Shown: piece after piece, positions 1 to 64,000 of the stretch
Layout of the letters: every line of letters begins with the position of its first letter
Numbering within the stretch: position 1 is the stretch's first letter
Source: Escherichia phage vB_EcoS_MM-1
Strand: one strand, 5' to 3'
Sequence record: PV577657
DNA length: 64,000 nucleotides
Made by a program: the position numbers and the translations under genes
The notes under the pieces: model-generated
What the model saw: the letters and a program-made list of their open reading frames with translations, nothing else
The model's database searches: none
What the model was told of the DNA's origin: nothing

Positions 1-98
1 CTTCGCCTAAGCCATTCAGCCAACGGTCGATTTATCTTGTTCTGTCATGTTGCTTCTCCAGTTCAATTTATGTAATTATTATACAGAACTTTTGGAAA

Positions 99-386
99 CT
101 AAGCAACTACATTTTTTAAAAATTTGATGCCTTTCTTTTTCTTCTTATATTTCCACGTTAAGGGATTCTGTCGATTATGAACGCTTGAGATCTTTGTCTC
201 GTCAAAGTTCTTCAATATCATGTAATCACAGGATAATTGTTCTAATGGAATGTGATCACCGTCAAAAGCGTATACATAAGGCTGTTGACTAGCACGATAA
301 TGATAGACTTTGTTAATTCTACGTTTCAGCAACTTATCCGCGCAGTAAATAAAGAAGTTTTCAGGATGCATCAGCAGCTCCCTCAA
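99..386 (-). CDS. hypothetical early protein
   Basis: 95-aa ORF; GGAG-type RBS before internal Met suggests alternative start near 371; no recognisable motif. Confidence 0.55.
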   Translation of the reverse strand: MRELLMHPENFFIYCADKLLKRRINKVYHYRASQQPYVYAFDGDHIPLEQLSCDYMILKNFDETKISSVHNRQNPLTWKYKKKKKGIKFLKNVVA

Positions 387-469
387 TTTGGTGCACCCTG
401 TTCGTATCGAACGAACCTCTCAAGCTCTTCAGGCAAGCGCTAATCCATCTCAGCTAAAGGTGCAAATTT

Positions 470-546
470 TGGCAAACCTACTAGGACTTGAACCTAGACC
501 GTACGGTTTTGGAGACCGACATGCTGTCCAGTAACACTCTAGGAAT
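470..546 (-). tRNA. tRNA-like gene, possibly anticodon CCA (Trp); degenerate acceptor stem
   Basis: Encoded CCA (TGG on + strand), perfect T-arm CTAGG/TTCAAGT/CCTAG, anticodon-like loop CTCCAAA; acceptor stem has 2 mismatches. Confidence 0.4.
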
Positions 547-553
547 GCAGGAT

Positions 554-630
554 TGGCGTCCTGTGCGGGGATCGAACCCACAAATCCTACCTTGAAAGGG
601 TAGTGACTTTACCAGTTTGTCTAACAGGAC
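554..630 (-). tRNA. tRNA-Glu (anticodon UUC)
   Basis: 7-bp acceptor GTCCTGT/ACAGGAC, T-loop TTCGATC, anticodon stem CTACC/GGTAG with loop CUUUCAA, encoded CCA. Confidence 0.7.
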
Positions 631-637
631 TTAAATT

Positions 638-728
638 TGGTGTTGGATGATGGAGTCGAACCACCCGAGACCCTTCCGAGTCGGCAGATTTACAGTCTGC
701 TTCGCTACCTCTACGATACTAATCCAAC
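638..728 (-). tRNA. tRNA-Tyr (anticodon GUA), long variable arm
   Basis: Acceptor GTTGGAT/ATCCAAC, anticodon arm GCAGA-CUGUAAA-UCUGC (same as the E. coli tRNA-Tyr anticodon arm as I recall it), 88 nt class II, encoded CCA. Confidence 0.7.
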
Positions 729-856
729 ATATTTAAAAGTATTCAAATACTAGTTTAAACACTTTTAGATATGTTTCCAAATTAGATAACTATTATATCA
801 AGTTTTATGGCACTGAGCAAGTCAAATTTTAAAGAACTTGCTCAGTGCTGTATTAG

Positions 857-1132
857 TTAGTCGAACTTAGGAGCGACAGTTAAGGAGAATGGAAGTTCGA
901 AAACTTCTTCGCCCTCATCACTAACAGTAATTACACGACCTTTAAGTTCAGACATTGAAATATCAATATCAGCTTTTGCATCTGGAGCCATGCCAGCTTC
1001 AATACATTTAGCTTTAACTTCCGGCAGAAGTTCTACATCGTAGAAATAAAGCCATTCAATCTCACCTTCCCAGCCTTCCCAGGATTTACAGATTGCACTT
1101 TCAATACCAGTTGCTATAACACGATTTTGCAT
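857..1132 (-). CDS. hypothetical early protein
   Basis: 91-aa ORF with AAGGAG RBS and upstream T5-type promoter. Confidence 0.65.
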   Translation of the reverse strand: MQNRVIATGIESAICKSWEGWEGEIEWLYFYDVELLPEVKAKCIEAGMAPDAKADIDISMSELKGRVITVSDEGEEVFELPFSLTVAPKFD

Positions 1133-1139
1133 TCGTTAA

Positions 1140-1200
1140 CTCCTTCATCAATTTATATAACTATTATACCAGAAATTTAAAGCAAAAGGCAAGTACATTT
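1140..1200 (-). promoter_or_regulatory. T5-type early sigma70 promoter
   Basis: Minus-strand TATAAT followed by conserved ATAAATTGATGAAGGAG initial transcribed region/RBS. Confidence 0.5.
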
Positions 1201-1222
1201 TTAAAAATTCTGTTTGGAGGAG

Positions 1223-1429
1223 CTAAACTCCAGATTCTTCAGCTAAGTCTAGGCTAATAAGAGATATAGCCATAATTGCTGCTCCGTGTTCTCTTTCTCC
1301 TGTCTCTTTAGCTAGGGTTATAATATCAAGAAATTGCTTATGAAAGTCTGCAACCTCTTGAGTCATACCTGCCTCAGCAATCATGCCTTTAAGCATGAAA
1401 CGTTGTGCGGTAATTTCGGGATTAGCCAT
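1223..1429 (-). CDS. hypothetical protein
   Basis: 68-aa ORF, GGAGAAA RBS. Confidence 0.6.
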   Translation of the reverse strand: MANPEITAQRFMLKGMIAEAGMTQEVADFHKQFLDIITLAKETGEREHGAAIMAISLISLDLAEESGV

Positions 1430-1589
1430 GTTGTTTCTCCAGTTTCATGTTTAATAGTCTACAAATAAAATCAATGTCTTCATCTGTGCCTAGATCTCTA
1501 TCTTCAAGAGTTGCCTTGAAGTTTTTCGTCAATTCCATGAGGATAACTTCTCTAGAACGACGTGTTGGCGGAGGTGGATGTCTATACAT
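1422..1589 (-). CDS. small hypothetical protein (55 aa, PPPP motif)
   Basis: Hand-translated ORF MYRHPPPPTRRS... with AAGGA RBS; stop overlaps next start (ATGGCTAA); below ORF-track cutoff. Confidence 0.35.
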   Translation of the reverse strand: MYRHPPPPTRRSREVILMELTKNFKATLEDRDLGTDEDIDFICRLLNMKLEKQHG

Positions 1590-1604
1590 CTTATTTCCTT
1601 AAGT

Positions 1605-1681
1605 TGGTAGGGGTGGTGGGATTCGAACCCACAAAACCTGAATTTTAAGTCCAGTACCTATGCCAATTCGATTACACCCCC
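1605..1681 (-). tRNA. tRNA, anticodon tentatively UAA (Leu-like) but class I length
   Basis: Perfect T-arm GTGGG/TTCGAAT/CCCAC, G1-U72 acceptor, anticodon loop CUUAAAA; D-arm does not fold cleanly by hand. Confidence 0.5.
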
Positions 1682-1782
1682 ATGTAATCAGTTTATTAGT
1701 TGATACATATTATAGCCTAGTGAAAATCCTACTACTAGTCCCACAAACCAACCAATATAATAATCTTTTAGTTTCACAGGTA

Positions 1783-1968
1783 TTATCCTCGTTCAATATC
1801 TAGGGAAACACCGCAGTTAGGATTAATACCTGTACCGTTGCAATTTGAACAAATCCAGATATTGCAAAAAGTATCTCCTGCTTCTGCATCAGAACTTTCA
1901 CCAATTCCCCTACACTCAGGGCAGGCACATTCTTCTAGCTCTTGCTTGAGTTCTTGAAACTTGGACAT
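1783..1968 (-). CDS. small Cys-rich protein, putative zinc ribbon
   Basis: 61 aa with CxCPxC...CxxxxCxxC...C spacing. Confidence 0.6.
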   Translation of the reverse strand: MSKFQELKQELEECACPECRGIGESSDAEAGDTFCNIWICSNCNGTGINPNCGVSLDIERG

Positions 1969-2186
1969 ATAGTCTCCTTAGTCAATTACTTTTGAGGCTT
2001 CAAGGGAGTCGATATAGTATACGTTTTCTACCATAATCATATAATCTGCCACTTTATCCATAGCTTGGGCCTCAGAGGTAGCTCTGGCTAACCTATATCC
2101 TTTTTTATATTCATCCGGGTATTCTCTATCTTGAATAAATACAACATAAACTATGTATAATTCCACTTGTAATCCCCTAATTAAGT

Positions 2187-2264
2187 TGGTGGCTCCCCGA
2201 GGATTCGAACCTACGTACCTTCCGGTTATGAGCCGGGTGCTCATACCATATGAGCTTGAGAACC
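2187..2264 (-). tRNA. tRNA with CAU anticodon (Met or Ile2)
   Basis: D-arm GCTC-ATATGGTAT-GAGC, anticodon arm CCGG-CUCAUAA-CCGG, T-loop TTCGAAT, acceptor with two G-U pairs, encoded CCA. Confidence 0.6.
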
Positions 2265-2270
2265 AGAATT

Positions 2271-2359
2271 TGGCGGAAGAAGTGGGAATCGAACCCACAA
2301 GGCTATATTTCAAACCGACAGATTAGCAATCTGCTGCAATACCGTTATGCTATTCTTCC
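2271..2359 (-). tRNA. tRNA-Ser (anticodon GCU), class II
   Basis: Acceptor GGAAGAA/TTCTTCC, anticodon arm GCAGA-UUGCUAA-UCUGU, long variable arm, T-arm GTGGG/TTCGATT/CCCAC. Confidence 0.6.
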
Positions 2360-2380
2360 GAATTTATAAGATATATTATA

Positions 2381-2902
2381 TTAGAAATTTAGCTTCATAG
2401 CAAGAAAATTTTTCAAGTTTTCGGTAGACATCTCATCCACATCTACGGGAGAAACAAAGCCGTTTAATTTTCTAGCAAATTTTTCACCCGCAGGATCGTT
2501 GTCTCCGACAGCTACCAATTTAAAAGGTAATAATTTCAGTTGCTTTAATAACGCTTTTCCTGGAGAAGAACCTAACATTGCCAGGGCTGGATAACCAGCG
2601 TTATGTAGCGCAACTGCCTTAAATACAGATTCAGCGATCAATACTACTTTTTCATCTCCATTGAGAGTTTCTAGTCCCCATACACACTGGGTAGTAGAAT
2701 AAGTAAAATATTTAGCTTCAAAGGGACACTTACCATGACCTTTTGGAGCAGAAGGATTATACGTCTGATAGCCTCGCAACATCCCGGAGAAGTCATACAA
2801 CGGGACTGTTAGCCATCCTTCCGGACTTAACCAGCAATGATATTTATCTGTATCAAATCCTCTGGATAAGAGGTGCTGTGTTAGCTCATCAACATTCATA
2901 TT
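2381..2902 (-). CDS. Toprim-domain protein (stand-alone primase-like/nuclease-like fold)
   Basis: Conserved Glu (IAES) and GDNDPAG DxD motif; likely start MNVDELTQ after GAGAGGAA RBS. Confidence 0.6.
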   Translation of the reverse strand, partial: NMNVDELTQHLLSRGFDTDKYHCWLSPEGWLTVPLYDFSGMLRGYQTYNPSAPKGHGKCPFEAKYFTYSTTQCVWGLETLNGDEKVVLIAESVFKAVALHNAGYPALAMLGSSPGKALLKQLKLLPFKLVAVGDNDPAGEKFARKLNGFVSPVDVDEMSTENLKNFLAMKLNF

Positions 2903-2904
2903 TG

Positions 2905-2990
2905 GTTCCTCTCTCAAATTTATAGATATATTATACAGAGAATTTAGCATTCAAGCAATCAAATTTTTTAACTTTTTAGAGGAAAATCAT
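2905..2990 (-). promoter_or_regulatory. T5-type early promoter
   Basis: Minus-strand TTGCTT -17- TATAAT, then conserved ATCTATAAATTTGAGAGAGGAA. Confidence 0.6.
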
Positions 2991-3069
2991 AGGGCACTTA
3001 AGGGTAGCAGATAAGTGGGGAGGACCAAAATTTGTGACCCCACTAAAAATCCGGGGGCAATTTTTAAAG

Positions 3070-3110
3070 ACCCCTTGACATTTTCGCTGGGGTAGTGTAA
3101 AGTATATGTT
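3070..3110 (+). promoter_or_regulatory. sigma70-like promoter of counter-oriented island
   Basis: TTGACA at 3075-3080; AT-rich -10 candidates 17-23 bp downstream. Confidence 0.4.
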
Positions 3111-3165
3111 ATGGATGAGTGATCAAAGAGACACACATTTTCTATATACTAGGAGGTGTCAAAAT

Positions 3166-4155
3166 ATGACAGAAGAAGTAGCTAAGAGTCCTGAGACCGT
3201 CGCTAGCGTTGCAGCAGAACTGCACCGTCACGAGGAATCAGATAAGAAAAAGTGGGAGAAGGTCAGAGCCTACGAAGAAAAACATCGTGAACACGATGAT
3301 GAAGAAGAAGATGACGATGATGAACATTGTCATAAATATGGAAAACATAAAATGCAAGAACCAGTAAACGTATTCACTAGTGGCTTCCCTGGCCTACTGG
3401 GTGGTTACCCAGCAAACGCAGGTGCTTTCGGTGGTGAAGGTATGGGACTATTCGGAGCTATCCTAATCGGTGCTCTATTAACCGGCGGATTCGGTGGTTT
3501 CGGTGGATTCGGTGGACGTGGTGTAGTTGGTGAAGGTACCGCAGTTGATGCAGTACTTCAGAACCAAGATACCGCTAGTATTCTAGCAGCTATCAACACT
3601 ACTCGTACAGAGGCTAACCAGGGTACTGGAGCTGTTTTAAGCGCAGTTAACAATGGTTTTAGCCAGACAACCCAAAACCAGAGCCGTGATACTCAGTCTG
3701 TACTAACTACGATCTACGGTACAGATGCTAATCTGTCTAATCAGATCTGCCAGGAAACTCGCAACGTTATTCAGGGTCAGTTCGATCTTTCTCGCCAGAT
3801 TGATCAATCTTTCGCAGCTAACCAGATAGCTCGTGCACAAGATAAGTTTGATTCTGCACAGATCGCTTTCCAGCAGACTTTACAAACTAATAACCAGTTT
3901 GCCGCTGTTCAGGCTCAGATGTGTGCTAACCAGAACTCTCTGGAACGTCAGATCGCTGAATGTTGCTGTGAACTTCAGACTGCGATCGCTGGTGTAACTA
4001 CTGCGCGTATCCAGGATGAGTTAGACGCATGTCGCCTACGTGAAGCAATCGCTGCGGGTAGCGGTGCTAACGGTCAGGTAATTAATCAAATCGCTTTAAG
4101 TCTTGGTGCTATCACTCAGACTCTGGCTGGTCTGCAGGCTAAACTGCCGGCTTAA
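3166..4155 (+). CDS. acidic N-terminus / Gly-zipper hydrophobic segment / Q,N,T-rich coiled-coil protein
   Basis: AGGAGG RBS before MTEEV; D/E-rich N-terminus with HCH motif; GGFGGFGGFGG segment; host-optimal codons. Confidence 0.7.
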   Translation: MTEEVAKSPETVASVAAELHRHEESDKKKWEKVRAYEEKHREHDDEEEDDDDEHCHKYGKHKMQEPVNVFTSGFPGLLGGYPANAGAFGGEGMGLFGAILIGALLTGGFGGFGGFGGRGVVGEGTAVDAVLQNQDTASILAAINTTRTEANQGTGAVLSAVNNGFSQTTQNQSRDTQSVLTTIYGTDANLSNQICQETRNVIQGQFDLSRQIDQSFAANQIARAQDKFDSAQIAFQQTLQTNNQFAAVQAQMCANQNSLERQIAECCCELQTAIAGVTTARIQDELDACRLREAIAAGSGANGQVINQIALSLGAITQTLAGLQAKLPA

Positions 4156-4176
4156 TATTAAGGGGAGGAGCCCATT

Positions 4177-4593
4177 ATGAGTAAATATGGTTTTGTAAAT
4201 AACGGACTTAATCAAAGTATGGGCTCCCAGCAGCCCATTCCGGGTCTGGATAACCCCTACTTACAACAGTTGCAACAGCGTTTAGCAGAAGCGCAACAGA
4301 TGCAGCAACAACTCCAGCAAAACCCTGGAAGTGTGAGTCCTATGCAAATGATGCAGCAAATGAGCGGGCAGTCGCAAATGCCTCAACAAATGCAGCAACA
4401 GGTGCCTCAGCAGCAAGTTCAGCAACAAACCCAACAACCGCAGGTTTCTGCGGAAGGACAGGCAGTACTAGCCCTTTTCGAAGACTTCGCAAAGACAGAG
4501 GATGGGAAACAGCTTGTATCACTTATGGGTAAGTTTAATAGCTTCTGCCAAAGCCAAGTTGCAAAAGCTCAAAATGGGGGTAGTAACTCCTAA
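4177..4593 (+). CDS. glutamine-rich low-complexity protein
   Basis: 138 aa, long Q-rich tracts (QQMQQQLQQ..., QQVPQQQVQQQTQQPQ); strong RBS GGGGAGGAG. Confidence 0.7.
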   Translation: MSKYGFVNNGLNQSMGSQQPIPGLDNPYLQQLQQRLAEAQQMQQQLQQNPGSVSPMQMMQQMSGQSQMPQQMQQQVPQQQVQQQTQQPQVSAEGQAVLALFEDFAKTEDGKQLVSLMGKFNSFCQSQVAKAQNGGSNS

Positions 4594-4602
4594 GGAGGAA
4601 AT

Positions 4603-4797
4603 ATGTGTTGCAGAAAATCTGTTTCGTGCTGCCCAGTGCCTGTAGCACGTTGTTGCTCTCCAGCAATGTTTACGCAAATACCGGCGTTCAATCCCTTTGC
4701 CTTTAAGCCTACTCTTATCCTGCCCCCTAGAGTAGATTTTCAGTCAAGATTGGCCTCCCGTATGGGTGGTTGCTGTACACCGAGAGTATGGTTCTAA
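4603..4797 (+). CDS. small Cys-doublet-rich protein
   Basis: 64 aa with four CC doublets; RBS TAAGGAGG; directly precedes terminator. Confidence 0.55.
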   Translation: MCCRKSVSCCPVPVARCCSPAMFTQIPAFNPFAFKPTLILPPRVDFQSRLASRMGGCCTPRVWF

Positions 4798-4810
4798 ACC
4801 AAAAACAAAA

Positions 4811-4843
4811 GCCCCTGCCGAAAGGTAAGGGGCTTTTTCTTTT
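4811..4843 (+). terminator. rho-independent terminator
   Basis: GCCCCTGCC..GGTAAGGGGC hairpin followed by TTTTTCTTTT. Confidence 0.7.
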
Positions 4844-4850
4844 GCCTTAA

Positions 4851-4888
4851 ATACAGAAAAGCCCGCGCTCTCGTAGGAAACGCGGGCT
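4851..4888 (-). terminator. rho-independent terminator for SPFH gene
   Basis: GCCCGCG...CGCGGGC hairpin; T-run on minus strand. Confidence 0.65.
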
Positions 4889-4912
4889 TGGTTCGAAGAT
4901 TACGTGTAACTA

Positions 4913-5860
4913 TTACTTGTTACGCATATCCATGATCATTTGACCATCGTAGCCAGTACCTACCACAGTCTGAGGTACACCACCTTGATACTTCTGAGCA
5001 CGGATCATTTCAACTTCCAGTTGTTTCCAACGAATCATTTCAGGAGTAATGGTACGTTGCAATGCGGCGTTAGCTTCAGCTTCTTTCTTAGCTGCGTACA
5101 GTTTAGCATCTGCGTCACGTTCATTAGCAATAGCTTGGTTGTTACGAGCTTCACGATCTGCTTCTGCTTGTTTAACTTTTTGCTGTGCTTCCTGTTCAAC
5201 GCGAGCAAGTTCAGCTTTCGCAGCATTAACTTGCTCTTCACGAACTTTGGTATTCTGTACCTGTTCCATGATTACTGGCGGCAAGGTAATATCCTGAAGG
5301 AATACCTGCTTAACTGTGTAACCATATGGGCGCGCATACTCTTCAACTTCCTGTTGAATTGCAGTTTGCAATTGAGCCTGAATTTTAGCATCAAATAAAT
5401 CTTGTGCTTTAGGTACAGACTTACCAAACTCACGAATAGTAGACAGTAATTTTTCAGTTACATACTTGTCTAGTGCCTGATCCTGAGTACCTGCGTTAAT
5501 ACGGTTAATCGGTGCTTTAGAACCATCAAACTGCAACATAACAGTCAGGTCAACAGTGGATTTAAACTTATCCTGGCTAGGAACCTGAAGTTTATCTAAT
5601 TTTACAGCAATATCTTTTGTACTAAAAGTATCGAAAGATGCAAACGGGTTTACAAGATGGAAGCCCGGCAATACTGGATTAGGGTCTACTTTACCCAGGA
5701 ATGTTTGGGTTTTAACCGTACCATCAGAAACAATAGTATATGAATTAAAAGCTAGGATTAAACCTGCTAAACCAACTACAGCACCAATACCCCAACGTTT
5801 AATAGTACGAATTACTTTCTGCTCAGAAGTCAGTTCTTTCATATTTTTAGTAGCAAACAT
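4913..5860 (-). CDS. SPFH/band-7 (prohibitin/HflC-like) membrane protein
   Basis: N-terminal TM segment (WGIGAVVGLAGLILAF), SPFH-like core, C-terminal A/E/K/Q-rich coiled coil. Confidence 0.75.
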   Translation of the reverse strand: MFATKNMKELTSEQKVIRTIKRWGIGAVVGLAGLILAFNSYTIVSDGTVKTQTFLGKVDPNPVLPGFHLVNPFASFDTFSTKDIAVKLDKLQVPSQDKFKSTVDLTVMLQFDGSKAPINRINAGTQDQALDKYVTEKLLSTIREFGKSVPKAQDLFDAKIQAQLQTAIQQEVEEYARPYGYTVKQVFLQDITLPPVIMEQVQNTKVREEQVNAAKAELARVEQEAQQKVKQAEADREARNNQAIANERDADAKLYAAKKEAEANAALQRTITPEMIRWKQLEVEMIRAQKYQGGVPQTVVGTGYDGQMIMDMRNK

Positions 5861-5894
5861 ATATTTCCTTTGTTTTAGTTACAGTTAATAAAAT

Positions 5895-5969
5895 TGGCCG
5901 AGGTGACAGGATTCGAACCTGCATAAAGGAATTTAGAAGACTCCTGCCTCTCCCTTAGACTACACCCCG
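5895..5969 (-). tRNA. tRNA-Arg (anticodon UCU)
   Basis: Acceptor CGGGGTG/CACCTCG (1 mismatch), anticodon arm GGAGU-CUUCUAA-AUUCC, T-loop TTCGAAT, encoded CCA. Confidence 0.55.
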
Positions 5970-6472
5970 TTTAAGTATTTTTAAGAACTCTCGTAAAAAC
6001 TCTTAAAAATACAGACGATACCGGGAGAGTCATAAGTCTCACTCATTAAGTATTTCAAGACAAAATACAGTAACGTCTATTATTTTCCAGTTTAAGTCAG
6101 GGTGACTTAGTGGTTATGTCCTGCGGTATATTGAGGACTCGGTTAGGCTTGGGGTCATGACTTCCCACCTTTTGCTGCTACTCAACAGGAGTTATCGCGA
6201 ATTACCTGTGCTATTGTGCACCATTAGTGACATCTCTCATGTCAGCATTTCCCACTTTGTGGATAGCTTGAAAAACTACTCCGATATGGAGAAAGAACTT
6301 CACTATCCTAGAATACCTTCTAAAGTTCTTCTTTAGCCTGGACATAGTTAAATCGTAATAAAACTATTCAGCAGACTGGTTGGTTAGTCTGGAACCAACT
6401 ACCGCGTGGTTTAGGCAGTGCGCAACTAACCTCGGAAGCTTTTATGTTAAAAGCATCAGTTATCCAGTTCTT

Positions 6473-6545
6473 ACCGACCGTAGGATTCGAACCTACATCT
6501 TCCACCAGTTACGGCTTGATAATACCAATTATACTAGGACGGCAG
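6473..6545 (-). tRNA. tRNA-like element (perfect T-arm, no clean anticodon arm)
   Basis: GTAGG/TTCGAAT/CCTAC T-arm with partial acceptor pairing; possibly degenerate. Confidence 0.35.
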
Positions 6546-6744
6546 TGTTACTACATAAGTGATTTCCACACCCCACTATTTATAAATCAGAGAAGAGTTT
6601 AGGGGAGAGGTTTCAGACGCCTCATTTTACACGTTCTAGCCACTAACCGGGATTGCCGCCCCCTGTGTACTAGTTTTACAACTAACCCACCGACTCTATT
6701 CAATGCGCTCCGGTTGGGATTCTGCACTCAGCGTAATCGGCTCG

Positions 6745-6800
6745 CTGTTCCCTAATTTATGAATATATTATACAGAATTTATAAGCATTTAGCAAATGAA
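6745..6800 (-). promoter_or_regulatory. T5-type early promoter driving leftward transcript into noncoding/tRNA region
   Basis: Minus strand TTGCTA -17- TATAAT then ATATTCATAAATTAG. Confidence 0.55.
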
Positions 6801-6803
6801 TTT

Positions 6804-7238
6804 TTAGAAAAATTCACTAGCAATCAAAGCAGTTGTTTTACCGTCATAACGTCCGGGAAATTCTGCCTTAATAGTTTTCATTAATAGAGCTTTGGTAATA
6901 CCTGGGTTTAATTTAACCAGTTCTGCAAAATACTCACGAATCTGAACCTCAGTCAGTTGACTTGGCTGATACTCTTGCAGCATGGAATAAAGCAGTTGCT
7001 CATAGTCTACATCAGTAGGAACTTCCATACCAACTTTAATAGCGCGTTGTTTTGCATTTTCTAGAGCCTTAATCTGAGCTTTCAGATAGGCTACGAACTC
7101 GGTTCGAGTAACAATGTCTTTATCAATACGTTGCAGATCACCAATCATGGTCTGAAGATTAAGTGCCCGTTCCTTATCACCGTGAGTACGTGCTAGACTA
7201 AGTAGTGCACGAAGGGTCATTAGAATATTTTCACCCAT
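6804..7238 (-). CDS. hypothetical protein
   Basis: 144-aa ORF, no recognised motif. Confidence 0.7.
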   Translation of the reverse strand: MGENILMTLRALLSLARTHGDKERALNLQTMIGDLQRIDKDIVTRTEFVAYLKAQIKALENAKQRAIKVGMEVPTDVDYEQLLYSMLQEYQPSQLTEVQIREYFAELVKLNPGITKALLMKTIKAEFPGRYDGKTTALIASEFF

Positions 7239-7408
7239 TATTTCATCCCCAATGCTTGGTTAAAAGATTGTTCTGTCATAACTGCTGAGACTTTGGCGAA
7301 ATCAAACTTTTTAGGGTTCGTAGTTATTTCAGCAACGTTAGAAGTTTTAACAGTTTTCGTAGTACGAATACCGCGAGTGTTAACACCAATAATTACAACT
7401 GATTTCAT
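7238..7408 (-). CDS. small hypothetical protein (56 aa)
   Basis: Hand-translated MKSVVIIGVNTRG...; GAGAGGAAG RBS; stop overlaps downstream start. Confidence 0.4.
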   Translation of the reverse strand: MKSVVIIGVNTRGIRTTKTVKTSNVAEITTNPKKFDFAKVSAVMTEQSFNQALGMK

Positions 7409-7419
7409 ATTTCGCTTCC

Positions 7420-7476
7420 TCTCATTAATTTATGAAAGTATTATACAGAAATTTAAGTAGCTAAGCAAGTAAATTT
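7420..7476 (-). promoter_or_regulatory. T5-type early promoter
   Basis: Shared motif TTGCTTAGCTACTTAAATTTCTGTATAATACTTTCATAAATTAATGAGAGG (minus strand). Confidence 0.55.
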
Positions 7477-7944
7477 TTAAGTTTTAGTGACAACAGGTTT
7501 ATAGAATGTATGTCCCTTAATCTTAGTTGTTTTCTTAAACTTCTTTGTCCAGTAAGGTTTATCTTTACCACTATGGAAGTATAGTGCTCCATATGTAGGA
7601 TCTTGTGGTAAATCAACGTAGTATATCACTCTAGCTAAATTCTTAGCGGTTTGCCAAGCCTCATCAGTTTTATCAACTTTTGGTCTCTTAGATACCCAAG
7701 AGAACTGGTTAGACTGATATACTACTTTACAGTAGGAATCTGGGAATTTACCGGAGTTTACACGGTTTTTAGTAACATGTGCAATCGCCGTCATTCCCTT
7801 TATGCCCTCACCACGACTTTCGAAATAGATATTTTTAGCAATGCAATCTATTTCTTTTGCATCGTGCGATGCCTGACTACTAAAGCTGAAGGTAAGGGCA
7901 GCTACTAAAAGCAAAGCTGCCTTCATTCTTTTTACTCCTGCCAA
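7477..7944 (-). CDS. secreted SleB/CwlJ-like cell-wall hydrolase
   Basis: Signal peptide MKAALLLVAALTFSFSSQA; SleB-like motifs (NIYFES, VTKNRV, QFSW). Confidence 0.7.
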   Translation of the reverse strand: MAGVKRMKAALLLVAALTFSFSSQASHDAKEIDCIAKNIYFESRGEGIKGMTAIAHVTKNRVNSGKFPDSYCKVVYQSNQFSWVSKRPKVDKTDEAWQTAKNLARVIYYVDLPQDPTYGALYFHSGKDKPYWTKKFKKTTKIKGHTFYKPVVTKT

Positions 7945-8249
7945 TCATATTCAACACGATTGGGATTTTCTTTATACCCTAAGTCAAGCAAATCATTACG
8001 CATATTTTGCTTAGCTACTGGGTTCGAGGTTACTAGTACCACTTTCTTTGGTCTCTGCCCAAATTCTAAGAGTAAACGAAGAATTTGATAACCTTCCATA
8101 CCATCTACAGCCAAGTCATTATCCATATAAACGAAATGGCCGGTGGTATCAGTTTTATTCAGAAACTCTACAGCGGCTTCTGGGGTTCGAATGATAATGT
8201 CCATTCCGTGAAGATTACGCACATCATCAATCAAAATATGAAAAGTCAT
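7932..8249 (-). CDS. receiver (REC/CheY-like) domain protein
   Basis: ILIDDV acidic pocket, central MDNDL Asp, VVLVTSNP; CheY-fold spacing. Confidence 0.55.
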   Translation of the reverse strand: MTFHILIDDVRNLHGMDIIIRTPEAAVEFLNKTDTTGHFVYMDNDLAVDGMEGYQILRLLLEFGQRPKKVVLVTSNPVAKQNMRNDLLDLGYKENPNRVEYDWQE

Positions 8250-8320
8250 AATAGCCTCGTTTCATCAATTTAAAAATATATTATACAGATAACTTAGTAA
8301 ATTAGCAAATACATTTTTAA
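8250..8320 (-). promoter_or_regulatory. T5-type early promoter
   Basis: Minus strand TTGCTAATTTACTAAGTTATCTGTATAATATATTTTTAAATTGATGAAACGAGG. Confidence 0.55.
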
Positions 8321-8691
8321 ATTGTGAAACTAGTAAACCGATAAACAGCCTAGAGGCGCCACAGGCCATATCTTATGAGCCATGTACCTTTGATCTAGGG
8401 TTTGAATCATCAACGAATACTTTGCATCTTTTAGCTTTAGAAGTTTAGAAGTTTGAGTTCTTTAAACTTTTCAGCTTTCATACTTAAATGTTGATCTTTG
8501 AAGTTGTGTCGGTAATATCAACGACGCTTTGTTCTTACGTGTCAGCTTAAAAGGCTGGTGTAATAAACATAATCTCCAATAGATTATACTTTATAGTATG
8601 GTCAGCGGTCTTATTTAACCTCGTATTTCAACCGCTGCTGCGAGGTAAGATGCTTGGGCTTTCGTCTACCGATTTACTAGCTTTTAAATTA

Positions 8692-9330
8692 TTACTCTAC
8701 TTCAATGAAGGTAGAGGCGTTAGACTCGGACAGAACAAAATCAACATTTGTTGCAAAGTCCTGGTATTCCTCGTCATGCTGCTTAATCAGCTTCTCCAGT
8801 TCCAGCGGATCAATCAAGAATGGAGTATTCTTGAGTTCCAGCAGGTTGAGCTGCATTTTAACTTCATCTTCGGAAGTTTTCTTATCGCGGGTAGCCATGC
8901 TATCCTGCAAACGCTCATATTTAGCATCAAACTGTGCTTTCTGCGTATTAAACTTAACCGTGGCGGCATGGAACTGCTTACGCATGTTAGCCAGCAGTTG
9001 GGCTTTAAGTTCCATAGAACGCTTAGCTTCAATTGCTTCCGCAACAGTCATTTTACGAGAGCCTATCTCAACGATCGTTTCTGCATTGCTCTTAATCAGA
9101 GCAGCTTTGATACGATCACGCTGGGACATCATATCCAGCAGGGACTGGAAATCTGTCTTAATACGCTCAGATAAATCATCTACTTCGATTGCAGCGCCAA
9201 CTACAACCTTATTTTTATCCTTACCTTCACCAACAGCGATCAGAAGCTGTTGTTCAGTAGCTTTACGGATTTTAGCTTCCAGAGATTTGATAGTTGCCAG
9301 AGCGCGAGTTTTAGAGATACGAGTAGTCAT
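8692..9330 (-). CDS. hypothetical coiled-coil protein
   Basis: 212-aa ORF with AAGGAAG RBS; antisense shadow ORFs overlap. Confidence 0.7.
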   Translation of the reverse strand: MTTRISKTRALATIKSLEAKIRKATEQQLLIAVGEGKDKNKVVVGAAIEVDDLSERIKTDFQSLLDMMSQRDRIKAALIKSNAETIVEIGSRKMTVAEAIEAKRSMELKAQLLANMRKQFHAATVKFNTQKAQFDAKYERLQDSMATRDKKTSEDEVKMQLNLLELKNTPFLIDPLELEKLIKQHDEEYQDFATNVDFVLSESNASTFIEVE

Positions 9331-9383
9331 TATTTGCTTCCTTATATGAAGTTTGAGATTTGAATTTGTTTAAAGTTGGTCTA

Positions 9384-9566
9384 TTACAGACCAATTGCCA
9401 GCAGAGTGCGCAGAACAGTATCGTTACTGTTATCAATTTTAGGATTAGCACGATTTAGCAGATCAAAGATTTTCTGGATACCTGATTGACGTTCAGCCAT
9501 ACGACGGATACCCAGATTACGAGTAGCTTTCTTACCATTTTTACGAACATTTTTAGATACTGGCAT
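9384..9566 (-). CDS. small basic protein
   Basis: 60 aa, K/R-rich N-terminus. Confidence 0.5.
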   Translation of the reverse strand: MPVSKNVRKNGKKATRNLGIRRMAERQSGIQKIFDLLNRANPKIDNSNDTVLRTLLAIGL

Positions 9567-9574
9567 ATTTGTTT

Positions 9575-9636
9575 TCCTTTTATTGTTTTCTCAAATTTAT
9601 GAATATATTATACAGAATTTTGGAGCCGGAAGCAAA
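9575..9636 (-). promoter_or_regulatory. T5-type early promoter
   Basis: Shared motif with TATAAT and CATAAATTTGAG (minus strand). Confidence 0.55.
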
Positions 9637-10338
9637 TCAAATTTTCATTTTTTCGATCATAGCTGCAACACAATAGCTCTCAACTAAGGCATCAAATGCT
9701 GGGTCGTGCTTAACCGGATAGATCCCATAACGAATGGTGTCCATCTTCTCCATTTTAGCTATTGCCCAGCTAATACCTTCGGTCTCTAGAGCTTTATAAC
9801 TGTATCCAGCTTGCATCCAGAGGTTACGAAGAGATCGAACATTACCCAAATTCCAGAATTTCCACGGAACTACCTCTTCATTGGTTCCAGCATGGAACGT
9901 GTTTGCAGAGTAGATAGTCATATCAAACTCTGGACCGTTTCCATAATACAAAGCATTTTCGCCTAAAGCCAACTCCATAATATTTTTAGCCATAGAGTAG
10001 GCAGCATAGTTAGAGCCGAGTTTATTAGTGCAATGATGTTTACCATTTTGGAAGGCAATCAGTTTTGGATTACGTTCCTTCATAGCTTCCATAATGTGGA
10101 TAGCAGACGGGCTATTTTTAGCTTGATCCATCCAGAATGCTAGAGTAGATGCTGTAACTTTGGCACCAGAATTAAGTTGATCTTGTACATCCAAAGTAAC
10201 AAATATTAGATCAGGGTCTTTATCAATTCCATGCATAGCCACAAAAGCGAAAGAAGGCATTGCGATATGAGTAGTACCACAATCTCCTGGAGTTCCCAGA
10301 GATTCAATATCTAGCATACCAAATGGTTTTACTTTCAT
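9637..10338 (-). CDS. DEDDh-family 3'-5' exonuclease (DexA-like)
   Basis: Exo I LDIESLG, Exo II NGPEFD, Exo III HDPAFD motifs. Confidence 0.65.
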   Translation of the reverse strand: MKVKPFGMLDIESLGTPGDCGTTHIAMPSFAFVAMHGIDKDPDLIFVTLDVQDQLNSGAKVTASTLAFWMDQAKNSPSAIHIMEAMKERNPKLIAFQNGKHHCTNKLGSNYAAYSMAKNIMELALGENALYYGNGPEFDMTIYSANTFHAGTNEEVVPWKFWNLGNVRSLRNLWMQAGYSYKALETEGISWAIAKMEKMDTIRYGIYPVKHDPAFDALVESYCVAAMIEKMKI

Positions 10339-10366
10339 AACTTATCCTTTATTGTGTAGAAAACTA

Positions 10367-10603
10367 TTAAAGAGACAGCTCTTTAATAGACTCCCACTTC
10401 TTGGGGTCTTTAAAACCAGGAAGCATATCCTCACTGACATCCCAGTTCTCTTCCATAGAGAAGTCGGGCCACTCATTCCAGCTACCTTCCAGCTCTTCAT
10501 AACAGGTATCCATTACCTCATGACTAGAAAGTCGTGTATAATCTCTAGCGGACTTATGAGTGCTAGCACGGTTAAAATCATTCTTTGCTACAAAATTACG
10601 CAT
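10367..10603 (-). CDS. small acidic Trp-rich protein
   Basis: 78 aa; D/E- and W-rich C-terminal half. Confidence 0.55.
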   Translation of the reverse strand: MRNFVAKNDFNRASTHKSARDYTRLSSHEVMDTCYEELEGSWNEWPDFSMEENWDVSEDMLPGFKDPKKWESIKELSL

Positions 10604-10617
10604 AGTTTCTCCAAATA

Positions 10618-10642
10618 AGAGGGGCTTTCGCCCCCTGATTTA
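10618..10642 (-). terminator. stem-loop terminator
   Basis: AGGGGC-TTTC-GCCCCT hairpin. Confidence 0.5.
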
Positions 10643-10644
10643 AA

Positions 10645-10860
10645 TCATTTGCCCAGCAGTTTAAGGATATTTTCCATAATAGTTTGGGCAGATTTTTCAC
10701 TCTTGTTGGTTTCAGTCAACTTTAAAGCGAGTTCTTCCTGCTGTTTCTGAATATCAGCAGCGATTTTTTGATCAGCCTCAATACGAGCTTGAAGCTCATC
10801 AGTGATAGTGGTAAAGGAAGCAACGATTTCAGTAACGGAACGTGGTTTCTTAGAGAACAT
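10645..10860 (-). CDS. hypothetical coiled-coil protein
   Basis: 71-aa ORF. Confidence 0.55.
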   Translation of the reverse strand: MFSKKPRSVTEIVASFTTITDELQARIEADQKIAADIQKQQEELALKLTETNKSEKSAQTIMENILKLLGK

Positions 10861-10894
10861 AAAAGTATCCTTGATTAGTTAGAGAATCAGTAGA

Positions 10895-10920
10895 TTGTAG
10901 GGGCTTCTGCCCCTATTTAT
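10895..10920 (-). terminator. stem-loop terminator
   Basis: AGGGGC-TTCT-GCCCCT hairpin after stop of 10924..11439. Confidence 0.5.
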
Positions 10921-10923
10921 CTA

Positions 10924-11439
10924 TTACTTCGCTTTACGTTTGCGAGCTGGTTTAGCAGATTTACGAGCGGAATCACCCGTGAACTTAATGCCTACGCCGT
11001 AACACAGAGCACGAACATTATCTTTACTATACTCTACGCCAAAGATATTTGGCTTAACAGAACCAAACTGTCCACGAGTATCACGCAATACATCTGCTGT
11101 TGGTTTACGCTTCTGGTTAACTGCCTTCTCATAGTCTTTCATAGACATACCATTACGAGAGAACAATTCAGCCCCAGCGTTGAAGCTCAGGGAAACTGGG
11201 ACAGATTTGTGGCCGTAATTTTCTACATACATAACCATTTTGTAGGATTTACGGGTGGCATTTTTAGCTTTAGGCTTCTGACGAATCGGAGCCGGATTAT
11301 TCAGTGCTTGCGCAGCCTGAGCATCAGTAGGATGCTTACGCAGGTGACGTTCCAGACGAGCTTTGCGATTAGCCTCAGTCTTCGGGAAAGTTTTAACTGC
11401 CGGAGCTGCTTGAGTTTTTGCGTTTTTCTGCTTAGCCAT
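10924..11439 (-). CDS. basic (K/R-rich termini) protein, possible nucleic-acid binding
   Basis: 171-aa ORF with Lys/Arg-rich N- and C-termini. Confidence 0.65.
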   Translation of the reverse strand: MAKQKNAKTQAAPAVKTFPKTEANRKARLERHLRKHPTDAQAAQALNNPAPIRQKPKAKNATRKSYKMVMYVENYGHKSVPVSLSFNAGAELFSRNGMSMKDYEKAVNQKRKPTADVLRDTRGQFGSVKPNIFGVEYSKDNVRALCYGVGIKFTGDSARKSAKPARKRKAK

Positions 11440-11444
11440 TATTT

Positions 11445-11514
11445 GTTTTCCTTTTTGTTTATCAATTTATGAAGTATATTATACGAGAATTTGAAGCGTT
11501 TAGCAAATGAATTT
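11445..11514 (-). promoter_or_regulatory. T5-type early promoter
   Basis: Minus strand TTGCTAAACGCTTCAAATTCTCGTATAATATACTTCATAAATTGAT. Confidence 0.55.
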
Positions 11515-11964
11515 TTAATTTATTAACTGTAAGCTTCTTTTAATTTCAGACCTTACTTGCATCAAAAGGACTCCTAAAGTATTATCCCCGATGCCTCGGC
11601 AAACACCCCAATATGTATCTCCCCAGGTATTTCCTTCGATCAAAGTTGCATTTTCTGTTGCTAACAGTTTATCTCTTAAATCAGGAATTGCAAACTTTAA
11701 TCGTAAAAGCTCTAGCATTACATCATCTTTTACTTTATCCCAGTCAGAGCGTAGGGTTAATTTACGTCCTATACGTTTAGCAACTCCTGCATTTAGGGAG
11801 CGAAGTACATGAGCTACATCATCTTTTTGGTCGGATTTCATAGCCTGAAAAGCATGTTCTACAGTATCAGCATGCCATATCTCATTTAGATATTCGAAAG
11901 TAATTGGTGATAAATAAAAGTTAGATAAGAAACTATAAGTACCTTTAAATTCAGTAATCTTCAT
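11515..11964 (-). CDS. NADAR (YbiA-like) domain protein
   Basis: Collinear YbiA/NADAR family motifs: FLSNFY, EHAFQAMK, DTYWG, LGVLLMQVR. Confidence 0.7.
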   Translation of the reverse strand: MKITEFKGTYSFLSNFYLSPITFEYLNEIWHADTVEHAFQAMKSDQKDDVAHVLRSLNAGVAKRIGRKLTLRSDWDKVKDDVMLELLRLKFAIPDLRDKLLATENATLIEGNTWGDTYWGVCRGIGDNTLGVLLMQVRSEIKRSLQLIN

Positions 11965-12245
11965 TTTTTACGCCCCGCATCTTTAGCCTCCTCGGCTGTA
12001 TAGATATACTGATAAGCCCCTTTGGAGTAGGCTGGAGCAGTACACATTTTCTTACGCTCAATCTCTTCTTGAGCTTTTCTTTCGCGTTCCGCTAATTCTT
12101 CGTCCAAATAAACTAAACGTTGTTCTGGAGGAGGTGGAAGACGTGTTTCTGGCTCGCCAATATTAGCCTTTCTTATTTGACGAGGTGATTGTGCACGTTT
12201 TCTCAATGGTTTAAATCCTAATGAATTTGAGTTATAGATCCGCAT
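11961..12245 (-). CDS. hypothetical protein
   Basis: 94-aa ORF, start overlaps upstream stop. Confidence 0.55.
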   Translation of the reverse strand: MRIYNSNSLGFKPLRKRAQSPRQIRKANIGEPETRLPPPPEQRLVYLDEELAERERKAQEEIERKKMCTAPAYSKGAYQYIYTAEEAKDAGRKK

Positions 12246-12322
12246 AAAGCCCTCCTCACTTTCAATACGAATATTATACTAAATTATAGGGCTTTAAGCA
12301 AGAGAATTTTTTAATTTATTTA

Positions 12323-12811
12323 TCACATCTCAGCCATTTCAGCTTCAGTAATAACTGTATTACATAAGGCGTCTACAGCTTCATTACCACTAATACCAGA
12401 GTGCCCTTTAACCTTAATAAAGGTAGGATTAGTATTATGAAAGTTGATATACTGTTGTGTTAATTTAAATGCTTCCTGCCAAAGTTCTAGATTAAGAGGA
12501 ACTTCACCATCTGCTTTCTTCCAGCCTTTCCTTTGCCAAGAAAACATCCAACTTTCCATGCCATTTTTGCAATAAGCAGAGTCAGTATAGATAGCAATTG
12601 GTCTATTATCTTTTTTAACAGACCAACGTAGAGCTTCTACAATAGCTGTGAGTTCCATCTCATTATTTGTAGTTTTAGGATTATAACCAGATTTAGAACC
12701 TAAACGATCGTCGTTATCATCATAGACAATAAAACCCCAAGCACCCGGACCTGGGTTAGACTTACAAGCACCATCTGTATAAATGTGGAAAACCGACATT
12801 ATACCTCCCAA
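12323..12811 (-). CDS. rnhA: RNase H (RNase HI-like)
   Basis: HIYTDGAC...GAWGF motif, conserved acidic residues; alternative start at MSVFHIY (about 12799). Confidence 0.8.
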   Translation of the reverse strand: MGGIMSVFHIYTDGACKSNPGPGAWGFIVYDDNDDRLGSKSGYNPKTTNNEMELTAIVEALRWSVKKDNRPIAIYTDSAYCKNGMESWMFSWQRKGWKKADGEVPLNLELWQEAFKLTQQYINFHNTNPTFIKVKGHSGISGNEAVDALCNTVITEAEMAEM

Positions 12812-13080
12812 CTAATTTTAAGACCCATGTCTACAAAGGCGGCTTCTCGGTAGTATTGTGAGAGATGATACCCCTTATCCGATAAGGTTTTTAGTACTGA
12901 TTTAGCTGCTCCTGGCATTTCTCTAGGATTATATAGCCACCTAGCGTAAGGATTATCTCGAATAATTACTTCTGTATTTCCAGACTTAGCAGCTTCTACA
13001 ATCTTTTCTTCTATAAACTTTAGAAATGCGGGTACTTCTGTTAATCCTGCAAGTTCTTGGGCTTCTTTGGCTGAAATCAT
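12799..13080 (-). CDS. hypothetical protein
   Basis: 93-aa ORF. Confidence 0.55.
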   Translation of the reverse strand: MISAKEAQELAGLTEVPAFLKFIEEKIVEAAKSGNTEVIIRDNPYARWLYNPREMPGAAKSVLKTLSDKGYHLSQYYREAAFVDMGLKISWEV

Positions 13081-13280
13081 GGCTTTTCACCTTCTGCTAC
13101 ACTTCTGGTTTTTGGTGGGATGGGAGGGTTAGGTTTTATAGCCGCTAATTCCCTATCTAAGAATTCCTCTATTGCTCTATCTACAAAGTAGTCATAGGGT
13201 AAATGATAATGTTCTGATAGAGTAAGAAGTTTGTGCTCTTGGCTTTCTGTTAAATAAACTTTCTTTCTAAAGAGTCCCAT
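13077..13280 (-). CDS. hypothetical protein
   Basis: 67-aa ORF. Confidence 0.5.
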   Translation of the reverse strand: MGLFRKKVYLTESQEHKLLTLSEHYHLPYDYFVDRAIEEFLDRELAAIKPNPPIPPKTRSVAEGEKP

Positions 13281-13349
13281 ATGTGTATCTCCAATTTATA
13301 AAATATATTATATTTAAATTTCACTAAATAAGCAAATGAAATTTAAATA

Positions 13350-13372
13350 TAATAGCCCCGAAGGGCTATTTA
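13350..13372 (-). terminator. stem-loop terminator after thyA
   Basis: TAGCCC-CGAA-GGGCTA hairpin. Confidence 0.5.
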
Positions 13373-13374
13373 AA

Positions 13375-14229
13375 TTACACAGTGAATGGATATGCAATAG
13401 CAGGATGGTGTTCGTAACCACGAACAGTAAAATCATCCTTATTTACCCAGGTCAATACATCCTCCAGAGTTCGGATATTTGGATTGATTTCTAGAGTAGG
13501 AGGTGCAAAGGGTTCACGATCAAATTGCTTATGCTCCATCAAAACATTATACTGATCCTCATAGATATGAAGATTGATAATCTTCTGGCGTGCAATCCCT
13601 GGTTTAAGGCCTGTAATCTGTGCCATTAATGCTAGAAGCGTATAGCACTGAACCATGTTAAATACTTGGCCTAACAGGAAGTCATTAGATCTCTGGAAAG
13701 AGTTCAGATATAATGTATCTCCCAAAATAGAGAACTGATGAGTATGCATACATGGACGTAAGCAACCCTTTGAGAACTCCCCCGGATTCCAGAAGGTTAG
13801 AATTTCCCCACGATCATCAATGCCCTTTTTCAGATTATGATAAATCTTGGCTAGTTGGTCAAACATAAGACCATCGGAATTAGTCCACTGACGTCCTTGA
13901 ACACCATAGACTCGTCCCATATCATCCTCACCTTTACGGTATGGATTGTCTAGCCAAGCTAAGTTTTCATTTGCATTAGCATTCCATGTGTTAACACCAA
14001 TAGCGCGGAATTGTGCTGCTGAATCATACCCACGTAGATACCCAATCATTTCCATTATTGCTTGTTTTGCAAACGCCTTACGAGTAGTAATAAGTGGGAA
14101 TTCACCTGCACCTACGTTAAAAGTAAAATCTGCATCAATAATGGTGAGGCAACGAACCCCTGTTCTGGGATTCGTTACCCACTGACCTTCTGATAGAATA
14201 CGTTTTCCAACTTCTATATACTGATCCAT
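13375..14229 (-). CDS. thyA: thymidylate synthase
   Basis: Active-site [10 protein letters not shown] motif; 284 aa. Confidence 0.9.
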
Positions 14230-14762
14230 TAATAAGTAACCAATTCCTGTACAAATCGCAGGCTGTTATCACTGTTTGCGCCAGTTGCGTAAACTAAACG
14301 AGTAGATTCATAGTTGTAATCTAGAATCGTATTATCCAGATATACATCTGCCTCTAGTTTTTGATTACTAAAGATTGTGGATACAAAAGCACTTTCAATA
14401 TGACCATATTGATACATTTCTAGAAGAAGGTTAGCACCACCTAGAACTACTGTCTGCTGATCTTTCAGAAATGTAGGTAAAGCATCCCCAATCTTAGAAA
14501 TTGGGGTGTAAATATCATGTGTAATATCATCTGGCAGTGGACGATCAGCACGAATAAATAGGTCAGAAGCTCCAATCATACGTTCTCTAACGGCGTATGG
14601 AAGAGCTAAATAAGTACCCGCACCAATGATGATGTTATCTGGATTCAACACGTCCAGTTGAGAATAGAAAGCATCTAGTTCTTCTTTGAAGGAACCCCAT
14701 GGAAGTTTACCGCGGAGGCCGAACTCCCCATTCGGCCCAACTGCATACATTGCTGTAATCAT
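14229..14762 (-). CDS. dihydrofolate reductase
   Basis: 177 aa, DHFR N-terminal signature (GKLPW). Confidence 0.8.
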
Positions 14763-15904
14763 AAGAAATCTCCAAATTCATTACCCAGATCTTTCAGAGT
14801 ATCAGTAGAGGTCTCAGTTACCTGACCTACACGGTAGGCTGCACCAATCTGGATTTCTTGTGGAGCAGGCTGTAGAGAAGTAGTATCCAACCAGTTCATA
14901 ATCCACGGAATAGGGTTTTTGGTGATTACTGGTAAATGACTAGGCCATTCTACACCGATGTGCATAAATGCATTACGTCCCACAAAATACAGATATTCTT
15001 CTAGAAGTTCTGCATTCAAGCCAATCAGACTACGACCTTTGAAAATGAAATGACCCCATTCAATTTCAGTTTTCAGAGTTTTCAGGAGCTGTGCTGGTGC
15101 TTTAGCCACTGCTTCATCTACCAGATCTTTGTCAAATTGCTGAAACATAATCTGGATGATTGCTTTGGACATCTGAGTGTGCAGAGCTTCATCTTTAGCG
15201 ATTAATTGCAGATTTTTAGCAATACCTTGCAGAATATCGTTCTCTGCTAATGCAAAGGTACATGCAAAGGATGCGTAAAACTGCATTGCTTCCAGACCAT
15301 AGATCGCAAAGTAAGCGTCTAATAGTTTAGCCTGAGTTTCACGTTTAACTTCAGGGAACTCAGTTTCTGGATATGTATTGTCGCCACGATGATCGCGTAC
15401 TGCGATGAAATACTGACCTAACTGGTACAGTTCATCGAATAGTTCAACAGAATCAGCGATGCGCGCGAATGCTTCTTGGTTTTTGGTTACAGAATCAATA
15501 AATTCTGCTGGATCAGTCAGCACATTACGAATAATATTGCTATAAGCACGACTATGCAGGTCTTCAAAATAGCTCCACTGTTTGAGCATACCTTCCAATT
15601 CTGGACGACTTACAAGCGGCATAATAGCTGCTTCAGGGGCACGACTGATAAAGGAATCAGTTTGAGTTTGCCATGCTAAGTTCAGGAGTGTAATTTCCTG
15701 AATTTCTCGTGGGAGATTAGGCCATTGTTTCTTATCTGCTTCCAGACTGATTTCAGTTTCAGTCCAAAATTGAGAGCGCTGCAGAAGTGCCAGACGTTCT
15801 AGTTCTGGATGTGCTACACGTACATAATCTGCGATACCGAGAGAATCTCCCAGGAAAAGGTCGGCGTTAGTATGATCCCAATTCAGGTTTAGTAAAGTAG
15901 TCAT
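14759..15904 (-). CDS. nrdB: ribonucleotide reductase class Ia beta subunit
   Basis: 381 aa, ferritin-like di-iron ligand pattern (EALHT); overlaps DHFR start. Confidence 0.85.
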   Translation of the reverse strand: MTTLLNLNWDHTNADLFLGDSLGIADYVRVAHPELERLALLQRSQFWTETEISLEADKKQWPNLPREIQEITLLNLAWQTQTDSFISRAPEAAIMPLVSRPELEGMLKQWSYFEDLHSRAYSNIIRNVLTDPAEFIDSVTKNQEAFARIADSVELFDELYQLGQYFIAVRDHRGDNTYPETEFPEVKRETQAKLLDAYFAIYGLEAMQFYASFACTFALAENDILQGIAKNLQLIAKDEALHTQMSKAIIQIMFQQFDKDLVDEAVAKAPAQLLKTLKTEIEWGHFIFKGRSLIGLNAELLEEYLYFVGRNAFMHIGVEWPSHLPVITKNPIPWIMNWLDTTSLQPAPQEIQIGAAYRVGQVTETSTDTLKDLGNEFGDFL

Positions 15905-16010
15905 TGATTTTCCTCTTTCTCACTATTTCAGGAATATTATAGCAAATCTGGTAGCGATTAGCAAGTAAAATTTCAAAGAAAAAGGAGACCCGAAGATCTC
16001 CTTGTTTTTA

Positions 16011-18341
16011 TTAAATAGTACAACCGCCTGATGCACAACCAGCTGCTTCTTCTCCAGCACCACCACCATTTGCGGTGTTGAAGTTAGCATAATACCAAGT
16101 TTTCCACCCGTATTTAACAGCAGTCATGAAATCACGAACTACTACTGGGCCAGGAATAATTTCATTCTCAAACTTGGTGTAGTCGTAGTACATATTAGTA
16201 CTAACAGACTGGCTGAAGAATTTCTGCATAGTTGCTACCCATTTGATCCACTCGATACGATCTACATCATAAGCCAATTTATAGCTCATTAACGTTTCCC
16301 AATCGGTTGCACCTGGAGCAATTGCAATTACTTTATTTACTGCACTACCCTTGATAGATACAATCTTACGAGGTGGTTCGATAGAGTTAGTAACACCTAA
16401 CAGAACAGAAGAACTTTCTCCCGGCATCTGAGCAGTCAGAACAGAGTTACGCATACCATATTTCAGAATATCTGCACGCAGAGACTCCCAGTCCATTTCT
16501 AGACCTACGGATACCAGCTCATCAACAGTTTTCTTGTACGTGTCGATTACCAGAATTCCTTTAGATGGTTTAGTACGATCAAACCACTCACATGCACCCT
16601 GTTCCTTAGCCAGGCGTACAGAGGCTTTATGCAGGAAGTAAGACAGTTTTTCAGCCTCACGGTGGATCCAGTTACGAGCTTCAATACCTTCGTAAGCCAG
16701 ACCTTCTGCTGCCATTGCACCTGCTGCGTTCATTAGGCCAATACCGACATTACGACGTTTCTTGGCCGTATATTCCATAGTTGGGAACGGATAATCCTGA
16801 ATTTCAATAATTGTATCAACAAACTTCAGAAGGATGTAGCAAGTTTTTTCCCACTCAGCCAGAGATTCCATGCGTCCAAGTACAACACCACCTAAGTTAC
16901 ACAGAGATACTTCACCAATATCCTCCGGCTTCATTTGATCAAGCTGCTCTTTTGTCTTATACAGCTCTGTGATATGATGGAACGGGCGAGTAGGCTGAGT
17001 AATTTCAACACAAAGGTTTGTCATACGGATCGGATCAAGGAAATTACCGTGACGATTAGATTCCCCGATGTGATGAGCATACATACGTCCTGTTTCCATT
17101 CGGATACGTAGCCAAGTATCTAGAATTTCTTTTGCAGAGACTTTAGGAGCTGCTGGAACTGTTTTTCCTTCATGGTCGATCTTTGTAAGAGATGCCACAC
17201 GTTTCTCCGCTGCCACGTAGATTTCTTCAAATTTAGCCTCGTCATCACTATAAAACGCTTCATGAACTTCTGGAGCATAGAAGTATGACATTAGCGTAAT
17301 ATCTTCATTTTTCAGATAACGTTTTAACAAAAGATTGTTGAAGCTCAGAGAATAATCCATCTTATCGATTTTATTCTCATCTGTAGCACGTTGTTGCTTA
17401 ACCTGCATCAATTGAATGATTTCAGGATCGAAATACGGATAAGACACTGTAGCAGAACCACCACGAGTTTGCTGAGTATTGGCCTTTACTGAGCGGTCAA
17501 TGTGTCGATAATATGGCAGTTTTCCGGAATGCGGGAATGCCCCATTTCGCACCGGATCAGCAATTGATCGGCTTTCAAGATGATACCCGATTCCCGCTCT
17601 GGCTGCGACCATTTTGAAGACGATGTGCTCGGCGGTGTCGATTGAATCCAACGTGTCAGTGGAATCCACGAGGCAGCAACTAGCAAATCCACGGTCACTA
17701 GAGCGCAGGCCAACCAGTGGCGGCGTAGGAACGTTGATTTTGTGGAGCGACATTGCGTTGTAGAGGTCGATTGCATCTAAAATTGTCCAATTAGGTTGAG
17801 ATAACATCGCCATTGCCATACCCATGTAGGCAAACTGCGGGGTTTCATAAATTTCACCAGTGGCTATATTACGACGGGAATACTTATCAAAGAACTGCTT
17901 CAGCCCACCACTAGTAAAAAGACGGTCACGATCATGGTCGATAACCTGATTCAGAGCTTCAAATTGCTCATCGGTAATCCATGCACTCATATCTTCCCAT
18001 GCACCTACACTAACCATGTGGTCATGGAAGAAGCGTAGAGAAGGTGGTTCGAAAGAATCATAAAGACGTTTACGCATTTGCGCAAGACGTAATTCCTTTG
18101 CTGGCACATCGTATGCTGGGTTATCTTTGATAAGACTTTCAGCAGCTTTAATTAATGCGTCCATCAGAGTGTCGGAATCTACAACCCCTTTAGGTAGAGT
18201 TTTTTGAGCAGCCATAGTAATGGCTGACCAGCTTACATCAACTGTTTTGCAACCATACTCTGCCCAACCATTGAGTTTTTCAGGAGCAAAGTCTTCTACA
18301 GTACCGTCACGTTTAATTACTTTTTCAATGCGATGGCTCAT
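16011..18341 (-). CDS. nrdA: ribonucleotide reductase class Ia alpha subunit
   Basis: Long ORF with C-terminal GCASGGC redox cysteines; start placed at MSHRIEK after AAAGGAAAG RBS (ORF-track start 18446 is probably upstream read-through). Confidence 0.9.
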   Translation of the reverse strand: MSHRIEKVIKRDGTVEDFAPEKLNGWAEYGCKTVDVSWSAITMAAQKTLPKGVVDSDTLMDALIKAAESLIKDNPAYDVPAKELRLAQMRKRLYDSFEPPSLRFFHDHMVSVGAWEDMSAWITDEQFEALNQVIDHDRDRLFTSGGLKQFFDKYSRRNIATGEIYETPQFAYMGMAMAMLSQPNWTILDAIDLYNAMSLHKINVPTPPLVGLRSSDRGFASCCLVDSTDTLDSIDTAEHIVFKMVAARAGIGYHLESRSIADPVRNGAFPHSGKLPYYRHIDRSVKANTQQTRGGSATVSYPYFDPEIIQLMQVKQQRATDENKIDKMDYSLSFNNLLLKRYLKNEDITLMSYFYAPEVHEAFYSDDEAKFEEIYVAAEKRVASLTKIDHEGKTVPAAPKVSAKEILDTWLRIRMETGRMYAHHIGESNRHGNFLDPIRMTNLCVEITQPTRPFHHITELYKTKEQLDQMKPEDIGEVSLCNLGGVVLGRMESLAEWEKTCYILLKFVDTIIEIQDYPFPTMEYTAKKRRNVGIGLMNAAGAMAAEGLAYEGIEARNWIHREAEKLSYFLHKASVRLAKEQGACEWFDRTKPSKGILVIDTYKKTVDELVSVGLEMDWESLRADILKYGMRNSVLTAQMPGESSSVLLGVTNSIEPPRKIVSIKGSAVNKVIAIAPGATDWETLMSYKLAYDVDRIEWIKWVATMQKFFSQSVSTNMYYDYTKFENEIIPGPVVVRDFMTAVKYGWKTWYYANFNTANGGGAGEEAAGCASGGCTI

Positions 18342-18344
18342 TTG

Positions 18345-18440
18345 GCTTTCCTTTTTATAGTTATCAGGATTTAAGGAATATTCTACTTTATTATCGGTCA
18401 TTAGGCAAATAAAATTTTCTGATAGAAAAGGCCCGAGTAT
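18345..18440 (-). promoter_or_regulatory. T5-type early promoter for nrdA
   Basis: Minus strand TTGCCT ... GATAAT ... then RBS. Confidence 0.5.
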
Positions 18441-18482
18441 TTTCATACCCAGGCCTGTATATTACCAGTCTAGCTTTTTAGC

Positions 18483-18704
18483 TTATTCAATTACTTTAGC
18501 TCTAGCTACTTCTTTTAATAGAATATCTATGGAGGTGCTCAGCTCGTTATAATTGAATGGTTTATTTGGATTTGAGGTTACAATTTTCCACGCTAGGGTT
18601 GTCTTAGGACTTTCTTCCCCTTCCTTACGTGTAATCATATTAGCAGCACTCAGTGAAGTACGATGTATTTTAGTTTTACGGCTCAGATGAACGACGTTTC
18701 CCAT
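18483..18704 (-). CDS. hypothetical protein
   Basis: 73-aa ORF from MGNVVHLSRK directly after phoH stop; ORF-track N-terminal extension overlaps phoH. Confidence 0.45.
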   Translation of the reverse strand: MGNVVHLSRKTKIHRTSLSAANMITRKEGEESPKTTLAWKIVTSNPNKPFNYNELSTSIDILLKEVARAKVIE

Positions 18705-18705
18705 A

Positions 18706-19467
18706 TTACACCTTCCCCATGTCTTTAAAAATATCATAGAATGCTTTAGACTCAACAGAACGAACGTTATCAATCAATTCGATCATTGAGAATGGGGCAT
18801 TTTCGTATCTCTCATAGACTTCCATAAGGAGTGCTAGACCTGAGTCACCTTTAATGTCTTTCTGAGCTATATCTCCGCAGATAATTAAACGGCAGTCTTG
18901 TCCTACACGAGTTAGGAGACAAATCATTGCCTCAACGGAAATATTCTGAGCTTCATCGACAATTACATAGGAGTTGTTGAAAGTTCTGCCACGAGCATGT
19001 TCGATAGCCAAAAATTTAATTTTCTGACGTTCGACATATCCCTTATAGGCATGTTCGCCGATGGCCCATTTCATACCATCAGCTATTGGCTCCAACCAAG
19101 GCTCTAGCTTTTCTGCTAGATCACCAGGAAGCATACCAAGAGACTTACCTAGAGGTTCATTAGGACGTACGAGAATCACTTGCTCAATATCTGAGTGAAT
19201 GTCTACGAGTTCCTGAGCTGCAAGAACGGACGGAATAAAGGTTTTACCAGTACCTGGCTCACCGATACCCACAGTCACTGTGTTGTTCTTGATCATATTG
19301 ATATATGATTTTTGCTCGCGGTTTTTACCTACTAGGGATTTAGCAACTGGGTTAGCGTAATCATTAGAAAAATCAGCCTGAATTACGTTATTCTCATATT
19401 TGTTGCCACGCTTTCTTGAACCATTGCGGTTCTCTCTTTTTTGACGTGCTTTTCCCATAAATAACAC
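18706..19467 (-). CDS. phoH: PhoH-like ATPase
   Basis: Walker A GEPGTGKTF, Walker B VIVDEAQN. Confidence 0.85.
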   Translation of the reverse strand: MLFMGKARQKRENRNGSRKRGNKYENNVIQADFSNDYANPVAKSLVGKNREQKSYINMIKNNTVTVGIGEPGTGKTFIPSVLAAQELVDIHSDIEQVILVRPNEPLGKSLGMLPGDLAEKLEPWLEPIADGMKWAIGEHAYKGYVERQKIKFLAIEHARGRTFNNSYVIVDEAQNISVEAMICLLTRVGQDCRLIICGDIAQKDIKGDSGLALLMEVYERYENAPFSMIELIDNVRSVESKAFYDIFKDMGKV

Positions 19468-19752
19468 TCCTATAGTGTACTTCGCTAACAGAGGATCAAC
19501 AAAAAGATCTTGTTTATCAACTTACAAATATATTATACCAATATATACAGTAAAAAGCAACTACAATTTTAAATAAGCCTATGATATTGCATTTAAATAA
19601 AAAATTTGCTTGCTTTTAACGTGAGATGTGTGATACTAGATAATCATTTTATATCGCGTGTACGAGTGCGTGATTATACAATTTTTAATAGAGATTGGCA
19701 AATAAAATTTTTTGACTCAGATCATGTTACAGAACTTTATAGTAAAATATTG

Positions 19753-19790
19753 TTGACATCCGCCCTCGAATGAGTTATAATAGTAGTCTT
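19753..19790 (+). promoter_or_regulatory. consensus sigma70 promoter upstream of nrdD
   Basis: TTGACA -17 bp- TATAAT exact; inside 300-bp divergent AT-rich promoter region 19500-19810. Confidence 0.7.
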
Positions 19791-19810
19791 AGTTAGAGAA
19801 GGAGAGTATA

Positions 19811-21685
19811 ATGAATCGCAATGAAGAACTAAAGTATAAAGAAATGCAGGCGTTAATTAGAAACTGCAAAGAGATTATCGAAGGGTCAGCAGATGAAGAG
19901 CTGCTGTTTAATAATGCCAATAAACCCTCAGAACGTTTCCCTACTCAGAGGGATATGCTTGCAGGTGAATTGAGTAAGTATCTGATTCTAGAAGAAATGC
20001 CAATTCAGATTCGAAATGCTCATATGATTGGGGATATTCATTTCCATGATGCTGATTATGCTGCATTAGGCATGACTAATTGTTGTCTGGTAGCTCTGGA
20101 AGATATGTTGAAGAATGGTATGAAGGTTGGTAATGCTGAAATTAGCCCTCCAAACTCTATCACTACTGCAGCGGCTATTACTGCTCAGATTATCACTCAA
20201 GTTAGCTCCCATCAGTATGGTGGCACTTCCGTGGATCGCCTTGATGAAGTATTAGCTCCTTATGTTCGTAAATCCTATGACAAAAATCATGCGTTTGCAA
20301 AACGTTGGACTAAGGATGAGGCCAAAGCATCAGTAATGGCTACGGAGATGACTGAAAAAGAAGTCTATGATGCTTGTCAGGGTCTAGAGTATGAAATCAA
20401 TACGATGTTCAACTCTAATGGTCAGAGTCCATTTATTACCTTTGGTTTTGGTCTAGGAACTTCTTGGGAAGCACGTCTAGTACAGAAAGCAATACTGAAA
20501 GTACGCATGGATGGTTTAGGTATCAATAAACGTACAGCTATCTTCCCGAAACTGGTATTTGTACTTCGTGATGGCGTAAATATGAAACCAGGAGATGTTA
20601 ATTATGACATCAAGAAGTTAGCTATGAAATGTACTGCTGAACGTATGTATCCAGATTATATCAGCTATGACAAGGTTGTAGAAGTTACTGGAGACTATAA
20701 AGTTTCTATGGGCTGTCGTTCATTCCTAGCTGCTACAGAAGATGGTGAAACTGCCGGTCGTAATAACTTAGGTGTTGTTTCTGTAAACTTGCCTAGAATT
20801 GCTATCGAAGCTGAAGGAAATATTGATCTATTCTTTGATTTGCTTGAGCTACGTGTGGATACAGCGTTAAAAGCATTGGAGTGGAGAGTTGATCGCTTAA
20901 AATACATCCAAGCTAAAGCTGCACCTATCCTCTATATGTCAGGAGCCTTTGGTTTACGCTTGGAGCCTGATGAATATGTATTCGATCATTTCTATAACCG
21001 TGCTTCTGTATCTCTAGGGTATATTGGTTGTCATGAAATGCTACAGTTCATGTTTGGCAAAGATGTAGACACAATGTCCGAGACCTGCATCAAGTTTGTT
21101 CAGCGTGTATTGCAGTATATGCGAGATAGAGTCGATCAAAAGAAGGAAGAGACTAAGTTAGGTTATAGCCTATATGCTACACCATCAGAATCCCTATGTG
21201 ACCGGTTTTGTCGTCTAGACCGTGAATATTTTCCAGAGCATGAAGATATTCTGTCCAAAGGATACTATACTAACTCTCACCACCTTGATGTGGAACGTAA
21301 AGTTGCTCCTAACGTGAAATTTGATTATGAATCTAACTTTACTCCGATTGCTTCTGGTGGGTGTATTTCCTATGTAGAACTACCGGATATGAAACGATTC
21401 CCAGATGCACTGGAATGGGTTATTAATTATGCTGCTAGTAAGGTTCACTACTTCGGTATTAATACTCCAGTAGATTCTTGTGGTAAATGTGGATTCTTAG
21501 GTGAAACAATAGCATCCGAAGATGGATTTAAGTGCCCTATCTGTGGCAACCATGACCCCGAAACTCTTGAAGTGACTCGTCGAGTTTGTGGGTATCTTGG
21601 AAATCCAGGTGCTCGTCCATTTAACCCAGGCAAACAGCATGAGGTTATGAGCAGGGTGAAACATCAGGATATTCGAGCTAAATAA
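19811..21685 (+). CDS. nrdD: anaerobic ribonucleoside-triphosphate reductase
   Basis: C-terminal Zn-ribbon CGKCG...CPICG and glycyl-radical motif RVCGYLG; 624 aa. Confidence 0.9.
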   Translation: MNRNEELKYKEMQALIRNCKEIIEGSADEELLFNNANKPSERFPTQRDMLAGELSKYLILEEMPIQIRNAHMIGDIHFHDADYAALGMTNCCLVALEDMLKNGMKVGNAEISPPNSITTAAAITAQIITQVSSHQYGGTSVDRLDEVLAPYVRKSYDKNHAFAKRWTKDEAKASVMATEMTEKEVYDACQGLEYEINTMFNSNGQSPFITFGFGLGTSWEARLVQKAILKVRMDGLGINKRTAIFPKLVFVLRDGVNMKPGDVNYDIKKLAMKCTAERMYPDYISYDKVVEVTGDYKVSMGCRSFLAATEDGETAGRNNLGVVSVNLPRIAIEAEGNIDLFFDLLELRVDTALKALEWRVDRLKYIQAKAAPILYMSGAFGLRLEPDEYVFDHFYNRASVSLGYIGCHEMLQFMFGKDVDTMSETCIKFVQRVLQYMRDRVDQKKEETKLGYSLYATPSESLCDRFCRLDREYFPEHEDILSKGYYTNSHHLDVERKVAPNVKFDYESNFTPIASGGCISYVELPDMKRFPDALEWVINYAASKVHYFGINTPVDSCGKCGFLGETIASEDGFKCPICGNHDPETLEVTRRVCGYLGNPGARPFNPGKQHEVMSRVKHQDIRAK

Positions 21686-21686
21686 G

Positions 21687-21722
21687 CTAATCAGCCGGGT
21701 TGCTAGTCGACCTGGCTTTTAT
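21687..21722 (+). terminator. putative terminator
   Basis: Imperfect hairpin AGCCGGGT...ACCTGGCT followed by TTTTATTTTATTT. Confidence 0.45.
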
Positions 21723-21727
21723 TTTAT

Positions 21728-21784
21728 TTGCTTTCAGCCAAAAATTTATATATAATAGATTTATAAATTTGAGAGGAGAAAGAT
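21728..21784 (+). promoter_or_regulatory. T5-type early promoter
   Basis: TTGCTT -17- TATAAT then AGATTTATAAATTTGAGAGGAG. Confidence 0.7.
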
Positions 21785-22165
21785 ATGGAATTAAAGCCCT
21801 ATATAGTTGAATCTACATGTGGTAGTTTCCATCTGGGTGTAGATGATATTGCTGAGGCTGTCTTTGCTGCCACAGGTGATTACTCGCATATAGAGGGTGT
21901 TGCATATCCTACTATTATTGGCGATTGGGTGGGAACAAATCTAGATGTATCACCTTATAATCCATATTGCTTGTTTGATGAAGACAGAGATGAAGTAAAA
22001 TGTAATCTTGAATTTGTGTATAATAGAGTGCTAAAAGTATACCAACGTAGCCCCCATGGGTACGAAGATATTACTTGGAGTATTAAACAATATCTTAAAG
22101 ATGTATACTCTAGTTTTTCTGATGAAGACCTAGAAACAGTTGCAGTGGAGTTTAATAATGACTAA
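21785..22165 (+). CDS. hypothetical acidic protein
   Basis: 126-aa ORF behind strong promoter/RBS. Confidence 0.7.
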   Translation: MELKPYIVESTCGSFHLGVDDIAEAVFAATGDYSHIEGVAYPTIIGDWVGTNLDVSPYNPYCLFDEDRDEVKCNLEFVYNRVLKVYQRSPHGYEDITWSIKQYLKDVYSSFSDEDLETVAVEFNND

Positions 22166-22364
22166 GAATGTGAAACACCTTAAATATCGCTTAATTTACA
22201 ACGGACGTATGGAAACGGAAGACCTGGCCAAATTAGCTATTAACTCTAATGAGGTTACAGTGCGTGCGCTGGCAATTGAAAAGTTGCGTGCCTCTTATGA
22301 AAATCGTGTTATGGAACTAGAGGAGAAACTTTATGGCATTCTCGAAGCCGATGCTACCAGATAA
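22158..22364 (+). CDS. hypothetical protein
   Basis: ORF-track 22140..22364; start ambiguous (MTKNVKHL). Confidence 0.5.
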   Translation: MTKNVKHLKYRLIYNGRMETEDLAKLAINSNEVTVRALAIEKLRASYENRVMELEEKLYGILEADATR

Positions 22365-22554
22365 GGGTTTAAACGCCGCTTTGGAAAACGCATTAATGCA
22401 GCACTGGGAAACTGGCTATAAGGATGGTGTTGAATCCTGCGCTACTATGCTAGAAGTTATTGCTAATACCTTAATGGAGAAAGGCAATAAAGAATTAGCT
22501 GAGCTATTAGACAGTATTGGGCAAAACTTCAGAGAACAGGTGAAAAATGCGTAG
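22333..22554 (+). CDS. hypothetical protein
   Basis: 73-aa ORF. Confidence 0.5.
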   Translation: MAFSKPMLPDKGLNAALENALMQHWETGYKDGVESCATMLEVIANTLMEKGNKELAELLDSIGQNFREQVKNA

Positions 22555-23383
22555 ATTAATTATTATTAGCGGTGCAGGTTTGAGTGTTGAAAGTGGTGTA
22601 CGAGCTTTTCGTACTGATACTGCTAGTGGTAAAGCATTGTGGGATGACTATGATCTAGAAGAAGTATGTAATATTCATGCCTTTCGTGGTAATTTTTATC
22701 ATAAAACCCACATGTTTTACAACAAGCGTCGTGAAGAGCTAAAAACTGTTGAACCCAATCTTGCGCATTTGCGTATTGGTGAATGGTATAAACAATATCC
22801 AGGTCAAGTAGTAAACTTGACTACCAACGTTGATGACCTTATTGAGCGTGCTGGCGTCCCACATAGTGACATTCTGCACATTCACGGATATTTAAAAGAG
22901 GTTGTTGTAGCTGATAGCTACAATAGTAGCAATAAACGGATTATTGATGTAGGATACAATTCTATTGATCCAGATGATTATAAATGGGTTAAACCTAATG
23001 TAATCTTCTTTGGAGAGCATGCTCCTGCATACGCAGAAATGTATAATGTTTTTGATGGTATTACCAGTCAAGATATGATCATTGTGGTTGGTTGCTCTAA
23101 CCAAGTAATTAACTTCTACTGGGAATTATTTCCTGTTCTTAATTTGACTGCTGCGAAACTTATGGTTGTTAACTACTATGATAGTGCCCTCGCAGCGGAA
23201 CCGGTCTATCAAGGTATGACTCGTAGTGAGATGTACCAGCTGGAGGAACGCGGTATCCCTTACTGGAGTAAAGGTGCGGTAGATGCTTTCAGTGACCCTG
23301 ATTTTATTGCTCGTGTAGAAGCTCATTTAGAGGGTAGACCTTATGTGTCGAGAAGCAAGAGAAACAGGTATGTCCATAGTTAA
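22547..23383 (+). CDS. Sir2-family (sirtuin-like) NAD-dependent protein
   Basis: GAGLSVESGVRAFR NAD-binding motif, NVDDLIERAG, HIHG catalytic His; no obvious Zn-Cys module. Confidence 0.75.
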   Translation: MRRLIIISGAGLSVESGVRAFRTDTASGKALWDDYDLEEVCNIHAFRGNFYHKTHMFYNKRREELKTVEPNLAHLRIGEWYKQYPGQVVNLTTNVDDLIERAGVPHSDILHIHGYLKEVVVADSYNSSNKRIIDVGYNSIDPDDYKWVKPNVIFFGEHAPAYAEMYNVFDGITSQDMIIVVGCSNQVINFYWELFPVLNLTAAKLMVVNYYDSALAAEPVYQGMTRSEMYQLEERGIPYWSKGAVDAFSDPDFIARVEAHLEGRPYVSRSKRNRYVHS

Positions 23384-23552
23384 ATCTGTATATACACATC
23401 CCGACGATATATTTGTATGGGCAGATGGTAGTTGGTGCTATCGCTGTGAGCTGTGGGAGATGGACTATAAATCCGATGACTATGGTGTTATATATGTTGA
23501 TACGGTTGAGTATGATACGTTCTTAGAAAGGAACAAAAATGGAAATAAGTAA
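23370..23552 (+). CDS. small hypothetical protein
   Basis: ORF-track 23343..23552; probable start MSIVKSVY. Confidence 0.45.
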   Translation: MSIVKSVYTHPDDIFVWADGSWCYRCELWEMDYKSDDYGVIYVDTVEYDTFLERNKNGNK

Positions 23553-24045
23553 TACTCCAATTATTTTTCTAGATATTGATGGGGTGCTCAATTCGAGCAT
23601 CTCCCACCATCATGCACCTGATGACGAAAAGATTTTCTTTGGAAGTGACTGGGTTTTCAAGCCGCTTCTCAAGGCTTTTCAGGACTTTATTCGTCCTTCT
23701 CCAATAATGATTGTTGGAGTATCATCTTGGTTCTCTGTCAGAAATGAGATGGAGAACGTTCAGATTATGACCGGATTAGGTCTTATCGATCGTTTTCTTG
23801 GTACAACGGATTTTACTGGGGGTGGGTTATCTAGGGGTAATTCTGTCCTTCGCTTCGTTGAAAAGCATAAGCTCAAACATTGGTGTGTTCTGGATGACGC
23901 TGGTGCTATGATGTATCAGTATCCAACGGTTATAGTCAACGGTAGAACTGGAATAAATCTTCAAGATTTAATGGCTGTTAGCTATATGTTAGAGTTTAGT
24001 CCAGATCTTGAAATGTGTAAATCCTTACAACAATTTAAGGTGTAA
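23539..24045 (+). CDS. HAD-superfamily hydrolase-like protein
   Basis: N-terminal FLDIDGVLN motif (HAD motif I); 168 aa. Confidence 0.65.
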   Translation: MEISNTPIIFLDIDGVLNSSISHHHAPDDEKIFFGSDWVFKPLLKAFQDFIRPSPIMIVGVSSWFSVRNEMENVQIMTGLGLIDRFLGTTDFTGGGLSRGNSVLRFVEKHKLKHWCVLDDAGAMMYQYPTVIVNGRTGINLQDLMAVSYMLEFSPDLEMCKSLQQFKV

Positions 24046-24047
24046 AT

Positions 24048-24476
24048 ATGTTCAATAATGTATTCTCTAAAGAAGCTAACCCAATTTTGGTTAACTTTTG
24101 GCGTACTCTCCCAGCTAGCCTGTATAATGAGGCTATTAACTCCTTGAAAATATGGTGTGAGAATAACGAAATCTCCTTTGCTTTTAAAGATGATATTGAT
24201 GAGGCCCCCTGTATTGGTTTAATTGTGCAGGTAGAGGATGGTCTTGAAGAGATTGTCGGCTGGAAAGAGTTAGATGAAATGGGCTTAATTTTTGCGTTAA
24301 ACTATAAGCTGTTTATGCCTGCTAAGCATCGCCTAGTTGTTAACTATAAAACTAGTGAATCTCCTGGTTTTCAGGTTAATGAACGTTATGGTTGGTCTTA
24401 CTCACCGGAAGAAGTAAATGAGGGGATTCAGAAACTTCGACGTTTCGGGTATATGATCCCAGGTTTAACTGCTTAA
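24048..24476 (+). CDS. hypothetical protein (paralog 1 of tandem pair)
   Basis: 142 aa; clear similarity to the disrupted downstream copy. Confidence 0.7.
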   Translation: MFNNVFSKEANPILVNFWRTLPASLYNEAINSLKIWCENNEISFAFKDDIDEAPCIGLIVQVEDGLEEIVGWKELDEMGLIFALNYKLFMPAKHRLVVNYKTSESPGFQVNERYGWSYSPEEVNEGIQKLRRFGYMIPGLTA

Positions 24477-24485
24477 GGAGGCAGA

Positions 24486-24877
24486 ATGGAACAAGTATAT
24501 TGGCGTCAGATTGACCCTAGTTTGGTGAAACGTGCGGAGAAGCTGCTACAACGTTGGTTGTGGGTAAGACAAGCCTCCTTCACTTTTCCGAGCAGCAAAC
24601 AGATGATCCCTGTATTGGTGTTTTCCTATCCGGCTACGCCGGGGAATGGGAATTGGATTGGAATGAATTGTCTGCTATGGGTTTAATTGTTGCCCTAAAT
24701 TTCTCTTTGTTCCATCCACGTGGGTTGGCCATACGTCGTGTGCCGGGTGATGGTTGTTCGCCCCATTTTTTACAGGTGGAAGATGATATTTGGGAGTACA
24801 CTCCAGATATTCTCGCAGAAGCTAAAGAACAATTAAATCGTGTTGGGATTTATGTTCCAGGCCTAAATGATGAATGA
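24486..24877 (+). pseudogene. frameshifted paralog 2 (or -1 frameshift gene)
   Basis: N-terminal homology to paralog 1 in frame of 24486, C-terminal homology in frame of 24554; frames join at CTTTTC run near 24584-24587. Confidence 0.55.
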
Positions 24878-25016
24878 TTTTTATTAGCTGAAATTTGTAA
24901 TCCGGGCTATTAGTGCTCGGATTATTACATAATCTTTTCAGTCGATTGACAGTCAAAATAAATTGTCGTTGACAATTTGGATGGATTATGTAATAATATA
25001 TGTATTGGAGGTGAGG

Positions 25017-25469
25017 ATGTCATTCACACAGCAAGAACTTTTAGATAACTTCCGATATGAAGATGGTAAGTTATTTAGAACTACAGGAAGAAATGCAGGG
25101 AAAGAATGTTGTGTTTCTACAGGTAACGGATATTATCGTATATCTCTAGGGAATAGGACTATGCTTCGGCATAGAGCAATATTTTTAATGCATCATGGAT
25201 ACTTACCTGATTTAGTAGATCATGTGAATACTATAAAAGGTGATGATCGTATTGAAAATCTTAGAGAGCAGACAGTATCCGGTAATCTAAGAAATATCAA
25301 ATATAAGAAAGGAATGCATGTTTACCCTTCTGGTAGTAAGAACTGGCAAGTGGTATTTACTATTAACCGTAAACGTATAGTTAAAGGAACATATGACAAC
25401 TATGAGGTTGCATGTTCTATGGCCAAGATGTTTAGAGGTCAATTATACGGTAGGGAATCAATCCAGTAA
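25017..25469 (+). CDS. HNH homing endonuclease (HNH + AP2-like DNA-binding)
   Basis: VDHVNTIKGDDRIENLR HNH motif; GGAGGTGAGG RBS before MSFTQQ. Confidence 0.8.
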   Translation: MSFTQQELLDNFRYEDGKLFRTTGRNAGKECCVSTGNGYYRISLGNRTMLRHRAIFLMHHGYLPDLVDHVNTIKGDDRIENLREQTVSGNLRNIKYKKGMHVYPSGSKNWQVVFTINRKRIVKGTYDNYEVACSMAKMFRGQLYGRESIQ

Positions 25470-25481
25470 AATTTCATTTGC

Positions 25482-25520
25482 AAGGGAGTATTATTTTATA
25501 GTATAATATTCCCATAAATG
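25482..25520 (+). promoter_or_regulatory. T5-type early promoter reading into untranslated leader
   Basis: TTGCAA -18- TATAAT then ATTCCCATAAATGAGAG; no start codon follows. Confidence 0.6.
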
Positions 25521-26004
25521 AGAGACATTAGTAAAAATTGATTTTGCTAATTTTTCTTGTTTACAATCCGCGATACGGAACAGTTAGGCTGCCCCATTAA
25601 GGGTTGTTTTAACTGTTACGTGTTAGTTTTTAAACAAATAGTTAATAGAATACTTAGCGATCTACATCCCGTAGGAACCCTGGTAAGGCCTCGAAGCAAC
25701 CTAGTGTGAGGTGGTTGTGAAGTGAGACGGGAAGAGTGAAAAACTCTGAGAAGTGATGACGTAAGGTATACTGCATCTAGTATGAGCTAGTACATGAAGC
25801 ATTAGGTGAGCAAATCTGGCTTAGCGGCCATCCTCAAGGATTTGTGCGGTATAGTGAAGCGGCAGTGTAGCGTGAAAGGGGAAGTTGCCACCCCCCTTCA
25901 GTATTTGCGATTAATTTGTTGAGAAATTGACAGTAACAGTTGTTCTATTCTTTCTGAATAGTCCTAAAGAAAACTTATTTCATTTCCAACACAGGAGTAT
26001 TGTT

Positions 26005-28791
26005 GTGTTCTCAATCCTACAAGGTCATGCAGGATTTCATCGCGATTTAGCCACAGGCATTTGGCGAGAAGTTAAAGCAGAAGACTATCTTTTTGCTAAA
26101 AGATTTTCCTCAAAGCATCCTGAAGGTAAACCAGCTTCAATGCCCTTCAAGTTTGATGTAATTGATGAAGTTGATCCTCAAACCCTAGTAGAAATGCTCC
26201 CTCTTATGAGACGTTTAACGTCTGACCCTCATATCGTTGCGGTACGAGGTCGATGTCTTGCACCCAAAAATAATGTGCGGCGTAAGAAGGGCAACTTTAA
26301 TGTATCTAACCCAAGTCATATAATTGCAATGGACGTGGATGGTATTGTAGATACAGGTGGTTGTAACAAGTTTGATCTTGTTGGCATGGCTCGACATATT
26401 ATTAGAATGTTAAATAGTATTAGTGAGGATATGTTTCCTCTTGATGCAGGGTTTATTGCTCATGCATCGTCTTCGGCTGGGCTAAAACCAGGTATCCGAA
26501 TGCACTTAATACTAGAATCTAATGTTAAAGTAACTCAGGGTCAAATCAAATTCTTATTTACATCTATCAATGAAAGTAGTAGACAAAAGTATGGCTTTGA
26601 TATTGCCGACTTAGCTTATTACTCTTCCGTACAGCTCCATTATTTTGCAGATCCGTTATTTACCGATGGTATAGTAGATCCGTTTAAGGCGGAGGGTGCT
26701 TCACGTCTGGTATTTGTTAAGGGTTCTAAAGTAAACTTACCTAATAATCTGGTTGACTATGAAACAACTAGAGGTGAGTTTAAGGAGGAGTTTTACTCTT
26801 TACTCGATCAAATTAAAGGTAAAAAAGCTGCCTCCGATAAAGTAGAGGAAACTATCAGCGAACTAGAAGAAGCTGAGGATGGAGTGTATCTACGTATCAT
26901 ACCTAAACTCTATCACAGAGCTTTAGAGGATGGTGTTGATTTTGCATGGCTAGAAAAAGAAATCCGTCCAGCCTTATCAGAATATATTGCAACCAAAGAT
27001 AATAGTCGTAATATTCAAGATTACTTTAATAACGGTCGTAAACAGGCTCTGAAAGCATTTGTTAATAATTCTAAACGCGATATACCTGATGTTTTAAAAG
27101 GTATTCCACTTAAAAAGCTAGAAACTAACTCTCTAGAAACTGATAACTTCTTGAAATTAAATACTGTACCACCAGAAGGTTATATGACTTTTGTAAAAGC
27201 AAGTCTAGGTACAGGTAAAACTACGGCGGTTGTGCGTTGGTTAGATTCAGGAGTTATTAAAGGTAATTTCTTAGCAATTACCAATACTCGAGCACTGGTA
27301 TCTTCAAATGCTAAGAAATTTAGTGCAGGACAATATGATAAGTCTGTAGATATGCTTAATTTTAAGCGTGGTGCTATTGACCGTATGTCCACAACTATTC
27401 ACTCTTTGCATAAGTTCAAGAGTTTTATTGGTCAAATCGATGCAATCTTTATAGATGAATGTGATGCTGTAATGAATGACCTATTATTCGCCCCGGTTGT
27501 TAAACAACGTCGTGAATGTATTCAGGTTCTTCGGGATATTCTTGCAACTGCAAAAATCATTATATTATCTGATGGGGATATTAGTGCAGAAACAATTGAA
27601 GCATATGGTTCTTTAATTGAGTTTGATAAACCGGTTGCATTTTATAATCATCACCGAAAAATGCTATCAAAAGCTCATGCCTACGAGTTCCCTGATGAAT
27701 CCAGTATTTGGGTTGCACTTCAGACTTCTCTAGAGATGGGTGAGAAATCTATCCTAGTATCTGACTGTGGGCCGGATGAACTGAATGAGAAGGGCATGGC
27801 GTTGCGTCGTAATACGGGTGCGTTAGTTAAGGAAATCCACTCAAACTCTACGTCTGATGTAGATATTCGACGTATTCTGGATTACACAACTAATGAGTTA
27901 ATTGACCAACAAATTGATTGCTTATTATGTAGTCCATCCGTAACGAGTGGTGTTGACTTCAACTATTTTGATAACGTATTCGTTATTACTAGAACCAGTA
28001 ACCAAGCGCCAAACATGCGTTTTCAAGCAATCAGGCGCGACCGTGGTGCTCAGAACATTTATTATTTTATTGATAAATCTACGAGTGGATTCTCCGCAGG
28101 CTCTGAACAATATAATATTGATGAAGGTTGGCTGGAGTTAGCACAGCAATTATACGCACGTCGTAGGGAGCTGGAGTCTAGGAACTATACTAGTACTTTA
28201 CGTTATTACTTGCTTGATCAGGGTGCAACTATTGATATTTTCAGTGAAAGCTGGGGAACTATCGAAGGTGCAGGTAAAGAGTATACAGAAGAGCGAATCA
28301 AAGCCATTTTGTATTCAACTCCTGATTATTGTGCTCCACGCCATGCAGATGCATATGAAGCTAAACTACTTCTTGTTCGCTATTATCATCTTGAGTCTAT
28401 TAAAGATGTAACAGTTGAGCATGTTGAGCAATACATTAAGGATAAACCGAATGATCGAGCGGCATTCTTCCATAAAATGCACGAGATGTTCTGGGAAGAT
28501 ATTAAGAAGTGTTCAAATGTCACTATCAAACCATTCATAGAAGCTCTGAAAGGCAAGAAGAAAGATTTCTTCCTTAAAACAGGTCAGAGTGCTAACCCAA
28601 AATATGCCAGAATGTATCTTGGTATGATGGGTATTGGCAAGGATATGAACACGGAGAATATTGTAGACTGGTACAGAACTTATTGTAAAATCGAGTGTAT
28701 GCCAATTCCTTTCAAATTCATGACAGAGGAAGAGAAGGCTATGGCAGAAGAAGTACTGTCCGAACTTGGAGCAACTAATGAAGACGCATAA
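26005..28791 (+). CDS. putative replication initiator: AEP/PrimPol-like N-terminal domain fused to P-loop NTPase (helicase-like)
   Basis: N-terminal IAMDVDG and GIRMHLIL (AEP motifs I/II-like); C-terminal Walker A SLGTGKTT and Walker B FIDECD; start at GTG 26005 after AGGAG (ORF-track 25927). Confidence 0.6.
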   Translation: MFSILQGHAGFHRDLATGIWREVKAEDYLFAKRFSSKHPEGKPASMPFKFDVIDEVDPQTLVEMLPLMRRLTSDPHIVAVRGRCLAPKNNVRRKKGNFNVSNPSHIIAMDVDGIVDTGGCNKFDLVGMARHIIRMLNSISEDMFPLDAGFIAHASSSAGLKPGIRMHLILESNVKVTQGQIKFLFTSINESSRQKYGFDIADLAYYSSVQLHYFADPLFTDGIVDPFKAEGASRLVFVKGSKVNLPNNLVDYETTRGEFKEEFYSLLDQIKGKKAASDKVEETISELEEAEDGVYLRIIPKLYHRALEDGVDFAWLEKEIRPALSEYIATKDNSRNIQDYFNNGRKQALKAFVNNSKRDIPDVLKGIPLKKLETNSLETDNFLKLNTVPPEGYMTFVKASLGTGKTTAVVRWLDSGVIKGNFLAITNTRALVSSNAKKFSAGQYDKSVDMLNFKRGAIDRMSTTIHSLHKFKSFIGQIDAIFIDECDAVMNDLLFAPVVKQRRECIQVLRDILATAKIIILSDGDISAETIEAYGSLIEFDKPVAFYNHHRKMLSKAHAYEFPDESSIWVALQTSLEMGEKSILVSDCGPDELNEKGMALRRNTGALVKEIHSNSTSDVDIRRILDYTTNELIDQQIDCLLCSPSVTSGVDFNYFDNVFVITRTSNQAPNMRFQAIRRDRGAQNIYYFIDKSTSGFSAGSEQYNIDEGWLELAQQLYARRRELESRNYTSTLRYYLLDQGATIDIFSESWGTIEGAGKEYTEERIKAILYSTPDYCAPRHADAYEAKLLLVRYYHLESIKDVTVEHVEQYIKDKPNDRAAFFHKMHEMFWEDIKKCSNVTIKPFIEALKGKKKDFFLKTGQSANPKYARMYLGMMGIGKDMNTENIVDWYRTYCKIECMPIPFKFMTEEEKAMAEEVLSELGATNEDA

Positions 28792-29296
28792 ACCAATGCC
28801 TCCTATGGCATTTATCCTAGAAAAGCTTAGGTATGACGAAAGTACTGGGGACTTAATTTGGTTATCTGGCCCAAGGAAGGGAAAGGTAGCGGGCTCCAAA
28901 ATGAAAACTGGGAGACAGCTAGAGTTTATGATAAATGGGGGGCGGACAGCTTACTTAGCCCATAGAATAATCTGGTTTATAAAGACAGGTGAAGATCCTG
29001 GAGATAAAACTATTGACCATAAAGACGGTGATAGTTTAAACAACTTGTGGGATAATTTACGTAAGGCTACCTATTCCGAAAATGGAAAGAATAAGAAGTG
29101 TTCTACTAATTCTACCGGATTCACTGGAGTTGTAAAACGAGGTAATAGGTATATGGCCTACGCTTACTGCGATGGAAAGCAACATATTTTTGGTAGACGA
29201 GATACCCCGGAAGAAGCCCATCAGCTATACCTTAGGGGAGTTAAAGAGCTGTTTGGTGAATTTAATCCCTCGGAGAGATATGACAGTGAAGAATAA
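28778..29296 (+). CDS. HNH homing endonuclease
   Basis: IDHKDGDSLNNLWDNLR HNH motif; overlaps 3' end of upstream gene. Confidence 0.8.
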   Translation: MKTHKPMPPMAFILEKLRYDESTGDLIWLSGPRKGKVAGSKMKTGRQLEFMINGGRTAYLAHRIIWFIKTGEDPGDKTIDHKDGDSLNNLWDNLRKATYSENGKNKKCSTNSTGFTGVVKRGNRYMAYAYCDGKQHIFGRRDTPEEAHQLYLRGVKELFGEFNPSERYDSEE

Positions 29297-29513
29297 AAAA
29301 TGGGAAACAAGGAAGTTTCCAGTAAAAGAACGTAAAGTTCCTGTTTATGATACTTCGGAGAAGCTATGTAGGGTGGTACCGCACAGATTAGCTGGCATCC
29401 CTAACATATCCGAGTGGTTACTTAAACAACGGAGGACTAGCGTATCCCTTCGCATAGGGTTTGAGTTAGATAAAGTATATGCTGAACTTTCTTCTTTGCT
29501 CAAGGAATCGTAA
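29280..29513 (+). CDS. small hypothetical protein
   Basis: ORF-track 29172..29513; probable start MTVKNKKW after GGAGAG. Confidence 0.4.
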   Translation: MTVKNKKWETRKFPVKERKVPVYDTSEKLCRVVPHRLAGIPNISEWLLKQRRTSVSLRIGFELDKVYAELSSLLKES

Positions 29514-29580
29514 AAATTTATTTGCATAGTGCAAAAAATTTCTGTATAATAGATTCATAAATTTGAGAGAGGAGTTTAAA
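29511..29580 (+). promoter_or_regulatory. PN25-like T5 early promoter
   Basis: AAAAATTTATTTGCAT...TTCTGTATAATAGATTCATAAATTTGAGAGAGGAG; near copy of classical T5 PN25 promoter as recalled. Confidence 0.8.
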
Positions 29581-29581
29581 T

Positions 29582-30286
29582 ATGGCTGGTTCTCGTAGAA
29601 AGAAACATATCCATGAAATCCCGGATGAAGTCTTTAAAAAGGTTATAGAGCATCTGGAGAACGGTGGTACTAAGAAAGCAGCATGTGAAATGCTCGGCGT
29701 ATCATCCAATCCAACTATGGAAAGGATGATTGAAGAATGGCAAGACCGCCAGATTCAAGTTGCCGAAATGAAGAAAAAGAAACGTGGCACACTCATTGAA
29801 GGCATTGAGTTAGCTAACGTTATTGAGCAGTATTTATCTGGTGATTCTTTTGAAGAAATTGCCGATCGTAATTACCGCTCTGTAGCAATGGTTAAATCTG
29901 TTCTGGAACGATATGGTGCTCTACTTCGTTTGAACGATATTGTAGATCCATTGAATCCTCCAATTATTCCTGATGATGCTGTAGCAGAAGAATTTGCAGT
30001 TGGTGAGCTTGTTTGGGTTCCTGGATACCAGTGTATCGGTGAAATCAAAAAAGCAATGGATAATCCTGTTGGTTGCTACCGTGTATGGCTTCTATCCGAA
30101 GGCAAACAACAGAACGTTCATTATATGAATTACGAGCTGGCTTCTGTTAAACATCTGGAAAAGTTAGGGGTAGACGTAAAATCTCTAGGGTATAAGTGGA
30201 CTCGTGAAGAAATTATTACGTTGATTAACGAAGCTGTTAAGGCTGCTCTGAAACTTGATAAAGAAAAAGGAAAACGCCGTGAGTAA
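29582..30286 (+). CDS. hypothetical early protein with N-terminal HTH-like segment
   Basis: 234-aa ORF immediately after PN25-like promoter. Confidence 0.75.
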   Translation: MAGSRRKKHIHEIPDEVFKKVIEHLENGGTKKAACEMLGVSSNPTMERMIEEWQDRQIQVAEMKKKKRGTLIEGIELANVIEQYLSGDSFEEIADRNYRSVAMVKSVLERYGALLRLNDIVDPLNPPIIPDDAVAEEFAVGELVWVPGYQCIGEIKKAMDNPVGCYRVWLLSEGKQQNVHYMNYELASVKHLEKLGVDVKSLGYKWTREEIITLINEAVKAALKLDKEKGKRRE

Positions 30287-30530
30287 GCTAACAGATTTGC
30301 TTAAGGATGGTGAAACAAAAACCGTGTATCGTAGAAGCTGGGATAATGACAATAATGGCTTAGTGTTACTAACTTTAGACGCTGACTCAGATGTAGCTAC
30401 CCAACATACCTGGGTAGCTGGTAATTATCCCTATAGTGAGGTTGTTACGTTAACAGTATGCGAAGCTATTGCCGACGATTGGGAGATTGCCAGCATTGAT
30501 GATATGCTTGCTGTTGGCCTGGTGGAGTAA
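30276..30530 (+). CDS. hypothetical protein
   Basis: ORF-track 30255..30530; GTG start after AAAGGAAAA plausible. Confidence 0.5.
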   Translation, partial: AVSKLTDLLKDGETKTVYRRSWDNDNNGLVLLTLDADSDVATQHTWVAGNYPYSEVVTLTVCEAIADDWEIASIDDMLAVGLVE

Positions 30531-30547
30531 CTACTGAAAAATTTCAG

Positions 30548-30592
30548 TTGCTTAATCCTATAATTCTTGATATAATATTCTCATAGTTTGAA
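30548..30592 (+). promoter_or_regulatory. T5-type early promoter
   Basis: TTGCTT -17- TATAAT; preceded by hairpin CTGAAAAATTTCAG. Confidence 0.55.
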
Positions 30593-30633
30593 AGAACTAT
30601 TCTGTTTAATTCTTAATTAAGGAAATATAAAAT

Positions 30634-31044
30634 ATGACTACTCCAACTCAGTGGACTGATGAACTGTTCGAAAAAATGTCTTCCGAATACGTTGCTCGTA
30701 TGGAGCAATTCCCAGAGGATGAACGTCCGGGTGTTAGCATGGAAATTGTTAGCGAAATTGCCCAGGAAAATGGTGTAACTCCGAACGGTTTTCGTATGAA
30801 GCTGACTAAAGCAGGTTTGTATATCAAGAAAGCTGCTGGCTCTGCTTCTAAATCTAGCGCATCTACTGGAGAAAAGGCTTCTGGTGGTTCTCGTACCTCC
30901 AAAGCTCAAGCTCATGCCGATCTTCGTTCAGCATTCTCTGATGCTGGCTTAGCACCGGATTTTCTGGATGATGCAATTATCGATAAACTGACCGGTAAAG
31001 CGGCTGCTCATCTGGCAGAAGCAATCCGAGCTATCACTAAGTAA
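30634..31044 (+). CDS. hypothetical protein, host-optimal codon usage
   Basis: 136-aa ORF; AAGGA RBS. Confidence 0.7.
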   Translation: MTTPTQWTDELFEKMSSEYVARMEQFPEDERPGVSMEIVSEIAQENGVTPNGFRMKLTKAGLYIKKAAGSASKSSASTGEKASGGSRTSKAQAHADLRSAFSDAGLAPDFLDDAIIDKLTGKAAAHLAEAIRAITK

Positions 31045-31080
31045 TTTTTAGATAAATCCACCAACAAAAGGAACACAGTT

Positions 31081-31377
31081 ATGACCAAAGCTGAAATTAT
31101 CGCACAATGTGAAAAATTTGGTGAGTTTTATCTTCATTACGAGAAACTTCGTCAGAAAGGAACCACGTATCTTCAGGGTACGATGGAATTTGATCCAGCC
31201 CAAGATAAATATCTAGCTGAGCGTATTAAACGTGAACGTATTCGTAAAGCGAAAGATGATGAGATCCTTGTCTTCTCTCGTACTAATGATAGCTTCCGTT
31301 TTATTCCTGTCGAAAAAGTCCGTCGTGTGACTAGCCTCCAATCAGAGTTAGATCGTGCTTCTCCAGTAGGCCGATAA
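31081..31377 (+). CDS. hypothetical protein
   Basis: 98-aa ORF followed by terminator. Confidence 0.65.
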   Translation: MTKAEIIAQCEKFGEFYLHYEKLRQKGTTYLQGTMEFDPAQDKYLAERIKRERIRKAKDDEILVFSRTNDSFRFIPVEKVRRVTSLQSELDRASPVGR

Positions 31378-31387
31378 GAAACCAATT

Positions 31388-31412
31388 AGCCCCTATATGG
31401 GGCTTTTTGTGT
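31388..31412 (+). terminator. rho-independent terminator
   Basis: AGCCCC-TATAT-GGGGCT + TTTTTG. Confidence 0.7.
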
Positions 31413-31427
31413 ATTTGGGATATGTAA

Positions 31428-31736
31428 ATGAGCGAACAGGTAAATCAAAACTATGAAGGACACGTTGATGACCAGTCCATCATACTTTGGGAGAAGGAGG
31501 GAGAACAAGTAAGATTAACAGTATCTGAATTTCGTGGGAATCTATACATGGGTATTCGTTACTGGCTTCTTGATATTAATGATGAGTGGTTTCCAACGAA
31601 ATCTGGCTTCTCTTTTCCTTACACCCTAGAAACAACATCACAGCTTTTCTATGCGTTTACACAGATTCTTAGCGAATCTGAGGTTTTACATGAAGTACAG
31701 AAACGAGCTGAAGAACTCAAAGCCAAGAATGCCTAG
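31428..31736 (+). CDS. hypothetical protein
   Basis: 102-aa ORF. Confidence 0.65.
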   Translation: MSEQVNQNYEGHVDDQSIILWEKEGEQVRLTVSEFRGNLYMGIRYWLLDINDEWFPTKSGFSFPYTLETTSQLFYAFTQILSESEVLHEVQKRAEELKAKNA

Positions 31737-31745
31737 TTCTTGGCT
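31711..31745 (+). terminator. rho-independent terminator overlapping stop codon
   Basis: AGCCAAGAA-TGCCTAG-TTCTTGGCT + TTTTTC. Confidence 0.6.
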
Positions 31746-31763
31746 TTTTCTTTATAAATGTAC

Positions 31764-31810
31764 TTGCTTTCAACTCAGTTTTGTTATATAATATTTATAT
31801 AAATTAATGA
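31764..31810 (+). promoter_or_regulatory. T5-type early promoter
   Basis: TTGCTT -17- TATAAT then TTTATATAAATTAATGAGAGGG. Confidence 0.65.
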
Positions 31811-31822
31811 GAGGGTTGCAAA

Positions 31823-32095
31823 GTGAAAAAGATAAGTATAAGTACACTTAAACCTTTCCCGTACATCGGACAGCCTCTTATACTTATGTGGGAGGAGAAG
31901 ATTAATGGGGAAAAGTATACTAAAACTAGAAGTGGGTATAAGCTGACTTCACTTCATTACGAAAAAGAAGTATTAGTAGCTGAAATATACTCTCCGTTGT
32001 CAGATAGGCTAGTAAAAACTACATATTTGCATCGTTGCAAAAATTATACATGGCACGGATCCACTAGACAACCCTCATACTGTGAGGCAGAATAA
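31823..32095 (+). CDS. hypothetical protein
   Basis: 90-aa ORF, GTG start after GAGGG. Confidence 0.6.
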   Translation: MKKISISTLKPFPYIGQPLILMWEEKINGEKYTKTRSGYKLTSLHYEKEVLVAEIYSPLSDRLVKTTYLHRCKNYTWHGSTRQPSYCEAE

Positions 32096-33067
32096 ATGAC
32101 CAATGTAAAAGACTTTATTAAACGCTGTCAAGAAGCATATTATCAAGGTATGTCTTTAATCTCTGACGAAGAATATGATCGTCTGATTAAAAGATTTCCG
32201 TTAGAAGAAGAGATCGGGCCTAAGGGCGATATTCCACATCTGTATCGTATGTATTCTTTACAGAAAGTTTATTATAATCGTGGAGATAAACCCCCGTTTA
32301 ACCCATTAGGTCAGGTAGAAACTGATAAGTTAGATGGTTGTGCAATTTCTCTGTTATATATTAATGGCGAATTTGTTCAAGCACTAACTCGTGGTAACGG
32401 TATTCTAGGGAATGATGTCACAAGCAACGTAAGATTGCTGAACATCCCTAAAAAGATTTCCCAAAAAGTACCTACTCAAATCACTGGTGAAGTTCTAATT
32501 ACAAAAGAAGTAGAAAATAAACGTAACTTTGCCTCTGGTGCTATTAACCTCAAAGATAGTGATGATTTTGTACAACGTATCGGAGAAGGTGGTTTAATCT
32601 TCGTTGCATATGGTATCCAGTGTTCTGCTGAATCTGTAGGTATTACAGAAGCATATTTAAAAGATATGCTTTGGCTGGAGAATGAGAACTTCTTAACAGT
32701 TGTTAATGTGCGTTCTTTCTTTAAATGGATTCCGACGGACGGTAAAGTTGTTCGTATTAATGATAACAACAAATTCTTCCGTGAAGGCTGGACTAATAAA
32801 TTCCCTCGTGGAGCATTCGCTATTAAAGAGGATGAAGAAGGCGAGATTACAACTCTTACTAAAGTTGAATGGCAGGTAGGAGCTTCTGGTAAAGTAACTC
32901 CAGTTGGTTATTTCGAACCGGTAATTATTGATGATGCTACAATTGTTAAAGCGACTCTTAATAACGTTGATTATATTAACTCTCTTGATCTAGAGATCGG
33001 TTGCCAGATTCGAGTGATTCGTGCTGGTGGTGTAATCCCGTGCATAGTAGAGCGAGTATATGATTAA
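32096..33067 (+). CDS. NAD-dependent DNA ligase, N-terminal fragment (adenylation + OB domains)
   Basis: KxDG adenylation motif (DKLDGCAISLLY); ends after OB-fold region; 323 aa. Confidence 0.85.
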   Translation: MTNVKDFIKRCQEAYYQGMSLISDEEYDRLIKRFPLEEEIGPKGDIPHLYRMYSLQKVYYNRGDKPPFNPLGQVETDKLDGCAISLLYINGEFVQALTRGNGILGNDVTSNVRLLNIPKKISQKVPTQITGEVLITKEVENKRNFASGAINLKDSDDFVQRIGEGGLIFVAYGIQCSAESVGITEAYLKDMLWLENENFLTVVNVRSFFKWIPTDGKVVRINDNNKFFREGWTNKFPRGAFAIKEDEEGEITTLTKVEWQVGASGKVTPVGYFEPVIIDDATIVKATLNNVDYINSLDLEIGCQIRVIRAGGVIPCIVERVYD

Positions 33068-33210
33068 TACATAGCCCTTTGCTACCCATCTACCATATCG
33101 GAATTATAAAGTGGTTATTGACATTTTCGCCGCTTAGGTATATACTATTATCATTCAGTTGAGGGATAGAAAGTTATGGCGAGGGTAAGCAAAGTTAGTT
33201 AAAATTGTAG

Positions 33211-33266
33211 TTGCTAAATGCTTAAATACTTGTTATAATATTTATATAAATTGATAAGGAAGAAAT
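33211..33266 (+). promoter_or_regulatory. T5-type promoter inside ligase split
   Basis: TTGCTA -17- TATAAT then ATTTATATAAATTGATAAGGAAG; second TTGACA-17-TATACT at 33116-33145. Confidence 0.6.
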
Positions 33267-34049
33267 TTGATGAAAATCGAAATTCCAACACAATGTCCCT
33301 CTTGTGGTTCTAAGCTAGATCTTGTCAACGGACAATTATTTTGTCGGAATAAGTCCAACTGTCCAGCGCAATCAAGTAAGTTAATTGAGAACTTCTGTAC
33401 AAAAATGAAGTTAAAGGGCTTTGGTCCAAAAACTATTGAAAAGCTGGAGCTGACGAAGATCTCAGAACTATTTTACCTAACCGAAGAAGATTTGGTTAGA
33501 GCCGTGGGTAGCAAGGTTGCCGCTAAGTTAATTAGCGAATTAAATACTAAAGTTCGCGGAGACATTGACTTTGGTTCAGTTCTCGGTTCTTTAGGAATCC
33601 CTCTAATTGGAGAGGTTGCAGCAAAGAAATTATCCCAAAATTGCACTAGCTTCCACGATGTGAAGGCTGACGGCAAGGCTGGAGAAAACTACAAAGCCTG
33701 GCTAAATTCCCCGCAAGGCAAGGATGTTATCGAACTACCGTGGAAATTCTCAACTGGTATTAAGGGCACTAAAGCTGACGTCATCATTACAGATGAATTA
33801 GTTGCCCAGCCAAATGGAATCGCGGTATGTATTACCGGATCTTTGCAAGATTTTGCAAATCGAACGGATGCAACAAACTATTTAGAAAGTCTAGGGTATA
33901 CGGTTAAGAAATCCGTTACCAAAGACGTAAAATACCTGATCTGTGAGGATGAATCAAAACGTTCTTCCTCATCTTATAAGAAAGCCGAAACGAATGGGAT
34001 AGAAATCCTGTCGATTAAAGAACTATTGGAGAAAAATAATAATGTCTAA
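33267..34049 (+). CDS. NAD-dependent DNA ligase, C-terminal fragment (Zn-finger, HhH, BRCT)
   Basis: Starts at LigA-type Zn finger CPSCGS...C..C; HhH-like GIPLIGEVAAKKL; 260 aa. Confidence 0.85.
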   Translation: MMKIEIPTQCPSCGSKLDLVNGQLFCRNKSNCPAQSSKLIENFCTKMKLKGFGPKTIEKLELTKISELFYLTEEDLVRAVGSKVAAKLISELNTKVRGDIDFGSVLGSLGIPLIGEVAAKKLSQNCTSFHDVKADGKAGENYKAWLNSPQGKDVIELPWKFSTGIKGTKADVIITDELVAQPNGIAVCITGSLQDFANRTDATNYLESLGYTVKKSVTKDVKYLICEDESKRSSSSYKKAETNGIEILSIKELLEKNNNV

Positions 34050-34809
34050 ACTGAACTGGAACGTAGAAGGTGTAACCGAGTCTCTGAAAGCAAAAGCCAC
34101 TGCTCTGGGTGTTTCTGTAATCTCTCAAGAACAAGTAGCTGCTATCGCTGCTGAACTGGCTGCTGAAACTGGCAAAGATGTTACTGCTCGCTCTGTTGGC
34201 TCTAAACTGCGTAAAGAAGGTTTTGAAGTACAGAAAGCTAACGAAGTACAGAAATCCCCGTGGACTCCTGAGCAGGAAGCTGAACTGGTTGATTTCCTGA
34301 ACGCTCATGCTGGTCAGTATACCTATGCTGAAATCGCTGCTGCTGTAGCTGGTGGTCAGTTCGGTGCTAAACAGGTACAGGGTAAGATCCTGAGTCTGGA
34401 AATGACCGCTTCTGTTAAACCAACTGAAAAAGCTGCTGCTGTTCGTTCCTTTACTCCGGATGAAGAAACTGATTTTGTTAATCAGGTTGTTGCTGGTGCT
34501 ACTATTGAAGCTATCGCTGCTCACTTCGGTCGTAATATCAAGCAGATCCGTGGTAAAGCTCTGAGCCTGCTTCGTGAAGGTCGTATCGCTGCTATGCCGG
34601 TACAGGAAACTTCCAGTGCTAAAACTCGTGAAGATCTGTTAGAAGGTCTGGATCTGGTTAACATGACTGTTGCTGAGATCGCTGAGAAAACTGGTAAGTC
34701 TGAGCGCGGTGTTAAATCTATGCTGTCTCGTCGTGGTCTGGTTGCTAAGGACTATGATGGTGCCGCTAAGCGTGCTAAACTGGATGCAAAAGCTGCGGCT
34801 GCTGAATAA
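34042..34809 (+). CDS. DNA-binding protein with four tandem HTH-like repeats (D5-like)
   Basis: Four internal repeats of about 40 aa; Ala-rich; host-optimal codons. Confidence 0.65.
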   Translation: MSKLNWNVEGVTESLKAKATALGVSVISQEQVAAIAAELAAETGKDVTARSVGSKLRKEGFEVQKANEVQKSPWTPEQEAELVDFLNAHAGQYTYAEIAAAVAGGQFGAKQVQGKILSLEMTASVKPTEKAAAVRSFTPDEETDFVNQVVAGATIEAIAAHFGRNIKQIRGKALSLLREGRIAAMPVQETSSAKTREDLLEGLDLVNMTVAEIAEKTGKSERGVKSMLSRRGLVAKDYDGAAKRAKLDAKAAAAE

Positions 34810-34825
34810 TCTGGTAAATTAAACC

Positions 34826-34860
34826 TAAGGGGAGGGGGCTATGCTCCTTCCCCTTTTTGC
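34826..34860 (+). terminator. rho-independent terminator
   Basis: AAGGGGAGGGGG...CTCCTTCCCCTT hairpin + TTTT. Confidence 0.65.
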
Positions 34861-34891
34861 ATTTAGAAGGCACGAAAGCGTGCAAAGGAGA

Positions 34892-36364
34892 ATGACCTTG
34901 TTTAACGTGCAAGCTGTAGTGTTGAAGATGCTTCTAGCTTCTGAACAGAAGCAAATAGCATTGGAAACATTCTCAAAACTGCATAAAGATCATTTTAATG
35001 ACGCTTTCTCCTCAATTTACCAAGCCGTCCAGAATTATTATAAAAAATATAACACAATGCCGTCCATTGACGCACTGATGCTTGAGGCTAATAGGAACGC
35101 CCGCCTTTCTCAAGCTCTAGTCGTTTTAGCTAACACTCAAATTCCAGAAGTGAGCATGGAACAGGCACTTGAAGTCCTAGAGGCCGAATATACACAGGAT
35201 TTATTCCTAAAGCTTCTAGAAACAGACGTGCTTCAAGATTTAACAATGCTGGATCAGGGAGAAATTCTCAACCGAGTTGCCTCCCTTCACTTAAAATTAG
35301 AAGAGAAAGTAACGAATACTGGAAAAGTATTCAACGCAGATAACATGCGTATTTTCCAGAGAGAAGAAGATACCAAACTGAACCTAATCGCTCTTGGTAT
35401 TTGTAATGAGTTCGACGCTCAAATTGGTTTAGCTCGCACAGAAACGTTACTGCTTGGTGGTTGGCGTGGTACTGGTAAATCCATTATCTGTTCAAACATA
35501 CAGGTTCAGCAATATTTGAATGGAGATATTGCTCCATACTTCTCAATTGAGATGAAAGAACATGAAGTATTTAGACGTAATCTAGCCATGCTAGCTGGTG
35601 TATCAGCACTAGCAATGCGTAATAATACTCTAGAAGGTGCAGCTCTGTTGAGACTAGCCAGAACTAGAGCTAGGATGTTCAACGGTGGTGAAGAGCTTTT
35701 CGATAACTTCGTTAAACAGTATACAATGGCTAAGATGAGTGATTTCTACGATATGGAGAGTAAGCTAATAGAAGGGTATGAGCTACATACTCCTATGATT
35801 ATTGTTTATGACCCTGAGTTGTCTATTACAACAGTTGACGTAGAATTAAATAAATTAGTTGCTAGATATGGTGATAAAGTTACAGTAGCTCTACTTGACT
35901 ATATTAACCAAACCCGACTTCCAGACTCTAAAACCATTGATATGTATGACTGGAAAGAACAGATGGTTGTTAGCTCGTCTTTCAAATCTATCTGCCAGAA
36001 ACATAACGTGGCTGGCGTAGCTCCTTACCAGATCGATCAAGACGGTAGAACACGTATGTCAAAGGGGATTCTTGATTCCGCAGACATGGCTGCTAATCTT
36101 AATGCTGCAAAAGCTGATAATGGTCAAGGTGCTATTATGTTTGACTTCGTTAAGACTCGTTCTTCTGATAGCGTGAAGTTTATGCCTAAAATGAACTGGG
36201 AAACTCTGCGAATGGATAACACTACCAACCTAGCAATGGAAGATATATCTCAAATGGAAGCTGAGTTCGTTATCCCTATTGAGAAGGATAAGCCGGCTCA
36301 ACCTAAACGTGCTAAGAAAGACAAAGCTGAAAATTCAACAGGTGAACAGGCCAGCGATATATGA
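34892..36364 (+). CDS. replicative helicase (DnaB/RecA-fold ATPase-like)
   Basis: Walker A GGWRGTGKS; start at MTLFNV after AAAGGAG (ORF-track 34841 overlaps terminator). Confidence 0.65.
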   Translation: MTLFNVQAVVLKMLLASEQKQIALETFSKLHKDHFNDAFSSIYQAVQNYYKKYNTMPSIDALMLEANRNARLSQALVVLANTQIPEVSMEQALEVLEAEYTQDLFLKLLETDVLQDLTMLDQGEILNRVASLHLKLEEKVTNTGKVFNADNMRIFQREEDTKLNLIALGICNEFDAQIGLARTETLLLGGWRGTGKSIICSNIQVQQYLNGDIAPYFSIEMKEHEVFRRNLAMLAGVSALAMRNNTLEGAALLRLARTRARMFNGGEELFDNFVKQYTMAKMSDFYDMESKLIEGYELHTPMIIVYDPELSITTVDVELNKLVARYGDKVTVALLDYINQTRLPDSKTIDMYDWKEQMVVSSSFKSICQKHNVAGVAPYQIDQDGRTRMSKGILDSADMAANLNAAKADNGQGAIMFDFVKTRSSDSVKFMPKMNWETLRMDNTTNLAMEDISQMEAEFVIPIEKDKPAQPKRAKKDKAENSTGEQASDI

Positions 36365-36894
36365 TAACACAGGAAAGGCTAAAAGAGTTATTTGATTACT
36401 CCCCAGGAACTGGGGAGTTTACTAGAAAAGTATCTAGAGGTAATCAGAAAGCTGGTAGTATAGCTGGTTCTTTAAGAAAAGATGATTATATATGTATATG
36501 GGTAGATGGAAAGCCTTACTATGCGCATCAACTAGCTTTTCTCTATATGGAAGGTTATTTACCTGAAGAAGTAGACCATATAAACCGTATACGAAGTGAT
36601 AATCGTTGGGTTAACCTTAAAGATTCTTCTCACCAAGAGAATAGCAGGAATAAAGCAGCTAAAAGTAAATCAGGGTATATAGGAGTTAGTTGGAATAAAC
36701 AAAGGCAAAAATGGCAAGTTCAACTAAGAGATACCAATAAAAAGAAAATATTCGGTGGATATTTTGAGTACCAGAATTTAGAATCAGCAGTAGATAAGAT
36801 TAATAATCTACGATTACAATTTCATGGGGAAAATGCTATTCAAGAAATATTCGACCCGTCTAATTATCCTGCATTAGAGGAGATAAATTCATGA
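36361..36894 (+). CDS. HNH homing endonuclease
   Basis: VDHINRIRSDNRWVNL HNH motif; overlaps helicase stop and primase start. Confidence 0.8.
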   Translation: MITQERLKELFDYSPGTGEFTRKVSRGNQKAGSIAGSLRKDDYICIWVDGKPYYAHQLAFLYMEGYLPEEVDHINRIRSDNRWVNLKDSSHQENSRNKAAKSKSGYIGVSWNKQRQKWQVQLRDTNKKKIFGGYFEYQNLESAVDKINNLRLQFHGENAIQEIFDPSNYPALEEINS

Positions 36895-37781
36895 GTAGAA
36901 TAACAGAATTACTTGATCTTAAGGGAATTGAGTATAAAGATACTGGTGGAGATATTTTAATCTGTTGCTTAAATCCATATCATGATGATAAACACCCAAG
37001 TTTGCGTATTGATCCTGAAACCGGGATTATGCACTGCTTGAGTTGCGGTTTTGGCAAAGGTATACCTAGTATTTATCATTATTTTAATGAGACTCAATAT
37101 AGACAATCTCCAAGACTATCCCAAGTACGTAAAAAGATTTCAGAGATTAGAAATGGATCTACGAATCTTGCAATCCCAGAATCTGCCTGCCTTTTCGAAG
37201 GTGATTTCCGAGGTATAAGTTCTAAGACCTTGAAGAAATATTTTGCTTTCCAACACCAAGAGAACTGGGAAGGCAGAATTGTATTCCCAATCACAGATGC
37301 TGTTGGACGCAATATCCTATTTTTGGGTCGTTCTATAAACAGTTCTGCCCCTCCTAAATACTTAGTAAAACCAAAACAGGTTTCACCACCAATTTTCCCT
37401 GTACGATATAATACTCCAGTTCTTATTCTAGTTGAAGGTATCTTTGATATGCTGAACCTAGAGGATAGTGGTATAGACTATGCTTCTTGCTGCTTTGGTA
37501 CACATCAGTTTACTTCAGACAACATTGCAGATAAGTTCAGTCCGTACATTATTGCTGGTGTTAAAGTTGTTGTTATCTTACTAGATAATGATGCTTCTGG
37601 TAATAAAGCTGCACAAGCACTGGCCAAGCTAATTCGTACAAAAACGCGTTTAACACCTGTAGTTGCTAACTTTCTTCTGCCTGAAGGTAAAGACCCAGGT
37701 GACTTAAATAAAGAAGAAATTGATATGTTAGCAAAACGTATTGAAATTTTAGTTGCTGAATCGCTTAAAGATTTGGTATAA
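36891..37781 (+). CDS. DnaG-type DNA primase (CHC2 Zn finger + Toprim)
   Basis: C-x2-H...C-x2-C zinc finger; Toprim EGIFD and LLDNDASG. Confidence 0.85.
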   Translation: MSRITELLDLKGIEYKDTGGDILICCLNPYHDDKHPSLRIDPETGIMHCLSCGFGKGIPSIYHYFNETQYRQSPRLSQVRKKISEIRNGSTNLAIPESACLFEGDFRGISSKTLKKYFAFQHQENWEGRIVFPITDAVGRNILFLGRSINSSAPPKYLVKPKQVSPPIFPVRYNTPVLILVEGIFDMLNLEDSGIDYASCCFGTHQFTSDNIADKFSPYIIAGVKVVVILLDNDASGNKAAQALAKLIRTKTRLTPVVANFLLPEGKDPGDLNKEEIDMLAKRIEILVAESLKDLV

Positions 37782-37807
37782 TAGTCCTAAATAACTGAGG
37801 AGTTACT

Positions 37808-38137
37808 ATGGAATATGTATATATTTATGCGGATGTTCCAGTGTATGATAGTATAACACACAAAGAGGTTAAACTAGAGCGGTTTACAACACTGGAGTCC
37901 CTTAACAAACGAAAGAATTTCCATTTATTTGGTGATCCTAAATTACCTGCATCTTATATTTACTTTAAAGTAAAAGATACAGGTCAAGAGGTATACCTAA
38001 CATATGATTGGGCTGTTGTAGAAAATACTGAGCAATCTATGAAAGCGCTAGATGCTTTTCTGCGCATAGATGAAGAATTTCGGGTACTAGAAAAGCAGCG
38101 CAATGAAATGCGTAAATTACTTCACACATATAAATAG
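37808..38137 (+). CDS. hypothetical protein
   Basis: 109-aa ORF. Confidence 0.6.
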   Translation: MEYVYIYADVPVYDSITHKEVKLERFTTLESLNKRKNFHLFGDPKLPASYIYFKVKDTGQEVYLTYDWAVVENTEQSMKALDAFLRIDEEFRVLEKQRNEMRKLLHTYK

Positions 38138-38140
38138 TAT

Positions 38141-38200
38141 TTGCTATTATCCCAATATTTTGATATAATATATTGGTAAGTTAGAGAAGAAACACTGAAG
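38141..38200 (+). promoter_or_regulatory. T5-type promoter upstream of DNA polymerase
   Basis: TTGCTA -17- TATAAT. Confidence 0.6.
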
Positions 38201-38230
38201 TTATACTTACTTACCAAGAGGAGATTAAAT

Positions 38231-40798
38231 TTGAAAATCGCAGTAGTTGATAAAGCTCTAAATAACACTCGTTACGATAAACATTTCCAGCTATATGGCG
38301 AGGAAGTTGATGTATTTCATATGTGTAACGAGAAGTTATCTGGTCGTTTGCTTAAAAAGCACATTACTATTGGAACACCAGAAAACCCATTTGATCCGAA
38401 TGATTACGATTTTGTTATACTAGTAGGTGCTGAACCTTTCCTGTATTTCGCAGGTAAGAAAGGCATTGGTGACTATACTGGTAAACGTGTAGAGTATAAT
38501 GGATATGCTAACTGGATTGCGAGTATCAGCCCAGCCCAGTTACACTTTAAACCTGAAATGAAACCAGTTTTCGATGCAACAGTAGAAAATATCCACGATA
38601 TTATCAATGGTCGTGAGAAGGTTGCAAAAGCTGGTGATTACCGTCCTATTACTGACCCTGACGAGGCGGAAGAATATATCAAGATGGTGTATAATATGGT
38701 TATCGGACCTGTCGCATTCGACTCCGAAACCTCAGCACTATACTGTCGAGATGGTTATCTGCTTGGTGTTTCTATGTCTCACCAAGAGTATCAGGGTGTA
38801 TATATCGATTCTGATTGTCTCACCGAGGTTGCAGTATATTATCTCCAGAAAATTCTGGATAGTGAAAACCACACTATTGTTTTTCACAACCTGAAGTTTG
38901 ATATGCACTTTTATAAGTACCATCTGGGACTTACTTTTGATAAAGCGCATAAAGAACGCAGGCTCCATGATACTATGTTGCAGCATTATGTTCTAGATGA
39001 ACGTCGTGGTACTCATGGCTTGAAATCTCTAGCAATGAAGTATACCGATATGGGTGACTATGACTTCGAACTAGATAAGTTCAAAGAGGATTACTGCAAA
39101 GCACATAAAATCAAGAAAGAAGATTTCACCTATGATTTAATTCCGTTTGATATTATGTGGCCTTACGCTGCGAAAGATACCGATGCTACCATACGTTTGC
39201 ACAACTTCTTCTTACCAAAAATTGAGAAGAATGAAAAACTTTGTAGTCTGTATTATGATGTCCTAATGCCTGGTTGTGTATTTCTCCAGCGTGTTGAGGA
39301 TCGTGGTGTACCTATTTCTATTGATCGTTTAAAAGAAGCTCAGTACCAGTTAACCCATAATCTGAATAAAGCTCGTGAAAAACTGTATACTTATCCAGAA
39401 GTCGTTCAGCTAGAGAAAGATCAGAACGAAGCGTTTAACCCAAACTCTGTTAAACAACTCCGTGTTCTTCTGTTTGATTATGTTGGCTTAACTCCAACAG
39501 GTAAATTGACGGATACTGGAGCAGATTCTACAGATGCAGAAGCTCTGAACGAATTGTCTACGCAGCATCCAATTGCTAAGACTCTACTAGAGATTCGTAA
39601 GCTAACTAAGCTGATCTCTACTTATGTTGAGAAGATTCTTCTGAGTATTGATGCAGATGGTTGCATTCGTACTGGTTTCCACGAACATATGACTACTTCT
39701 GGTCGTCTGAGTTCTTCCGGTAAACTGAACTTGCAACAGTTACCTCGTGATGAATCTATTATCAAGGGTTGTGTAGTAGCTCCTCCTGGGTATCGTGTAA
39801 TCGCATGGGACTTAACAACTGCGGAAGTTTATTATGCTGCTGTTCTATCTGGTGATAGAAATATGCAACAAGTATTTATCAACATGAGAAATGAACCAGA
39901 TAAATACCCCGACTTCCACTCTAACATCGCACACATGGTATTTAAGCTCCAATGCGAGCCTCGTGATGTTAAAAAGTTATTCCCAGCTCTGCGTCAAGCA
40001 GCTAAAGCAATCACCTTTGGTATTCTGTATGGTTCTGGCCCAGCTAAAGTAGCTCATTCTGTTAACGAAGCTCTTCTGGAACAGGCTGCTAAGACAGGCG
40101 AACCGTTTGTAGAGTGTACGGTTGCAGATGCTAAAGAGTATATAGAAACTTACTTCGGTCAGTTCCCGCAGCTTAAGCGTTGGATTGATAAGTGCCATGA
40201 TCAGATCAAGAATCATGGATTTATCTATAGTCACTTTGGTCGTAAACGTCGTCTGCATAATATCCACTCCGAAGACCGTGGTGTTCAAGGTGAAGAAATC
40301 CGTTCTGGATTTAACGCAATCATTCAGTCTGCTTCTTCTGATAGTCTCCTTTTAGGTGCTGTAGATGCAGATAATGAGATCATTTCTCTTGGCCTAGAAC
40401 AAGAGATGAAGATTGTTATGCTGGTTCACGACTCCGTAGTTGCTATTGTTCGTGAGGATTTGATCGACCAATACAATGAAATCCTAATTCGTAATATTCA
40501 GAAAGACCGCGGTATTAGTATTCCTGGCTGTCCGATTGGTATTGATTCAGATTCTGAAGCTGGAGGTTCTCGCGACTACTCTTGTGGTAAGATGAAGAAA
40601 CAGCACCCATCAATCGCTTGTATTGATGATGATGAATATACTCGTTATGTCAAGGGTGTATTACTTGATGCAGAATTCGAGTATAAGAAACTAGCTGCAA
40701 TGGATAAAGAGCATCCAGATCATAGCAAATACAAGGATGATAAGTTTATTGCTGTATGTAAAGATTTGGATAACGTGAGAAGGATTCTCGGTGCTTGA
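38231..40798 (+). CDS. family A DNA polymerase with 3'-5' exonuclease domain
   Basis: TTG start after AAGAGGAGA; exo and Pol A motifs; 855 aa, matching my recollection of T5 DNA polymerase. Confidence 0.9.
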   Translation: MKIAVVDKALNNTRYDKHFQLYGEEVDVFHMCNEKLSGRLLKKHITIGTPENPFDPNDYDFVILVGAEPFLYFAGKKGIGDYTGKRVEYNGYANWIASISPAQLHFKPEMKPVFDATVENIHDIINGREKVAKAGDYRPITDPDEAEEYIKMVYNMVIGPVAFDSETSALYCRDGYLLGVSMSHQEYQGVYIDSDCLTEVAVYYLQKILDSENHTIVFHNLKFDMHFYKYHLGLTFDKAHKERRLHDTMLQHYVLDERRGTHGLKSLAMKYTDMGDYDFELDKFKEDYCKAHKIKKEDFTYDLIPFDIMWPYAAKDTDATIRLHNFFLPKIEKNEKLCSLYYDVLMPGCVFLQRVEDRGVPISIDRLKEAQYQLTHNLNKAREKLYTYPEVVQLEKDQNEAFNPNSVKQLRVLLFDYVGLTPTGKLTDTGADSTDAEALNELSTQHPIAKTLLEIRKLTKLISTYVEKILLSIDADGCIRTGFHEHMTTSGRLSSSGKLNLQQLPRDESIIKGCVVAPPGYRVIAWDLTTAEVYYAAVLSGDRNMQQVFINMRNEPDKYPDFHSNIAHMVFKLQCEPRDVKKLFPALRQAAKAITFGILYGSGPAKVAHSVNEALLEQAAKTGEPFVECTVADAKEYIETYFGQFPQLKRWIDKCHDQIKNHGFIYSHFGRKRRLHNIHSEDRGVQGEEIRSGFNAIIQSASSDSLLLGAVDADNEIISLGLEQEMKIVMLVHDSVVAIVREDLIDQYNEILIRNIQKDRGISIPGCPIGIDSDSEAGGSRDYSCGKMKKQHPSIACIDDDEYTRYVKGVLLDAEFEYKKLAAMDKEHPDHSKYKDDKFIAVCKDLDNVRRILGA

Positions 40799-41288
40799 TT
40801 TCAAATTGCCCGTATATGCTTTACGGGCTTTTGTATCAATTGAGCAAGAAGGTGATTATTCCGTAATTACAACAAGATATAATAAATATGTACTAGATAA
40901 CAGGAAGTTGCCTGGCACTTTTTCTCAACGTAGGCTTATTCTATTTGAGAAACGGAAAGAATTACCATATAAGCTCTATCCTATTAGGGGCAGAATATCC
41001 ATGTTGTCTCAATTAGTTGGGTCAAAGCGTAGCCAATTTATAGATTCTGATGGAAATCTTATTAACTGGAAGAAAACTACGTTTTATGATGTTGTCACCT
41101 CTAAAGTTTTGCATTCAGCTAGAATTTACAACGGAAAATACCAATGCTATGTAGCTAAAGTTCCATATCCATTTGTATTATCCTATGTTCCAGCTTATAT
41201 AAGCTATATTCTGGTAAATAATAGCCCTGTTATTTACCAAGTCCATCAAGAGGAGCCTGAAATTCCTAGACTTAGAATAAAATTATGA
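40791..41288 (+). CDS. hypothetical protein
   Basis: 165-aa ORF between polymerase and helicase. Confidence 0.65.
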   Translation: MLDFKLPVYALRAFVSIEQEGDYSVITTRYNKYVLDNRKLPGTFSQRRLILFEKRKELPYKLYPIRGRISMLSQLVGSKRSQFIDSDGNLINWKKTTFYDVVTSKVLHSARIYNGKYQCYVAKVPYPFVLSYVPAYISYILVNNSPVIYQVHQEEPEIPRLRIKL

Positions 41289-42637
41289 AGGTTGTTATAT
41301 CTAATAAAGCCTATTTCAAGCCCGATGATGAACTTTGGGATTATTGTAGTAAACAAACCACTTATCACATTGAGACAATGACTAGTAAATACCCTATTAT
41401 GTATAAGAATAGTGGTGTTGTTGCCAAAGAGATTAAGTGGATTCCTATCACGCGTCTGGATTTACTAGATGCTAAAGGAGTAAAATACGAATTAGTCGAT
41501 AAACGCACATTAGCTCCAGTAGATATACCAAGACCTAAGTTCAAGCTGCGTGAAGAAGACCAGCTCCCAATATATGAAGAGTGCGATGATACCTGTATTA
41601 TTAATGGTAAGCCTGGATTTGGCAAAACTATCCTAGCCCTGGCACTTGCGTATAAATTTGGCCAGAAAACTTTGGTAATTTGTACCAACACATCTATTCG
41701 TGAAATGTGGGCGGCAGAAGTTCGTAAATGGTTTGGGTTTGAACCAGGTATCATAGGTTCTGGAAAATACAATATTGATCCACCAATTGTGGTCAGTAAT
41801 ATTCAAACAGTGAATAAACATGCGAATAATCTTTCTAAAGTATTCGGTACTGTTATAGTTGATGAAGTTCACCATTGTGTGGCTACAACTTTCACTAACT
41901 TCCTAGAAATATCATGTGCTCGCTATAAGATTGGGCTATCTGGAACATTAAAACGTAAAGATGGTCTACAAGTTATGTTCAAAGATTTCTTTGGATATAA
42001 GATCTTTAGCCCACCGGTTAATAATACTGTTGCACCTACAATCCATAGGTATTCCGTACCTGTTGAGTTATCAGGAAATCAGAATGTGCCATGGGCATTA
42101 CGTGCTAACGATGTATACAACCATCCTGAGTATCGAGAGACTATTATAAATCTAGCACATTTATACGTGAATATGGGACATAAAGTACTCATTGTAAGTG
42201 ATAGAACAGAGCTAATCCAAACAGTACTAGAAGCTCTTACACAACGTGGTGTTACAACGTATGAAATTATAGGGGCAACCCACTTGGATGACCGATTAAA
42301 AATTCAGGAAGATATAGCAAAAGGTGGACCTTGTGTACTTGCAGCCGCTCAAAGTATCTTCTCTGAAGGTATTTCTCTTAATGAGTTGTCTTGTTTAATA
42401 ATGGGAAGTCTTATTAATAATGAGTCTCTCATTGAACAGCTTGCAGGTCGTGTTCAACGTATTGTTGATGGTAAACTCGACCCGATTGTTGTAGATCTAA
42501 TTATGAAAGGTGGCACTGGGCTAAGGCAGGCTTCTGGACGTATGGCAGTATATCGTAACAACGGGTGGAAAACTATTACTATGACTCCAGAGAAAGCAGT
42601 TCAATTAGCTAAAATTGCATTTGGCAACAGCTCATAA
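41285..42637 (+). CDS. SF2 DEAD/DEAH-box helicase
   Basis: Walker A GKPGFGKT, DExH box VIVDEVHH. Confidence 0.85.
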   Translation: MKVVISNKAYFKPDDELWDYCSKQTTYHIETMTSKYPIMYKNSGVVAKEIKWIPITRLDLLDAKGVKYELVDKRTLAPVDIPRPKFKLREEDQLPIYEECDDTCIINGKPGFGKTILALALAYKFGQKTLVICTNTSIREMWAAEVRKWFGFEPGIIGSGKYNIDPPIVVSNIQTVNKHANNLSKVFGTVIVDEVHHCVATTFTNFLEISCARYKIGLSGTLKRKDGLQVMFKDFFGYKIFSPPVNNTVAPTIHRYSVPVELSGNQNVPWALRANDVYNHPEYRETIINLAHLYVNMGHKVLIVSDRTELIQTVLEALTQRGVTTYEIIGATHLDDRLKIQEDIAKGGPCVLAAAQSIFSEGISLNELSCLIMGSLINNESLIEQLAGRVQRIVDGKLDPIVVDLIMKGGTGLRQASGRMAVYRNNGWKTITMTPEKAVQLAKIAFGNSS

Positions 42638-42660
42638 ATGATGTATAATATATACATAAA
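42621..42660 (+). promoter_or_regulatory. T5-type promoter (first of tandem pair)
   Basis: TTGGCA -17- TATAAT then ATATACATAAATTTGAGAGAG. Confidence 0.55.
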
Positions 42661-42720
42661 TTTGAGAGAGAAAGTTTCGGATTGATAAGAAAGTCCGAAG
42701 CAGAAAAATAAAAATTTTAG

Positions 42721-42770
42721 TTGCTAAATTCTCTCGAAATCTAGTATAATATATACATAAATTCGAGGAG
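42721..42770 (+). promoter_or_regulatory. T5-type promoter (second of tandem pair)
   Basis: TTGCTA -18- TATAAT then ATATACATAAATTCGAGGAG. Confidence 0.55.
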
Positions 42771-42857
42771 AAAACAAAAATTAAATTCTTCGATTATGAA
42801 AAGCTATACTTACTAGCTAGAGGAAATTCCGACCTAATTATTAAGTTATTCAAAAGA

Positions 42858-43142
42858 ATGCTTACAGAGCCTGATGCTCACCAATTGTTGGTCGGTTCCT
42901 CATTCATTTTGAATGAATCAACTATTGTTGATAATCCAAATAAATTGTCTAATAGACAACTGGCAGAATATCTAGGAATTTTAAGTCTACGAAATTATGC
43001 CGAATACAAGTTTACAAACGATCCTAGTTTGGACATGCAATATGTTCCAGTATGGATACCACGTTTAGTAATCGACACTAACCCATTAATCGCAATTAAC
43101 AAATCAAAATTAATCTTTAAAGAGGAAATAAAATATGGCTAA
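42858..43142 (+). CDS. hypothetical protein
   Basis: 94-aa ORF. Confidence 0.55.
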   Translation: MLTEPDAHQLLVGSSFILNESTIVDNPNKLSNRQLAEYLGILSLRNYAEYKFTNDPSLDMQYVPVWIPRLVIDTNPLIAINKSKLIFKEEIKYG

Positions 43143-43908
43143 GTCTTGGGGCGAAACTACTGGCGGTTCTAACGATAAAATCGAATTCCTGAAGTTCAAC
43201 AACGGTATCACTCGTGTTCGTATCGTTTCTGGTGTTCTTCCACGTTATGTCTATTGGCTGACTAATAAAGAGGGTAACGTAGCTCCTTTCGAATGTCTCC
43301 GTTTTAATCGTGACAAAGAGAGCTTCGTTCGCGGTAAAGCTGATCCGGTTCATGAGATGGGCTTCTTCGAGAAAGAGCTGGATAAAGATGGTAATCGTGT
43401 TCCGCTGAAACCGAAGAAAAACTATATCGCTTTTGTTATCGATCGCTCTGATAACAAACTGAAAGTAATGGAAGTCAAGGCTACTATTCTGAAAGGCATC
43501 CAGTCTATCATGAAGCAGTTGAGTCTGGCAACTCCGTTTGATATTGATATTTCTATCGAGAAAAAAGGTAAAGGTTTCGATACTGAGTATGATGTACAGC
43601 AGATTGCTGCTATGCAGTTCCAGATTAAGCTGCAAGATCCTAACAGTGCAGAATCTAAGCAATATGCTGCAGATGTAGATCTGATCGGTGAAGCTATGTG
43701 TGATGAAGATGGCGACATCATTAAGTTCGAAAAAGTTCCTTCTCTGGAACAAACCTATCCGGTTCCTACCTATGAAGAGCAGAAAGAAGCAATTCTAGCC
43801 TTCATGGAGGGTCGTGAGAATAAAGATGATGATGCCAAATCTGGTAATAGCAATGCAGGCTCCCAGAAAGGTATTGACACAGAAGCTGCAAGCGATCTGG
43901 ACGACTAA
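43135..43908 (+). CDS. abundant early protein, possible ssDNA/DNA-binding
   Basis: 257 aa, host-optimal codons, acidic C-terminal tail (SSB-like feature). Confidence 0.6.
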   Translation: MAKSWGETTGGSNDKIEFLKFNNGITRVRIVSGVLPRYVYWLTNKEGNVAPFECLRFNRDKESFVRGKADPVHEMGFFEKELDKDGNRVPLKPKKNYIAFVIDRSDNKLKVMEVKATILKGIQSIMKQLSLATPFDIDISIEKKGKGFDTEYDVQQIAAMQFQIKLQDPNSAESKQYAADVDLIGEAMCDEDGDIIKFEKVPSLEQTYPVPTYEEQKEAILAFMEGRENKDDDAKSGNSNAGSQKGIDTEAASDLDD

Positions 43909-43915
43909 TAAATAG

Positions 43916-43942
43916 AGGGGCTTCGGCCCCTTTCTTTTTAAC
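43916..43942 (+). terminator. rho-independent terminator
   Basis: AGGGGC-TTCG-GCCCCT + TTCTTTTT. Confidence 0.75.
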
Positions 43943-43944
43943 CA

Positions 43945-44922
43945 ATGAGAATATTATTTAGTGCTGATCATCATATCAAACTAGGACAAGATAAAGTTCC
44001 AAAGGAATGGCAGAAGCGTCGCTTCCTGATGCTAGGAGAACGGTTAAATGATATATTCCATAATCATAACTGTGATCTTCATATTGCTGGTGGTGATATA
44101 CTTGATGTTGCCGACCCGTCATCAGAAGAAGTAGAACTGCTTGAACAGTTCATGTCAAGACTTGACCATCCAGGCAAAATCTTTACTGGAAATCATGAAA
44201 TGTTAACGAAAACCATTTCATGCCTATATCATTATGCAGGAGTTATTAATAAAGTAACGAGTGGTAAGTGGGAAGTAATTACCAAACCATATCGTTCCCC
44301 TGAATTTGATATTGTTCCGTATGACGAAATCCATAAATCTAAGTGGAAACCATCTGAATCAAAACTATGTTTCACGCATGTTCGCGGTGAAATCCCTCCG
44401 CATGTAAAACCAGAAATTAATCTAACTAAGTACAACTGTTATGATACTGTAATTGCTGGTGATTTACATTCTTATACTAATAGCCAGACTATCGGGTCTA
44501 CTAGACTCCTCTACCCAGGGTCTCCATTAACTACATCGTTCCATAGAGAACGCACAAAAGGTACAAATGGTTGCTTTATAGTTGATACCGACACATTAAA
44601 AGTAGAATGGATTGAACTCGGTGATTTACCACAACTGATTCGTAAAACAATCGGAGCTGGTGAAGAGATGGAACCTAGTGATTATGATCGTGTAGTCTAT
44701 GAAGTTACTGGTGACGTTGTTCAATTAAAGTCTATCAAAGACTCTGATTTATTAGATAAGAAGATTAACCATCGAGTTACTAAAGACGCTAAGTTAAATC
44801 TTGTTGATCTTGATATGTTAGGCGAACTTGAACTTTACTTCCGTGAAGTTGAGAAGCTATCTCAAGGTGACATTGATAGAATCTTGGCTAGAGCTGCGAA
44901 ATATGTCAAAGATTACAATTAA
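43945..44922 (+). CDS. SbcD/Mre11-like nuclease
   Basis: Calcineurin-like phosphoesterase motifs DHH and GNHE; 325 aa. Confidence 0.8.
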   Translation: MRILFSADHHIKLGQDKVPKEWQKRRFLMLGERLNDIFHNHNCDLHIAGGDILDVADPSSEEVELLEQFMSRLDHPGKIFTGNHEMLTKTISCLYHYAGVINKVTSGKWEVITKPYRSPEFDIVPYDEIHKSKWKPSESKLCFTHVRGEIPPHVKPEINLTKYNCYDTVIAGDLHSYTNSQTIGSTRLLYPGSPLTTSFHRERTKGTNGCFIVDTDTLKVEWIELGDLPQLIRKTIGAGEEMEPSDYDRVVYEVTGDVVQLKSIKDSDLLDKKINHRVTKDAKLNLVDLDMLGELELYFREVEKLSQGDIDRILARAAKYVKDYN

Positions 44923-46741
44923 GACACTAAAATTTAGTAACGTTATGTCTTACGGTAAGGACATCGTAATTCATTTCGACAAGAATCCAGTTACTCAACT
45001 AATTGGTGGCAATGGGCTAGGGAAATCCACCATCGCTACGGTTATCGAGGAATTGTTTTATAACAAGAACTCACGGGGTATTAAGAAGGATGCTCTGTTC
45101 TCTTGGTCTTCTCCGAAAAAAGAGTATGATATGCACGCTTACTTCTCAAAAGATGAAGATGAGTATGAATTGCATAAAGTAGTTAAATCAACTGCTAAAG
45201 TAACCCTTATTAAGAATGGAGAAGATATTAGTGGACACACGGCGACCCAAACATACAAGATGATTGAAGAAATTATGGGTGGTGACTTCCAAACATTCAC
45301 CAAACTTATTTATCAATCAGTGGGTTCTAATCTAGACTTTCTAAAAGCAACAGATGCAACACGTAAGGCTTTTCTTGTCAACTTGTTCAATCAAGAACAG
45401 TACAAAGAAATGTCAGAAACTATTAAGGCTGACCGTAAAGAAATAGCAAATACCTTAAATAATTTGCAGGGCCAAATGGCTGTAATTACGAAAATTCTTA
45501 ATGGAAAGAATAACTTGGGAACTTTGCAGGAACCTGTAGAAGTACCGGAGTTTGATGAAGAGCCGTTAGCACAAGAACTTACTGAATCGAAAATTAAGGC
45601 GGCATTAGCCAAGTCTCAAGAGGCTAATATTACTAAATTGCGTAATTTGGACAAAGCTGTACAAGTTGCCGAACAATCTTTCGAGCCTTTCAAAAATTTA
45701 CCCGCGCCCACTGACCAAAATGAAGAGATCTCGAGTGTTACGCGTGACCTAACGATTGTGACCTCACGTGCGAGCGAAGTTAAGAAACGTTATCAGAAGT
45801 TCAAGCAAGAGGCTTCAAATACTGAATGTCCTACCTGTGGTACTCATCTGGATACAACTGCTGCGCAAAAAGCAATGGATATGGCTAGAACAGAATATGA
45901 TCCTCTGTTCAAAGAGAAGCAATCTCTTGAAGCTAAGCTAGAACAGTTGAAGAAGGAACAACTTGAGTACGTTGCGTATACTAGAGCAAAGGATGCTTTG
46001 GATAAGGCAGTGGTAGCTAGAGACGAGTTCAAAAATTCAATGAGTGATGCTTCTTTTGAAGAACTCAATGTGCAAATCCTACAGGTGCAAATCCGACAAT
46101 TAGAACAGGAAATAGCTGATGGACGTTCTAAGGTTGCAATTGCTAAAGAACATAATGCAAATATTGAGTTAGCCAATGCAAAATATAAGGCGAAACTAGA
46201 ACAGATTGAGAAAGCTGAGGCAGAAATGTCTGAGATTACATCCAAACTGGATGGAGTATCAGAAGCTGTTGCTGATCTCGATATTCTGATTGCTGCATTA
46301 AAGAATCTAGTAGGATATAAGCTAGAGCATAGTGTGAAAGTATTTGAAGAACTTATCAATAAATACCTTTCTATTATGACTGGCGGTAAGTTCGCACTTG
46401 GATTTGAACTTGATGAAACGAAATTGCAAGTAGTAATCTTCAATGATGGAAACCGTACCAGTATGGAGAATTGCTCTACTGGTCAGCAAAGTCGAATCAA
46501 CCTAGCAACTCTGTTAGCTATTCGAATGCTACTAACATCTATTAGTAAAGTTAATATTAATCTTCTATTCCTTGATGAAGTAATTAGCTTTATTGATACT
46601 AAAGGACTTGACACCCTTGTTGAATTATTAAATGAGGAAGAAAGTCTAAATTCTATCATTGTTTCTCATGGGCATACGCATCCATTAGCCCATAAGATTA
46701 CTGTCAAAAAAGATGCAGAAGGATTTTCCTACTTAGAATAA
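44903..46741 (+). CDS. SbcC/Rad50-like ATPase
   Basis: N-terminal Walker A GGNGLGKST, long coiled coil, C-terminal signature region; start MSKITIK overlaps SbcD end. Confidence 0.8.
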   Translation: MSKITIKTLKFSNVMSYGKDIVIHFDKNPVTQLIGGNGLGKSTIATVIEELFYNKNSRGIKKDALFSWSSPKKEYDMHAYFSKDEDEYELHKVVKSTAKVTLIKNGEDISGHTATQTYKMIEEIMGGDFQTFTKLIYQSVGSNLDFLKATDATRKAFLVNLFNQEQYKEMSETIKADRKEIANTLNNLQGQMAVITKILNGKNNLGTLQEPVEVPEFDEEPLAQELTESKIKAALAKSQEANITKLRNLDKAVQVAEQSFEPFKNLPAPTDQNEEISSVTRDLTIVTSRASEVKKRYQKFKQEASNTECPTCGTHLDTTAAQKAMDMARTEYDPLFKEKQSLEAKLEQLKKEQLEYVAYTRAKDALDKAVVARDEFKNSMSDASFEELNVQILQVQIRQLEQEIADGRSKVAIAKEHNANIELANAKYKAKLEQIEKAEAEMSEITSKLDGVSEAVADLDILIAALKNLVGYKLEHSVKVFEELINKYLSIMTGGKFALGFELDETKLQVVIFNDGNRTSMENCSTGQQSRINLATLLAIRMLLTSISKVNINLLFLDEVISFIDTKGLDTLVELLNEEESLNSIIVSHGHTHPLAHKITVKKDAEGFSYLE

Positions 46742-46744
46742 AAC

Positions 46745-47227
46745 ATGGCTGTAGATAGTAGAGAGAAAGGTAAACGTGGTGAATATCAGGTAAGAGATAT
46801 TCTACGTGAGCGTACAGGTCTTGAGTGGGAACGTGTTCCTGGCTCTGGTGCTTTTGGCCAGAGCCACGGACTGAAGGGTGACATCTACCTTCCACCACAA
46901 AGTGGACACATTAGTAAATACTGCTTCGAAGTTAAGTGGTATAAAGATGATAATATCTCAAGTAATTTATTTAATGTTGGTGAATCCACTCTAGAGAAGT
47001 GGTGGCAGCAGTGCTCACGTGAAGGTGAGCAGATGAACTCCAAACCTGCATTAATATTCAAAAAAGACAGAGGACAGTGGTTAATAGCTTTGGATAGCTC
47101 AGACCCGATGGTTGACAACTTAATGAGTCGTACCCATATGGTGTTAAATAAAAAAGACATGGAAATCGTAATTGGTTTATTTGAGCCGTGGCTACATCAT
47201 GCATCTGTTGAGGACTTAATTAAATAA
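46745..47227 (+). CDS. Holliday-junction resolvase-like nuclease (Hjc/PD-(D/E)xK fold)
   Basis: GKRGEYQVRDIL...PGSG...D...EVK pattern resembling archaeal Hjc. Confidence 0.55.
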   Translation: MAVDSREKGKRGEYQVRDILRERTGLEWERVPGSGAFGQSHGLKGDIYLPPQSGHISKYCFEVKWYKDDNISSNLFNVGESTLEKWWQQCSREGEQMNSKPALIFKKDRGQWLIALDSSDPMVDNLMSRTHMVLNKKDMEIVIGLFEPWLHHASVEDLIK

Positions 47228-48102
47228 TGAGTAAATCCTGGGGAAAATTTATTGAAGAAGAGGAAGCTGAAATGGCTTCCCGTCGTAACCTAATGATTGT
47301 CGATGGAACTAACTTAGGCTTTCGCTTCAAACATAACAATAGTAAAAAACCATTTGCCTCAAGTTATGTTTCCACTATTCAGTCTCTAGCAAAATCTTAT
47401 TCTGCTAGAACTACAATAGTTTTAGGAGATAAGGGGAAGTCTGCATTCCGCTTAGAGCATTTACCTGAGTATAAGGGTAATCGAGATGAGAAATACTCTC
47501 AGCGTACGGAAGAGGAGAAAGCGTTAGATGAGCAGTTCTTCGAGTATTTGAAAGATGCTTTCGAGTTATGTGAAACTACATTCCCAACTTTCACTATTCG
47601 GGGTGTAGAAGCAGATGATATGGCAGCTTATATTGTTAAACTGATCGGGCATCTATATGATCACGTTTGGCTGATTTCTACTGACGGTGACTGGGATACT
47701 TTATTAACTGATAAAGTATCTCGCTTCTCTTTCACAACACGTCGTGAATACCATCTTCGTGATATGTATGAGCATCATAATGTTGACGATGTAGAGCAGT
47801 TTATCTCCCTGAAAGCAATTATGGGTGATTTAGGGGATAATATCCGAGGTGTTGAAGGTATTGGGGCAAAGCGCGGGTATAATATTATTCGTGAATTTGG
47901 TAACGTTCTGGATATTATTGATCAGCTTCCACTGCCTGGAAAACAGAAATATATACAGAATTTAAATGCTTCGGAAGAATTGCTTTATCGAAACCTAATT
48001 CTGGTTGATTTACCTACCTACTGTGTGGATGCTATTGCTGCTGTAGGTCAAGATGTATTAGATAAATTTACAAAAGATATTTTGGAGATTGCAGAACAAT
48101 GA
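47227..48102 (+). CDS. 5'-3' flap endonuclease/exonuclease
   Basis: FEN/5'-nuclease fold; 291 aa; N-terminus matches my recollection of T5 D15 exonuclease. Confidence 0.9.
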   Translation: MSKSWGKFIEEEEAEMASRRNLMIVDGTNLGFRFKHNNSKKPFASSYVSTIQSLAKSYSARTTIVLGDKGKSAFRLEHLPEYKGNRDEKYSQRTEEEKALDEQFFEYLKDAFELCETTFPTFTIRGVEADDMAAYIVKLIGHLYDHVWLISTDGDWDTLLTDKVSRFSFTTRREYHLRDMYEHHNVDDVEQFISLKAIMGDLGDNIRGVEGIGAKRGYNIIREFGNVLDIIDQLPLPGKQKYIQNLNASEELLYRNLILVDLPTYCVDAIAAVGQDVLDKFTKDILEIAEQ

Positions 48103-48545
48103 TTAAAATTAAATTAACTCATCCAGATTGTATGCCTAAGATTGGTTCCGAAGATGCCGCAGGTATGGATCTGCGAGCATTCTTTGGTACTAATCCTGCC
48201 GCAGACTTACGCGCTATTGCACCAGGCAAATCTCTTATGATTGACACCGGTGTCGCGGTAGAAATTCCGCGAGGTTGGTTCGGTTTGGTAGTTCCGCGTA
48301 GTTCTTTAGGTAAACGCCATTTGATGATTGCAAATACCGCAGGAGTGATTGACTCAGACTATCGTGGAACTATTAAGATGAATCTGTTTAACTACGGTTC
48401 TGAAATTCAAACTCTGGAGAATTTTGAAAGACTTTGTCAGCTAGTAGTAGTACCACACTACTCAACTCATAATTTTGAAATCGTTGACGAACTAGGGGAG
48501 ACTGATCGTGGGGAAGACGGATTTGGAAGTTCAGGAAGCAAATAA
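48099..48545 (+). CDS. dut: dUTPase
   Basis: dUTPase motifs (AAGMDL, DSDYRGTI); 148 aa. Confidence 0.85.
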   Translation: MIKIKLTHPDCMPKIGSEDAAGMDLRAFFGTNPAADLRAIAPGKSLMIDTGVAVEIPRGWFGLVVPRSSLGKRHLMIANTAGVIDSDYRGTIKMNLFNYGSEIQTLENFERLCQLVVVPHYSTHNFEIVDELGETDRGEDGFGSSGSK

Positions 48546-48771
48546 TTTTACTGATCCTAATATGATAGGTATTGATACTAATATGTCAACTTATCAGATT
48601 AAAACTGCTGAACCAGAAACGTTTGTGCTAAAAACAGATAAAGAAGGTAATGTTACTTTCTGGGACCCTGAAGGTTTTGTAGAGCTTTGTACTAATACGG
48701 ATAATGAGCATTTAAAACTACTATTAGCTATTTATAATCTTGGTATTATAGAAGGTTGTAGAAGCAAGTAA
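48508..48771 (+). CDS. hypothetical protein
   Basis: 87-aa ORF; start ambiguous. Confidence 0.45.
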   Translation: MGKTDLEVQEANNFTDPNMIGIDTNMSTYQIKTAEPETFVLKTDKEGNVTFWDPEGFVELCTNTDNEHLKLLLAIYNLGIIEGCRSK

Positions 48772-48779
48772 TAGAAAAA

Positions 48780-48815
48780 CCCCGGTGGATTTTGTCCACC
48801 GGGGTTTCTTTGTAC
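48780..48815. terminator. bidirectional terminator at early/late boundary
   Basis: CCCCGGTGGA-TTTT-GTCCACCGGGG hairpin with T-runs on both strands. Confidence 0.75.
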
Positions 48816-48827
48816 TATGTATATGTA

Positions 48828-51596
48828 CTATGAGTTATCTGGCTTAATAAGCTCGCTAACAAGTTTCTTCAGTTCGGTTAATTCTTGCTCAAGTTTGTTA
48901 ACTTTATCAGCTTGATAACGAAATGCGCAAGCTAGGTCTGCCATAATGACGTTGTTATCAAGCGCTAATGTGTCATCTGCTTTGTCAACAACAATTTGAC
49001 GATCTACATATTCTTCACCTTCATCGTTAACACCTACAACATCTGCAAAAATATCACCTCCCGGGATTAATTTTACGTATTCGGGATCTATTTTTAGCAG
49101 GTCTTGGGCTATTAAGCCGAATCGTTGGATATCGCTACCGTTGTATTTAAACATCGTTGGCAACCACTGCATAACTCGGTCATAGCTTTCTTTTCCATCT
49201 GTATAAATTATATCGTGCTTTAAATCTCTGTCAGAGTTAGCGGCCTTTTGAAAAATGAAATTTCCACTTGATGACCATGTGGTTATATCGTTTGAGGCTG
49301 GCTGAAACTGGAAGTTACAGAAAAAATTACCATCACCACGAAGTCTTAGCGAGCAAAAAGGCCAAGCATTATTTCCCTGTGGGATAAGTCCCCAAGTTGC
49401 GCGAATTGGATAACCACCAGTGGATTGTGTACCCCATGAAAGGCCAGGTGCCCATCCACCATCATTGTTAGCAATAGTCTCACCCCAAACAAGAGCATTA
49501 CCCCAATAGTTAGGAGCATCCCATCCCATTTGTTGGGTTTTGCCAGTGTATTGAGCAGAATGCGTTCTGCCGTCAGGGTAAAACTTGTGCATATAGGACC
49601 GTATCCCTGCTTGATACAACTCTATTCCAAAAGATTCAACGTGTGTGTCGCCTCTTCTGATTAAACCAGCGATAGCGTAATCGTCATACCAGTTGTAACG
49701 ACTTACACCAGTCCATGTGTTTATTGGTGGATTCATGATTGAAAATAGTTGTGACGCATTGCGTTCATTCCCATCTGCATAAATACCAGCCCCAGGAGCT
49801 AAGGAAATACTTTTCGCTCCTGAAAAAGTACCATTTTCATTAAACTGATAATACTGTGATGCCCCATTATGAAATACGCCTATTGTATGCTTTCCTACGC
49901 CTACTTGAGTCTCAAAATAAGACTGAGAAGAACCAATATCTTCGCCTTGTGTATTCTTTAATTTTGAATGATATATACCTGCATTTGCAGTAGTTGCATT
50001 TTCCGTTTCGTTTTCAACATTAAGACTTAGGAACTTTGGTGCATGTTTCTCACCAAGCCCTATATTATTTCTGATACCATTCGCATCCTTAGCACCTGTA
50101 CCACCAAATTGAATACCTAGTGGTAGCCATTGATTGGTTGTAGCATCATAAACGCCCCAATGATCCCCACCATCTGGAATGGTTAGATACTTGTTTTTAT
50201 TTGGAGAATATAAAATTGTTTCACCAGAATTCTGAAACAGCCTATCAACTCCTAAATTATATCTAGCACCTTCAGGAGTATCTGCTCCTGTACCACCAGC
50301 CGCAGTTGATAATGGAAGAGTTTCCCATGATATTCCATCACCTTTTGTATCTCTCTGAAGTACAATAAGACCATCATCTCTAATAACAAATCTATATAAT
50401 CTATTATGTGAATATAGAAAAGTATGAACCCCATCTTGTACAAGTGAGTCTATAAGGAGTGTCTGACGAGAAGCATTGATATTTGACAGATCTGAGAGAT
50501 TATTTTCTTTTAGTAACGATTTACTAATGATACCTTCAGCTTTTCCAGCAGCTACTTCCGCACGCCCAGCGTCTGTAGATGCACTTTGTGCGCTACCAGC
50601 AGCATTGCTAGCTTGTTGTCCTGCTTCGGTAGCGCTATTACTTGCTTGTGCAGCCGAGGCTGCAGCAGCATCTTTTAGCACTGTAGTTTCCGTTACCGCA
50701 CTATCCTTAATACCTTGTGTGTCTGTTTTTAATTGCTCAACATCAGATTTTAAAGCCGTTGTTTCACCTATAGTGCTGTCTTTAATTAGTTGAGTATCTG
50801 TTTTTAATTGCTCAACATCTGATTTTAAGCCTTGAATAGTAGTTACTGATTGGTTAGCTGAGGCTGCGGAATGGGCTGCATTAGTCTCACTAGTTTTTGC
50901 ATTGGTTTCACTAGTTTTTGCATTGGCTTCACTAGCTTTTGCATTAGTTTCCGAGGTTTTTGCAGCGGATGCTGATGCGGCGGCTTGTGCAGAGAATATT
51001 TCTGCCCCATCTCTATAGCCTTTAGAATCCGAAGCAGAAGCAGCAGCATTAGTTTCACTAGCCTTTGCCTTATCTTCACTAGTCTTTGCTGCAATAGCAG
51101 AAGCAGCAGCATTAGTTTCACTAGCCTTTGCCTTATCTTCGCTAGCCTTTGCATTAGTCTCACTAGTTTTTGCGTTAGTCTCACTAGTTTTTGCATTAGT
51201 TTCACTAGCCTTTGCCTTATCTTCGCTAGTTTTAGCATTAGTCTCAGATATTTTAGCTGCAGCTGCTGATTCCTCCGATTTAGTAGCTGATGCAGCAGAT
51301 TGAGTAGCAGATGTAGCGGACTGAGTGGCAGAGGCTTCAGAAGCTCCAGCAGAAATAGCAGCTTCCTGTTCAGAGTTCTTAGCATTAAGCTCCGAAGTTT
51401 TAGCCGCTATCTCAGAATCTTTTGCAGCTGCAGCAGACTTAGCTGCAGCCTCAATAGAAGATACTAACTCACTTGCAGTAATAGAGCTAATAGAATTACC
51501 TAGAGTTACTGTATATCTAGGAAACTTACTAGCAGTAGCTTTAGTATCATCAATATTTAATATTTGTTGTACAATAATTTTAGTAGTTACTGCCAT
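48828..51596 (-). CDS. L-shaped tail fibre protein with phage-fibre repeats and C-terminal chaperone-like domain
   Basis: SETNAKT heptad repeats; C-terminus resembles intramolecular chaperone/S74 auto-cleaving domain; 922 aa. Confidence 0.8.
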   Translation of the reverse strand: MAVTTKIIVQQILNIDDTKATASKFPRYTVTLGNSISSITASELVSSIEAAAKSAAAAKDSEIAAKTSELNAKNSEQEAAISAGASEASATQSATSATQSAASATKSEESAAAAKISETNAKTSEDKAKASETNAKTSETNAKTSETNAKASEDKAKASETNAAASAIAAKTSEDKAKASETNAAASASDSKGYRDGAEIFSAQAAASASAAKTSETNAKASEANAKTSETNAKTSETNAAHSAASANQSVTTIQGLKSDVEQLKTDTQLIKDSTIGETTALKSDVEQLKTDTQGIKDSAVTETTVLKDAAAASAAQASNSATEAGQQASNAAGSAQSASTDAGRAEVAAGKAEGIISKSLLKENNLSDLSNINASRQTLLIDSLVQDGVHTFLYSHNRLYRFVIRDDGLIVLQRDTKGDGISWETLPLSTAAGGTGADTPEGARYNLGVDRLFQNSGETILYSPNKNKYLTIPDGGDHWGVYDATTNQWLPLGIQFGGTGAKDANGIRNNIGLGEKHAPKFLSLNVENETENATTANAGIYHSKLKNTQGEDIGSSQSYFETQVGVGKHTIGVFHNGASQYYQFNENGTFSGAKSISLAPGAGIYADGNERNASQLFSIMNPPINTWTGVSRYNWYDDYAIAGLIRRGDTHVESFGIELYQAGIRSYMHKFYPDGRTHSAQYTGKTQQMGWDAPNYWGNALVWGETIANNDGGWAPGLSWGTQSTGGYPIRATWGLIPQGNNAWPFCSLRLRGDGNFFCNFQFQPASNDITTWSSSGNFIFQKAANSDRDLKHDIIYTDGKESYDRVMQWLPTMFKYNGSDIQRFGLIAQDLLKIDPEYVKLIPGGDIFADVVGVNDEGEEYVDRQIVVDKADDTLALDNNVIMADLACAFRYQADKVNKLEQELTELKKLVSELIKPDNS
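50870..51300 (-). repeat. tandem ~21-bp repeat array inside tail-fibre gene
   Basis: Reiterated TTTTGCATTAGT(C/T)TCACTAG units on + strand. Confidence 0.8.
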
Positions 51597-52018
51597 TATT
51601 TAGTTACCCCATCACTGATAAATACTTTACCCTCCATTATACGAAAGGAGCTAATTGCAGATCCTATAACATCTCTAGTCATAATTATATCATAGTATCC
51701 TGCGAATCGCTGACGAGGGTTATATTTATCTCTATCTTTAGATGCTCTAGCCCCTATATTTTCCACAGATTCTACTGGCAAACTTATAGCTACAGCCCCT
51801 TGAGCAGCATCAATAATATTAGTAGTAAAGGATGCTAATATCTCCGCATTCTCATCTAGGCTATTTTTTATAGTACCCCTTAGAGAATACCCGGTTAAGT
51901 TAACGGGGGTATTTGTAGGTGGATAAGTACTATCATCAACATCTAAGAACCGCATCATTAAACCATATGGTACTTTCTCATCTATTACTAAATCTATAAC
52001 TCTATTTTCAGTACTCAT
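51596..52018 (-). CDS. tail collar-like protein (p132-like)
   Basis: 140-aa ORF between fibre and baseplate genes. Confidence 0.6.
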
Positions 52019-52021
52019 TAT

Positions 52022-54094
52022 TTACCTTATATGGATGTACCCGTTTTGCAGGTCTATCTTCATTCTGTAATAGGCTTCCGGATTATCAGATAATGCAGCG
52101 TTTCTATCATAAATAACGTTAACACCGATCTGAGATAAGAAGGCATTATTTGCTACAATCTTACTGGCGGTTACCGTACCATTAACTATCATATCGCCAT
52201 GCAGTACCATTGCTGGGTTAACCCAACCGGAACCATTCCATTGACGAGTAAATGCAGATTGCGGAGCATTACTATTAAACTCTGTCAATACATCATATCT
52301 AACTGGAGGACTACCAAAGTTATTCTGGAAGAAGGCATTAGCCTGCCCATCATCCCAACCACCAAGACCAGGAATACCTAAGGAATACATTCCAGGACCA
52401 CGTTGTCCATCATGTCCTATAGTACCTTCAGTACCACTCCACTGAACTACATCAGACCAGCTAGTACCTGCAAGTAGCTTATTAGTAACTGGGTCAAGTG
52501 TACCCGTAGTCGCATAGATATTTTGTGTCATATCTGTACGATTAGGTGGAGTTTTTGACCAACCAGGAGGCGGATAATCTTGTTCTAGTGGCTTTGCTGG
52601 AAGTGCAGTTGATATCTTATAAACAAATACTGTTTGCTTGCCCTGTATACCTGTTTGGATATCTACATCGCCATTTGGTGTTCCAATTACTACTCCACTA
52701 GAAATACGTAGTACATCACCATCATAACGAATCCACTGTGTGGCATTACCAATGTCTAACTTAGCTTTGGCAGAGGTATTATCCATGCCCATCCAAATAC
52801 CGGAGTTATTATCCCCCCAAGATTTACCTTGAGTGTAAATTGCTGGATTATCCTTACCGGATAAGTTAGTCATGATAAAATTCGCAGCATTAATATCTCT
52901 AGTAATTACTTTACCATCAACGTTAACAACACGGTTTATAGGATCAAAAGAAATAGGTGCTTTTCCCTCTTCATCTAGCAGACCAATGTTAATAGCACCA
53001 GTAGCTGCATCGATTAAGAATGTCTGTCTCCAGATTTCTCCATCTTTCATGCTGCCCTTAATAAAGGCATAGTTAACATCAATACCAGTCTCATTGACAA
53101 AGCTGTTATCTAGAGGAGTATCTTCATTCAATATAAATGTTACAGGAGCTGATTCTGTTATATCTTGTTTATTTGGTCCCCAGGCAATTGATGATACCTT
53201 AAAGGTATGTTCAACTTTCCATGGGAATGATATAATTGTTGCAGCTCTGGCAGCACCAACGTTTATCTTTTGAGCTTTAGCCCAGCCAGTCTTAGCGTAT
53301 TCTTCAGAATTTATATATGTAACCAAGAACTCACGAACATTAGCACCACCACCGCGTTCCCAATCCCACTCAATTCTAACATCATATCGTTCTTTACCAT
53401 CAGCAATTCGTGCAGCTTTAAAAACAATATTGATAGGTGCAGTAGGAGGAACAAAATTATAAGCTACTGTTAAAATATTAGGGAATTCATAGTACCCAGA
53501 AGAATCAACTGTAACACCATCAGGCATAGTTACTTGACCAGATATTCTGATCTTATAATCTCCGATAGGAACTCCACCAAATTTAATAGTAGAACCTAAA
53601 GCCCCAATGTAATACTTAGTCCAAGGACTGTCTTCAGTAGCTGTACTTTTTAACTCAATAGTACAGTAGCTTGCTTCACCAGTTGTTTCTACGACAACTA
53701 TCGGTGCACCTACCCCAACATCCACAGGTTCTGATTCAGATCTTGCTGCAACAATTATTGGCTTCTCTTTTGTCCTAAAGTTAGTCTCATTAGAGAGATT
53801 GATACCAATCTTAGCCTCTAGCAGTTCAGAATCAATAATAGAGTCGTAGAAAGCCCCTTGAATCTCGTAAGAGGTTGAAGGGGTCAGGTTATTAATCATT
53901 ATGAAGAAAGTATCTATACCAGTATAATCACGTCTATCTATACTTTCTCCTGTCTTTAACCAAAAAGATCTACCAATAACGTCATAGTCAGTATATATAG
54001 AGTGCTGGACATATGCCATTGTATATCCAGTCATTATACTATTTAAAACCATTTTGGCTGGTGCATTATTCGAAATCATTAAATGGATGCCCAC
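52022..54094 (-). CDS. baseplate/tail tip protein (pb4-like)
   Basis: 690-aa ORF; position and size match T5 tail module as recalled. Confidence 0.7.
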   Translation of the reverse strand: MGIHLMISNNAPAKMVLNSIMTGYTMAYVQHSIYTDYDVIGRSFWLKTGESIDRRDYTGIDTFFIMINNLTPSTSYEIQGAFYDSIIDSELLEAKIGINLSNETNFRTKEKPIIVAARSESEPVDVGVGAPIVVVETTGEASYCTIELKSTATEDSPWTKYYIGALGSTIKFGGVPIGDYKIRISGQVTMPDGVTVDSSGYYEFPNILTVAYNFVPPTAPINIVFKAARIADGKERYDVRIEWDWERGGGANVREFLVTYINSEEYAKTGWAKAQKINVGAARAATIISFPWKVEHTFKVSSIAWGPNKQDITESAPVTFILNEDTPLDNSFVNETGIDVNYAFIKGSMKDGEIWRQTFLIDAATGAINIGLLDEEGKAPISFDPINRVVNVDGKVITRDINAANFIMTNLSGKDNPAIYTQGKSWGDNNSGIWMGMDNTSAKAKLDIGNATQWIRYDGDVLRISSGVVIGTPNGDVDIQTGIQGKQTVFVYKISTALPAKPLEQDYPPPGWSKTPPNRTDMTQNIYATTGTLDPVTNKLLAGTSWSDVVQWSGTEGTIGHDGQRGPGMYSLGIPGLGGWDDGQANAFFQNNFGSPPVRYDVLTEFNSNAPQSAFTRQWNGSGWVNPAMVLHGDMIVNGTVTASKIVANNAFLSQIGVNVIYDRNAALSDNPEAYYRMKIDLQNGYIHIR

Positions 54095-56928
54095 TCCACA
54101 GACTGTTCTCCATCATCTCCTTCTGCTCTAATACGAAAATATAGTTTTCTATTTATTCCTAGAGCATCACTGTTATGAAGAGCAAAATCTGCCTTATTAT
54201 ACATTAATAAATAGTCATAAGTATACTGATTTTCAATACGTACACTTCTTAGCATTCTATTCTGGGAGTCATAGATTTCCAGAGTATAGAATATACTTTC
54301 TATTATATCTTCTTCTGGTATCCTATCCCAAGCTAGTTTTACATCTGGGCCTACAAATTCAGTTACATCCCCAGAAGCCGTATTAGTTACCCTAAAATTA
54401 GATACTATACTTAGGTTTTTAGCAGAGTTAAGTTCTATAGATAAGGTTACTGGAGAACTTCTTCTACCATTTATATCCACAGCCCTTATTTCAAATATCG
54501 CTAAGCCTGCAGGCTCTCCAATTATCTCTTGGATCATGCGTTCATTGGGATTTGTTTCTAGTTGCTGCACAATATAAGGCTCAGCATGCCCGGAATGCAC
54601 GATAGAGTAATAAACTACGTTATTAGTTAAGCTTGGAAGCCAAGATAACTCACCATTTTTTCCTATAGAACCAACTAAACCACCGGGTGTAGGAGTATAT
54701 TTAAAATCTCTAGGAGGAAGAACGTTGTTACTAATATCTGGTATATCATTACCACTATTATCTACTTGATCAGAGTTGATAAATACATCTTCCCCATACT
54801 CCTGTAGAGTAACATTTATCTTTCCTTCTCTAGAGTTTTCGACTTCATCTACTAAAAAGTACTTCTTATCCCATCCGTAACGGTCGTATGTAAATGCAAT
54901 AGCATCGTTAGGCTCAATACCAATGAATTGATATGGTAAAGAAAATGAGAGGGTTCTAGAATACCTAGATTTCTTAAGTTCTCTGTCTGCAAAACTTCTA
55001 GCAGTATAGTAGTTAGTTATATTTGCAAAAGATAATTGTAATTTTTTATCTAAATTTTTATCCTGCTCTTTATATTTAGAGTTATAAAAGGTAATAGAGT
55101 TAGTTTTCCAGCTAAGAGCTGGGTCTACTATGGATGCTTGAACTGAGTTGAATTTATTTCTACCAGTAGTATCTGATAGCTCTAAATCACCATAAGTATC
55201 CAGAAAATTAATCTCTAATGGAGTATTAGAATATTTTTCTACAGTAATCCTATATTGACCAGATAAGTTGTTAATAGCCCCACCGTAGGATTCTAGTAAA
55301 CCTTGCACATTTTTAAATACTGATTCAGATGTATCTAGAATAGTATTCATTTGTACTATTTGTCTATTTTCTGCTAATGGATCAGTCCACCCAACATATC
55401 TCCAGTATGGCTGCCAGGATACTTGGTAAGATTCATCTATAATATCTAAGATAGCAGCTTCTTGTACCAATTGTTGTAGGGGGAACTGATCAATAGCAAT
55501 GTTTGCACCATACCTATCTGAAGTTAAGTAGTCAAGTGTTTGCCAAATACCATTTAAACTAGTACTATTAGCAGTTACTCTACCATCAGGATGATAGATT
55601 TTTATCTTCTTACCCTGAATCTCAGCACTAACTTCTGGAATCTCAGTTCTATTTTCATTAATAGTAAAGCGTACTACCGCGTATGCAGTATCTAATAGTT
55701 TATATCTAGCATCCCAGTACTCAGGCCCATTACCGTTCATATTTTGGAGATAGAACCCACGTTCCTTCGCTATATTTACTAATACTTCAGAAGCCGTTTG
55801 ATCAGCTTTTCCATGATAAGTCCAAATCCTTATATCACCATTACCATCATTATATTTATATTCCTGACCGTGCACAGAAGGACTACTAGAAGATATTCCT
55901 GATGCTATTCTTTGCATGGTGTCTCCTGCTACTTTTTTAACACCGAAACAGGTTCTAGCAGAGCTATCATTAGAGTCCATACAAATCATAGGGTTATCCC
56001 CAAAGGAAAAGTCAAGAAAACCGTCTATCTCTCCTTCAGCAAAAGCGTATACTACGTAAACTATATTAGGATTGTGTAATTCCGTATCCGCAAAAATAGG
56101 TATTCCCGGTATTTTCTGTACACCATAAACTACTGGTATATACTTAGCAGCAAGGTTAAAATCTATATCTACTTCTTTAGTAACAGTCTCATAATACTTT
56201 TTAAGACTATAACTTCTAGATAGTCCAAATAGCTTTTTCTTAGACTTTAGCTTGTATCTTTCTTCCTGTACCTGATACTTTGCTAGAATAGAGATACTTT
56301 TATTGGCATGAAAGAACCCATAATCTTCCTGGTACTCAAGTCTTTTAGCCCCGTTAGATGGAACTAATTGTCCTGCTACAACCTCAAGCCCTCTATGAGA
56401 AGCATCATCAGTAAACCTACCGTTAACCCTATCAAAATCATAGAATTGGTTAGAACAATTCCAAGTAATTGTAGAGGTTCCAACCCCAGAAGTACTAATG
56501 TTGTCCTTAATACCTCCACCAGTAATTCTCCCTCTAAAGTATAATAAAGGGCCATTTGTGTCTGGGTCTACAGGTAAAATAGAACCATCCTCTGTAATAA
56601 TTGCTTGATGAATTGATACTAGTCTATCTAAAAAGGACACACCATTCTGCACTAATTTCAGTACTTCATCCTGCGCTGTACCTGTAATAGTAAAGGATAG
56701 GCTGCCAATAGATAAATCTCTATTTTGTTTATGTGTGCTAATAGACTTAACTTTACCGGCCTGGTACAAAATACCATTATATAGTACATCTCTAAAATAG
56801 TCAGTTAAGTAAATAAAAGCAGTACTAGTACCAGTAGAGCCGGGTAATTCTAGAGAAATTAGACTAGCAGTTTTTATTCTGCTATTATTTTTTAAGTAGT
56901 TTCTAGCACTATCTAATATTTTTTTCAT
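54079..56928 (-). CDS. baseplate hub protein (pb3-like)
   Basis: 949-aa ORF downstream of distal tail protein gene. Confidence 0.7.
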   Translation of the reverse strand: MKKILDSARNYLKNNSRIKTASLISLELPGSTGTSTAFIYLTDYFRDVLYNGILYQAGKVKSISTHKQNRDLSIGSLSFTITGTAQDEVLKLVQNGVSFLDRLVSIHQAIITEDGSILPVDPDTNGPLLYFRGRITGGGIKDNISTSGVGTSTITWNCSNQFYDFDRVNGRFTDDASHRGLEVVAGQLVPSNGAKRLEYQEDYGFFHANKSISILAKYQVQEERYKLKSKKKLFGLSRSYSLKKYYETVTKEVDIDFNLAAKYIPVVYGVQKIPGIPIFADTELHNPNIVYVVYAFAEGEIDGFLDFSFGDNPMICMDSNDSSARTCFGVKKVAGDTMQRIASGISSSSPSVHGQEYKYNDGNGDIRIWTYHGKADQTASEVLVNIAKERGFYLQNMNGNGPEYWDARYKLLDTAYAVVRFTINENRTEIPEVSAEIQGKKIKIYHPDGRVTANSTSLNGIWQTLDYLTSDRYGANIAIDQFPLQQLVQEAAILDIIDESYQVSWQPYWRYVGWTDPLAENRQIVQMNTILDTSESVFKNVQGLLESYGGAINNLSGQYRITVEKYSNTPLEINFLDTYGDLELSDTTGRNKFNSVQASIVDPALSWKTNSITFYNSKYKEQDKNLDKKLQLSFANITNYYTARSFADRELKKSRYSRTLSFSLPYQFIGIEPNDAIAFTYDRYGWDKKYFLVDEVENSREGKINVTLQEYGEDVFINSDQVDNSGNDIPDISNNVLPPRDFKYTPTPGGLVGSIGKNGELSWLPSLTNNVVYYSIVHSGHAEPYIVQQLETNPNERMIQEIIGEPAGLAIFEIRAVDINGRRSSPVTLSIELNSAKNLSIVSNFRVTNTASGDVTEFVGPDVKLAWDRIPEEDIIESIFYTLEIYDSQNRMLRSVRIENQYTYDYLLMYNKADFALHNSDALGINRKLYFRIRAEGDDGEQSVEWASI

Positions 56929-57539
56929 AGACTTTCCCGTAAATTTAATGAGATGTTGGAGTATGTTCCGTTATTATTTAGTGTAGATCCAAAAGCATCA
57001 CCATTCATGAGTTTTGTTCTAAATAGTATTCCATTAAATACTGGCTTCTCCGCTCCAGTAGTAGTTATAAATAAATCAGGGTATAAGTTTATGGACCATG
57101 TATTACCTGATTTGTTAAATGATGTTATTTTATATACTTTTGGGTGGTTAGACAGCTTAAACAGATCTCCCGGTTTTGGAGTACCTGTAAGAAGTCCTTT
57201 TGTATCCATAGTTATATTAGAACCTTTCTGTCCAGCAGGTATATTTACTAGACTAGTATTACCTCTAACTCTAAAAGCTTCGTATTGGGGTAATATAACA
57301 TCTATATAACCACCAGTCCTTTTGTATTCTAGAATAAAAGCATCTAGAACACTATATTCATCTGGAAATAATTCTGGATAAGAAATATTTATACCCCAGT
57401 ATTGAGCAGATACCTTAACTTCGTTAACTTTACCATTTGGTAACTCATCACGAATTACTGGGTCATTATCAATCAGGTTAACACTTTCGAATCCTAAGCC
57501 TGAAAGTTCTGGATTCGTGTATGGGTCTGGTAATCTCAT
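56925..57539 (-). CDS. distal tail protein (Dit, pb9-like)
   Basis: 204-aa ORF immediately downstream of tape measure gene. Confidence 0.7.
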   Translation of the reverse strand: MRLPDPYTNPELSGLGFESVNLIDNDPVIRDELPNGKVNEVKVSAQYWGINISYPELFPDEYSVLDAFILEYKRTGGYIDVILPQYEAFRVRGNTSLVNIPAGQKGSNITMDTKGLLTGTPKPGDLFKLSNHPKVYKITSFNKSGNTWSINLYPDLFITTTGAEKPVFNGILFRTKLMNGDAFGSTLNNNGTYSNISLNLRESL

Positions 57540-57619
57540 AGTTAATTTCTCCTCTTTAATAACAATATTATAATAGTATTAGAAAATTTTATCAAGAAAT
57601 TTTTATTTTTCCATAAAGA

Positions 57620-57645
57620 AAAGGAGGACTCAAAGTCCTCCTCCA
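57620..57645. terminator. stem-loop after tape measure gene
   Basis: AGGAGGACT-CAAAG-AGTCCTCCT hairpin. Confidence 0.55.
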
Positions 57646-57648
57646 GTT

Positions 57649-60600
57649 TTAAGAGTTTCCTAATGTTTTCAGACTAGCACCGTTCTCATTCAGAGCTAAT
57701 TCTACTGCGTCTCTTAGAGCACTACTATTACTAGAAGCAAACTCTCTGAAACTTGCGGCATCCATAGCACTAATATTCAAGATGATAGGTCTTCCTGAAG
57801 TTGAGTTAGATGAGGCTTTTAGCTCATCATTAGGTGTAGCTTTCATAGGAACCATAGGGGTAACTACTTCTGTACCATGTTCACCCATTTGGTAACTAAC
57901 CCCTGGGTACATATTACCACCTTCAGCACGAGGAACGAAAGAGTTGGCACTACCTATACCTTGATCGCCACGAATATAAGATAGTTCACCTGCATTAGCA
58001 GACATGGACACATCTATATTCTTTTGACGCTCTCCTAAGGTTAAGTAACTAGTTGTATCAGCTCCCGAATCAGCAATACTCGACATACTCGATGCAGAGG
58101 ATGCTTGGGCGAGGGCCAGAGCACCTGCCAAACCTGCCGCTACCATCAGAGGGATAGAGAACGGGTATGGAACAGCTGTTGCCGCCTGCATTACAGCTAC
58201 TGCAGTTTGGATGATAATCTGCTTCTTAGCTGCGTCTTGTTGAATCTTCAGCTTTTCAGCTTCTAACTTTTTCAGTTTAGCTTTAGATGCCTCAGATTTA
58301 CCATCTCGTTTCTGCTCTGCTGCAATAGCCTGATCAATTGCACTAACCTGTTGACTAGTACTATATTGAATCATAGAGGCCACAGTCTGCATACCTGAAG
58401 CAATCATAGATGTAGTATCTAAAGATCCCTGGGAGAATTGAATCATAGCATTGGTTAGGTTACCCATGCTTTGAGCTACAGCGGTTGCTTCAGAGTTTAG
58501 CTCAGATAGTTTAGAGATTGCCTGATCATAAGAAGCCATTCTATTTTGCATATCAGCAAAATCTTTATCTTCTCCAGATAATCCAGTTGTAGGGGTATAC
58601 ACAGCACCTACAGAAGACCCTACCTGTTGCTGCATCTGGCTATCTCTCTGTTTTCTAAGCTGTTCTAAGGCTGCTGAAGTTTTATAAATCTCATTACGAT
58701 ATTTAATTTCTTCTTCAGTATTACCTTTAGACAGCTCCAGCTGCTGCTGCAGAATAGATAACCTTTCAGTGAGAATCTGGGACTGACCAGTGACATTTCT
58801 CTGCGTTTGGCTAACCTCTAAGGCATCCATAAGGGCGGATACATGAGTAGCAGTAGCTTGTTTCTCTGCTTCCCATAACTCTCTACTTATCTGTGCTTGA
58901 GCACGTCTAGACTGTTCTGCCTCTTTTTGTTTATCCGCTTGTTTTAAGTACCACTCATATTTTTCTTCCTCTATAGTTAGTTCTAGCTTTAACTGTGCTA
59001 ATCTATACTGAGTGCTAGTCATAGTACGGTCATTCAGAAGAGCTATCTCACGATCTACACCCAGAATTTTATCTGTGTAATCCTTGACCTTTTTCTGGGC
59101 TTCCATACCCTGATTAGTAAGCTTAAGTTTCTCCAGCTGAATTTTTTCAATTTCTTTCTCAACAGCTTTATTTCCCTGGTTTGTTTGAAGAACACGGCGT
59201 AAAGCAGCTTCTTGCTCTTCTAACTGTTGGAGTTCTAAATGCCTACCAGCTTCCTGTGCTTTTTCTTTATCCTTAGTTTGGTTATATACATCAGCTATCT
59301 TCTGTTGAACTGCTAACTGATTTTTAGTTTCATTACCAGTTAGTTTAACATACTCAGATAGAGCCTGAGATGCAGTTTTCATTTCAGATAGGGTGTTAAA
59401 CCCTAAGTTGAGACTTTTAACGTACTCATCAGCACTCTTACCAGTTCCTGCGGATAGAGACGATACGTTTTTAATTACTTCTTCAAAAGTTGCACTGGTT
59501 TTAGCGGCAGTATCTGTGCTAGTAGCTATATTTTGAAAGTCATTAGCTAAATCACTAGACGTTTTCTTAGTTTGGTTATATGCTTTTTGTTGCTCTGTCA
59601 GACCCTTTAGAGCAGCAGAATTAAAGTCATATACAGCATCTGGGTCATATACATCTTTCTGTAGATTAATCTGTTTCTGGAACTCCGGATTAGCCTTTGC
59701 AGCAGCAGCTCCTGCAGTTTGGAAGGCCGATTTCCAAGCAGTAAGGTTTTCAGTAGAATCTTCTACTTCTTTATCTAACCTACTTACTTGTAGACCCATA
59801 GCGGCGGTTTCTGCTACAAATTGCTTATTGGCCTCCGAAGCACCTGCTGCTGCAAGACCAACAGGAATACCTTCACCAACTTGACGTATAGCTAGTTTTG
59901 TATAGAAATCTGCTTGTTCCATTCGTTTATCGAACTCAGATTTTAGCTTATTACGCTTATCAAGAGATTCCTTATACATATCTAGAGCTTTATTATAGCC
60001 TTCTTCAGAAGCAGCTAAACTTAAAGCAACAGCACCAACGTTGGTAGGGTCTATCTGTCTATTAGTTTTTTCTTGGGCCCTAGCTGCCTCAGCAGATATA
60101 GAAGCCTGAGATGTATAAAATACTGTGTTGATAGCATCAATTACTGGCCCTAAATACTTAGCAGCAGCTTGTTGTATTTTTCTTAGTGCAGCATCTGCAT
60201 TAGCAGCAAATTGCTCCCATGGGGTTGCACGTAGTACTTCATCTAGGTAGCCAAACCGCTTAGTAGATTCAGCAATTACCGCGTTAGCATATGCTTGTTG
60301 TTTCTGGAAAGTGGTAAGACTATTAACATTATATGTTATACCTGTGTTTGCAGCATTTAACTGTTTAACATAATCAGCGTATGCGTCATTAAGACGGATG
60401 GTGACACCAAGTTCATCCAGAAGTTCAATTTCTTGTTTAGATACGCCCTTAATTACACGGTTAAGTGCATCAGTCATATCAACGCCAAGAACAGCAGCAG
60501 CACGACGAGCTACTAAACCAAATTTATTAAGTTGTTCAGCATCAAATCCATAAGCAGATGCTGAAGATGCCTGTCTCATTGCTTCCTCAAAAGAAATAGC

Positions 60601-61329
60601 ATATCCAGCAGCTTCTTGTAGTGATCTAGCAAGGGTCTGAACAGGAGTACCTGTCTGAGTACCTACTATAACACCAAATTTTTCTAGACGATTTAGCTGA
60701 TCACCTAGTTTAAGTTGTTCAAATGCTGATTGCAAAACGAAGATGTTGGAAGCAAGAGCTGCGTACATAATAGGTAAACTACCACCTATCTTAGCCATTG
60801 CCGCAAAATCACGAGTTGCACCACGTGCTGAACCAGAAGTATTACCAATAGCTCTAGAAGCTCTACCAGCGGCACCAGCAGTGTCGTTAAAACCTCTAGC
60901 TGTACCACCTAATGCTCTATTAGTATCGTATAATCTATCCTGGACTTTTTCTGTTGCAGCTGCAACATCATTACCCATTGTTTTAACAGATCTAGAAACT
61001 CCATCAAATCCGACTTCTAATTTATCTGCTACTTCAATCATTGTAATAGCGAGGTCGTCTAACTTAGCCCCTATATCATTAATAGATTTAGTAACACTAA
61101 GCATACCCCTACTAGCTTGCATTTTAGTAAGACTTTTCGCTGCTCTGTCTGCTGCCCTCTCAATGGAATAAAGAGTTCTGGGCATTTTACCTAACTGCTC
61201 ATTTGTCAGTTCGGAAGCAGCAGCAGCATTTTCCAACGCATCAGATACGTTTTCAATAGACTTTGCAGTACGAGTTGCCCCCTTCTGTTTAACGTCTATT
61301 AGTAATTCTCGTATTAGCTTATCAGTCAT
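57649..61329 (-). CDS. tail tape measure protein
   Basis: 1226 aa, long coiled coil, hydrophobic C-terminal region. Confidence 0.85.
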   Translation of the reverse strand: MTDKLIRELLIDVKQKGATRTAKSIENVSDALENAAAASELTNEQLGKMPRTLYSIERAADRAAKSLTKMQASRGMLSVTKSINDIGAKLDDLAITMIEVADKLEVGFDGVSRSVKTMGNDVAAATEKVQDRLYDTNRALGGTARGFNDTAGAAGRASRAIGNTSGSARGATRDFAAMAKIGGSLPIMYAALASNIFVLQSAFEQLKLGDQLNRLEKFGVIVGTQTGTPVQTLARSLQEAAGYAISFEEAMRQASSASAYGFDAEQLNKFGLVARRAAAVLGVDMTDALNRVIKGVSKQEIELLDELGVTIRLNDAYADYVKQLNAANTGITYNVNSLTTFQKQQAYANAVIAESTKRFGYLDEVLRATPWEQFAANADAALRKIQQAAAKYLGPVIDAINTVFYTSQASISAEAARAQEKTNRQIDPTNVGAVALSLAASEEGYNKALDMYKESLDKRNKLKSEFDKRMEQADFYTKLAIRQVGEGIPVGLAAAGASEANKQFVAETAAMGLQVSRLDKEVEDSTENLTAWKSAFQTAGAAAAKANPEFQKQINLQKDVYDPDAVYDFNSAALKGLTEQQKAYNQTKKTSSDLANDFQNIATSTDTAAKTSATFEEVIKNVSSLSAGTGKSADEYVKSLNLGFNTLSEMKTASQALSEYVKLTGNETKNQLAVQQKIADVYNQTKDKEKAQEAGRHLELQQLEEQEAALRRVLQTNQGNKAVEKEIEKIQLEKLKLTNQGMEAQKKVKDYTDKILGVDREIALLNDRTMTSTQYRLAQLKLELTIEEEKYEWYLKQADKQKEAEQSRRAQAQISRELWEAEKQATATHVSALMDALEVSQTQRNVTGQSQILTERLSILQQQLELSKGNTEEEIKYRNEIYKTSAALEQLRKQRDSQMQQQVGSSVGAVYTPTTGLSGEDKDFADMQNRMASYDQAISKLSELNSEATAVAQSMGNLTNAMIQFSQGSLDTTSMIASGMQTVASMIQYSTSQQVSAIDQAIAAEQKRDGKSEASKAKLKKLEAEKLKIQQDAAKKQIIIQTAVAVMQAATAVPYPFSIPLMVAAGLAGALALAQASSASSMSSIADSGADTTSYLTLGERQKNIDVSMSANAGELSYIRGDQGIGSANSFVPRAEGGNMYPGVSYQMGEHGTEVVTPMVPMKATPNDELKASSNSTSGRPIILNISAMDAASFREFASSNSSALRDAVELALNENGASLKTLGNS

Positions 61330-61339
61330 GTTTTATTTT

Positions 61340-61380
61340 TCCCAATAAAAAAGGCTCTGGGCAAATCACCCAGAGCCAAG
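61340..61380 (-). terminator. intra-operon stem-loop upstream of tape measure gene
   Basis: GGCTCTGGG-CAAATCAC-CCAGAGCC hairpin, T-run on minus strand. Confidence 0.55.
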
Positions 61381-61412
61381 CCTCATCGTGGAACGCCCAT
61401 TGGAGGAAACTT

Positions 61413-61781
61413 TTACCGTGCACGAGATCTAGCATGTGGCTTAACGTTAGGAATCCTTCCGTTTTGCGGTTTATGCTTCTCAGCACGTTTACGTGCAGCA
61501 TCTACAGCTTTAGCATCAAATATATTGATAATGTGTAGAACAAATTCTTTTTCTATAGGATCAGTAATCCCATAAATATCAAATAAAACACCTAGTGCAG
61601 CCTTATCCTTACCTATAAAAATAGGAAAGTCACCCGGTATGAAACAGTCAATCAGACTGTTATAAATATTCATACTAATAGATACAATAGGTGGAAAATC
61701 TTCGAGTTCAACGGGCATAGCCTTAGGATCAGGCTCTATACCCATTGACTCGCAAAGTATTAAATATTGTTGTTTAGTCAT
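61413..61781 (-). CDS. tail assembly chaperone-like protein (distal)
   Basis: 122-aa ORF with basic C-terminus, directly upstream of tape measure gene. Confidence 0.55.
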   Translation of the reverse strand: MTKQQYLILCESMGIEPDPKAMPVELEDFPPIVSISMNIYNSLIDCFIPGDFPIFIGKDKAALGVLFDIYGITDPIEKEFVLHIINIFDAKAVDAARKRAEKHKPQNGRIPNVKPHARSRAR

Positions 61782-61842
61782 TTTAGATGCTGAGCTTTTA
61801 ATACATTTGTCTGCAAAATCAGCAACAGCATCTAGAAGTTCT

Positions 61843-62247
61843 TTACGCTTTTGAGCTACGAAAAGTGTCTAAGTGGAACACTGTCTGGTTGATCCAAGAA
61901 TCAAACGCAGCAGAGTTCTGCATGAGCATTACAGCATTATCGCGGCTAAAAGGAACTTCAGTAGCAGGATCAGCATCTGTTTCAATCAGCATCAGTTTTT
62001 CAACGTCACCTACAGTCAAACCAGTCCAACCTTTAATAGCTGCGTCAACAAAGGCTTCAATGAACTTATCATCATCCTGTACCTGAACCAAAGTACCATT
62101 AACCCATTCATCGCGTTTAGCAGAAGAAATAACACGTTTAGAGGTAGCACGAGACATATAGTTAAGTTCTAGTTTAAAGTTCGGCATACCTGGGTAGGAA
62201 AGAGTAATAGTACGAGTATCAAGAGTAATATCTTTTAAATTAATCAT
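61843..62247 (-). CDS. tail assembly chaperone-like protein (proximal)
   Basis: 134-aa ORF between tail tube-side genes and tape measure. Confidence 0.55.
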   Translation of the reverse strand: MINLKDITLDTRTITLSYPGMPNFKLELNYMSRATSKRVISSAKRDEWVNGTLVQVQDDDKFIEAFVDAAIKGWTGLTVGDVEKLMLIETDADPATEVPFSRDNAVMLMQNSAAFDSWINQTVFHLDTFRSSKA

Positions 62248-63143
62248 TTTTTAATTTCTCCAAAGAAATCTATTCTCACTGGGTCTGAAGAAGCAGTAGG
62301 TATAATGTCCCACTCAACTCTATACACATCTGAGAACTCTAGGCGTTTTGTAATACGTGCTGAAGGAAAATCTATAGAAATATTATTATTTCTTATCGTT
62401 AAAGGTAGATCTGTCTCCGGTTCGATAGTGTAAACCATATCTCCTGCAAAACGTTTTAAGTAATATAGAGAAATGGTTGCCGAAGCATTCATTTCATTTA
62501 CATAAGCTCTTTTATTATTATAAATTTTATTTATATCAAAAACACTCTTATCTTCTCTCCAAGAGCACTGCTGTTGGAAAGATAAAGAGGCAGAAATAAG
62601 ACCGGGTAAGATGCTGCCATTAGTAGAAGCTATTACTGGGCTGTAAGACATTACTTCACCCTGTATAATAGAAGCTGCTTCTCTATACGTAGATACTTCG
62701 GAAAATTTTCCCGATTCAATACCAACATTAAGAATTGGTATGTTCTTATCTAAAGAAAAATCTACCGTAGATACATAACAGTTTTCAAAATATACACAGT
62801 TATTATCTTTATTTACTATATAGATATTGAACATAATAGGTTCAATATTACTACTATATAGTGGGAGTAAGAAAGTATTACCTTTTCTATCAAAACCTAA
62901 CCATTCAAAGAAGTTAGCCTCAGTAAGAGTATTACTGAAATTTACTGCTAGAGAGATAGAAGAGGGGGTTTGAGCATTTATAATAGAGTCTGCATAGTTA
63001 GTTCTACGATGAACAGTCCTACGAAGAGTCTTGAATTCCTCGTAGGAAGTCTGTATATCATAGTTTGATAGGGCATCAAAATGAAATGCCCTACCATCAT
63101 ACTCAACTATAACTTTTGACTCTCTCATTAGAGAGTAGTACAT
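62244..63143 (-). CDS. tail protein (p140-like)
   Basis: 299-aa ORF adjacent to major tail tube gene. Confidence 0.6.
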   Translation of the reverse strand: MYYSLMRESKVIVEYDGRAFHFDALSNYDIQTSYEEFKTLRRTVHRRTNYADSIINAQTPSSISLAVNFSNTLTEANFFEWLGFDRKGNTFLLPLYSSNIEPIMFNIYIVNKDNNCVYFENCYVSTVDFSLDKNIPILNVGIESGKFSEVSTYREAASIIQGEVMSYSPVIASTNGSILPGLISASLSFQQQCSWREDKSVFDINKIYNNKRAYVNEMNASATISLYYLKRFAGDMVYTIEPETDLPLTIRNNNISIDFPSARITKRLEFSDVYRVEWDIIPTASSDPVRIDFFGEIKK

Positions 63144-63147
63144 TTAA

Positions 63148-64000
63148 TTAGCCACCTGCTGTTACAGTAATCTGTTTAGTACCTTTAACTCCAGAACCAT
63201 CTTTAGCAGTAGCTTCTACAGTAACTGCACCAGTTTTACTAGCATCTGCTGTTAACAGTCCGGTCGCACTGATAGTAGCTGCATCGCCGGCAGTGATAGC
63301 CCAAGTAACTTCCTTATTCTTTGCGGAAGAAGGAGTAACTTCAACACTCATTTGAAGAGTAGCCGAGTTGTTTACTGTAGTAGCATCACCAGCAGATTTA
63401 ACAGTAATTGCGGTTACAGCATTAGTAGCACCATCACCATTAACAATCAAGTTATTAATAGTTGTTTTGGTATATTTACTAGAGAAGCCTAAGTAACCTT
63501 CATCACCAGCATCCAGATCAGATGGAATAGCTTTAAACTCTACTGAAGTACCAAGTACATCATCAGTTTCAATAGTAGGAATATTAACGTGTGCTTGTTT
63601 AGCTACCAAAATAGCCGCAGGACGTTCTTCATCGTATTCGCCACCAAGTACTAGAGCAATTTCGAAGCGGTTAACTACCTTCAGAGTTTTGATAAGATCT
63701 TTATACAGCTCCATAGAACCAAGAGATTTATCATTCAGATAAGCAGTTAATGAACCAGTTAGTTCAAATGCGCCAGTAAATGAACCGATCGGAATATTTA
63801 CACGGGACATAATATTTGGGGTTAGATACGTGATATTATTATTAATGGTGAAAGTACCACCAGTAATAGGTATGTCATAAGACTTATTGGTATCCATATC
63901 CTTAATTTTCAAGATAGTCAGTTTGTTCTTAATATAAGAACCCTGGATAGTCATATAAGTTTCATCATCAATACCTACCTCATCTGGATCAAATGGTTGC
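63148..64000 (-). CDS. major tail tube protein, C-terminal part with Ig-like domain (5' end beyond window)
   Basis: C-terminal Big_2-like Ig domain (TAITVKSAGD...VTVEATAKDGSG); ORF open to window edge. Confidence 0.75.
   Translation of the reverse strand, partial: QPFDPDEVGIDDETYMTIQGSYIKNKLTILKIKDMDTNKSYDIPITGGTFTINNNITYLTPNIMSRVNIPIGSFTGAFELTGSLTAYLNDKSLGSMELYKDLIKTLKVVNRFEIALVLGGEYDEERPAAILVAKQAHVNIPTIETDDVLGTSVEFKAIPSDLDAGDEGYLGFSSKYTKTTINNLIVNGDGATNAVTAITVKSAGDATTVNNSATLQMSVEVTPSSAKNKEVTWAITAGDAATISATGLLTADASKTGAVTVEATAKDGSGVKGTKQITVTAGG

Follow-up and report, generated by a model that had tools for sequence, protein, structure and literature searches.

On the minus strand of the window, the 64-kb stretch of DNA that was analysed as a whole, the list of open reading frames contains an ORF at 4913..5860 with an ATG start, 315 codons and a stop codon. 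It is a CDS for a phage SPFH/band-7 protein, homologous to T5.080 (YP_006908.1) and to AAX12012.1 of T5. A Shine-Dalgarno-like AAGGA could be read from the sequence 5 nt upstream of the ATG (5866..5870, minus strand). Over positions 2900..6400 the window matches several T5-like phages at 100% identity, and many others at 97-99%. The record of the T5-like phage BB1 notes the gene as T5.080 (YP_006908.1), and T5 strain ATCC 11303-B5 encodes a 99.4% identical protein labelled 'putative transmembrane protein; IPR001107: band 7 protein'. Further homologs are recorded as 'SPFH domain protein', 'PHB domain-containing protein' or 'lipoprotein', and as early as 2006 a table listed SPFH/Band 7 matches for RB43, 44RR and Aeh1, which are T4-like phages (PMC1524935). 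The gene was therefore not new to the databases: T5.080 is on record, with gene and domain annotated in T5 and in hundreds of phages. Our finding is a re-identification of an annotated gene and adds no evidence for a mechanism involving FtsH. Literature searches for the function of phage-encoded SPFH proteins gave only mentions in genome annotations and no functional study.

Genes and signals around the SPFH gene

Upstream of the gene, on the same strand, lies a tRNA-Arg(UCU) at 5895..5969, which was identified by the tRNA search and in the T5 record. It is separated from the SPFH gene by 35 nt and is probably co-transcribed with it. A sigma-70-like promoter, TTGCTA-17-TATAAT (6767..6795, minus strand), was recognised by consensus match only and precedes the whole stretch of non-coding DNA, tRNA and SPFH gene. 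The non-coding part, about 830 bp long (5970 to 6800), harbours a tRNA-like element at 6472..6543 (minus strand), which scored 35.5 bits against the Rfam tRNA model (gathering score 29) and was not called by ARAGORN. In AY587007 a pseudo-tRNA is annotated between ORF076 and tRNA-Arg, the same interval as this element, and the two are matched by interval only. A 189-aa Toprim ORF at 2381..2950 (minus strand) covers only positions 141-337 of the 435-position primase profile PHROG 849 and looks like a stand-alone primase fragment inside the tRNA region, judging from the profile match.

Just past the SPFH stop codon, the sequence contains a strong intrinsic terminator hairpin with 12 pairs and a T run (4859..4889, minus strand). 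By homology, this hairpin is also the site of the 'major single-stranded nick 3, 32.6%' annotated in AY587007, at about 4861-4868 of the window. A second GC-rich hairpin with A and T runs on its flanks was read by eye at 4805..4845, between the convergent units, without assignment to a strand, and probably ends the plus-strand gene pair described below. The BB1 record places one terminator per strand in this gap. The sRNA search at 4805..4845 returned sub-threshold matches only.

Two genes on the plus strand, 3166..4155 and 4177..4593, are transcribed towards the SPFH gene, and the hairpin terminators occupy the gap between the convergent units. The product of 3166..4155 belongs to PHROG 8119, a family of unknown function, and carries a glycine-rich hydrophobic segment, GMGLFGAILIGALLTGGFGGFGGFGG. 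Both the convergence and the glycine-zipper segment had been noticed in the original prediction and are present. The same protein begins with an acidic His-rich N-terminus, and its helical tail is rich in Q/N/A and contains a CCC motif; its counterpart is split in AY587007 (ORF072/ORF073) and intact in AY543070. The second gene encodes a Gln-rich protein of 138 aa (PHROG 7894), which AY587007 names 'cAMP-dependent protein kinase catalytic subunit'. We found no Pfam kinase match in it at E<=10 and the name looks spurious. Neither the SPFH protein nor its two plus-strand neighbours matched a defence system in PADLOC.

The position of the gene in different genomes suggests when it would be used. 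In T5 it is the last gene in a leftward unit that starts from the putative early promoter T5P22 and continues through ORF077, ORF076, the pseudo-tRNA and tRNA-Arg. In T4-like genomes the gene lies within the regB/vs.1/tk/rI region of early and middle genes, and in a T7-like contig among genes of DNA metabolism. It was never located among structural genes in the contexts examined. From this we infer early expression. The phage origin and the early-region setting that had been proposed from the sequence were borne out by the complete identity of the region to T5-like phages and by the place of the T5 gene downstream of a putative early promoter.

Predicted fold, membrane anchor and topology

The Pfam Band_7 profile (PF01145) matched residues 52-225 of the SPFH protein with E=2e-17 and 64.2 bits, well above the cutoff of 23.6, and the PHROG 200 profile matched residues 5-314 with E=1.9e-86. 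An AF2 model built on 26 homologs reached a mean pLDDT of 76.7. It predicts a transmembrane helix at residues 12-38, an alpha/beta core at 41-192, a helix of 76 residues at 195-270, a further helix at 273-290 and strands at 298-312. Confidence falls below 50 across the last approximately 25 residues, i.e. in the part that would close a cage.

The domains can be placed along the minus strand as follows. Codons 1-22 (5795..5860) encode a basic N-terminal tail with 6 K/R versus 2 D/E, predicted to be cytoplasmic. Codons 23-42 (5735..5794) form the single transmembrane anchor, WGIGAVVGLAGLILAFNSYT, which has no cysteine or lipobox. It was recognised by hydropathy and in the model, the hydrophobic peak being predicted at residues ~23-42 and the 19-residue window at residues 25-43 showing a mean hydropathy of 1.8. 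The SPFH alpha/beta core follows in codons 43-194 (5279..5734), as delimited by Pfam, alignment, model and structure search, and VPSQDKFKS is its most conserved motif. Codons 195-290 (4991..5278) comprise the A/E/Q/K-rich helix 195-270 and the helix 273-290, supported by composition (26% A, 14% E, 11% Q and 10% K in residues 201-270), model and structure search. In the predicted structure these helices correspond to the coiled-coil wall (CC1/CC2) of SPFH cages. Finally, alignment and model define a conserved C-terminal segment, GGVPQTVVG..Y.G..IMD, with two short strands in codons 291-315 (4916..4990). It appears to occupy the place of the cap-forming C-terminus in other SPFH cages, at low model confidence.

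Taking these predictions together, we regard it as established at the level of the model that the protein has an SPFH fold and that its domains follow each other as in cage-forming SPFH proteins. The phage-encoded SPFH/band-7 membrane protein that had been proposed for this ORF was thus confirmed by the Band_7 match above cutoff, the SPFH fold of the AF2 model and the predicted transmembrane anchor. Its detailed description, with one N-terminal transmembrane helix, an SPFH-like core and a long A/E/K/Q coiled coil, agrees with hydropathy, Pfam, the model and composition. The structure prediction and the comparison with HflK/C, both suggested beforehand, returned an SPFH fold, with HflC and HflK among the structural matches.

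The subfamily of the protein was more difficult to determine. In the structure search, erlin, prohibitin, HflK/C, stomatin and QmcA all matched at 11-19% identity and no subfamily was singled out. Searching the solved structures with the family profile gave the best sequence match to QmcA (E=2.8e-7), followed by prohibitin-2 (E=7e-5) and HflC (4.6e-3). The NCBIfam models gave no SPFH-type match to the protein even at E<=10, the sole match being irrelevant (E=1.8). The HflC-like assignment in the original prediction did not hold: besides the missing NCBIfam match, the phage has one gene instead of an HflK/HflC pair, and identity to HflK/C is only 13-18%. We rejected membership in HflK/HflC on these grounds.

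The phage protein resembles HflK/HflC in its architecture and would do so in its predicted N-in/C-out topology. However, HflK and HflC are a heteromeric pair encoded by two genes, whereas the phage SPFH protein comes from a single gene and is devoid of the long cytoplasmic N-terminal region of HflK. Prohibitin and erlin have an N-in/C-out topology as well. Prohibitin 1/2 and erlin 1/2 are eukaryotic organellar SPFH cages built as hetero-oligomers, they are 11-19% identical to the phage protein, and their clients, the m-AAA protease and IP3 receptors, differ from the phage case. QmcA forms a homo-oligomeric cage, and the same is proposed here for the phage SPFH protein. The stomatin-type QmcA of E. 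coli faces the cytoplasm and is encoded together with an NfeD partner, YbbJ. In contrast, the phage protein has the opposite predicted topology and no NfeD gene is present.

The segment before the transmembrane helix is net positive in 26/26 aligned homologs, although the bias is modest, with a mean of 3.3 K+R in the N flank versus 1.7 in the 15 residues past the helix. By the positive-inside rule, this charge predicts a cytoplasmic N-terminus and a periplasmic SPFH domain, from which we infer an N-in/C-out, periplasm-facing topology. A profile search over all ORFs of the window detected one SPFH gene only, so any oligomer should be homomeric; single SPFH genes were found also in the other phage contexts examined.

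PHROG 200 and many GenBank records call the protein a lipoprotein. This reading has the annotation label in its favour. The SPFH protein contains zero cysteines, which makes a lipobox impossible, and 23/26 aligned homologs have none either. We therefore rejected the label and consider a lipoprotein extremely improbable.

Distribution among phages and absence from T5st0

One SPFH family, PHROG 200, is present in more than 700 sequenced phage genomes, the model phage T5 included: tblastn recovered 725 phage records, among them T5-like, T4-like and Vibrio phages. A word-indexed protein search gave 159 relatives, all of about 300 aa. An exhaustive search retrieved 957 cluster representatives at E<=1e-3, but the number dropped to 170 at E<=1e-10, a sign that the clade is small and distinct. 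The SPFH proteins of T5-like siphoviruses are 75-80% identical to those of T4-like myoviruses (RB16/RB43, Slopekvirus and other ~178-kb Enterobacter/Cronobacter phages), i.e. between phages without detectable core-gene similarity. Lower values were obtained for Aeromonas T4-likes (about 61%) and for Vibrio phages (31-41%). The T4-like proteins RB43ORF139c and 44RRORF098c (PMC1524935) belong to the same family as T5.080, with 61-80% identity. A 41.7-kb contig filed as a Cetobacterium MAG is a T7-like phage with a 40% identical SPFH copy between the genes for nucleotide kinase and DNA polymerase, and the viral structure library (BFVD) contains SPFH proteins in many further phages and giant viruses. 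The gene has spread laterally among unrelated virulent phages of Gammaproteobacteria.

Among close relatives of T5 the gene is nearly universal. About 440 records have the SPFH gene at >=80% identity, compared to 441 with a T5-type DNA polymerase at >=90%, a comparison of totals and not of individual records. Natural truncations or frameshifts occur occasionally, e.g. in NG_S8, bastian and CPRSB. A number of records appear to carry a wrong label. T5-like sequence with 96-99.7% identity is found under the names 'Listeria phage LM 4-11-1' and 'Campylobacter phage C13', and several T4-like-looking contigs of 174-178 kb have proteins named after a Klebsiella plasmid, Enterobacter asburiae and Flagellimonas marina.

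The gene is missing from the deletion strain T5st0. The GenBank record of T5 st0 has 113,238 bp versus 121,752 bp in the wild type and marks a 'recombination site for st0 deletion mutant' with tRNA-Asp on one side and a truncated T5p079 on the other, the SleB-like hydrolase coming next after T5p079. Within the 20 kb surrounding this junction, tblastn with the SPFH protein gave no match, and nucleotide similarity to the window restarts only at window position 7234. The shortfall of ~8.5 kb agrees with the stretch of wild-type T5 in which the SPFH gene (39712-40659) is located, and the missing interval comprises the SPFH gene, tRNA-Arg, both plus-strand genes and the primase-like fragment. Positions 1..7233 of the window have no counterpart in these 20 kb of st0; parts of them (e.g. 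6942..7233) are also diverged from wild-type T5. T5st0 is a viable heat-stable strain in routine use, and since it lives without the SPFH gene, tRNA-Arg and both convergent genes, all of these are dispensable for growth on laboratory E. coli, where the SPFH protein is not required to form plaques. The original prediction had held that a deletion without phenotype and without host interaction partners would speak against it. T5st0 bears on one half of this statement, as a viable phage lacking the gene, and its viability shows that the gene is dispensable, not that it has no function.

Gene neighbourhoods and possible roles

In the surroundings of the SPFH gene, none of the neighbours recurs as a conserved partner in every lineage examined. 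A candidate for an associated gene, to be taken as a lead, is a SleB-like cell-wall hydrolase (Pfam Hydrolase_2). In the window this hydrolase, recognised by Pfam and provided with a signal peptide, is encoded on the minus strand at 7477..7944, 1.6 kb upstream of the SPFH gene. Five phage lineages have the SPFH gene and a Hydrolase_2 gene on one strand, 0.05-5.5 kb apart and in varying order. The hydrolase gene is upstream by 1.45-2.2 kb in T5-likes, by 5.5 kb in the T7-like contig and immediately upstream in the metagenomic phage L014 (4241-4933). It is downstream by 0.4 kb in the ~153-kb phages and by 0.7-1.0 kb in the ~90-kb phages L043 (9578-10012) and L044, and by 6.4 kb in a further ~90-kb phage, L055. 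In the loci L010 and L013 the Hydrolase_2 gene is located at 5347-5838 and at 62-481, respectively. The hydrolases are mutually only 23-36% identical over the five lineages (23-46% with L055 as the sixth locus), versus 70-78% for the SPFH proteins of the T5-like, ~153-kb and ~90-kb lineages. The two genes are therefore not one recently moved block.

When the lineages were modelled as random placements, the proximity of the two genes gave a Fisher p=6e-6, and p=5e-4 when both genes were confined to one third of the genome. Both tests were post hoc, on the data in which the association was found, and the lineages may not be fully independent. A second type of neighbourhood was seen in RB16, GAP161 and PMBT1, where tk, one ORF, rI (the gene of a lysis-inhibition regulator), rI.-1 and SPFH follow each other on one strand. 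The coordinates of this arrangement are 4263-5927 in L005 (RB16), 3218-4900 in L008 (PMBT1) and 3190-4855 in L009 (GAP161). Aeromonas phage 31 (L006) has its rI 3.2 kb downstream of the SPFH gene. These phages are related and the adjacency of rI is therefore little more than one observation.

Considering the predicted architecture, we lean towards a scaffold model, which as a whole appears somewhat more plausible than its negation. An accessory early phage protein would be anchored in the host inner membrane by one N-terminal helix, its N-terminus remaining cytoplasmic. It would then assemble as a membrane-bound ring or cage, a homo-oligomer facing the periplasm; such a homo-oligomeric assembly is probable by analogy with the solved full-length SPFH assemblies, all of which are rings or cages. 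The cage would fence off a patch of the inner membrane and hold or exclude one or several membrane proteins during infection. Its client might be host FtsH, as the precedent, or alternatively a phage envelope or lysis protein. Should the protein indeed capture FtsH or an envelope/lysis factor, this would be the first example of viral use of an SPFH cage to partition the host membrane.

The most specific version of this idea is that the phage protein is a functional mimic or competitor of HflK/C, and that the phage cage would capture host FtsH hexamers via their periplasmic domains and shift proteolysis of substrates such as LpxC, sigma-32, SecY or phage proteins. The cages of HflK/C enclose the periplasmic domains of FtsH (PMC12048511), HflC and HflK are among the structural matches, and the predicted topology and architecture are common to both systems. 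One homolog from a Vibrio phage is even named 'putative modulator of FtsH protease', an annotation only. However, prohibitin, erlin and QmcA match equally well or better, and both the lack of an HflK/HflC match in NCBIfam with the low identity and the missing cytoplasmic N-terminal region of HflK argue against close equivalence. The identity is too low to align single residues reliably, such as Arg191 of HflK, which contacts FtsH. The T5, T4-like and T7-like carriers are virulent, so the classical hfl/CII logic is inapplicable to them. By analogy alone, capture of FtsH is possible and rather unlikely.

A partner inside the locus had been suggested as well, namely the glycine-zipper protein of 3166..4155, in a pair resembling stomatin/NfeD operons. 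The two genes are adjacent and both products are predicted membrane proteins. This pairing was not supported by our data. The genes are convergent with terminators between them and not co-oriented, the neighbour has no NfeD or other Pfam match at E<=10, and its single-sequence model is all-helical with no beta-barrel, at a pLDDT of 49 which is too low to rely on. Moreover, the neighbour was found in 222 phage records versus 725 for the SPFH family. Nearly all of the 222 are T5-like and cover about half of T5-likes, and the gene is therefore absent from all T4-like carriers. None of the other SPFH gene contexts listed contained an NfeD gene. We consider the pairing very improbable.

Two further explanations turn from proteolysis to the envelope. 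The protein may be part of a module for envelope or lysis control, in which a periplasmic cage works with the SleB-like hydrolase or with a holin/antiholin (RI) in cell-wall remodelling, lysis timing or superinfection responses. The recurrent hydrolase, the order rI, rI.-1, SPFH and the clear signal peptide of the T5 hydrolase are consistent with it. On the other hand, the association was tested on the data that revealed it, T4-like, Vibrio and several metagenomic carriers of the SPFH gene have no Hydrolase_2 within 8 kb, and most of the 1283 phage records with Hydrolase_2 are without this SPFH family. Some of the other linked hydrolases have no obvious signal peptide, the three rI-adjacent phages are not independent, and T5st0 retains the hydrolase though its SPFH gene is gone. 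We hold such a module to be doubtful. Alternatively, the protein could be a general membrane stabiliser without a specific client, which would preserve the integrity and energisation of the inner membrane while host expression is off during a long infection. In bacteria, SPFH proteins have been linked to stress tolerance and respiration as well as to the organisation of membranes (PMC12005517, PMC10434171). The gene is found mainly in large virulent phages, and in one lineage it adjoins the TerD/TelA stress genes. Yet the very high conservation across hosts fits a specific interaction at least as well, and a stabiliser of this kind seems improbable to us. 

Extending the scaffold model to the whole phage SPFH clade, one may speculate that its cage acts in the periplasm on the envelope and not on FtsH. 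It would confine or time a hydrolase or a holin/antiholin, or shield the inner membrane from membrane-targeting abortive-infection effectors. This would explain the spread over T5-, T4- and T7-likes, the adjacency to a hydrolase or rI, and the location in accessory regions with NAD-salvage genes, and at present we see it as a long shot.

In three lineages, genes of NAD metabolism are found a few kb or less from the SPFH gene, at 6106-7167 in L005 (RB16), 6841-8921 in L011 (SE131) and 11167-12347 in L064. Over these lineages they are of different types, namely NMN adenylyltransferase/NUDIX, PRPP synthetase plus NAMPT, and SIR2 plus NADAR. Their presence suggests an accessory or counter-defence neighbourhood.

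Follow-up and report, generated by a model that had tools for sequence, protein, structure and literature searches.

Organization of the locus

The window analysed here is a 64-kb stretch of phage DNA. A 1-kb query around the ORF-free stretch described below is 100% identical to Escherichia phage T5_ev212 and matched 441 phage records (megablast); judged by sequence, the source of the window is a T5-like phage. The interval 5861-6803 (943 nt) is the longest in the whole 64-kb window that lacks an ORF of at least 61 aa on both strands, the second longest being 457 nt, and contains only ORFs of 25-60 aa. A sequence-only reading of the window had singled out this region as ORF-free, which is borne out, as is its proposal of a leftward promoter. 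A near-consensus sigma-70-type early promoter lies on the minus strand at 6767..6795 (TTGCTA-17 nt-TATAAT, 10/12 consensus positions), with sequence scanning placing the -35 box TTGCTA at 6795-6790 and the -10 box TATAAT at 6772-6767. Its counterpart in the T5 record AY543070 is 'promoter P 16-17', and its spacing predicts a transcription start at about 6760.

Downstream of the ORF-free stretch the transcription unit continues on the minus strand with tRNA-Arg(UCU) with an encoded CCA (5895..5969; ARAGORN and the Rfam tRNA model), an SPFH/Band_7 membrane protein gene (5860-4913; Pfam Band_7, E = 2e-17) and an intrinsic terminator (4889-4859; terminator scan), so that the part of the unit beyond the tRNA spans 4859..5860. 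The T5 record describes the terminator at this position as an 'efficient bidirectional rho-independent terminator'.

In the T5 record AY543070, the minus-strand interval 40848-41566 is annotated as a misc_RNA, 'rnaX / RNAX, stable RNA with unknown functions', and sits between promoter P 16-17 and tRNA-Arg. The window matches it in both position and sequence, the aligned part being 93% identical to T5 rnaX, and RNAX is annotated also in phage DT571/2. Orthology thus identifies the ORF-free stretch as RNAX of the T5-like phages. The earlier proposal is therefore supported in that a leftward promoter heads a non-coding unit reaching to tRNA-Arg, and in that the locus, rnaX in the T5 record, is one for a stable RNA. 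The 'stable RNA' label is an unreferenced GenBank annotation, and the T5 rnaX entry comes without structure, domain map or family; the variant in the window differs from it by about 150 extra nucleotides in a 5' hairpin loop. Literature searches for RNAX found no paper describing it, and a Schlafen paper that mentions T5 non-coding RNA is silent on RNAX. What was already recorded is thus RNAX as a stable RNA; what is new here is the anatomy of its core, with a swappable tRNA-like domain.

A conserved core of two stacked three-way junctions

The conserved core domain of RNAX comprises 171 nt on the minus strand (6406..6576), delimited by an alignment of core sequences (A2), pair counts and a covariance model. 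It consists of five helices, P1-P5, arranged as two stacked three-way junctions: P1, P5 and P4 meet at junction 1, and P5, P2 and P3 meet at junction 2 without linker nucleotides. The helices are P1 (6576-6573 with 6409-6406), P5 (6567-6564 with 6437-6434), P2 plus P2a (6563-6550 with 6468-6455), P3 (6454-6438) and P4 (6431-6414), and the alignment defines the junction strands GGUGU (6572-6568) and UAAA (6413-6410). Four unpaired strands, GGUGU, AACACUG, AAGA and UAAA, are near-invariant, and AAGA is invariant in 31/31 distinct core sequences.

P1 contains 4-6 bp and is formed by GUGG/CCAC, UGGG/CCCA or ACGG/CCGU across three clades. An alternative P1 taken from the minimum-free-energy (MFE) fold (GUGUGG/CCACGC) was rejected, as it does not hold in the Proteus or the Epseptimavirus type, while covariation is seen for GUGG/CCAC. 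P5 contains 3-4 bp, GGAA/UUCC in the T5 type and CGAA/UUCG elsewhere, and is broken in one recombinant metagenome sequence (L066). The long helix P2 has two conserved mismatches, C-C and G-G, and in the three pairs at its distal end (P2a) seven triplets are found, all different and all fully complementary. P3 and P4 are hairpins, the loop of P4 tolerating inserts of up to about 58 nt. A further pair, 22-61, is A-U or C-G in 31/31 sequences.

Several other candidate features of the core were discarded. A pseudoknot between GUGU and ACAC has three uncompensated mismatches and no covariation, and its strands were judged too distant for intramolecular pairing. The A-A/U-U covariation flanking P4 is inconsistent (U/U 15, A/U 9, A/A 6, U/A 1). 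In a by-eye check, none of the resemblances to kink-turn, loop-E or tetraloop-receptor motifs held.

Comparative evidence for the core fold

Tequintavirus, Epseptimavirus and Sugarlandvirus were the lineages compared first, to which were added Yersinia phage phiR2-01, Pectobacterium phage DU_PP_V (Hongcheonvirus), Proteus phage PM135 (Novosibvirus), bacteriophage Eos, and viral and metagenome contigs; T5-like phages of Vibrio, Aeromonas and Providencia lie outside the sample. A MAFFT alignment of full-length cores (A1) placed the 3' end wrongly, and we used instead alignment A2, which comprises the 31 distinct core sequences left once a script had cut out two variable inserts. Once the distant relatives are included the core appears in every lineage, with conservation extending from T5 to phages of Klebsiella, Pectobacterium and Proteus, and its covariation spans phages of Tequintavirus, Epseptimavirus, Sugarlandvirus, Hongcheonvirus and Novosibvirus.

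Across the 27 pairs of P1, P2, P3 and P4, 90% of alignment cells are paired, as against 30-39% when the partners are slid, and the figure is 98% after re-alignment of the J3/4 columns and inclusion of P5 and pair 22-61. The core helices are also supported by the covariation analysis across related phages that the sequence-only reading had proposed as a check: 15/27 pairs are changed on both sides, compared with a shuffle mean of 9.1 and with 0/500 shuffles reaching 15, and the core covariation score is 0.425 versus 0.18 in shuffles. This variation derives from only about six to eight independent lineages, so that some isolated column pairs covary spuriously; the weight of the covariation rests on the runs of stacked, antiparallel, compensated pairs. 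With a covariance model of the core, the minus-strand segment 6400-6584 reaches 82.5 bits. The paired core cells include 51 G-U pairs, which on the opposite strand would be A-C mismatches, so that the RNA corresponds to the minus strand. Neither the core (z = -0.04) nor the whole RNA (z = -0.79) has a better folding energy than shuffled sequence; the structural evidence is comparative, not thermodynamic.

A tRNA-shaped domain at the tip of P2

The tip of P2 carries a tRNA-shaped domain (6472..6543, minus strand) that the Rfam tRNA model (RF00005) matches at 6543-6472 with 35.5 bits, above the gathering score of 29. The acceptor, D and T arms are kept, as are the D-loop GG (G18-G19) and the T-loop UUCGAAU, features that the domain shares with a canonical tRNA. 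It departs from one in its anticodon arm, its 3' end and its replacement by hairpins in several lineages. The RF00005 match skips the anticodon arm as an 18-nt local insertion, confirming the earlier description of a tRNA-like element with no clean anticodon arm. In the window this 'anticodon' arm has a 3-bp stem and a 6-nt loop and, across relatives, it has a stem of 3-6 bp and a loop of 5-6 nt that varies in sequence, as opposed to the 5-bp stem and 7-nt loop of a tRNA. The element lacks both CCA and a free 3' end, as the 3' strand of the acceptor continues directly into AAGA and P2. ARAGORN did not call the element in the window. The domain is grafted onto the P2 tip and, with its variable 5-6-nt loop, its missing CCA and a 3' strand that runs on into P2, is not a decoding tRNA. 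Several GenBank records label the element tRNA-OTHER or tRNA-Pseudo.

The acceptor, D and T stems of the domain covary. Cloverleaf pairs are changed on both sides in 12/18 cases, a number reached in 0/500 shuffles, and among close T5 relatives one acceptor position changes from U-U to A-U or U-A. This pattern of substitution is that of a domain under purifying selection with compensatory changes. The proposal that the stretch could hold decayed tRNA genes is not supported, as it contains a single tRNA-shaped element that shows compensatory changes and is embedded in a larger covarying fold.

AACACUG (6549-6543) and AAGA (6472-6469), both near-invariant, border the domain, and these flanks are better conserved than the tRNA-like body itself. 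In EPS7-type phages the tRNA shape is replaced by a 45-nt two-hairpin remnant closed by CCAGA/UCUGG, in the PM135 type by a single hairpin, and in two further contigs by other hairpins; where such replacement has occurred the core flanks are unchanged. This distribution points to a tRNA shape that is widespread, probably ancestral and replaceable, with the core as the constant part.

Terminal hairpins and accessory modules

Across Tequintavirus, Epseptimavirus and Sugarlandvirus the RNAX interval is a mosaic in which conserved blocks are separated by swapped modules, the best-conserved block being that surrounding the tRNA-like element. Long hairpins are found at both ends, H0 at the start and H4 at the end. 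The 5' clamp hairpin H0 (6582..6760, minus strand; MFE fold) has 13 bp formed by strands 6760-6748 and 6594-6582, so that the predicted first nucleotides of RNAX pair with 6594-6582. In the phage type of the window its loop is an insert of about 150 nt (6747-6595), in T5 proper H0 has a 5-nt loop (AUAAAUUAGAGAG/CUUCUCUAAUUUAU) and lies immediately 3' of the promoter, and in other isolates it is formed by UUAGAUG/CAUCUAA.

Downstream of the core, mosaic block maps delimit a set of accessory hairpins on the minus strand (6279..6399), recognized in the sequence as GUUGGUU/AACCAAC (6399-6379), AGAAGAACUU.../AAGUUCUU (6334-6290) and CUCC/GGAG (6291-6279). Some lineages keep these hairpins and others carry swapped modules; changes such as AGAA/UUCU to AGGC/GCCU were read from the alignment by eye and are uncounted. 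The sequence-only reading had drawn attention to two strong hairpins in the stretch, which turn out not to be equivalent. The GCTTTTA...TAAAAGC hairpin is real, lies at 6438-6454 and is core helix P3. The TTGGTT-AGTCTGG-AACCAA hairpin is also real, but it is located at 6380-6398 rather than at 6390-6415 and belongs to the accessory hairpins 3' of the core, which vary between lineages.

A conserved 3' module on the minus strand (5974..6107), identified by interlineage alignment, is about 80-90% identical between T5-like and Klebsiella phages. It opens with hairpin H1 (AGUCA/UGACU, 6107-6095), continues with unpaired UAAACUGGAAAAUA and a middle part that is specific to each lineage, and closes with the long hairpin H4 (6013-5974), which is also present in Pectobacterium phage DU_PP_V and ends a few nucleotides before tRNA-Arg. 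Run on this module, RNAalifold returns H1 and H4 only, with zero both-side changes; as its sequence is conserved without such changes, H4 may act at the level of the DNA or bind a protein. Lineage-specific long-range helices were observed by eye in the 3' module.

Coding potential and known RNA families

No reading frame is open across the conserved core in all lineages, and in the 3' module all three sense frames are interrupted by stops. A small-ORF reading of the RNAX interval was rejected, as no frame is conserved across lineages.

An Rfam scan at permissive thresholds returned only two tRNA matches and noise (Hrs13, mir-3167). This Infernal/Rfam scan, suggested by the sequence-only reading, therefore yields matches to the tRNA model but no family for the core. 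Rfam models for riboswitches, T-boxes and known self-cleaving ribozymes give no match, the Rfam YrlA model has none in RNAX, and a tmRNA is absent according to ARAGORN and Rfam. Covariance models of GOLLD and ROOL, run on 5880-6830, also give no match at E up to 10. A resemblance to the hammerhead ribozyme (CUGAUG...GAAA) was discarded, as GAAA is misplaced relative to stem II and the positions of CUGAUG vary.

Distribution and dispensability

The covariance model finds exactly one core copy per phage, with no second copy elsewhere in the 64-kb window or in the 22 kb of the T5 tRNA region. In a search more sensitive than megablast, similarity to RNAX occurs in 525 phage records, all T5-like by name or genome size, compared with 529 that carry the neighbouring T5-type metallopeptidase; natural isolates thus almost always keep RNAX (about 525 of 529 T5-like records). 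We scanned more widely with a degenerate pattern for the 5' strand of the core. In viral and metagenome collections this pattern retrieves only T5-like contigs and no distant relatives, and it has no match in 185,579 bacterial and archaeal species represented by one genome each. No core match is found in 5,426 complete E. coli genomes.

The record of T5 st0, a viable deletion strain, contains a deletion junction that joins the gene after tRNA-Asp to a truncated T5.081, from which it follows that about 8.2 kb, including RNAX and tRNA-Arg, has been removed. The core model finds nothing around the T5 st0 junction. Because the viable T5 st0 deletion removes RNAX, this record indicates that RNAX is dispensable on laboratory hosts.

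Proposed working of RNAX

The best explanation of the locus, to which we assign a probability of about 0.6, is that RNAX is a co-transcribed non-coding RNA, about 790 nt long in the window and about 720 nt in T5 proper, with a conserved core, a replaceable tRNA shape and an accessory role. RNAX would be made from the early sigma-70-type promoter and co-transcribed with tRNA-Arg(UCU) and the SPFH protein gene. As tRNA-Arg(UCU) directly follows RNAX, RNase P, by cutting at the 5' end of the tRNA, as it does generally, would probably release the RNAX 3' end. In E. coli, RNAs whose 5' end is base-paired and whose 3' end is a hairpin are degraded more slowly from their ends, and the terminal hairpins H0 and H4 may shield RNAX in this way, which would explain the 'stable RNA' label. 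The tRNA-like elbow could offer the tRNA machinery a handle, with RNase P as the likeliest factor to recognize it, and an RNase P cut at G6543 would produce a nicked two-piece RNA held together by P1, P2 and P5. The functional site would be formed by the core junctions and the P2-tip loop, binding a partner. All of this describes a stable and probably trans-acting RNA that would be an accessory factor mattering in nature and not in the laboratory; a trans-acting RNA is favoured because the sequence that follows the core differs between lineages. The constant position upstream of tRNA-Arg(UCU) would also fit a role in cis.

A more specific proposal, which we regard as speculative, is that the core represents a novel type of structured phage RNA acting on the tRNA/translation system, either by docking with tRNA-Arg(UCU) or a tRNA-processing enzyme or by forming multimers in the way of GOLLD and ROOL, and so confers an accessory advantage. 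Docking would then occur via the AACACUG/AAGA loop and the grafted elbow, and the advantage may be, for example, against host defences that target tRNAs.

Alternative explanations

The main rival explanation is that RNAX is a cis-acting leader, in which the core would govern how the downstream tRNA-Arg(UCU) and SPFH unit is matured or expressed, acting as a sensor, as an element for processing or stability, or in the manner of a riboswitch or an antitermination element; in one variant the invariant AAGA could offer an AGA codon for the tRNA-Arg anticodon to read. A leader would account for the position of the core 35-180 nt after the promoter, for the finding that tRNA-Arg(UCU) precedes any other downstream tRNA in 7/8 scanned loci as well as in the window, and for the near-invariant, aptamer-like junction strands. 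However, what follows the core depends on the lineage: hairpins over 430 nt in one case, an unrelated ORF preceded by a Shine-Dalgarno sequence of its own in another, and tRNA-Arg at a distance of 120 nt in a third; and no terminator/antiterminator alternative is found after P1. The T5 record moreover names the product a stable RNA, and the lack of an Rfam riboswitch or T-box match also speaks against a leader, which we consider possible but improbable. Less probable again is a self-assembling 'ornate' RNA of the GOLLD/ROOL kind, in which RNAX, as a large tRNA-island RNA covalently linked to a tRNA-like domain, would form homo-oligomers acting on tRNAs or ribosomes. The analogy draws on a shared ecology (phage-encoded, in a tRNA island, 720-790 nt long, with conserved and variable modules), on the tRNAs in the GOLLD linker and the non-essential nature of ROOL (PMC12286853), alongside the loss of RNAX from T5 st0, and on the complementarity between the junction GUGU and the ACAC of the distal P2 loop, which are judged too far apart to pair within one molecule. 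It is weakened by the three uncompensated single mismatches and missing covariation of GUGU/ACAC, by the lack of similarity to the GOLLD and ROOL models at E up to 10, and by the Proteus-type phages, which have a compact version of about 150 nt without the large accessory part.

RNAX might also be functionless debris of decayed tRNA genes and processing spacers, as could be expected of a region in an often-recombining tRNA gene cluster, with tRNA-OTHER or tRNA-Pseudo labels in some records and dispensable in the laboratory; but the interval contains a single match to the tRNA model, compensatory changes maintain every helix, the flanks outlast the tRNA-like body even where the body is replaced, and about 525/529 T5-like records retain the locus, making debris a very improbable account. 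We judge it most improbable of all that the stretch encodes small proteins or that the tRNA-like element is a working non-canonical tRNA. Some GenBank records do annotate ORFs of 42-60 aa, and in some phages tools label the element tRNA-Ser, Sec, Pro or Leu. Yet no frame is conserved, the 150-nt part with the 42-aa ORF is absent from T5 itself, and a variable anticodon loop of 5-6 nt, the missing CCA and a 3' side that continues into P2 are at odds with a working tRNA.

Relation to other structured RNAs

MALAT1 mascRNA and the bacterial Y-RNA-like YrlA each place a tRNA-shaped module that is read by tRNA enzymes within a longer non-coding RNA; in MALAT1, RNase P defines the RNA end, and YrlA mimics the T and D elbow. 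RNAX differs from both in that its tRNA shape is joined via the acceptor end at the tip of an internal helix.

The stable RNAs species 1 and species 2 of phage T4 (rnaC, rnaD) resemble RNAX in lying in a phage tRNA cluster beside tRNA-Arg, and the rnaC sequence ends in the T-arm-like GGGUUCGAAUCCCGG. Unlike RNAX, they are located downstream, not upstream, of tRNA-Arg and are 119-139 nt long, and the core model finds nothing significant in rnaC or rnaD (best score 8 bits).

GOLLD and ROOL are large ornate RNAs that phages and prophages encode beside tRNA islands and that have conserved and variable regions; tRNAs are at times found in the linker of GOLLD, and ROOL is not essential (PMC12286853). 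RNAX shares with them a phage-encoded setting next to a tRNA island, a length of several hundred nucleotides and the combination of conserved and variable modules. It is set apart from them by the absence of a model match, by a fold of two stacked three-way junctions and by a much smaller conserved core, and its hosts, virulent Demerecviridae of enterobacteria, are unlike the carriers of GOLLD and ROOL.

An RNA that about 525/529 T5-like genomes retain, and that laboratory growth nevertheless does not require, bears the mark of an accessory role in nature. Phage T5 is a classic model whose tRNA region is currently under study as a counter-defence arsenal. With a defined 171-nt core, a secondary structure, coordinates, naturally swapped variants and the T5 st0 strain, the function of RNAX becomes directly testable. 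RNAX would add an example from virulent phages of enterobacteria to a small set that comprises GOLLD, ROOL and T4 species 1 and 2.

Modules of the RNA

In the T5-like phage studied here, the loop of the 5' hairpin of RNAX, the stable RNA corresponding to T5 rnaX, carries an insert of about 150 nt (window positions 6595-6747, minus strand). This insert is found in phages of the window's type and partly in EPS7, but T5 itself lacks it. Within the insert lies a 42-aa ORF (6599-6727) with a strongly basic predicted product, which is annotated as a CDS in one GenBank record. An ORF follows the core, the conserved five-helix fold of the RNA, in the Proteus-type relatives (L051, ~190-1, minus strand; L055, ~8134-7736, minus strand; L048, 7458-7790, plus strand). 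These ORFs start 25-45 nt past the core, have their own Shine-Dalgarno sequence, and encode either a 132-aa Cys-rich protein or an unrelated 110-aa protein; they are not among the entries of the PM135 annotation.

Three metagenome contigs (L060, L056 and L066) are natural recombinants in which modules have been swapped. L060 has a Klebsiella-type long-armed tRNA-like insert on a T5-type core, and L066 joins an Epseptimavirus-type 5' half to a T5-type 3' half, a recombination that disrupts the C18-G pair of core helix P5.

Hairpin H4, which terminates the 3' module of RNAX, lies directly upstream of tRNA-Arg (5974-6013, minus strand, in the window; ~4005-4050 in L049). Both of its strands are near-invariant from T5 to the Pectobacterium phages, with zero compensatory changes. 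This pattern may point to a role that depends on the sequence of H4, either in binding a protein or at the level of the DNA, and not on its structure alone.

Genomic neighbourhood

The gene immediately upstream of RNAX (6804-7238, minus strand) encodes a 144-aa protein that many records name 'tRNA amidotransferase' or 'YqeY', and whose score against Pfam YqeY, 18 bits, does not reach the cut-off (27). This gene is missing from the position upstream of the RNA in Klebsiella T5-like phages, and the protein is therefore not a constant partner of RNAX.

Elsewhere in the window, the Rfam tRNA model matches 2190-2264 (minus strand) at 40.3 bits, where ARAGORN makes no tRNA call. By its position adjoining tRNA-Ser(GCT), this element corresponds to T5 tRNA-Ile2 (CAU). 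Weak Rfam matches to anti-hemB and ctRNA_p42d at 4803-4888 coincide with the hairpin of the bidirectional terminator that follows the SPFH gene, and were rejected as noise from this strong GC-rich structure.

The placement of RNAX beside tRNA-Arg(UCU) resembles that of the T4 stable RNAs rnaD and rnaC, which adjoin the T4 tRNA-Arg gene (AF158101, 4909-5248). A search of this T4 region with the core covariance model detected no similarity.

An existing deletion strain

T5 st0 (AY692264; deletion junction at 7668-7847) has lost about 8.2 kb. RNAX and the SPFH gene lie within the missing segment, together with tRNA-Arg and about nine further tRNA genes. An RNAX-null strain thus already exists and is ready for use.

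Follow-up and report, generated by a model that had tools for sequence, protein, structure and literature searches.

A stand-alone cREC-family receiver protein of T5-type phages and its tentative role in processing phosphorylated RNA ends

We asked what a small receiver-like protein could be doing in a T5-type phage. Its gene lies in the 64,000-nt stretch of DNA analysed here (the window), which is 100% identical to Tequintavirus vB_EcoS_MM-2, and the phage T5 ortholog of this gene is T5.084. The first-pass annotation of this DNA had described an orphan receiver-like domain protein of 105 aa, and the open reading frame itself is real: it starts with ATG, and its Pfam and PHROG matches and homologue counts go far beyond chance. 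PHROG 1479 was matched with E=3.8e-30, and T5.084-type proteins were matched by 493 phage records in tblastn and by 434 clusters at 50% identity in a library of 1.84 billion proteins. The strand was absent from that annotation; the frame lies on the minus strand. Among T5-like orthologs dN/dS is 0.05-0.13 (pairs with unsaturated synonymous sites), and the gene is under strong purifying selection. The features discussed below are collected in Table 1.

Table 1. Position of the cREC gene and of other features in the 64,000-nt window
Feature	Position	Strand	Basis
Six more tRNAs	389-2359		ARAGORN
tRNA-Arg(TCT), nearest end of tRNA island	5895-5969	-	ARAGORN; Rfam
tRNA-like gene, nearest end of tRNA island	6472-6543	-	ARAGORN; Rfam
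SleB-type cell-wall hydrolase gene (T5.083), N-terminal signal-like segment	7477-7926	-	Pfam Hydrolase_2 3.4e-25; annotation
cREC gene, ortholog of T5.084, 105 aa	7932-8249	-	PF20274 match
Shine-Dalgarno-like GAGG, 5 nt from ATG	8255-8258	-	Read from sequence
Predicted sigma-70-type promoter-like site (TTGCTA 8308-8303, 17-nt spacer, TATAAT 8285-8280)	8280-8308	-	Scan
Rv2179c-like 3'-5' exoribonuclease-domain gene (T5.087), three genes upstream of cREC	9637-10338	-	PF16473 3.6e-08
SIR2-family gene (T5.102 type), 14.3 kb from cREC	22547-23383	+	Pfam SIR2 8.1e-25
HAD_SAK_2 gene ('Swiss Army Knife' RNA-repair HAD phosphatase), adjoins SIR2 gene	23539-24045	+	PF18143 4e-20

The gene product is almost certainly a stand-alone member of the cREC family (cyclic-phosphate-processing receiver, PF20274). 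The match to the Pfam profile cREC_REC scored 56.8 bits (cutoff 27, E=3.8e-15), with residues 4-87 aligned to profile positions 2-86 of 88 (85 of the 88 profile positions covered), and the protein has the invariant cREC residues D8, D9, R11, D17, R21, D43, D45, G53, P67, T74, N76 and Y92. PF20274 was carried by all 61 homologs found except one truncated protein, near-identical proteins are already labelled cREC in public databases, and the closest viral structure models were other cREC proteins. PADLOC and NCBIfam models gave zero matches to the protein, and a profile search of PDB sequences found no solved relative by sequence. TAL-effector matches in that search (E down to 5e-17) were rejected as an artefact in which 16-17 individually insignificant repeat matches were summed, LTPxQVVAIASN being aligned against lPkkVvLVTSNP.

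The earlier description as a poorly understood orphan therefore has to be replaced, since the protein belongs to a described family. This kind of protein is already known, and its enzymatic role is a published prediction. The cREC family was defined by the Aravind group in 2021-22 (Iyer et al. 2021, Viruses 13:63; Iyer et al. 2022, Viruses 14:1977; PMC7824862, PMC9503650) and was predicted to be a cyclic-phosphate phosphoesterase acting on RNA 2',3'>P or ADPr>P (PMC7824862 section 3.4.8; PMC9503650 sections 3.4.5 and 3.7.3). The family 'remain[s] experimentally uncharacterized' (PMC9503650), and our literature search turned up no cREC protein that had been studied biochemically or genetically; T5-like phages are outside the scope of the HIDEN-SEQ essentiality paper.

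How close is the protein to a signalling receiver? The predicted model has a receiver-like (flavodoxin-like) fold with strands at residues 4-7, 18-20, 39-42, 69-72 and 100-102 and only three helices, at 23-32, 53-62 and 77-89 (DSSP). No helix was assigned to the segment joining strands 1 and 2 or to the residues past strand 5, so that α1 and α5 are absent from the model. Structure prediction, which the first-pass annotation had proposed as a check, thus returned the fold but not the full set of helices. The single CheY-fold-like domain with an acidic pocket was borne out, with D8-D9 placed after strand 1 and D43 as the central Asp along with D45, and so was the lack of an output domain, as the 105-aa protein contains no second domain. 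When aligned by hhalign with four canonical receivers (probability 26%), D43 corresponds to D57 of CheY, D45 to N59, G53 to G65, T74 to T87 and N76 to E89. Among 161 non-redundant cREC members, D8, D9, D43, D45, G53 and N76 are invariant at 99-100% (each of the four aspartates is unchanged in 160/160 or 160/161), R11 and R21 are Arg or Lys in at least 99%, and position 74 is Thr or Ser in all. Two of these invariant residues, D45 and N76, sit at D+2 and T+2, respectively. No conserved Lys was found in the C-terminal third of the 161 members, where only G91 and Y92 are conserved. T5.084 retains all these conserved positions; G47 of the family's DxDLG motif is replaced by Ala.

A receiver fold with the phosphorylation residues (D-D, D and T) invites a reading in two-component signalling, and bacteria do have single-domain receivers that serve as phosphate sinks. 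The phage protein could be a phospho-acceptor that takes phosphoryl groups from acetyl phosphate or from the histidine kinases of the host, or it could serve as a decoy response regulator; either way host signalling would be rewired. We consider this extremely unlikely. The protein scored 12.5 bits with the canonical receiver profile PF00072, below the gathering threshold of 30.2 (E=0.17), and the model lacks α5 as well as α1, the helix on which kinases and phosphotransfer proteins mainly dock. No Lys is conserved at the strand-5 position (CheY K109) in the 161 cREC members, and the residues at D+2 and T+2, variable in signalling receivers, are invariant in cREC. As to partners, the first-pass annotation had stated that there is no cognate kinase, and our searches agree with it: phmmer with EnvZ, PhoR and CheA had no match at E≤1 in 2840 ORFs from the window and related loci, in single-sequence searches of limited sensitivity. 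No kinase-like ORF of this type was seen near cREC in the 26 lineages sampled, the annotation of the T5 regions consulted lists neither a histidine kinase nor a phosphotransfer protein, and according to PMC7824862 cREC and histidine kinases are never found together. Moreover, a single host kinase is an unlikely target for a protein conserved in enterobacterial T5-likes, Vibrio T4-likes and uncultured phages alike. The profile score, the missing helices and Lys, and the lack of a neighbouring kinase together speak against the earlier proposal of a sink for phosphoryl groups from host two-component systems.

What, then, could the pocket do? We tentatively predict that T5.084 is a hydrolase of phosphorylated RNA 3' ends and/or of ADPr 1''-2'' cyclic phosphate; in cREC the receiver fold seems to have changed its role, from phospho-switch to small hydrolase. 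The acidic pocket formed by D8, D9 and D43 at the C-terminal edge of the sheet would bind a divalent metal together with the phosphate ester (metal dependence is inferred in the present analysis, while the site is described as metal-independent in PMC7824862 and PMC9503650). D43 would attack the phosphorus to form an aspartyl-phosphate intermediate, and D45 could act as the general acid/base, by analogy with the Asp that ends the DxD motif of HAD enzymes. N76 may position the hydrolytic water, similarly to the Asn/Gln that CheX/CheZ phosphatases provide in trans, and the phosphate oxygens would be held by T74, R11 and R21. The likeliest substrates would be RNA 3' ends with a 2',3'-cyclic phosphate, or a 2'/3'-phosphate on cleaved tRNA. 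ADP-ribose 1''-2'' cyclic phosphate, arising from 2'-phosphate removal by a sirtuin or a KptA-type enzyme, could be an alternative or additional substrate.

We compared this prediction with the genomic surroundings of the gene. In the window, no RNA-repair or NAD+/ADPr-processing gene adjoins cREC, and its immediate partner is the cell-wall hydrolase gene. The end of the tRNA island lies 1.4-2 kb away, where the two Rfam tRNA matches score 49.3 and 35.5 bits. We infer that the product of T5.087 is a candidate partner in RNA 3'-end processing; its Rv2179c-like family occurs at most three genes from cREC in 3 of 26 lineages, and two of these three were identified, both as Demerecviridae.

Loci of cREC relatives came from alignments A3 and A4, which yielded 7 and 20 viral loci, respectively, and A4 also 4 loci from bacterial genome contigs. 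Across the 26 lineages, a small sample set apart only by cREC identity below 80%, a tRNA gene was found at most 2 kb from cREC in 5, as compared to 1 of 67 in the thymidylate-synthase control (Fisher p ∼0.006), and at most 6 kb away in 8, as compared to 5 of 67 (Fisher p ∼0.007). The enrichment persisted when the window and My1 were left out (p = 0.016 at 2 kb and 0.034 at 6 kb); the other 18 of the 26 lineages had no tRNA within 6 kb. In two unrelated contigs only 8 nt and 26 nt, respectively, separate a tRNA gene and cREC. The proximity may simply mean that tRNA islands collect accessory genes.

Two further loci bring cREC together with RNA-repair genes. In contig L026 a cREC gene, whose product shares 36% identity with T5.084, and a P-loop kinase gene overlap; genes for a T4 Rnl1-type RNA ligase and two calcineurin-like phosphoesterases follow the pair, and two genes upstream of cREC there is a match to Pfam Tad3 (type I Thoeris inhibitor). 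Proteus phage Mydo has an RNA ligase gene, then cREC, a kinase gene, a small ORF and finally Sir2; this Sir2, in the same operon as cREC, is the ortholog of the SIR2 gene of the window. T5-likes and KVP40-likes, both cultured groups with this type of cREC, share the same sirtuin, and a link between cREC and sirtuins is itself a published prediction (PMC9503650). The remaining neighbours are mixed (L7/L12-like, SprT-like, thymidylate synthase and Tad3). In T5-likes, tblastn for an Rnl1-type RNA ligase gave only 14 Salmonella phage records versus 269 records carrying cREC; T5-likes apparently lack this ligase, and therefore the classical heal-and-seal pathway would be incomplete in them.

Several candidate links were set aside. 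ESCO9_244, which adjoins RNA ligase and kinase genes in phage ESCO9, is not a cREC protein but a coiled-coil protein with zero HMM matches. The SP15 anti-retron factor ORF75 lies in an 8-kb tRNA-rich region and is probably not this gene: the cREC gene of SP15, HWA82_gp140, is at 41.5 kb, about 6-7 kb past tRNA-Tyr, and so probably outside that region. A literature search on DUF2828/DUF7788, from the KVP40-type neighbourhood, as a link to RNA repair gave nothing useful.

Could cREC act on a signal instead of on RNA? In this case it would hydrolyse or sequester a soluble immune or stress nucleotide and blunt a host defence (such as Thoeris or an NAD+-centred system), with cyclic ADP-ribose isomers, ADPr 1''-2'' cyclic phosphate, ADPR-1''-phosphate, 2',3'-cNMPs or cyclic oligoadenylates ending in >P as candidate ligands. 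This is one of the two published cREC predictions (PMC7824862 section 3.4.8; PMC9503650 section 3.4.5), and the idea in the first-pass annotation that the protein binds a small-molecule signal overlaps its part on ADP-ribose-derived or cyclic nucleotides. The Tad3 gene of L026 would fit, as would SIR2, Nuc_deoxyri_tr2 and HD-domain genes, which occur once each among the nearest cREC neighbours, and the position of cREC among small early accessory genes, a typical site of anti-defence genes. Phage phosphatases acting on ADPR-1''-phosphate are also known, although they are Macro domains (bioRxiv 10.64898/2026.01.28.702374). On the other hand, the T5.084-like branch shows no recurrent linkage to NAD+/ADPr enzymes, and its recurrent neighbours are RNA- or translation-related. 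Moreover, an all-acidic invariant pocket (DD plus DxD) suits metal-assisted chemistry better than a nucleotide sponge, and the PADLOC models did not match the protein. Overall, we regard an anti-signalling role as unlikely, if still worth keeping in view.

The expression of the gene was considered next to that of its neighbour. The first-pass annotation had assigned cREC its own early promoter, and this claim stood in part. The promoter-like site upstream agrees with the consensus at 10 of 12 positions, an unnamed promoter is annotated at the equivalent position of the T5 reference record, and the site is retained in Tequintavirus and Epseptimavirus. However, the consensus scan found 3 sites where 4.4 were expected by chance in AT-rich DNA, the promoter segment is deleted in KKP_3711, and conservation does not single out the promoter because the whole intergenic region is conserved. 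A conserved stem upstream of the promoter was rejected as a stable RNA element or terminator (z-score -0.51, not significant), and covariation in it rests on one divergent sequence.

Downstream, the ATG of the hydrolase gene begins 5 nt past the cREC stop codon, and its ribosome-binding site (GGAG, 7938-7935) lies inside the cREC 3' end; from this arrangement the two genes are probably co-transcribed and translationally coupled. The gene order is conserved across Markadamsvirinae, and in four other lineages a gene resembling the C-terminal domain of L7/L12 directly follows cREC. These arrangements would suit a non-catalytic adaptor or regulator, a partner either of the SleB-type hydrolase in lysis or entry-related peptidoglycan remodelling or of a translation factor. 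We find such a role very unlikely. The pairing with the hydrolase is limited to one subfamily and is missing in My1 and KVP40-likes; in Ace a homing endonuclease separates the two genes, and in KKP_3711 an extra ORF does so. For these reasons a functional tie to the hydrolase was rejected as the main explanation. The hydrolase has a signal-like N-terminus whereas cREC has none, and therefore the two proteins are likely to work in different compartments. In addition, seven charged or polar pocket residues are near-absolutely invariant in the 161 members, which points to chemistry and not to a binding surface.

Returning to the predicted hydrolase, we asked how it might serve a T5-type phage. 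The protein would be made early, its partners would be the phage tRNA array, the SIR2 and HAD_SAK pair and the Rv2179c-like exoribonuclease, and the benefit would be a tRNA pool that stays functional even when tRNA is cleaved by host nucleases. More specifically, there could be a ligase-independent rescue of tRNA 3' ends, in which cREC removes the cyclic or terminal phosphate together with SIR2/HAD_SAK, the Rv2179c-like exoribonuclease and the host CCA-adding enzyme; its aspartyl-phosphate mechanism would be made hydrolytic by the built-in Asp at D+2 and Asn at T+2. This particular pathway is a speculative and rather improbable extension. The T5 tRNA island is known to counter tRNA-cleaving defences (PMC11555353), and the rescue pathway, if true, would be a second layer beside the replacement tRNAs. 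It would also make cREC the first demonstrated case of a receiver domain working as a dedicated nucleic-acid phosphoesterase. The fold assignment, although correct, adds little alone, as the gene already bears the family name. The value of the case lies in its tractability: the phage family is widespread, the enzymatic prediction is specific, and T5 is a classical and genetically workable phage. Activity of T5.084 on cyclic-phosphate RNA ends or ADPr cyclic phosphate would settle the function of cREC and would also show how a signalling fold became a hydrolase. Three features offer experimental handles: tRNA genes are enriched around cREC, positions D+2 and T+2 are invariant, and the SIR2/HAD_SAK pair co-occurs with it.

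Finally, we compared the protein with known systems. With canonical receivers (CheY, Spo0F; PF00072) it shares the acidic pocket D8/D9, the phospho-acceptor D43 and a Thr after strand 4 (T74). It differs from them in its score below the Pfam threshold, in having three helices instead of five, in the absence of a conserved Lys109 equivalent, a kinase and an output domain, and in the invariant Asp at D+2, Asn at T+2 and basic residues R11 and R21, as signalling receivers lack these arginines. The active-site geometry of HAD phosphatases resembles that of CheY, and these enzymes (the 3'-phosphatase/cyclic phosphodiesterase domain of T4 Pnkp, and HAD_SAK) are compared here only for how they work. 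They too combine an Asp nucleophile with an Asp two residues on (DxD), a Ser/Thr, a basic residue and an acidic pair at the phosphate site, and they keep the genomic company of RNA ligase and polynucleotide kinase. Nevertheless, they belong to a different fold family, no sequence relationship to the cREC protein was detected, and their DxD motif is on strand 1, with squiggle, flap and cap, while the cREC motif is on strand 3. The 2H phosphoesterases (LigT/ThpR, the CPDase domain of tRNA ligase and phage Acb1-like proteins) have a fold unrelated to cREC, and T5.084 has no H-x-T/S motif, its three His residues being H4 (HIL), H14 (HGM) and H38 (HFV); yet the predicted job is the same, the opening of 2',3'-cyclic or 1''-2'' cyclic phosphates, and both families are found in the same kinds of phage neighbourhoods (PMC9503650). 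Compared to the cREC family as published, the T5-like gene differs in that it does not adjoin RNA ligase, Nudix, 2H or sirtuin genes and is instead beside a tRNA island and coupled to a cell-wall hydrolase, and its product carries the Ala at position 47. In all other respects compared it is a typical member: a phage-encoded, stand-alone protein of about 100 aa that scores well above the threshold, has all the family-invariant residues and comes without a kinase, in a T5-type genome that carries the sirtuin and HAD_SAK genes tied to the family in the published papers (PMC7824862, PMC9503650).

The minus-strand ORF at 7932-8249 reads as a protein of 105 aa with an ATG start. The first-pass annotation had assumed an orphan protein of the receiver family, an assignment that was not borne out: the product matches Pfam PF20274, cREC_REC ('cyclic-phosphate processing receiver domain'), at 56.8 bits (cutoff 27), whereas with the canonical receiver model PF00072 it stays below threshold (12.5 bits, cutoff 30.2). 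Gene order identifies the ORF as T5.084 of phage T5, which carries the annotation 'hypothetical protein; similar to KVP40.0304'. The gene belongs to a family that has already been named and described: UniRef and NCBI list near-identical T5-like proteins as cREC, and the closest viral models in the BFVD structure library are likewise of cREC proteins. Iyer, Aravind and colleagues defined the family (PMC7824862 section 3.4.8; PMC9503650 sections 3.4.5 and 3.7.3) as a divergent receiver domain, found mostly in phages and never with histidine kinases, whose genes are linked to RNA ligases, sirtuins, Nudix, 2H and WYL. They predicted that it opens cyclic phosphates on RNA ends or ADP-ribose 1''-2'' cyclic phosphate (ADPr>P) and explicitly called it 'experimentally uncharacterized' (PMC7824862; PMC9503650); our literature search turned up no experiments on cREC or T5.084 published since.

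The DNA around the gene is 100% identical to that of Escherichia phage vB_EcoS_MM-2 and ~98-99% identical to that of many T5-like phages (Tequintavirus, Demerecviridae). With tblastn we found the protein in 493 phage records (~400 T5-likes, 50 Vibrio KVP40-type T4-likes and a few from other groups), and a library-wide search gave 434 clusters of homologs at 50% identity, almost all stand-alone and ~100 aa long. Pairwise dN/dS was 0.05-0.13 among the T5-like orthologs with unsaturated synonymous sites; the ORF is a real gene on which purifying selection acts. Some T5-likes carry homing (HNH) endonuclease genes right beside cREC, and one database protein of 273 aa is an HNH-cREC fusion; the items concerned are 1823-2347 in L042 (the phage Ace locus), protein P0062 and hit H66 (Kenya-K44). 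As, in addition, the ende-type and Ace-type alleles are only ~57% identical yet lie behind almost identical upstream DNA, this suggests that homing has driven replacement or divergence of cREC alleles. One related locus, L016, has a tandem pair of cREC genes (9995-10306 and 10308-10634), the second having diverged much further (family HMM E 2e-5).

The gene after cREC, for a cell-wall hydrolase of the SleB type (Pfam Hydrolase_2, 3.4e-25), starts 5 nt past the cREC stop codon and has its GGAG inside the cREC 3' end. Our mechanical ORF list began it at a TTG (7944), giving a 13-nt overlap with cREC, but the annotated ATG at 7926, preceded by the GGAG, is the more likely start. Its N-terminus, MKAALLLVAALTFSFSSQA, resembles a signal peptide, which is unusual beside a gene for a cytoplasmic enzyme. 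When we surveyed ±3 genes around cREC in 26 lineages, a gene for an L7/L12 C-terminal-domain-like protein lay directly downstream in 4, SprT-like genes were near in 2, and Tad3, HD_4 and Nuc_deoxyri_tr2 were among those seen once; PADLOC models gave no match. A role for cREC as a partner without catalytic activity, be it of the coupled hydrolase or of translation factors, seems very improbable to us, as the hydrolase pairing occurs in one subfamily only, where Ace and KKP_3711 show it interrupted, and phage My1 lacks it. The L7/L12-like genes overlap cREC (L006 6306-6659, L010 2182-2739, L012 10329-10886 and L013 10309-10671, all uncultured-phage lineages).

The gene had also been credited with its own early promoter. 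An unnamed promoter is annotated at the same spot in the T5 reference record, and the TTGCTA-17-TATAAT site is kept in Tequintavirus and Epseptimavirus; however, the consensus scan by itself gave no more than chance, 3 sites against 4.4 expected in DNA this rich in AT, and the segment is lost in one relative, KKP_3711, so the predicted early promoter is plausible and we put it no higher. The non-coding stretch upstream is conserved at least as well as its flanking genes across both genera, and its core, CATGGCTCATAAGATATGGCCTGTGGCGCCTCTAGGCTGTTTATCGG, is retained even in KKP_3711, where identity of the cREC protein is down to 49%. Within the stretch lie a GGCGCC resembling the T5 nick-site consensus, a mini-ORF of 7 codons (about 8575-8549) that has a GGAG of its own, and a predicted stem with three compensatory pairs, the folding energy of which is not significant (z=-0.51). 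The public annotations farther upstream look unreliable: T5.085 bears the label 'tail fiber protein' despite its place in the early region and the lack of any Pfam match, and T5.087 goes by either 'exonuclease' or 'putative metallopeptidase', its match being to the exoribonuclease domain.

Positions of features around the cREC gene and elsewhere in the window
Feature	Position	Strand	Basis or remark
Six further tRNAs	389-2359		
tRNA-Arg	5895-5969		tRNA island
tRNA-like gene	6472-6543	minus	Rfam tRNA, 35.5 bits (gathering score 29)
SleB-type hydrolase ORF	7477-7944	minus	mechanical ORF list
GAGG	8258-8255	minus	sequence; ahead of cREC start codon
Promoter-like site TTGCTA-17-TATAAT	8308-8280	minus	consensus scan
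Non-coding stretch, 440 nt	8250-8691	minus	between T5.085 and T5.084
T5.085	8692-9330	minus	
T5.087, Rv2179c-like 3'-5' exoribonuclease domain	9637-10338	minus	three genes upstream of cREC
SIR2 gene	22547-23383	plus	Pfam 8e-25; 62% identity with Mydo sirtuin
HAD_SAK_2 'Swiss Army Knife RNA repair' phosphatase	23539-24045	plus	Pfam 4e-20

Two relatives confirm the published neighbourhood of cREC by carrying heal-and-seal cassettes. In locus L026 three genes overlap in series: cREC, whose product shares 36% identity with T5.084 (E 2.5e-14), a P-loop (AAA_33) kinase gene and a T4 Rnl1-type RNA ligase gene; two calcineurin-like phosphoesterases follow. Proteus phage Mydo has RNA ligase gp169, cREC gp168 (E 1.3e-10 against the family HMM built here), kinase gp167, gp166 and Sir2 gp165 in that order, with a MazG-type pyrophosphohydrolase farther downstream. 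Both cultured groups with this cREC type, the T5-likes and the 50 KVP40-likes, have the sirtuin seen in the window and in Mydo. By tblastn, T5-likes seem to lack an Rnl1-type RNA ligase. In the window, one small ORF separates the neighbouring SIR2 and HAD_SAK_2 genes; the MM-2 record labels both 'Sir2 NAD-dependent deacetylase', the second being HAD-family RNA-repair-type by Pfam. At 8840-9289, L026 also has a gene homologous to Tad3, which inhibits type I Thoeris (Pfam PF25185, 2e-35), two genes upstream of the cassette and downstream of its tRNA genes, an arrangement that looks like a compact counter-defence island. This neighbour and the published ADPr idea speak for an anti-defence protein that degrades or binds a signal, which we consider an unlikely though serious alternative, as no NAD-related neighbours recur in the T5.084-like branch.

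The cREC gene adjoins the T5 tRNA island. The tRNA-like gene there, not reported by ARAGORN, falls where the T5 annotation has a stable 'RNAX', and goes by 'tRNA-OTHER' in the MM-2 record. An array of 28 tRNAs precedes the KVP40-type homolog by 2 kb, the L023 group has cREC within a cluster of 11 tRNAs, L026 has eight tRNAs 4.7 kb away, and two contigs of uncultured phages have a tRNA gene at a distance of 8 nt (L015) and 26 nt (L035) from the called cREC ORF. With lineages set apart by cREC identity below 80%, a tRNA was present within 2 kb of cREC in 5/26 and within 6 kb in 8/26, compared to 1/67 and 5/67 in control lineages anchored on phage thymidylate synthase (Fisher p=0.006 and 0.007; p=0.016 and 0.034 without the window and My1); the direction is clear, the sample small and the control imperfect. 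In the best-supported reading, which we hold tentatively at somewhat under even chances, cREC would be a phosphoesterase that is expressed early and whose substrates are phosphorylated RNA 3' ends and/or ADPr>P. Its RNA target would most plausibly be tRNA cut by host nucleases, and ADPr>P would arise as a by-product of sirtuin-mediated 2'-phosphate removal. Because T5 seems to lack an RNA ligase, the useful product may, we speculate, simply be a clean 2',3'-diol end, open to exoribonuclease trimming and rebuilding by the host CCA-adding enzyme or to sealing by host RtcB. Such a ligase-independent tRNA 3'-end rescue pathway centred on a receiver-fold hydrolase is itself a long shot. T5-like tRNA islands defeat tRNA-cleaving defences by supplying replacement tRNAs (PMC11555353), which a repair activity next to the island would complement. 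Some probability remains for a chemistry not yet imagined. T5 is a good system for testing the activity of the family, to which this analysis adds the tRNA-island association, the genome-level co-occurrence with SIR2/HAD_SAK and an argument from two active-site positions.

Among 161 cREC members (non-redundant at 60% identity), D8, D9, D43, D45, G53 and N76 are 99-100% invariant, positions 11 and 21 (R11 and R21) are Arg or Lys in at least 99%, position 74 is Thr or Ser without exception, and P67 and Y92 are ~90% conserved; no conserved Lys occupies the equivalent of CheY K109. T5.084 keeps all conserved residues, deviating solely at A47 (Gly in 93% of members). A profile-profile alignment with CheY/Spo0F/PhoB/NtrC is weak (probability 26%) and in register with the fold, pairing D43-D57, D45-N59 (D+2, two residues after the phospho-acceptor), G53-G65, T74-T87 and N76-E89 (T+2, two after the Thr). 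TAL-effector repeat proteins appeared as PDB relatives with spuriously strong whole-sequence E-values, because the strand-4 motif P..VvLVTSNPv weakly resembles every 34-residue TALE repeat (LTPxQVVAIASNxGG) and the per-repeat scores are summed. HAD phosphatases combine a DxD pair, a Ser/Thr, a basic residue and an acidic pair in their catalytic arrangement, and the CheZ and CheX phosphatases speed hydrolysis by inserting an amide side chain into the CheY site. From these likenesses and the frozen D+2 Asp and T+2 Asn, we infer that cREC may be a receiver scaffold with phosphatase features built in. The phosphate sink proposed in the first-pass annotation, or a decoy, is very unlikely given the frozen D+2 and T+2, the missing helices alpha1 and alpha5 and Lys, and the kinase search, in which single-sequence phmmer with EnvZ, PhoR and CheA queries found no kinase-like ORF at E<=1 in the window or around cREC in the 26 lineages. 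cREC also differs from signalling receivers in its fold and in these positions: the T5.084 structure model has five strands and only three helices, alpha1 (between strands 1 and 2) and alpha5 being absent, and D+2 and T+2, which vary in signalling receivers and tune how long the phosphoryl group survives, are fixed in cREC as Asp and Asn.

Follow-up and report, generated by a model that had tools for sequence, protein, structure and literature searches.

The window analysed here, 64,000 nucleotides of Escherichia phage vB_EcoS_MM-1 (sequence record PV577657), represents a T5-like coliphage; the 2-kb stretch around the gene under study matches Escherichia phage vB_EcoS_MM-2 at 100% identity, and approximately 440 Tequintavirus and Epseptimavirus records match it at 80% or more. 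The product shares 93.6% identity with that of T5.087, both being 233 residues long and both encoded downstream of T5.089 and T5.088. The gene forms a unit with a DUF7022 gene, a 71-aa open reading frame (ORF) and a T5.088-like gene behind a promoter (Table 1); in the T5 RefSeq record the matching place, upstream of T5.089, bears the annotation 'promoter P-H 207'. Its assignment to an early block in the original prediction agrees with this arrangement, given that the T5 orthologs lie behind annotated early promoters, including P-H207, and that the promoter sequence is present in the window; timing and co-transcription of the unit are taken from the T5 annotation. Genes coding for ribonucleotide reductase, dihydrofolate reductase, thymidylate synthase and RNase H lie upstream of the exonuclease gene, and the order DUF7022, DUF7230, exonuclease recurs in all relatives examined (contigs L006-L008, L015, L017 and L018).

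Table 1. Features of the exonuclease unit, in the order in which they are read; positions are those of the window.
Feature	Position	Strand	Basis and remarks
Early promoter TTGCTA-17-TATAAT, counterpart of T5 P-H207	11478..11506	-	Promoter scan, 10/12 matches
DUF7022 gene, T5.089 ortholog	10924..11439	-	PF22887, 1.9e-76; 171 aa, very basic, Lys/Arg-rich tail
T5.088-like gene	10367..10603	-	78 aa; weak DUF7230 match, 21.4 bits, under the Pfam cut-off
11-bp hairpin CTATTAAAGAG-CTGT-CTCTTTAATAG	10364..10389	-	Terminator scan
Shine-Dalgarno AAGGA of the exonuclease gene	10345..10349	-	Sequence; with the ATG, kept inside the fused Klebsiella-phage ORF
Exonuclease gene, ortholog of T5.087 (YP_006915.1)	9637..10338	-	Open frame, 233 aa; ATG at 10338
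Exo I motif D10-I-E12, metal-binding carboxylates	10303..10311	-	Sequence; aligns to DexA D7/E9
Exo II motif N134-G-P-E-F-D139	9922..9939	-	Sequence; aligns to DexA ...MSFD119
P158-W-K-F-W162-N motif, then R168	9850..9867	-	hhalign; counterpart in DexA is EPCKFW152N
Exo III motif H211-D-P-A-F-D216, general base His and last carboxylate	9691..9708	-	Sequence

The exonuclease is encoded at 80% identity or more in 437 records and the T5-type DNA polymerase, at the same threshold, in 443; the closest complete phage genome has one copy of the exonuclease gene (PF16473, 31.3 bits there). It is thus a single-copy early gene that practically all enterobacterial T5-like phages have retained. Outside this group the exonuclease of Klebsiella T5-like phages shares about 38% identity with that of the window and the copy in Vibrio phage Cody has diverged very strongly, while one other Vibrio lineage gave no match to the exonuclease family profile. 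The window phage carries two insertions that T5 lacks, namely the 71-aa ORF and a NADAR gene (11515..11964). The former (10645..10860, minus strand) lies between the DUF7022 and T5.088-like genes, is bracketed by GC-rich hairpins at 10897..10916 and 10620..10635 and has weak, sub-threshold Pfam matches; given that T5 has a mere 42-nt gap at that place, it resembles a small accessory gene acquired by insertion. At the other end, a promoter-like TTGAGA-16-TATGAT (9656..9683, minus strand) lies within the final 50 nt of the exonuclease ORF, and as the T5 RefSeq record places the T5.086 promoter at this very site, the exonuclease unit and the next one overlap. In one relative (L016 1244..1549) the exonuclease gene is followed immediately by an inserted HNH_3 homing-endonuclease gene.

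The DIE, NGPEFD and HDPAFD motifs named in the original prediction are all present as written, and in an alignment of 27 homologues reaching down to 36% identity the catalytic residues D10, E12, D139, H211 and D216 are invariant, as are G133-N134-G135, F138, P158, W162 and R168. The H-x4-D spacing at Exo III marks the protein, as judged by its motifs, as a DEDDh rather than a DEDDy enzyme. The gene is under strong purifying selection (dN/dS of 0.065 against the T5 ortholog), and the ORF is real. In a Pfam scan at E-values up to 1 the only family matched was PF16473, the Rv2179c-like 3'-5' exoribonuclease domain (33.7 bits, E 3.6e-8, profile positions 4-148 of 177); the protein clears the curated gathering cut-off of 27 bits, but modestly. 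We take Rv2179c of Mycobacterium tuberculosis, a 3'-5' exoribonuclease, to be the founder of this family; it was reportedly described by Abendroth and colleagues in 2014 as a cellular RNA enzyme. The protein also matches the PHROG 255 'exonuclease' family (2.5e-52). Searches of NCBIfam and PADLOC returned no match for the exonuclease, the T5.088-like or the DUF7022 protein, and single-sequence and profile searches of the PDB sequences recovered nothing real, the only matches being chance ones to designed armadillo repeats.

An AlphaFold2 model computed from the 27-sequence alignment (pLDDT 92.3, pTM 0.91) predicts an RNase T-like fold, that is, an RNase H-like alpha/beta exonuclease. Foldseek places RNase T on top among PDB structures (3NH0 and 2IS3; E 9e-5, TM 0.52-0.58, 12% identity, rmsd 6.8 A), and further matches include 3'hExo and the exonuclease domain of T7 polymerase. 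E. coli RNase T resembles the protein in being a DEDDh enzyme that acts on single-stranded 3' ends, but belongs to a separate family and is kin at the general fold level. Among viral models many DEDDh proteins were recovered, named '3'-5' exoribonuclease', 'Rv2179c-like' or 'DnaQ-like', and in BFVD the predicted DexA of phage PhiW-14 was matched (E 1.3e-6, TM 0.57-0.64).

T4 DexA itself (sequence from NC_000866) matches PF16473 with 79.9 bits and PHROG 255 with 3.6e-91. As a pairwise BLASTP comparison of the exonuclease with DexA was not significant (E 0.33), we turned to profile methods. In hhalign the exonuclease family profile reached 68% against the single DexA sequence and 95.7% (E 9.2e-9) against a DexA-family profile made from 21 members, over 144 columns running from Exo I to the KFWN motif; the C-terminal H-x4-D region falls outside this local alignment. 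The catalytic set of DexA comprises D7, E9, D119, H186 and D191 (PMC12153337; a figure legend there prints 'E12', yet DexA residue 12 is Gly), and compared with D10, E12, D139, H211 and D216 here its spacing is similar and the H-x4-D identical. Both proteins, of 227 residues in DexA and 233 here, share a '(P)xKFWN...R' motif, in which W162 corresponds to W152 of DexA, a residue that contacts the substrate (PMC12153337). This equivalence is the one such feature in common, whereas the residues behind the dimer/tetramer switch (S87, D90) and 5hmC recognition (D169) specific to DexA (PMC12153337) are not mappable at this alignment distance; moreover, 5hmC discrimination would be inapplicable to T5, because its DNA is unmodified (bioRxiv 10.64898/2026.04.02.716235). 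DexA also differs in having neither a T5.088-like partner nor an N-terminal module. Although 8KEL, one of the two DexA crystal structures (PDB 8KEL/8KEN; Kang et al., NAR 2025, PMC12153337), is in the PDB sequence set, it was absent among the best 50 of the 317 Foldseek PDB matches. The similarity is remote, yet the combined evidence supports the placement of the two proteins in the same family. In sum, motifs, PF16473, PHROG 255 and the predicted fold uphold the earlier assignment of a DEDDh 3'-5' exonuclease, and the DexA-type resemblance claimed with it is borne out at the level of family (PF16473, PHROG 255 and the profile-profile match) and size.

We then considered the T5.088-like gene, which lies directly upstream of the exonuclease gene in every divergent T5-like contig examined. 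Its small product combines a near-invariant, basic N-terminus (MRNFVAKNDFNRAxTHKS..DY.R, pI 10.9) with an acidic, Trp-rich C-terminal tail (pI 4.05). In Klebsiella T5-like phages the two genes are fused in frame; such fusions make up five protein clusters (136 proteins in one of them), and phage phi1_146058 has one, a 334-aa protein annotated as 'exonuclease'. A fusion is also seen in a different subfamily: in Vibrio phage Cody an ORF of 328 aa aligns to both modules (hhalign, 98.5%). Out of 1.84 billion proteins, an exhaustive HMMER search recovered just 17 T5.088-like representatives; an exonuclease fusion (P0015) was the single clear match with more than one domain, and two longer proteins (200 and 282 aa) gave weak matches in multiple stretches. 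AlphaFold2 modelling of a natural fusion (P0021) yielded pLDDT values below 50 for residues 1-23 and 64-80 of the N-terminal module and a single helix at 27-43, and the module is accordingly predicted to be mostly disordered. The T5.088-like protein, as these sequence comparisons suggest, probably partners the exonuclease or forms a detachable N-terminal module of it. As the Klebsiella fused ORF retains an internal Shine-Dalgarno sequence and ATG, the exonuclease could still be made alone in that phage. A literature search found no paper on T5.088.

The hairpin between the two reading frames spans the end of the T5.088-like gene, final codons and stop codon included, approximately 25 nt upstream of the exonuclease ATG. 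In ten relatives, which served both to derive the structure and to score it, pairing is kept in 97% of cells and both sides have changed at six of the eleven pairs; none of 500 shuffles reached these values, and sliding the partner strand lowered pairing to 35-53%. The encoded amino acids vary at the hairpin while pairing stays. The hairpin also persists where the ORFs are fused, in a Klebsiella phage and in Vibrio phage Cody (three additional cases were judged by eye), and therefore its function is independent of the stop codon. We propose that this covarying element probably sets the relative expression of the T5.088-like and exonuclease genes. Two specific mechanisms were considered and set aside: programmed frameshifting across the hairpin, as a route to a coliphage fusion, was rejected on account of a TAA in the exonuclease frame two codons before the ATG, and as to a classical intrinsic terminator, a U-run (UUUUCUAC) follows in the coliphages but is absent in divergent relatives, such that this reading could apply to no more than part of the family.

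Bringing these lines together, we consider it likely that the gene, the ortholog of T5.087, codes for a DEDDh exonuclease of the Rv2179c/DexA family that would have a non-essential role in DNA clean-up, work with the T5.088-like protein and be under control of the hairpin. As a two-metal DEDDh 3'-to-5' exonuclease it would free 5'-mononucleotides singly from free 3' ends. The most reasonable activity, as far as the sequence can indicate, is the degradation of short oligonucleotides or single strands, and by analogy to T4 DexA the substrates would be DNA first and possibly RNA. This DNA preference is an assumption, because RNase T, the best solved-structure match, and the founder Rv2179c are RNA enzymes. 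DexA for its part prefers ssDNA over dsDNA and is non-essential, with dexA loss carrying no measurable cost in T4 except on optA hosts (PMC12153337). T5.087 is similarly an early, non-essential phage gene: in a CRISPRi-ART knock-down of T5 it was scored 'Not Fit', as was T5.088, whereas T5.089 was the sole 'Fit' gene of the unit (PMC11879866 supplement). Loss of the enzyme therefore comes without measurable cost on the laboratory host. We suggest that it performs a dispensable clean-up in phage DNA replication, recombination and the repair of homing-endonuclease breaks, beside the products of the adjacent RNase H and nucleotide-synthesis genes, and that the T5.088-like protein, in view of the fusions, probably tethers or gates the nuclease. 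A literature search returned no study of T5.087 and no enzyme assay for any member of its clade, and the PhageExpressionAtlas paper does not mention T5.

A more elaborate version of this proposal, which we advance tentatively and consider possible rather than probable, is that T5.088, the hairpin and T5.087 constitute one ancient two-part nuclease module of the Demerecviridae. The DUF7230 protein would be its targeting or gating subunit, which coliphages make as a separate protein and the Vibrio and Klebsiella phages as a covalent part of the enzyme; the N-terminal peptide would dock the nuclease on a specific host or phage target, and the hairpin, as an RNA element, would set the product ratio through a mechanism such as partial termination, processing or ribosome pausing. 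The fused or split partner and the covarying hairpin offer a cheap and specific entry point to the role of DexA-like nucleases, the question at stake being their function in phages with unmodified DNA and no recycling of host DNA.

Of the other roles that might be envisaged for such an enzyme, one is that of mainly an exoribonuclease, in the manner of Rv2179c or RNase T, trimming the 3' trailers of the many phage tRNAs and RNAX or speeding RNA turnover to feed ribonucleotide reductase. The Pfam family is named after the exoribonuclease Rv2179c, the top solved-structure matches of the model, RNase T and 3'hExo, are RNA enzymes, and the gene is situated between the tRNA cluster and genes related to RNA ends (cREC_REC at 7932..8249, 'tRNA amidotransferase' and RNase H); in divergent relatives, too, the cREC gene is close by. 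However, this neighborhood says little, because T5-like phages share synteny over the entire region; RNase T is also efficient on ssDNA; DexA, the nearest characterized phage relative and a member of the same PHROG, is a DNA exonuclease; and the host RNases that trim tRNAs should persist as proteins during infection. On balance we regard a primarily RNA-directed role as doubtful, if still deserving of consideration. The scavenging of host DNA, which the original prediction listed as a candidate role and in which fragments would be converted to dNMPs for phage synthesis, is what DexA does in T4 (PMC12153337), and the adjoining genes for ribonucleotide reductase, thymidylate synthase and dihydrofolate reductase would be in keeping with it. 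It is nevertheless a poor fit to T5: the pre-early nuclease A1 is both required to destroy the host DNA and enough to do so, within about 5 minutes and before second-step transfer brings in the early genes, and the products are excreted without reuse (bioRxiv 10.64898/2026.04.02.716235). Thus, A1 would have finished with the host DNA before the exonuclease gene even enters the cell and, where T4 reuses host DNA via DexA, T5 does not; together with the lack of a fitness effect in the T5.087 knock-down, this renders the scavenging role improbable.

DEDDh exonucleases need a free 3'-OH, which cyclic oligonucleotides do not have. The cyclic oligonucleotides that had also been suggested as substrates are consequently unlikely ones, the more so since the anti-defense enzymes of the Acb1/Apyc1 type that degrade cyclic nucleotides have a 2H-phosphoesterase or metallo-beta-lactamase fold, as opposed to the DEDDh fold modelled here. 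A counter-defense nuclease could instead attack an immune nucleic acid or signal whose 3' end is free (linear oligonucleotide messengers and retron msDNA are examples), and T5.088 would then be its targeting subunit. Such a role might be read from the Pfam-detected NADAR gene of the region, from 'Sequestin'-domain genes nearby in relatives and from the small basic-then-acidic partner, of a kind we regard as typical of host-interaction factors, and it would be compatible with the absence of a laboratory phenotype on the defense-poor K-12 host. Yet cyclic messengers are beyond the reach of a DEDDh enzyme, nearly all enterobacterial T5-like phages carry the gene, in strongly conserved form, while T5 has no NADAR gene, PADLOC gave zero matches, and a literature search on DEDDh anti-defense enzymes gave no study of the T5.087 clade, all of which makes this role very unlikely in our estimation. 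A gene so nearly universal beside a NADAR gene that T5 lacks would rather be a housekeeping accessory than a counter-defense factor. The Sequestin (PF21825) genes just mentioned are small and were seen a few genes from the exonuclease gene in two divergent metagenomic T5-like contigs (L007 7329..7565 and L008 4262..4456); none was noticed in the corresponding region of the window, and they may be variable accessory genes there. Finally, the GenBank label of 'metallopeptidase' is the one point in favor of a zinc metallopeptidase, a reading to which we attach next to no credence: the predicted fold is that of a DEDDh nuclease, Pfam shows no peptidase family up to an E-value of 1, a Peptidase_M14 domain with the zinc-binding HxxE...H is absent, and the AY587007 gene model starts at Met27, thereby losing the DIE motif.

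The identification of the gene product as an exonuclease is not a discovery, as it is already catalogued as such in RefSeq and the PHROGs: T5.087, which is ORF082 in AY587007, is an 'exonuclease' in RefSeq NC_005859, and the vB_EcoS_MM-2 record likewise names the product 'exonuclease'. The 'metallopeptidase' label can be traced to IPR000834 (zinc carboxypeptidase A, M14) in both T5 records of 2005, and has spread to hundreds of T5-like records and to the UniRef names of the small upstream protein. The T5 records further disagree on the gene itself (6079..6747 of the AY587007 excerpt against 3450..4151 of the NC_005859 excerpt), with the AY587007 copy starting 26 codons late and having its stop replaced, such that it runs for 16 more residues (KIKFDLLPASKF...) past the stop of the other strains; an annotated repeat of 27 bp, 'repeat c copy 4', covers the 3' end of that gene. 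Many of the affected records come from phage-therapy and biocontrol work, and the spurious InterPro label of 2005 should be replaced. In many T5-like records other small genes of the early region bear the names 'tail length tape-measure protein' or, for the T5.085 ortholog, 'tail fiber protein', and these tail labels are probably further propagated errors.
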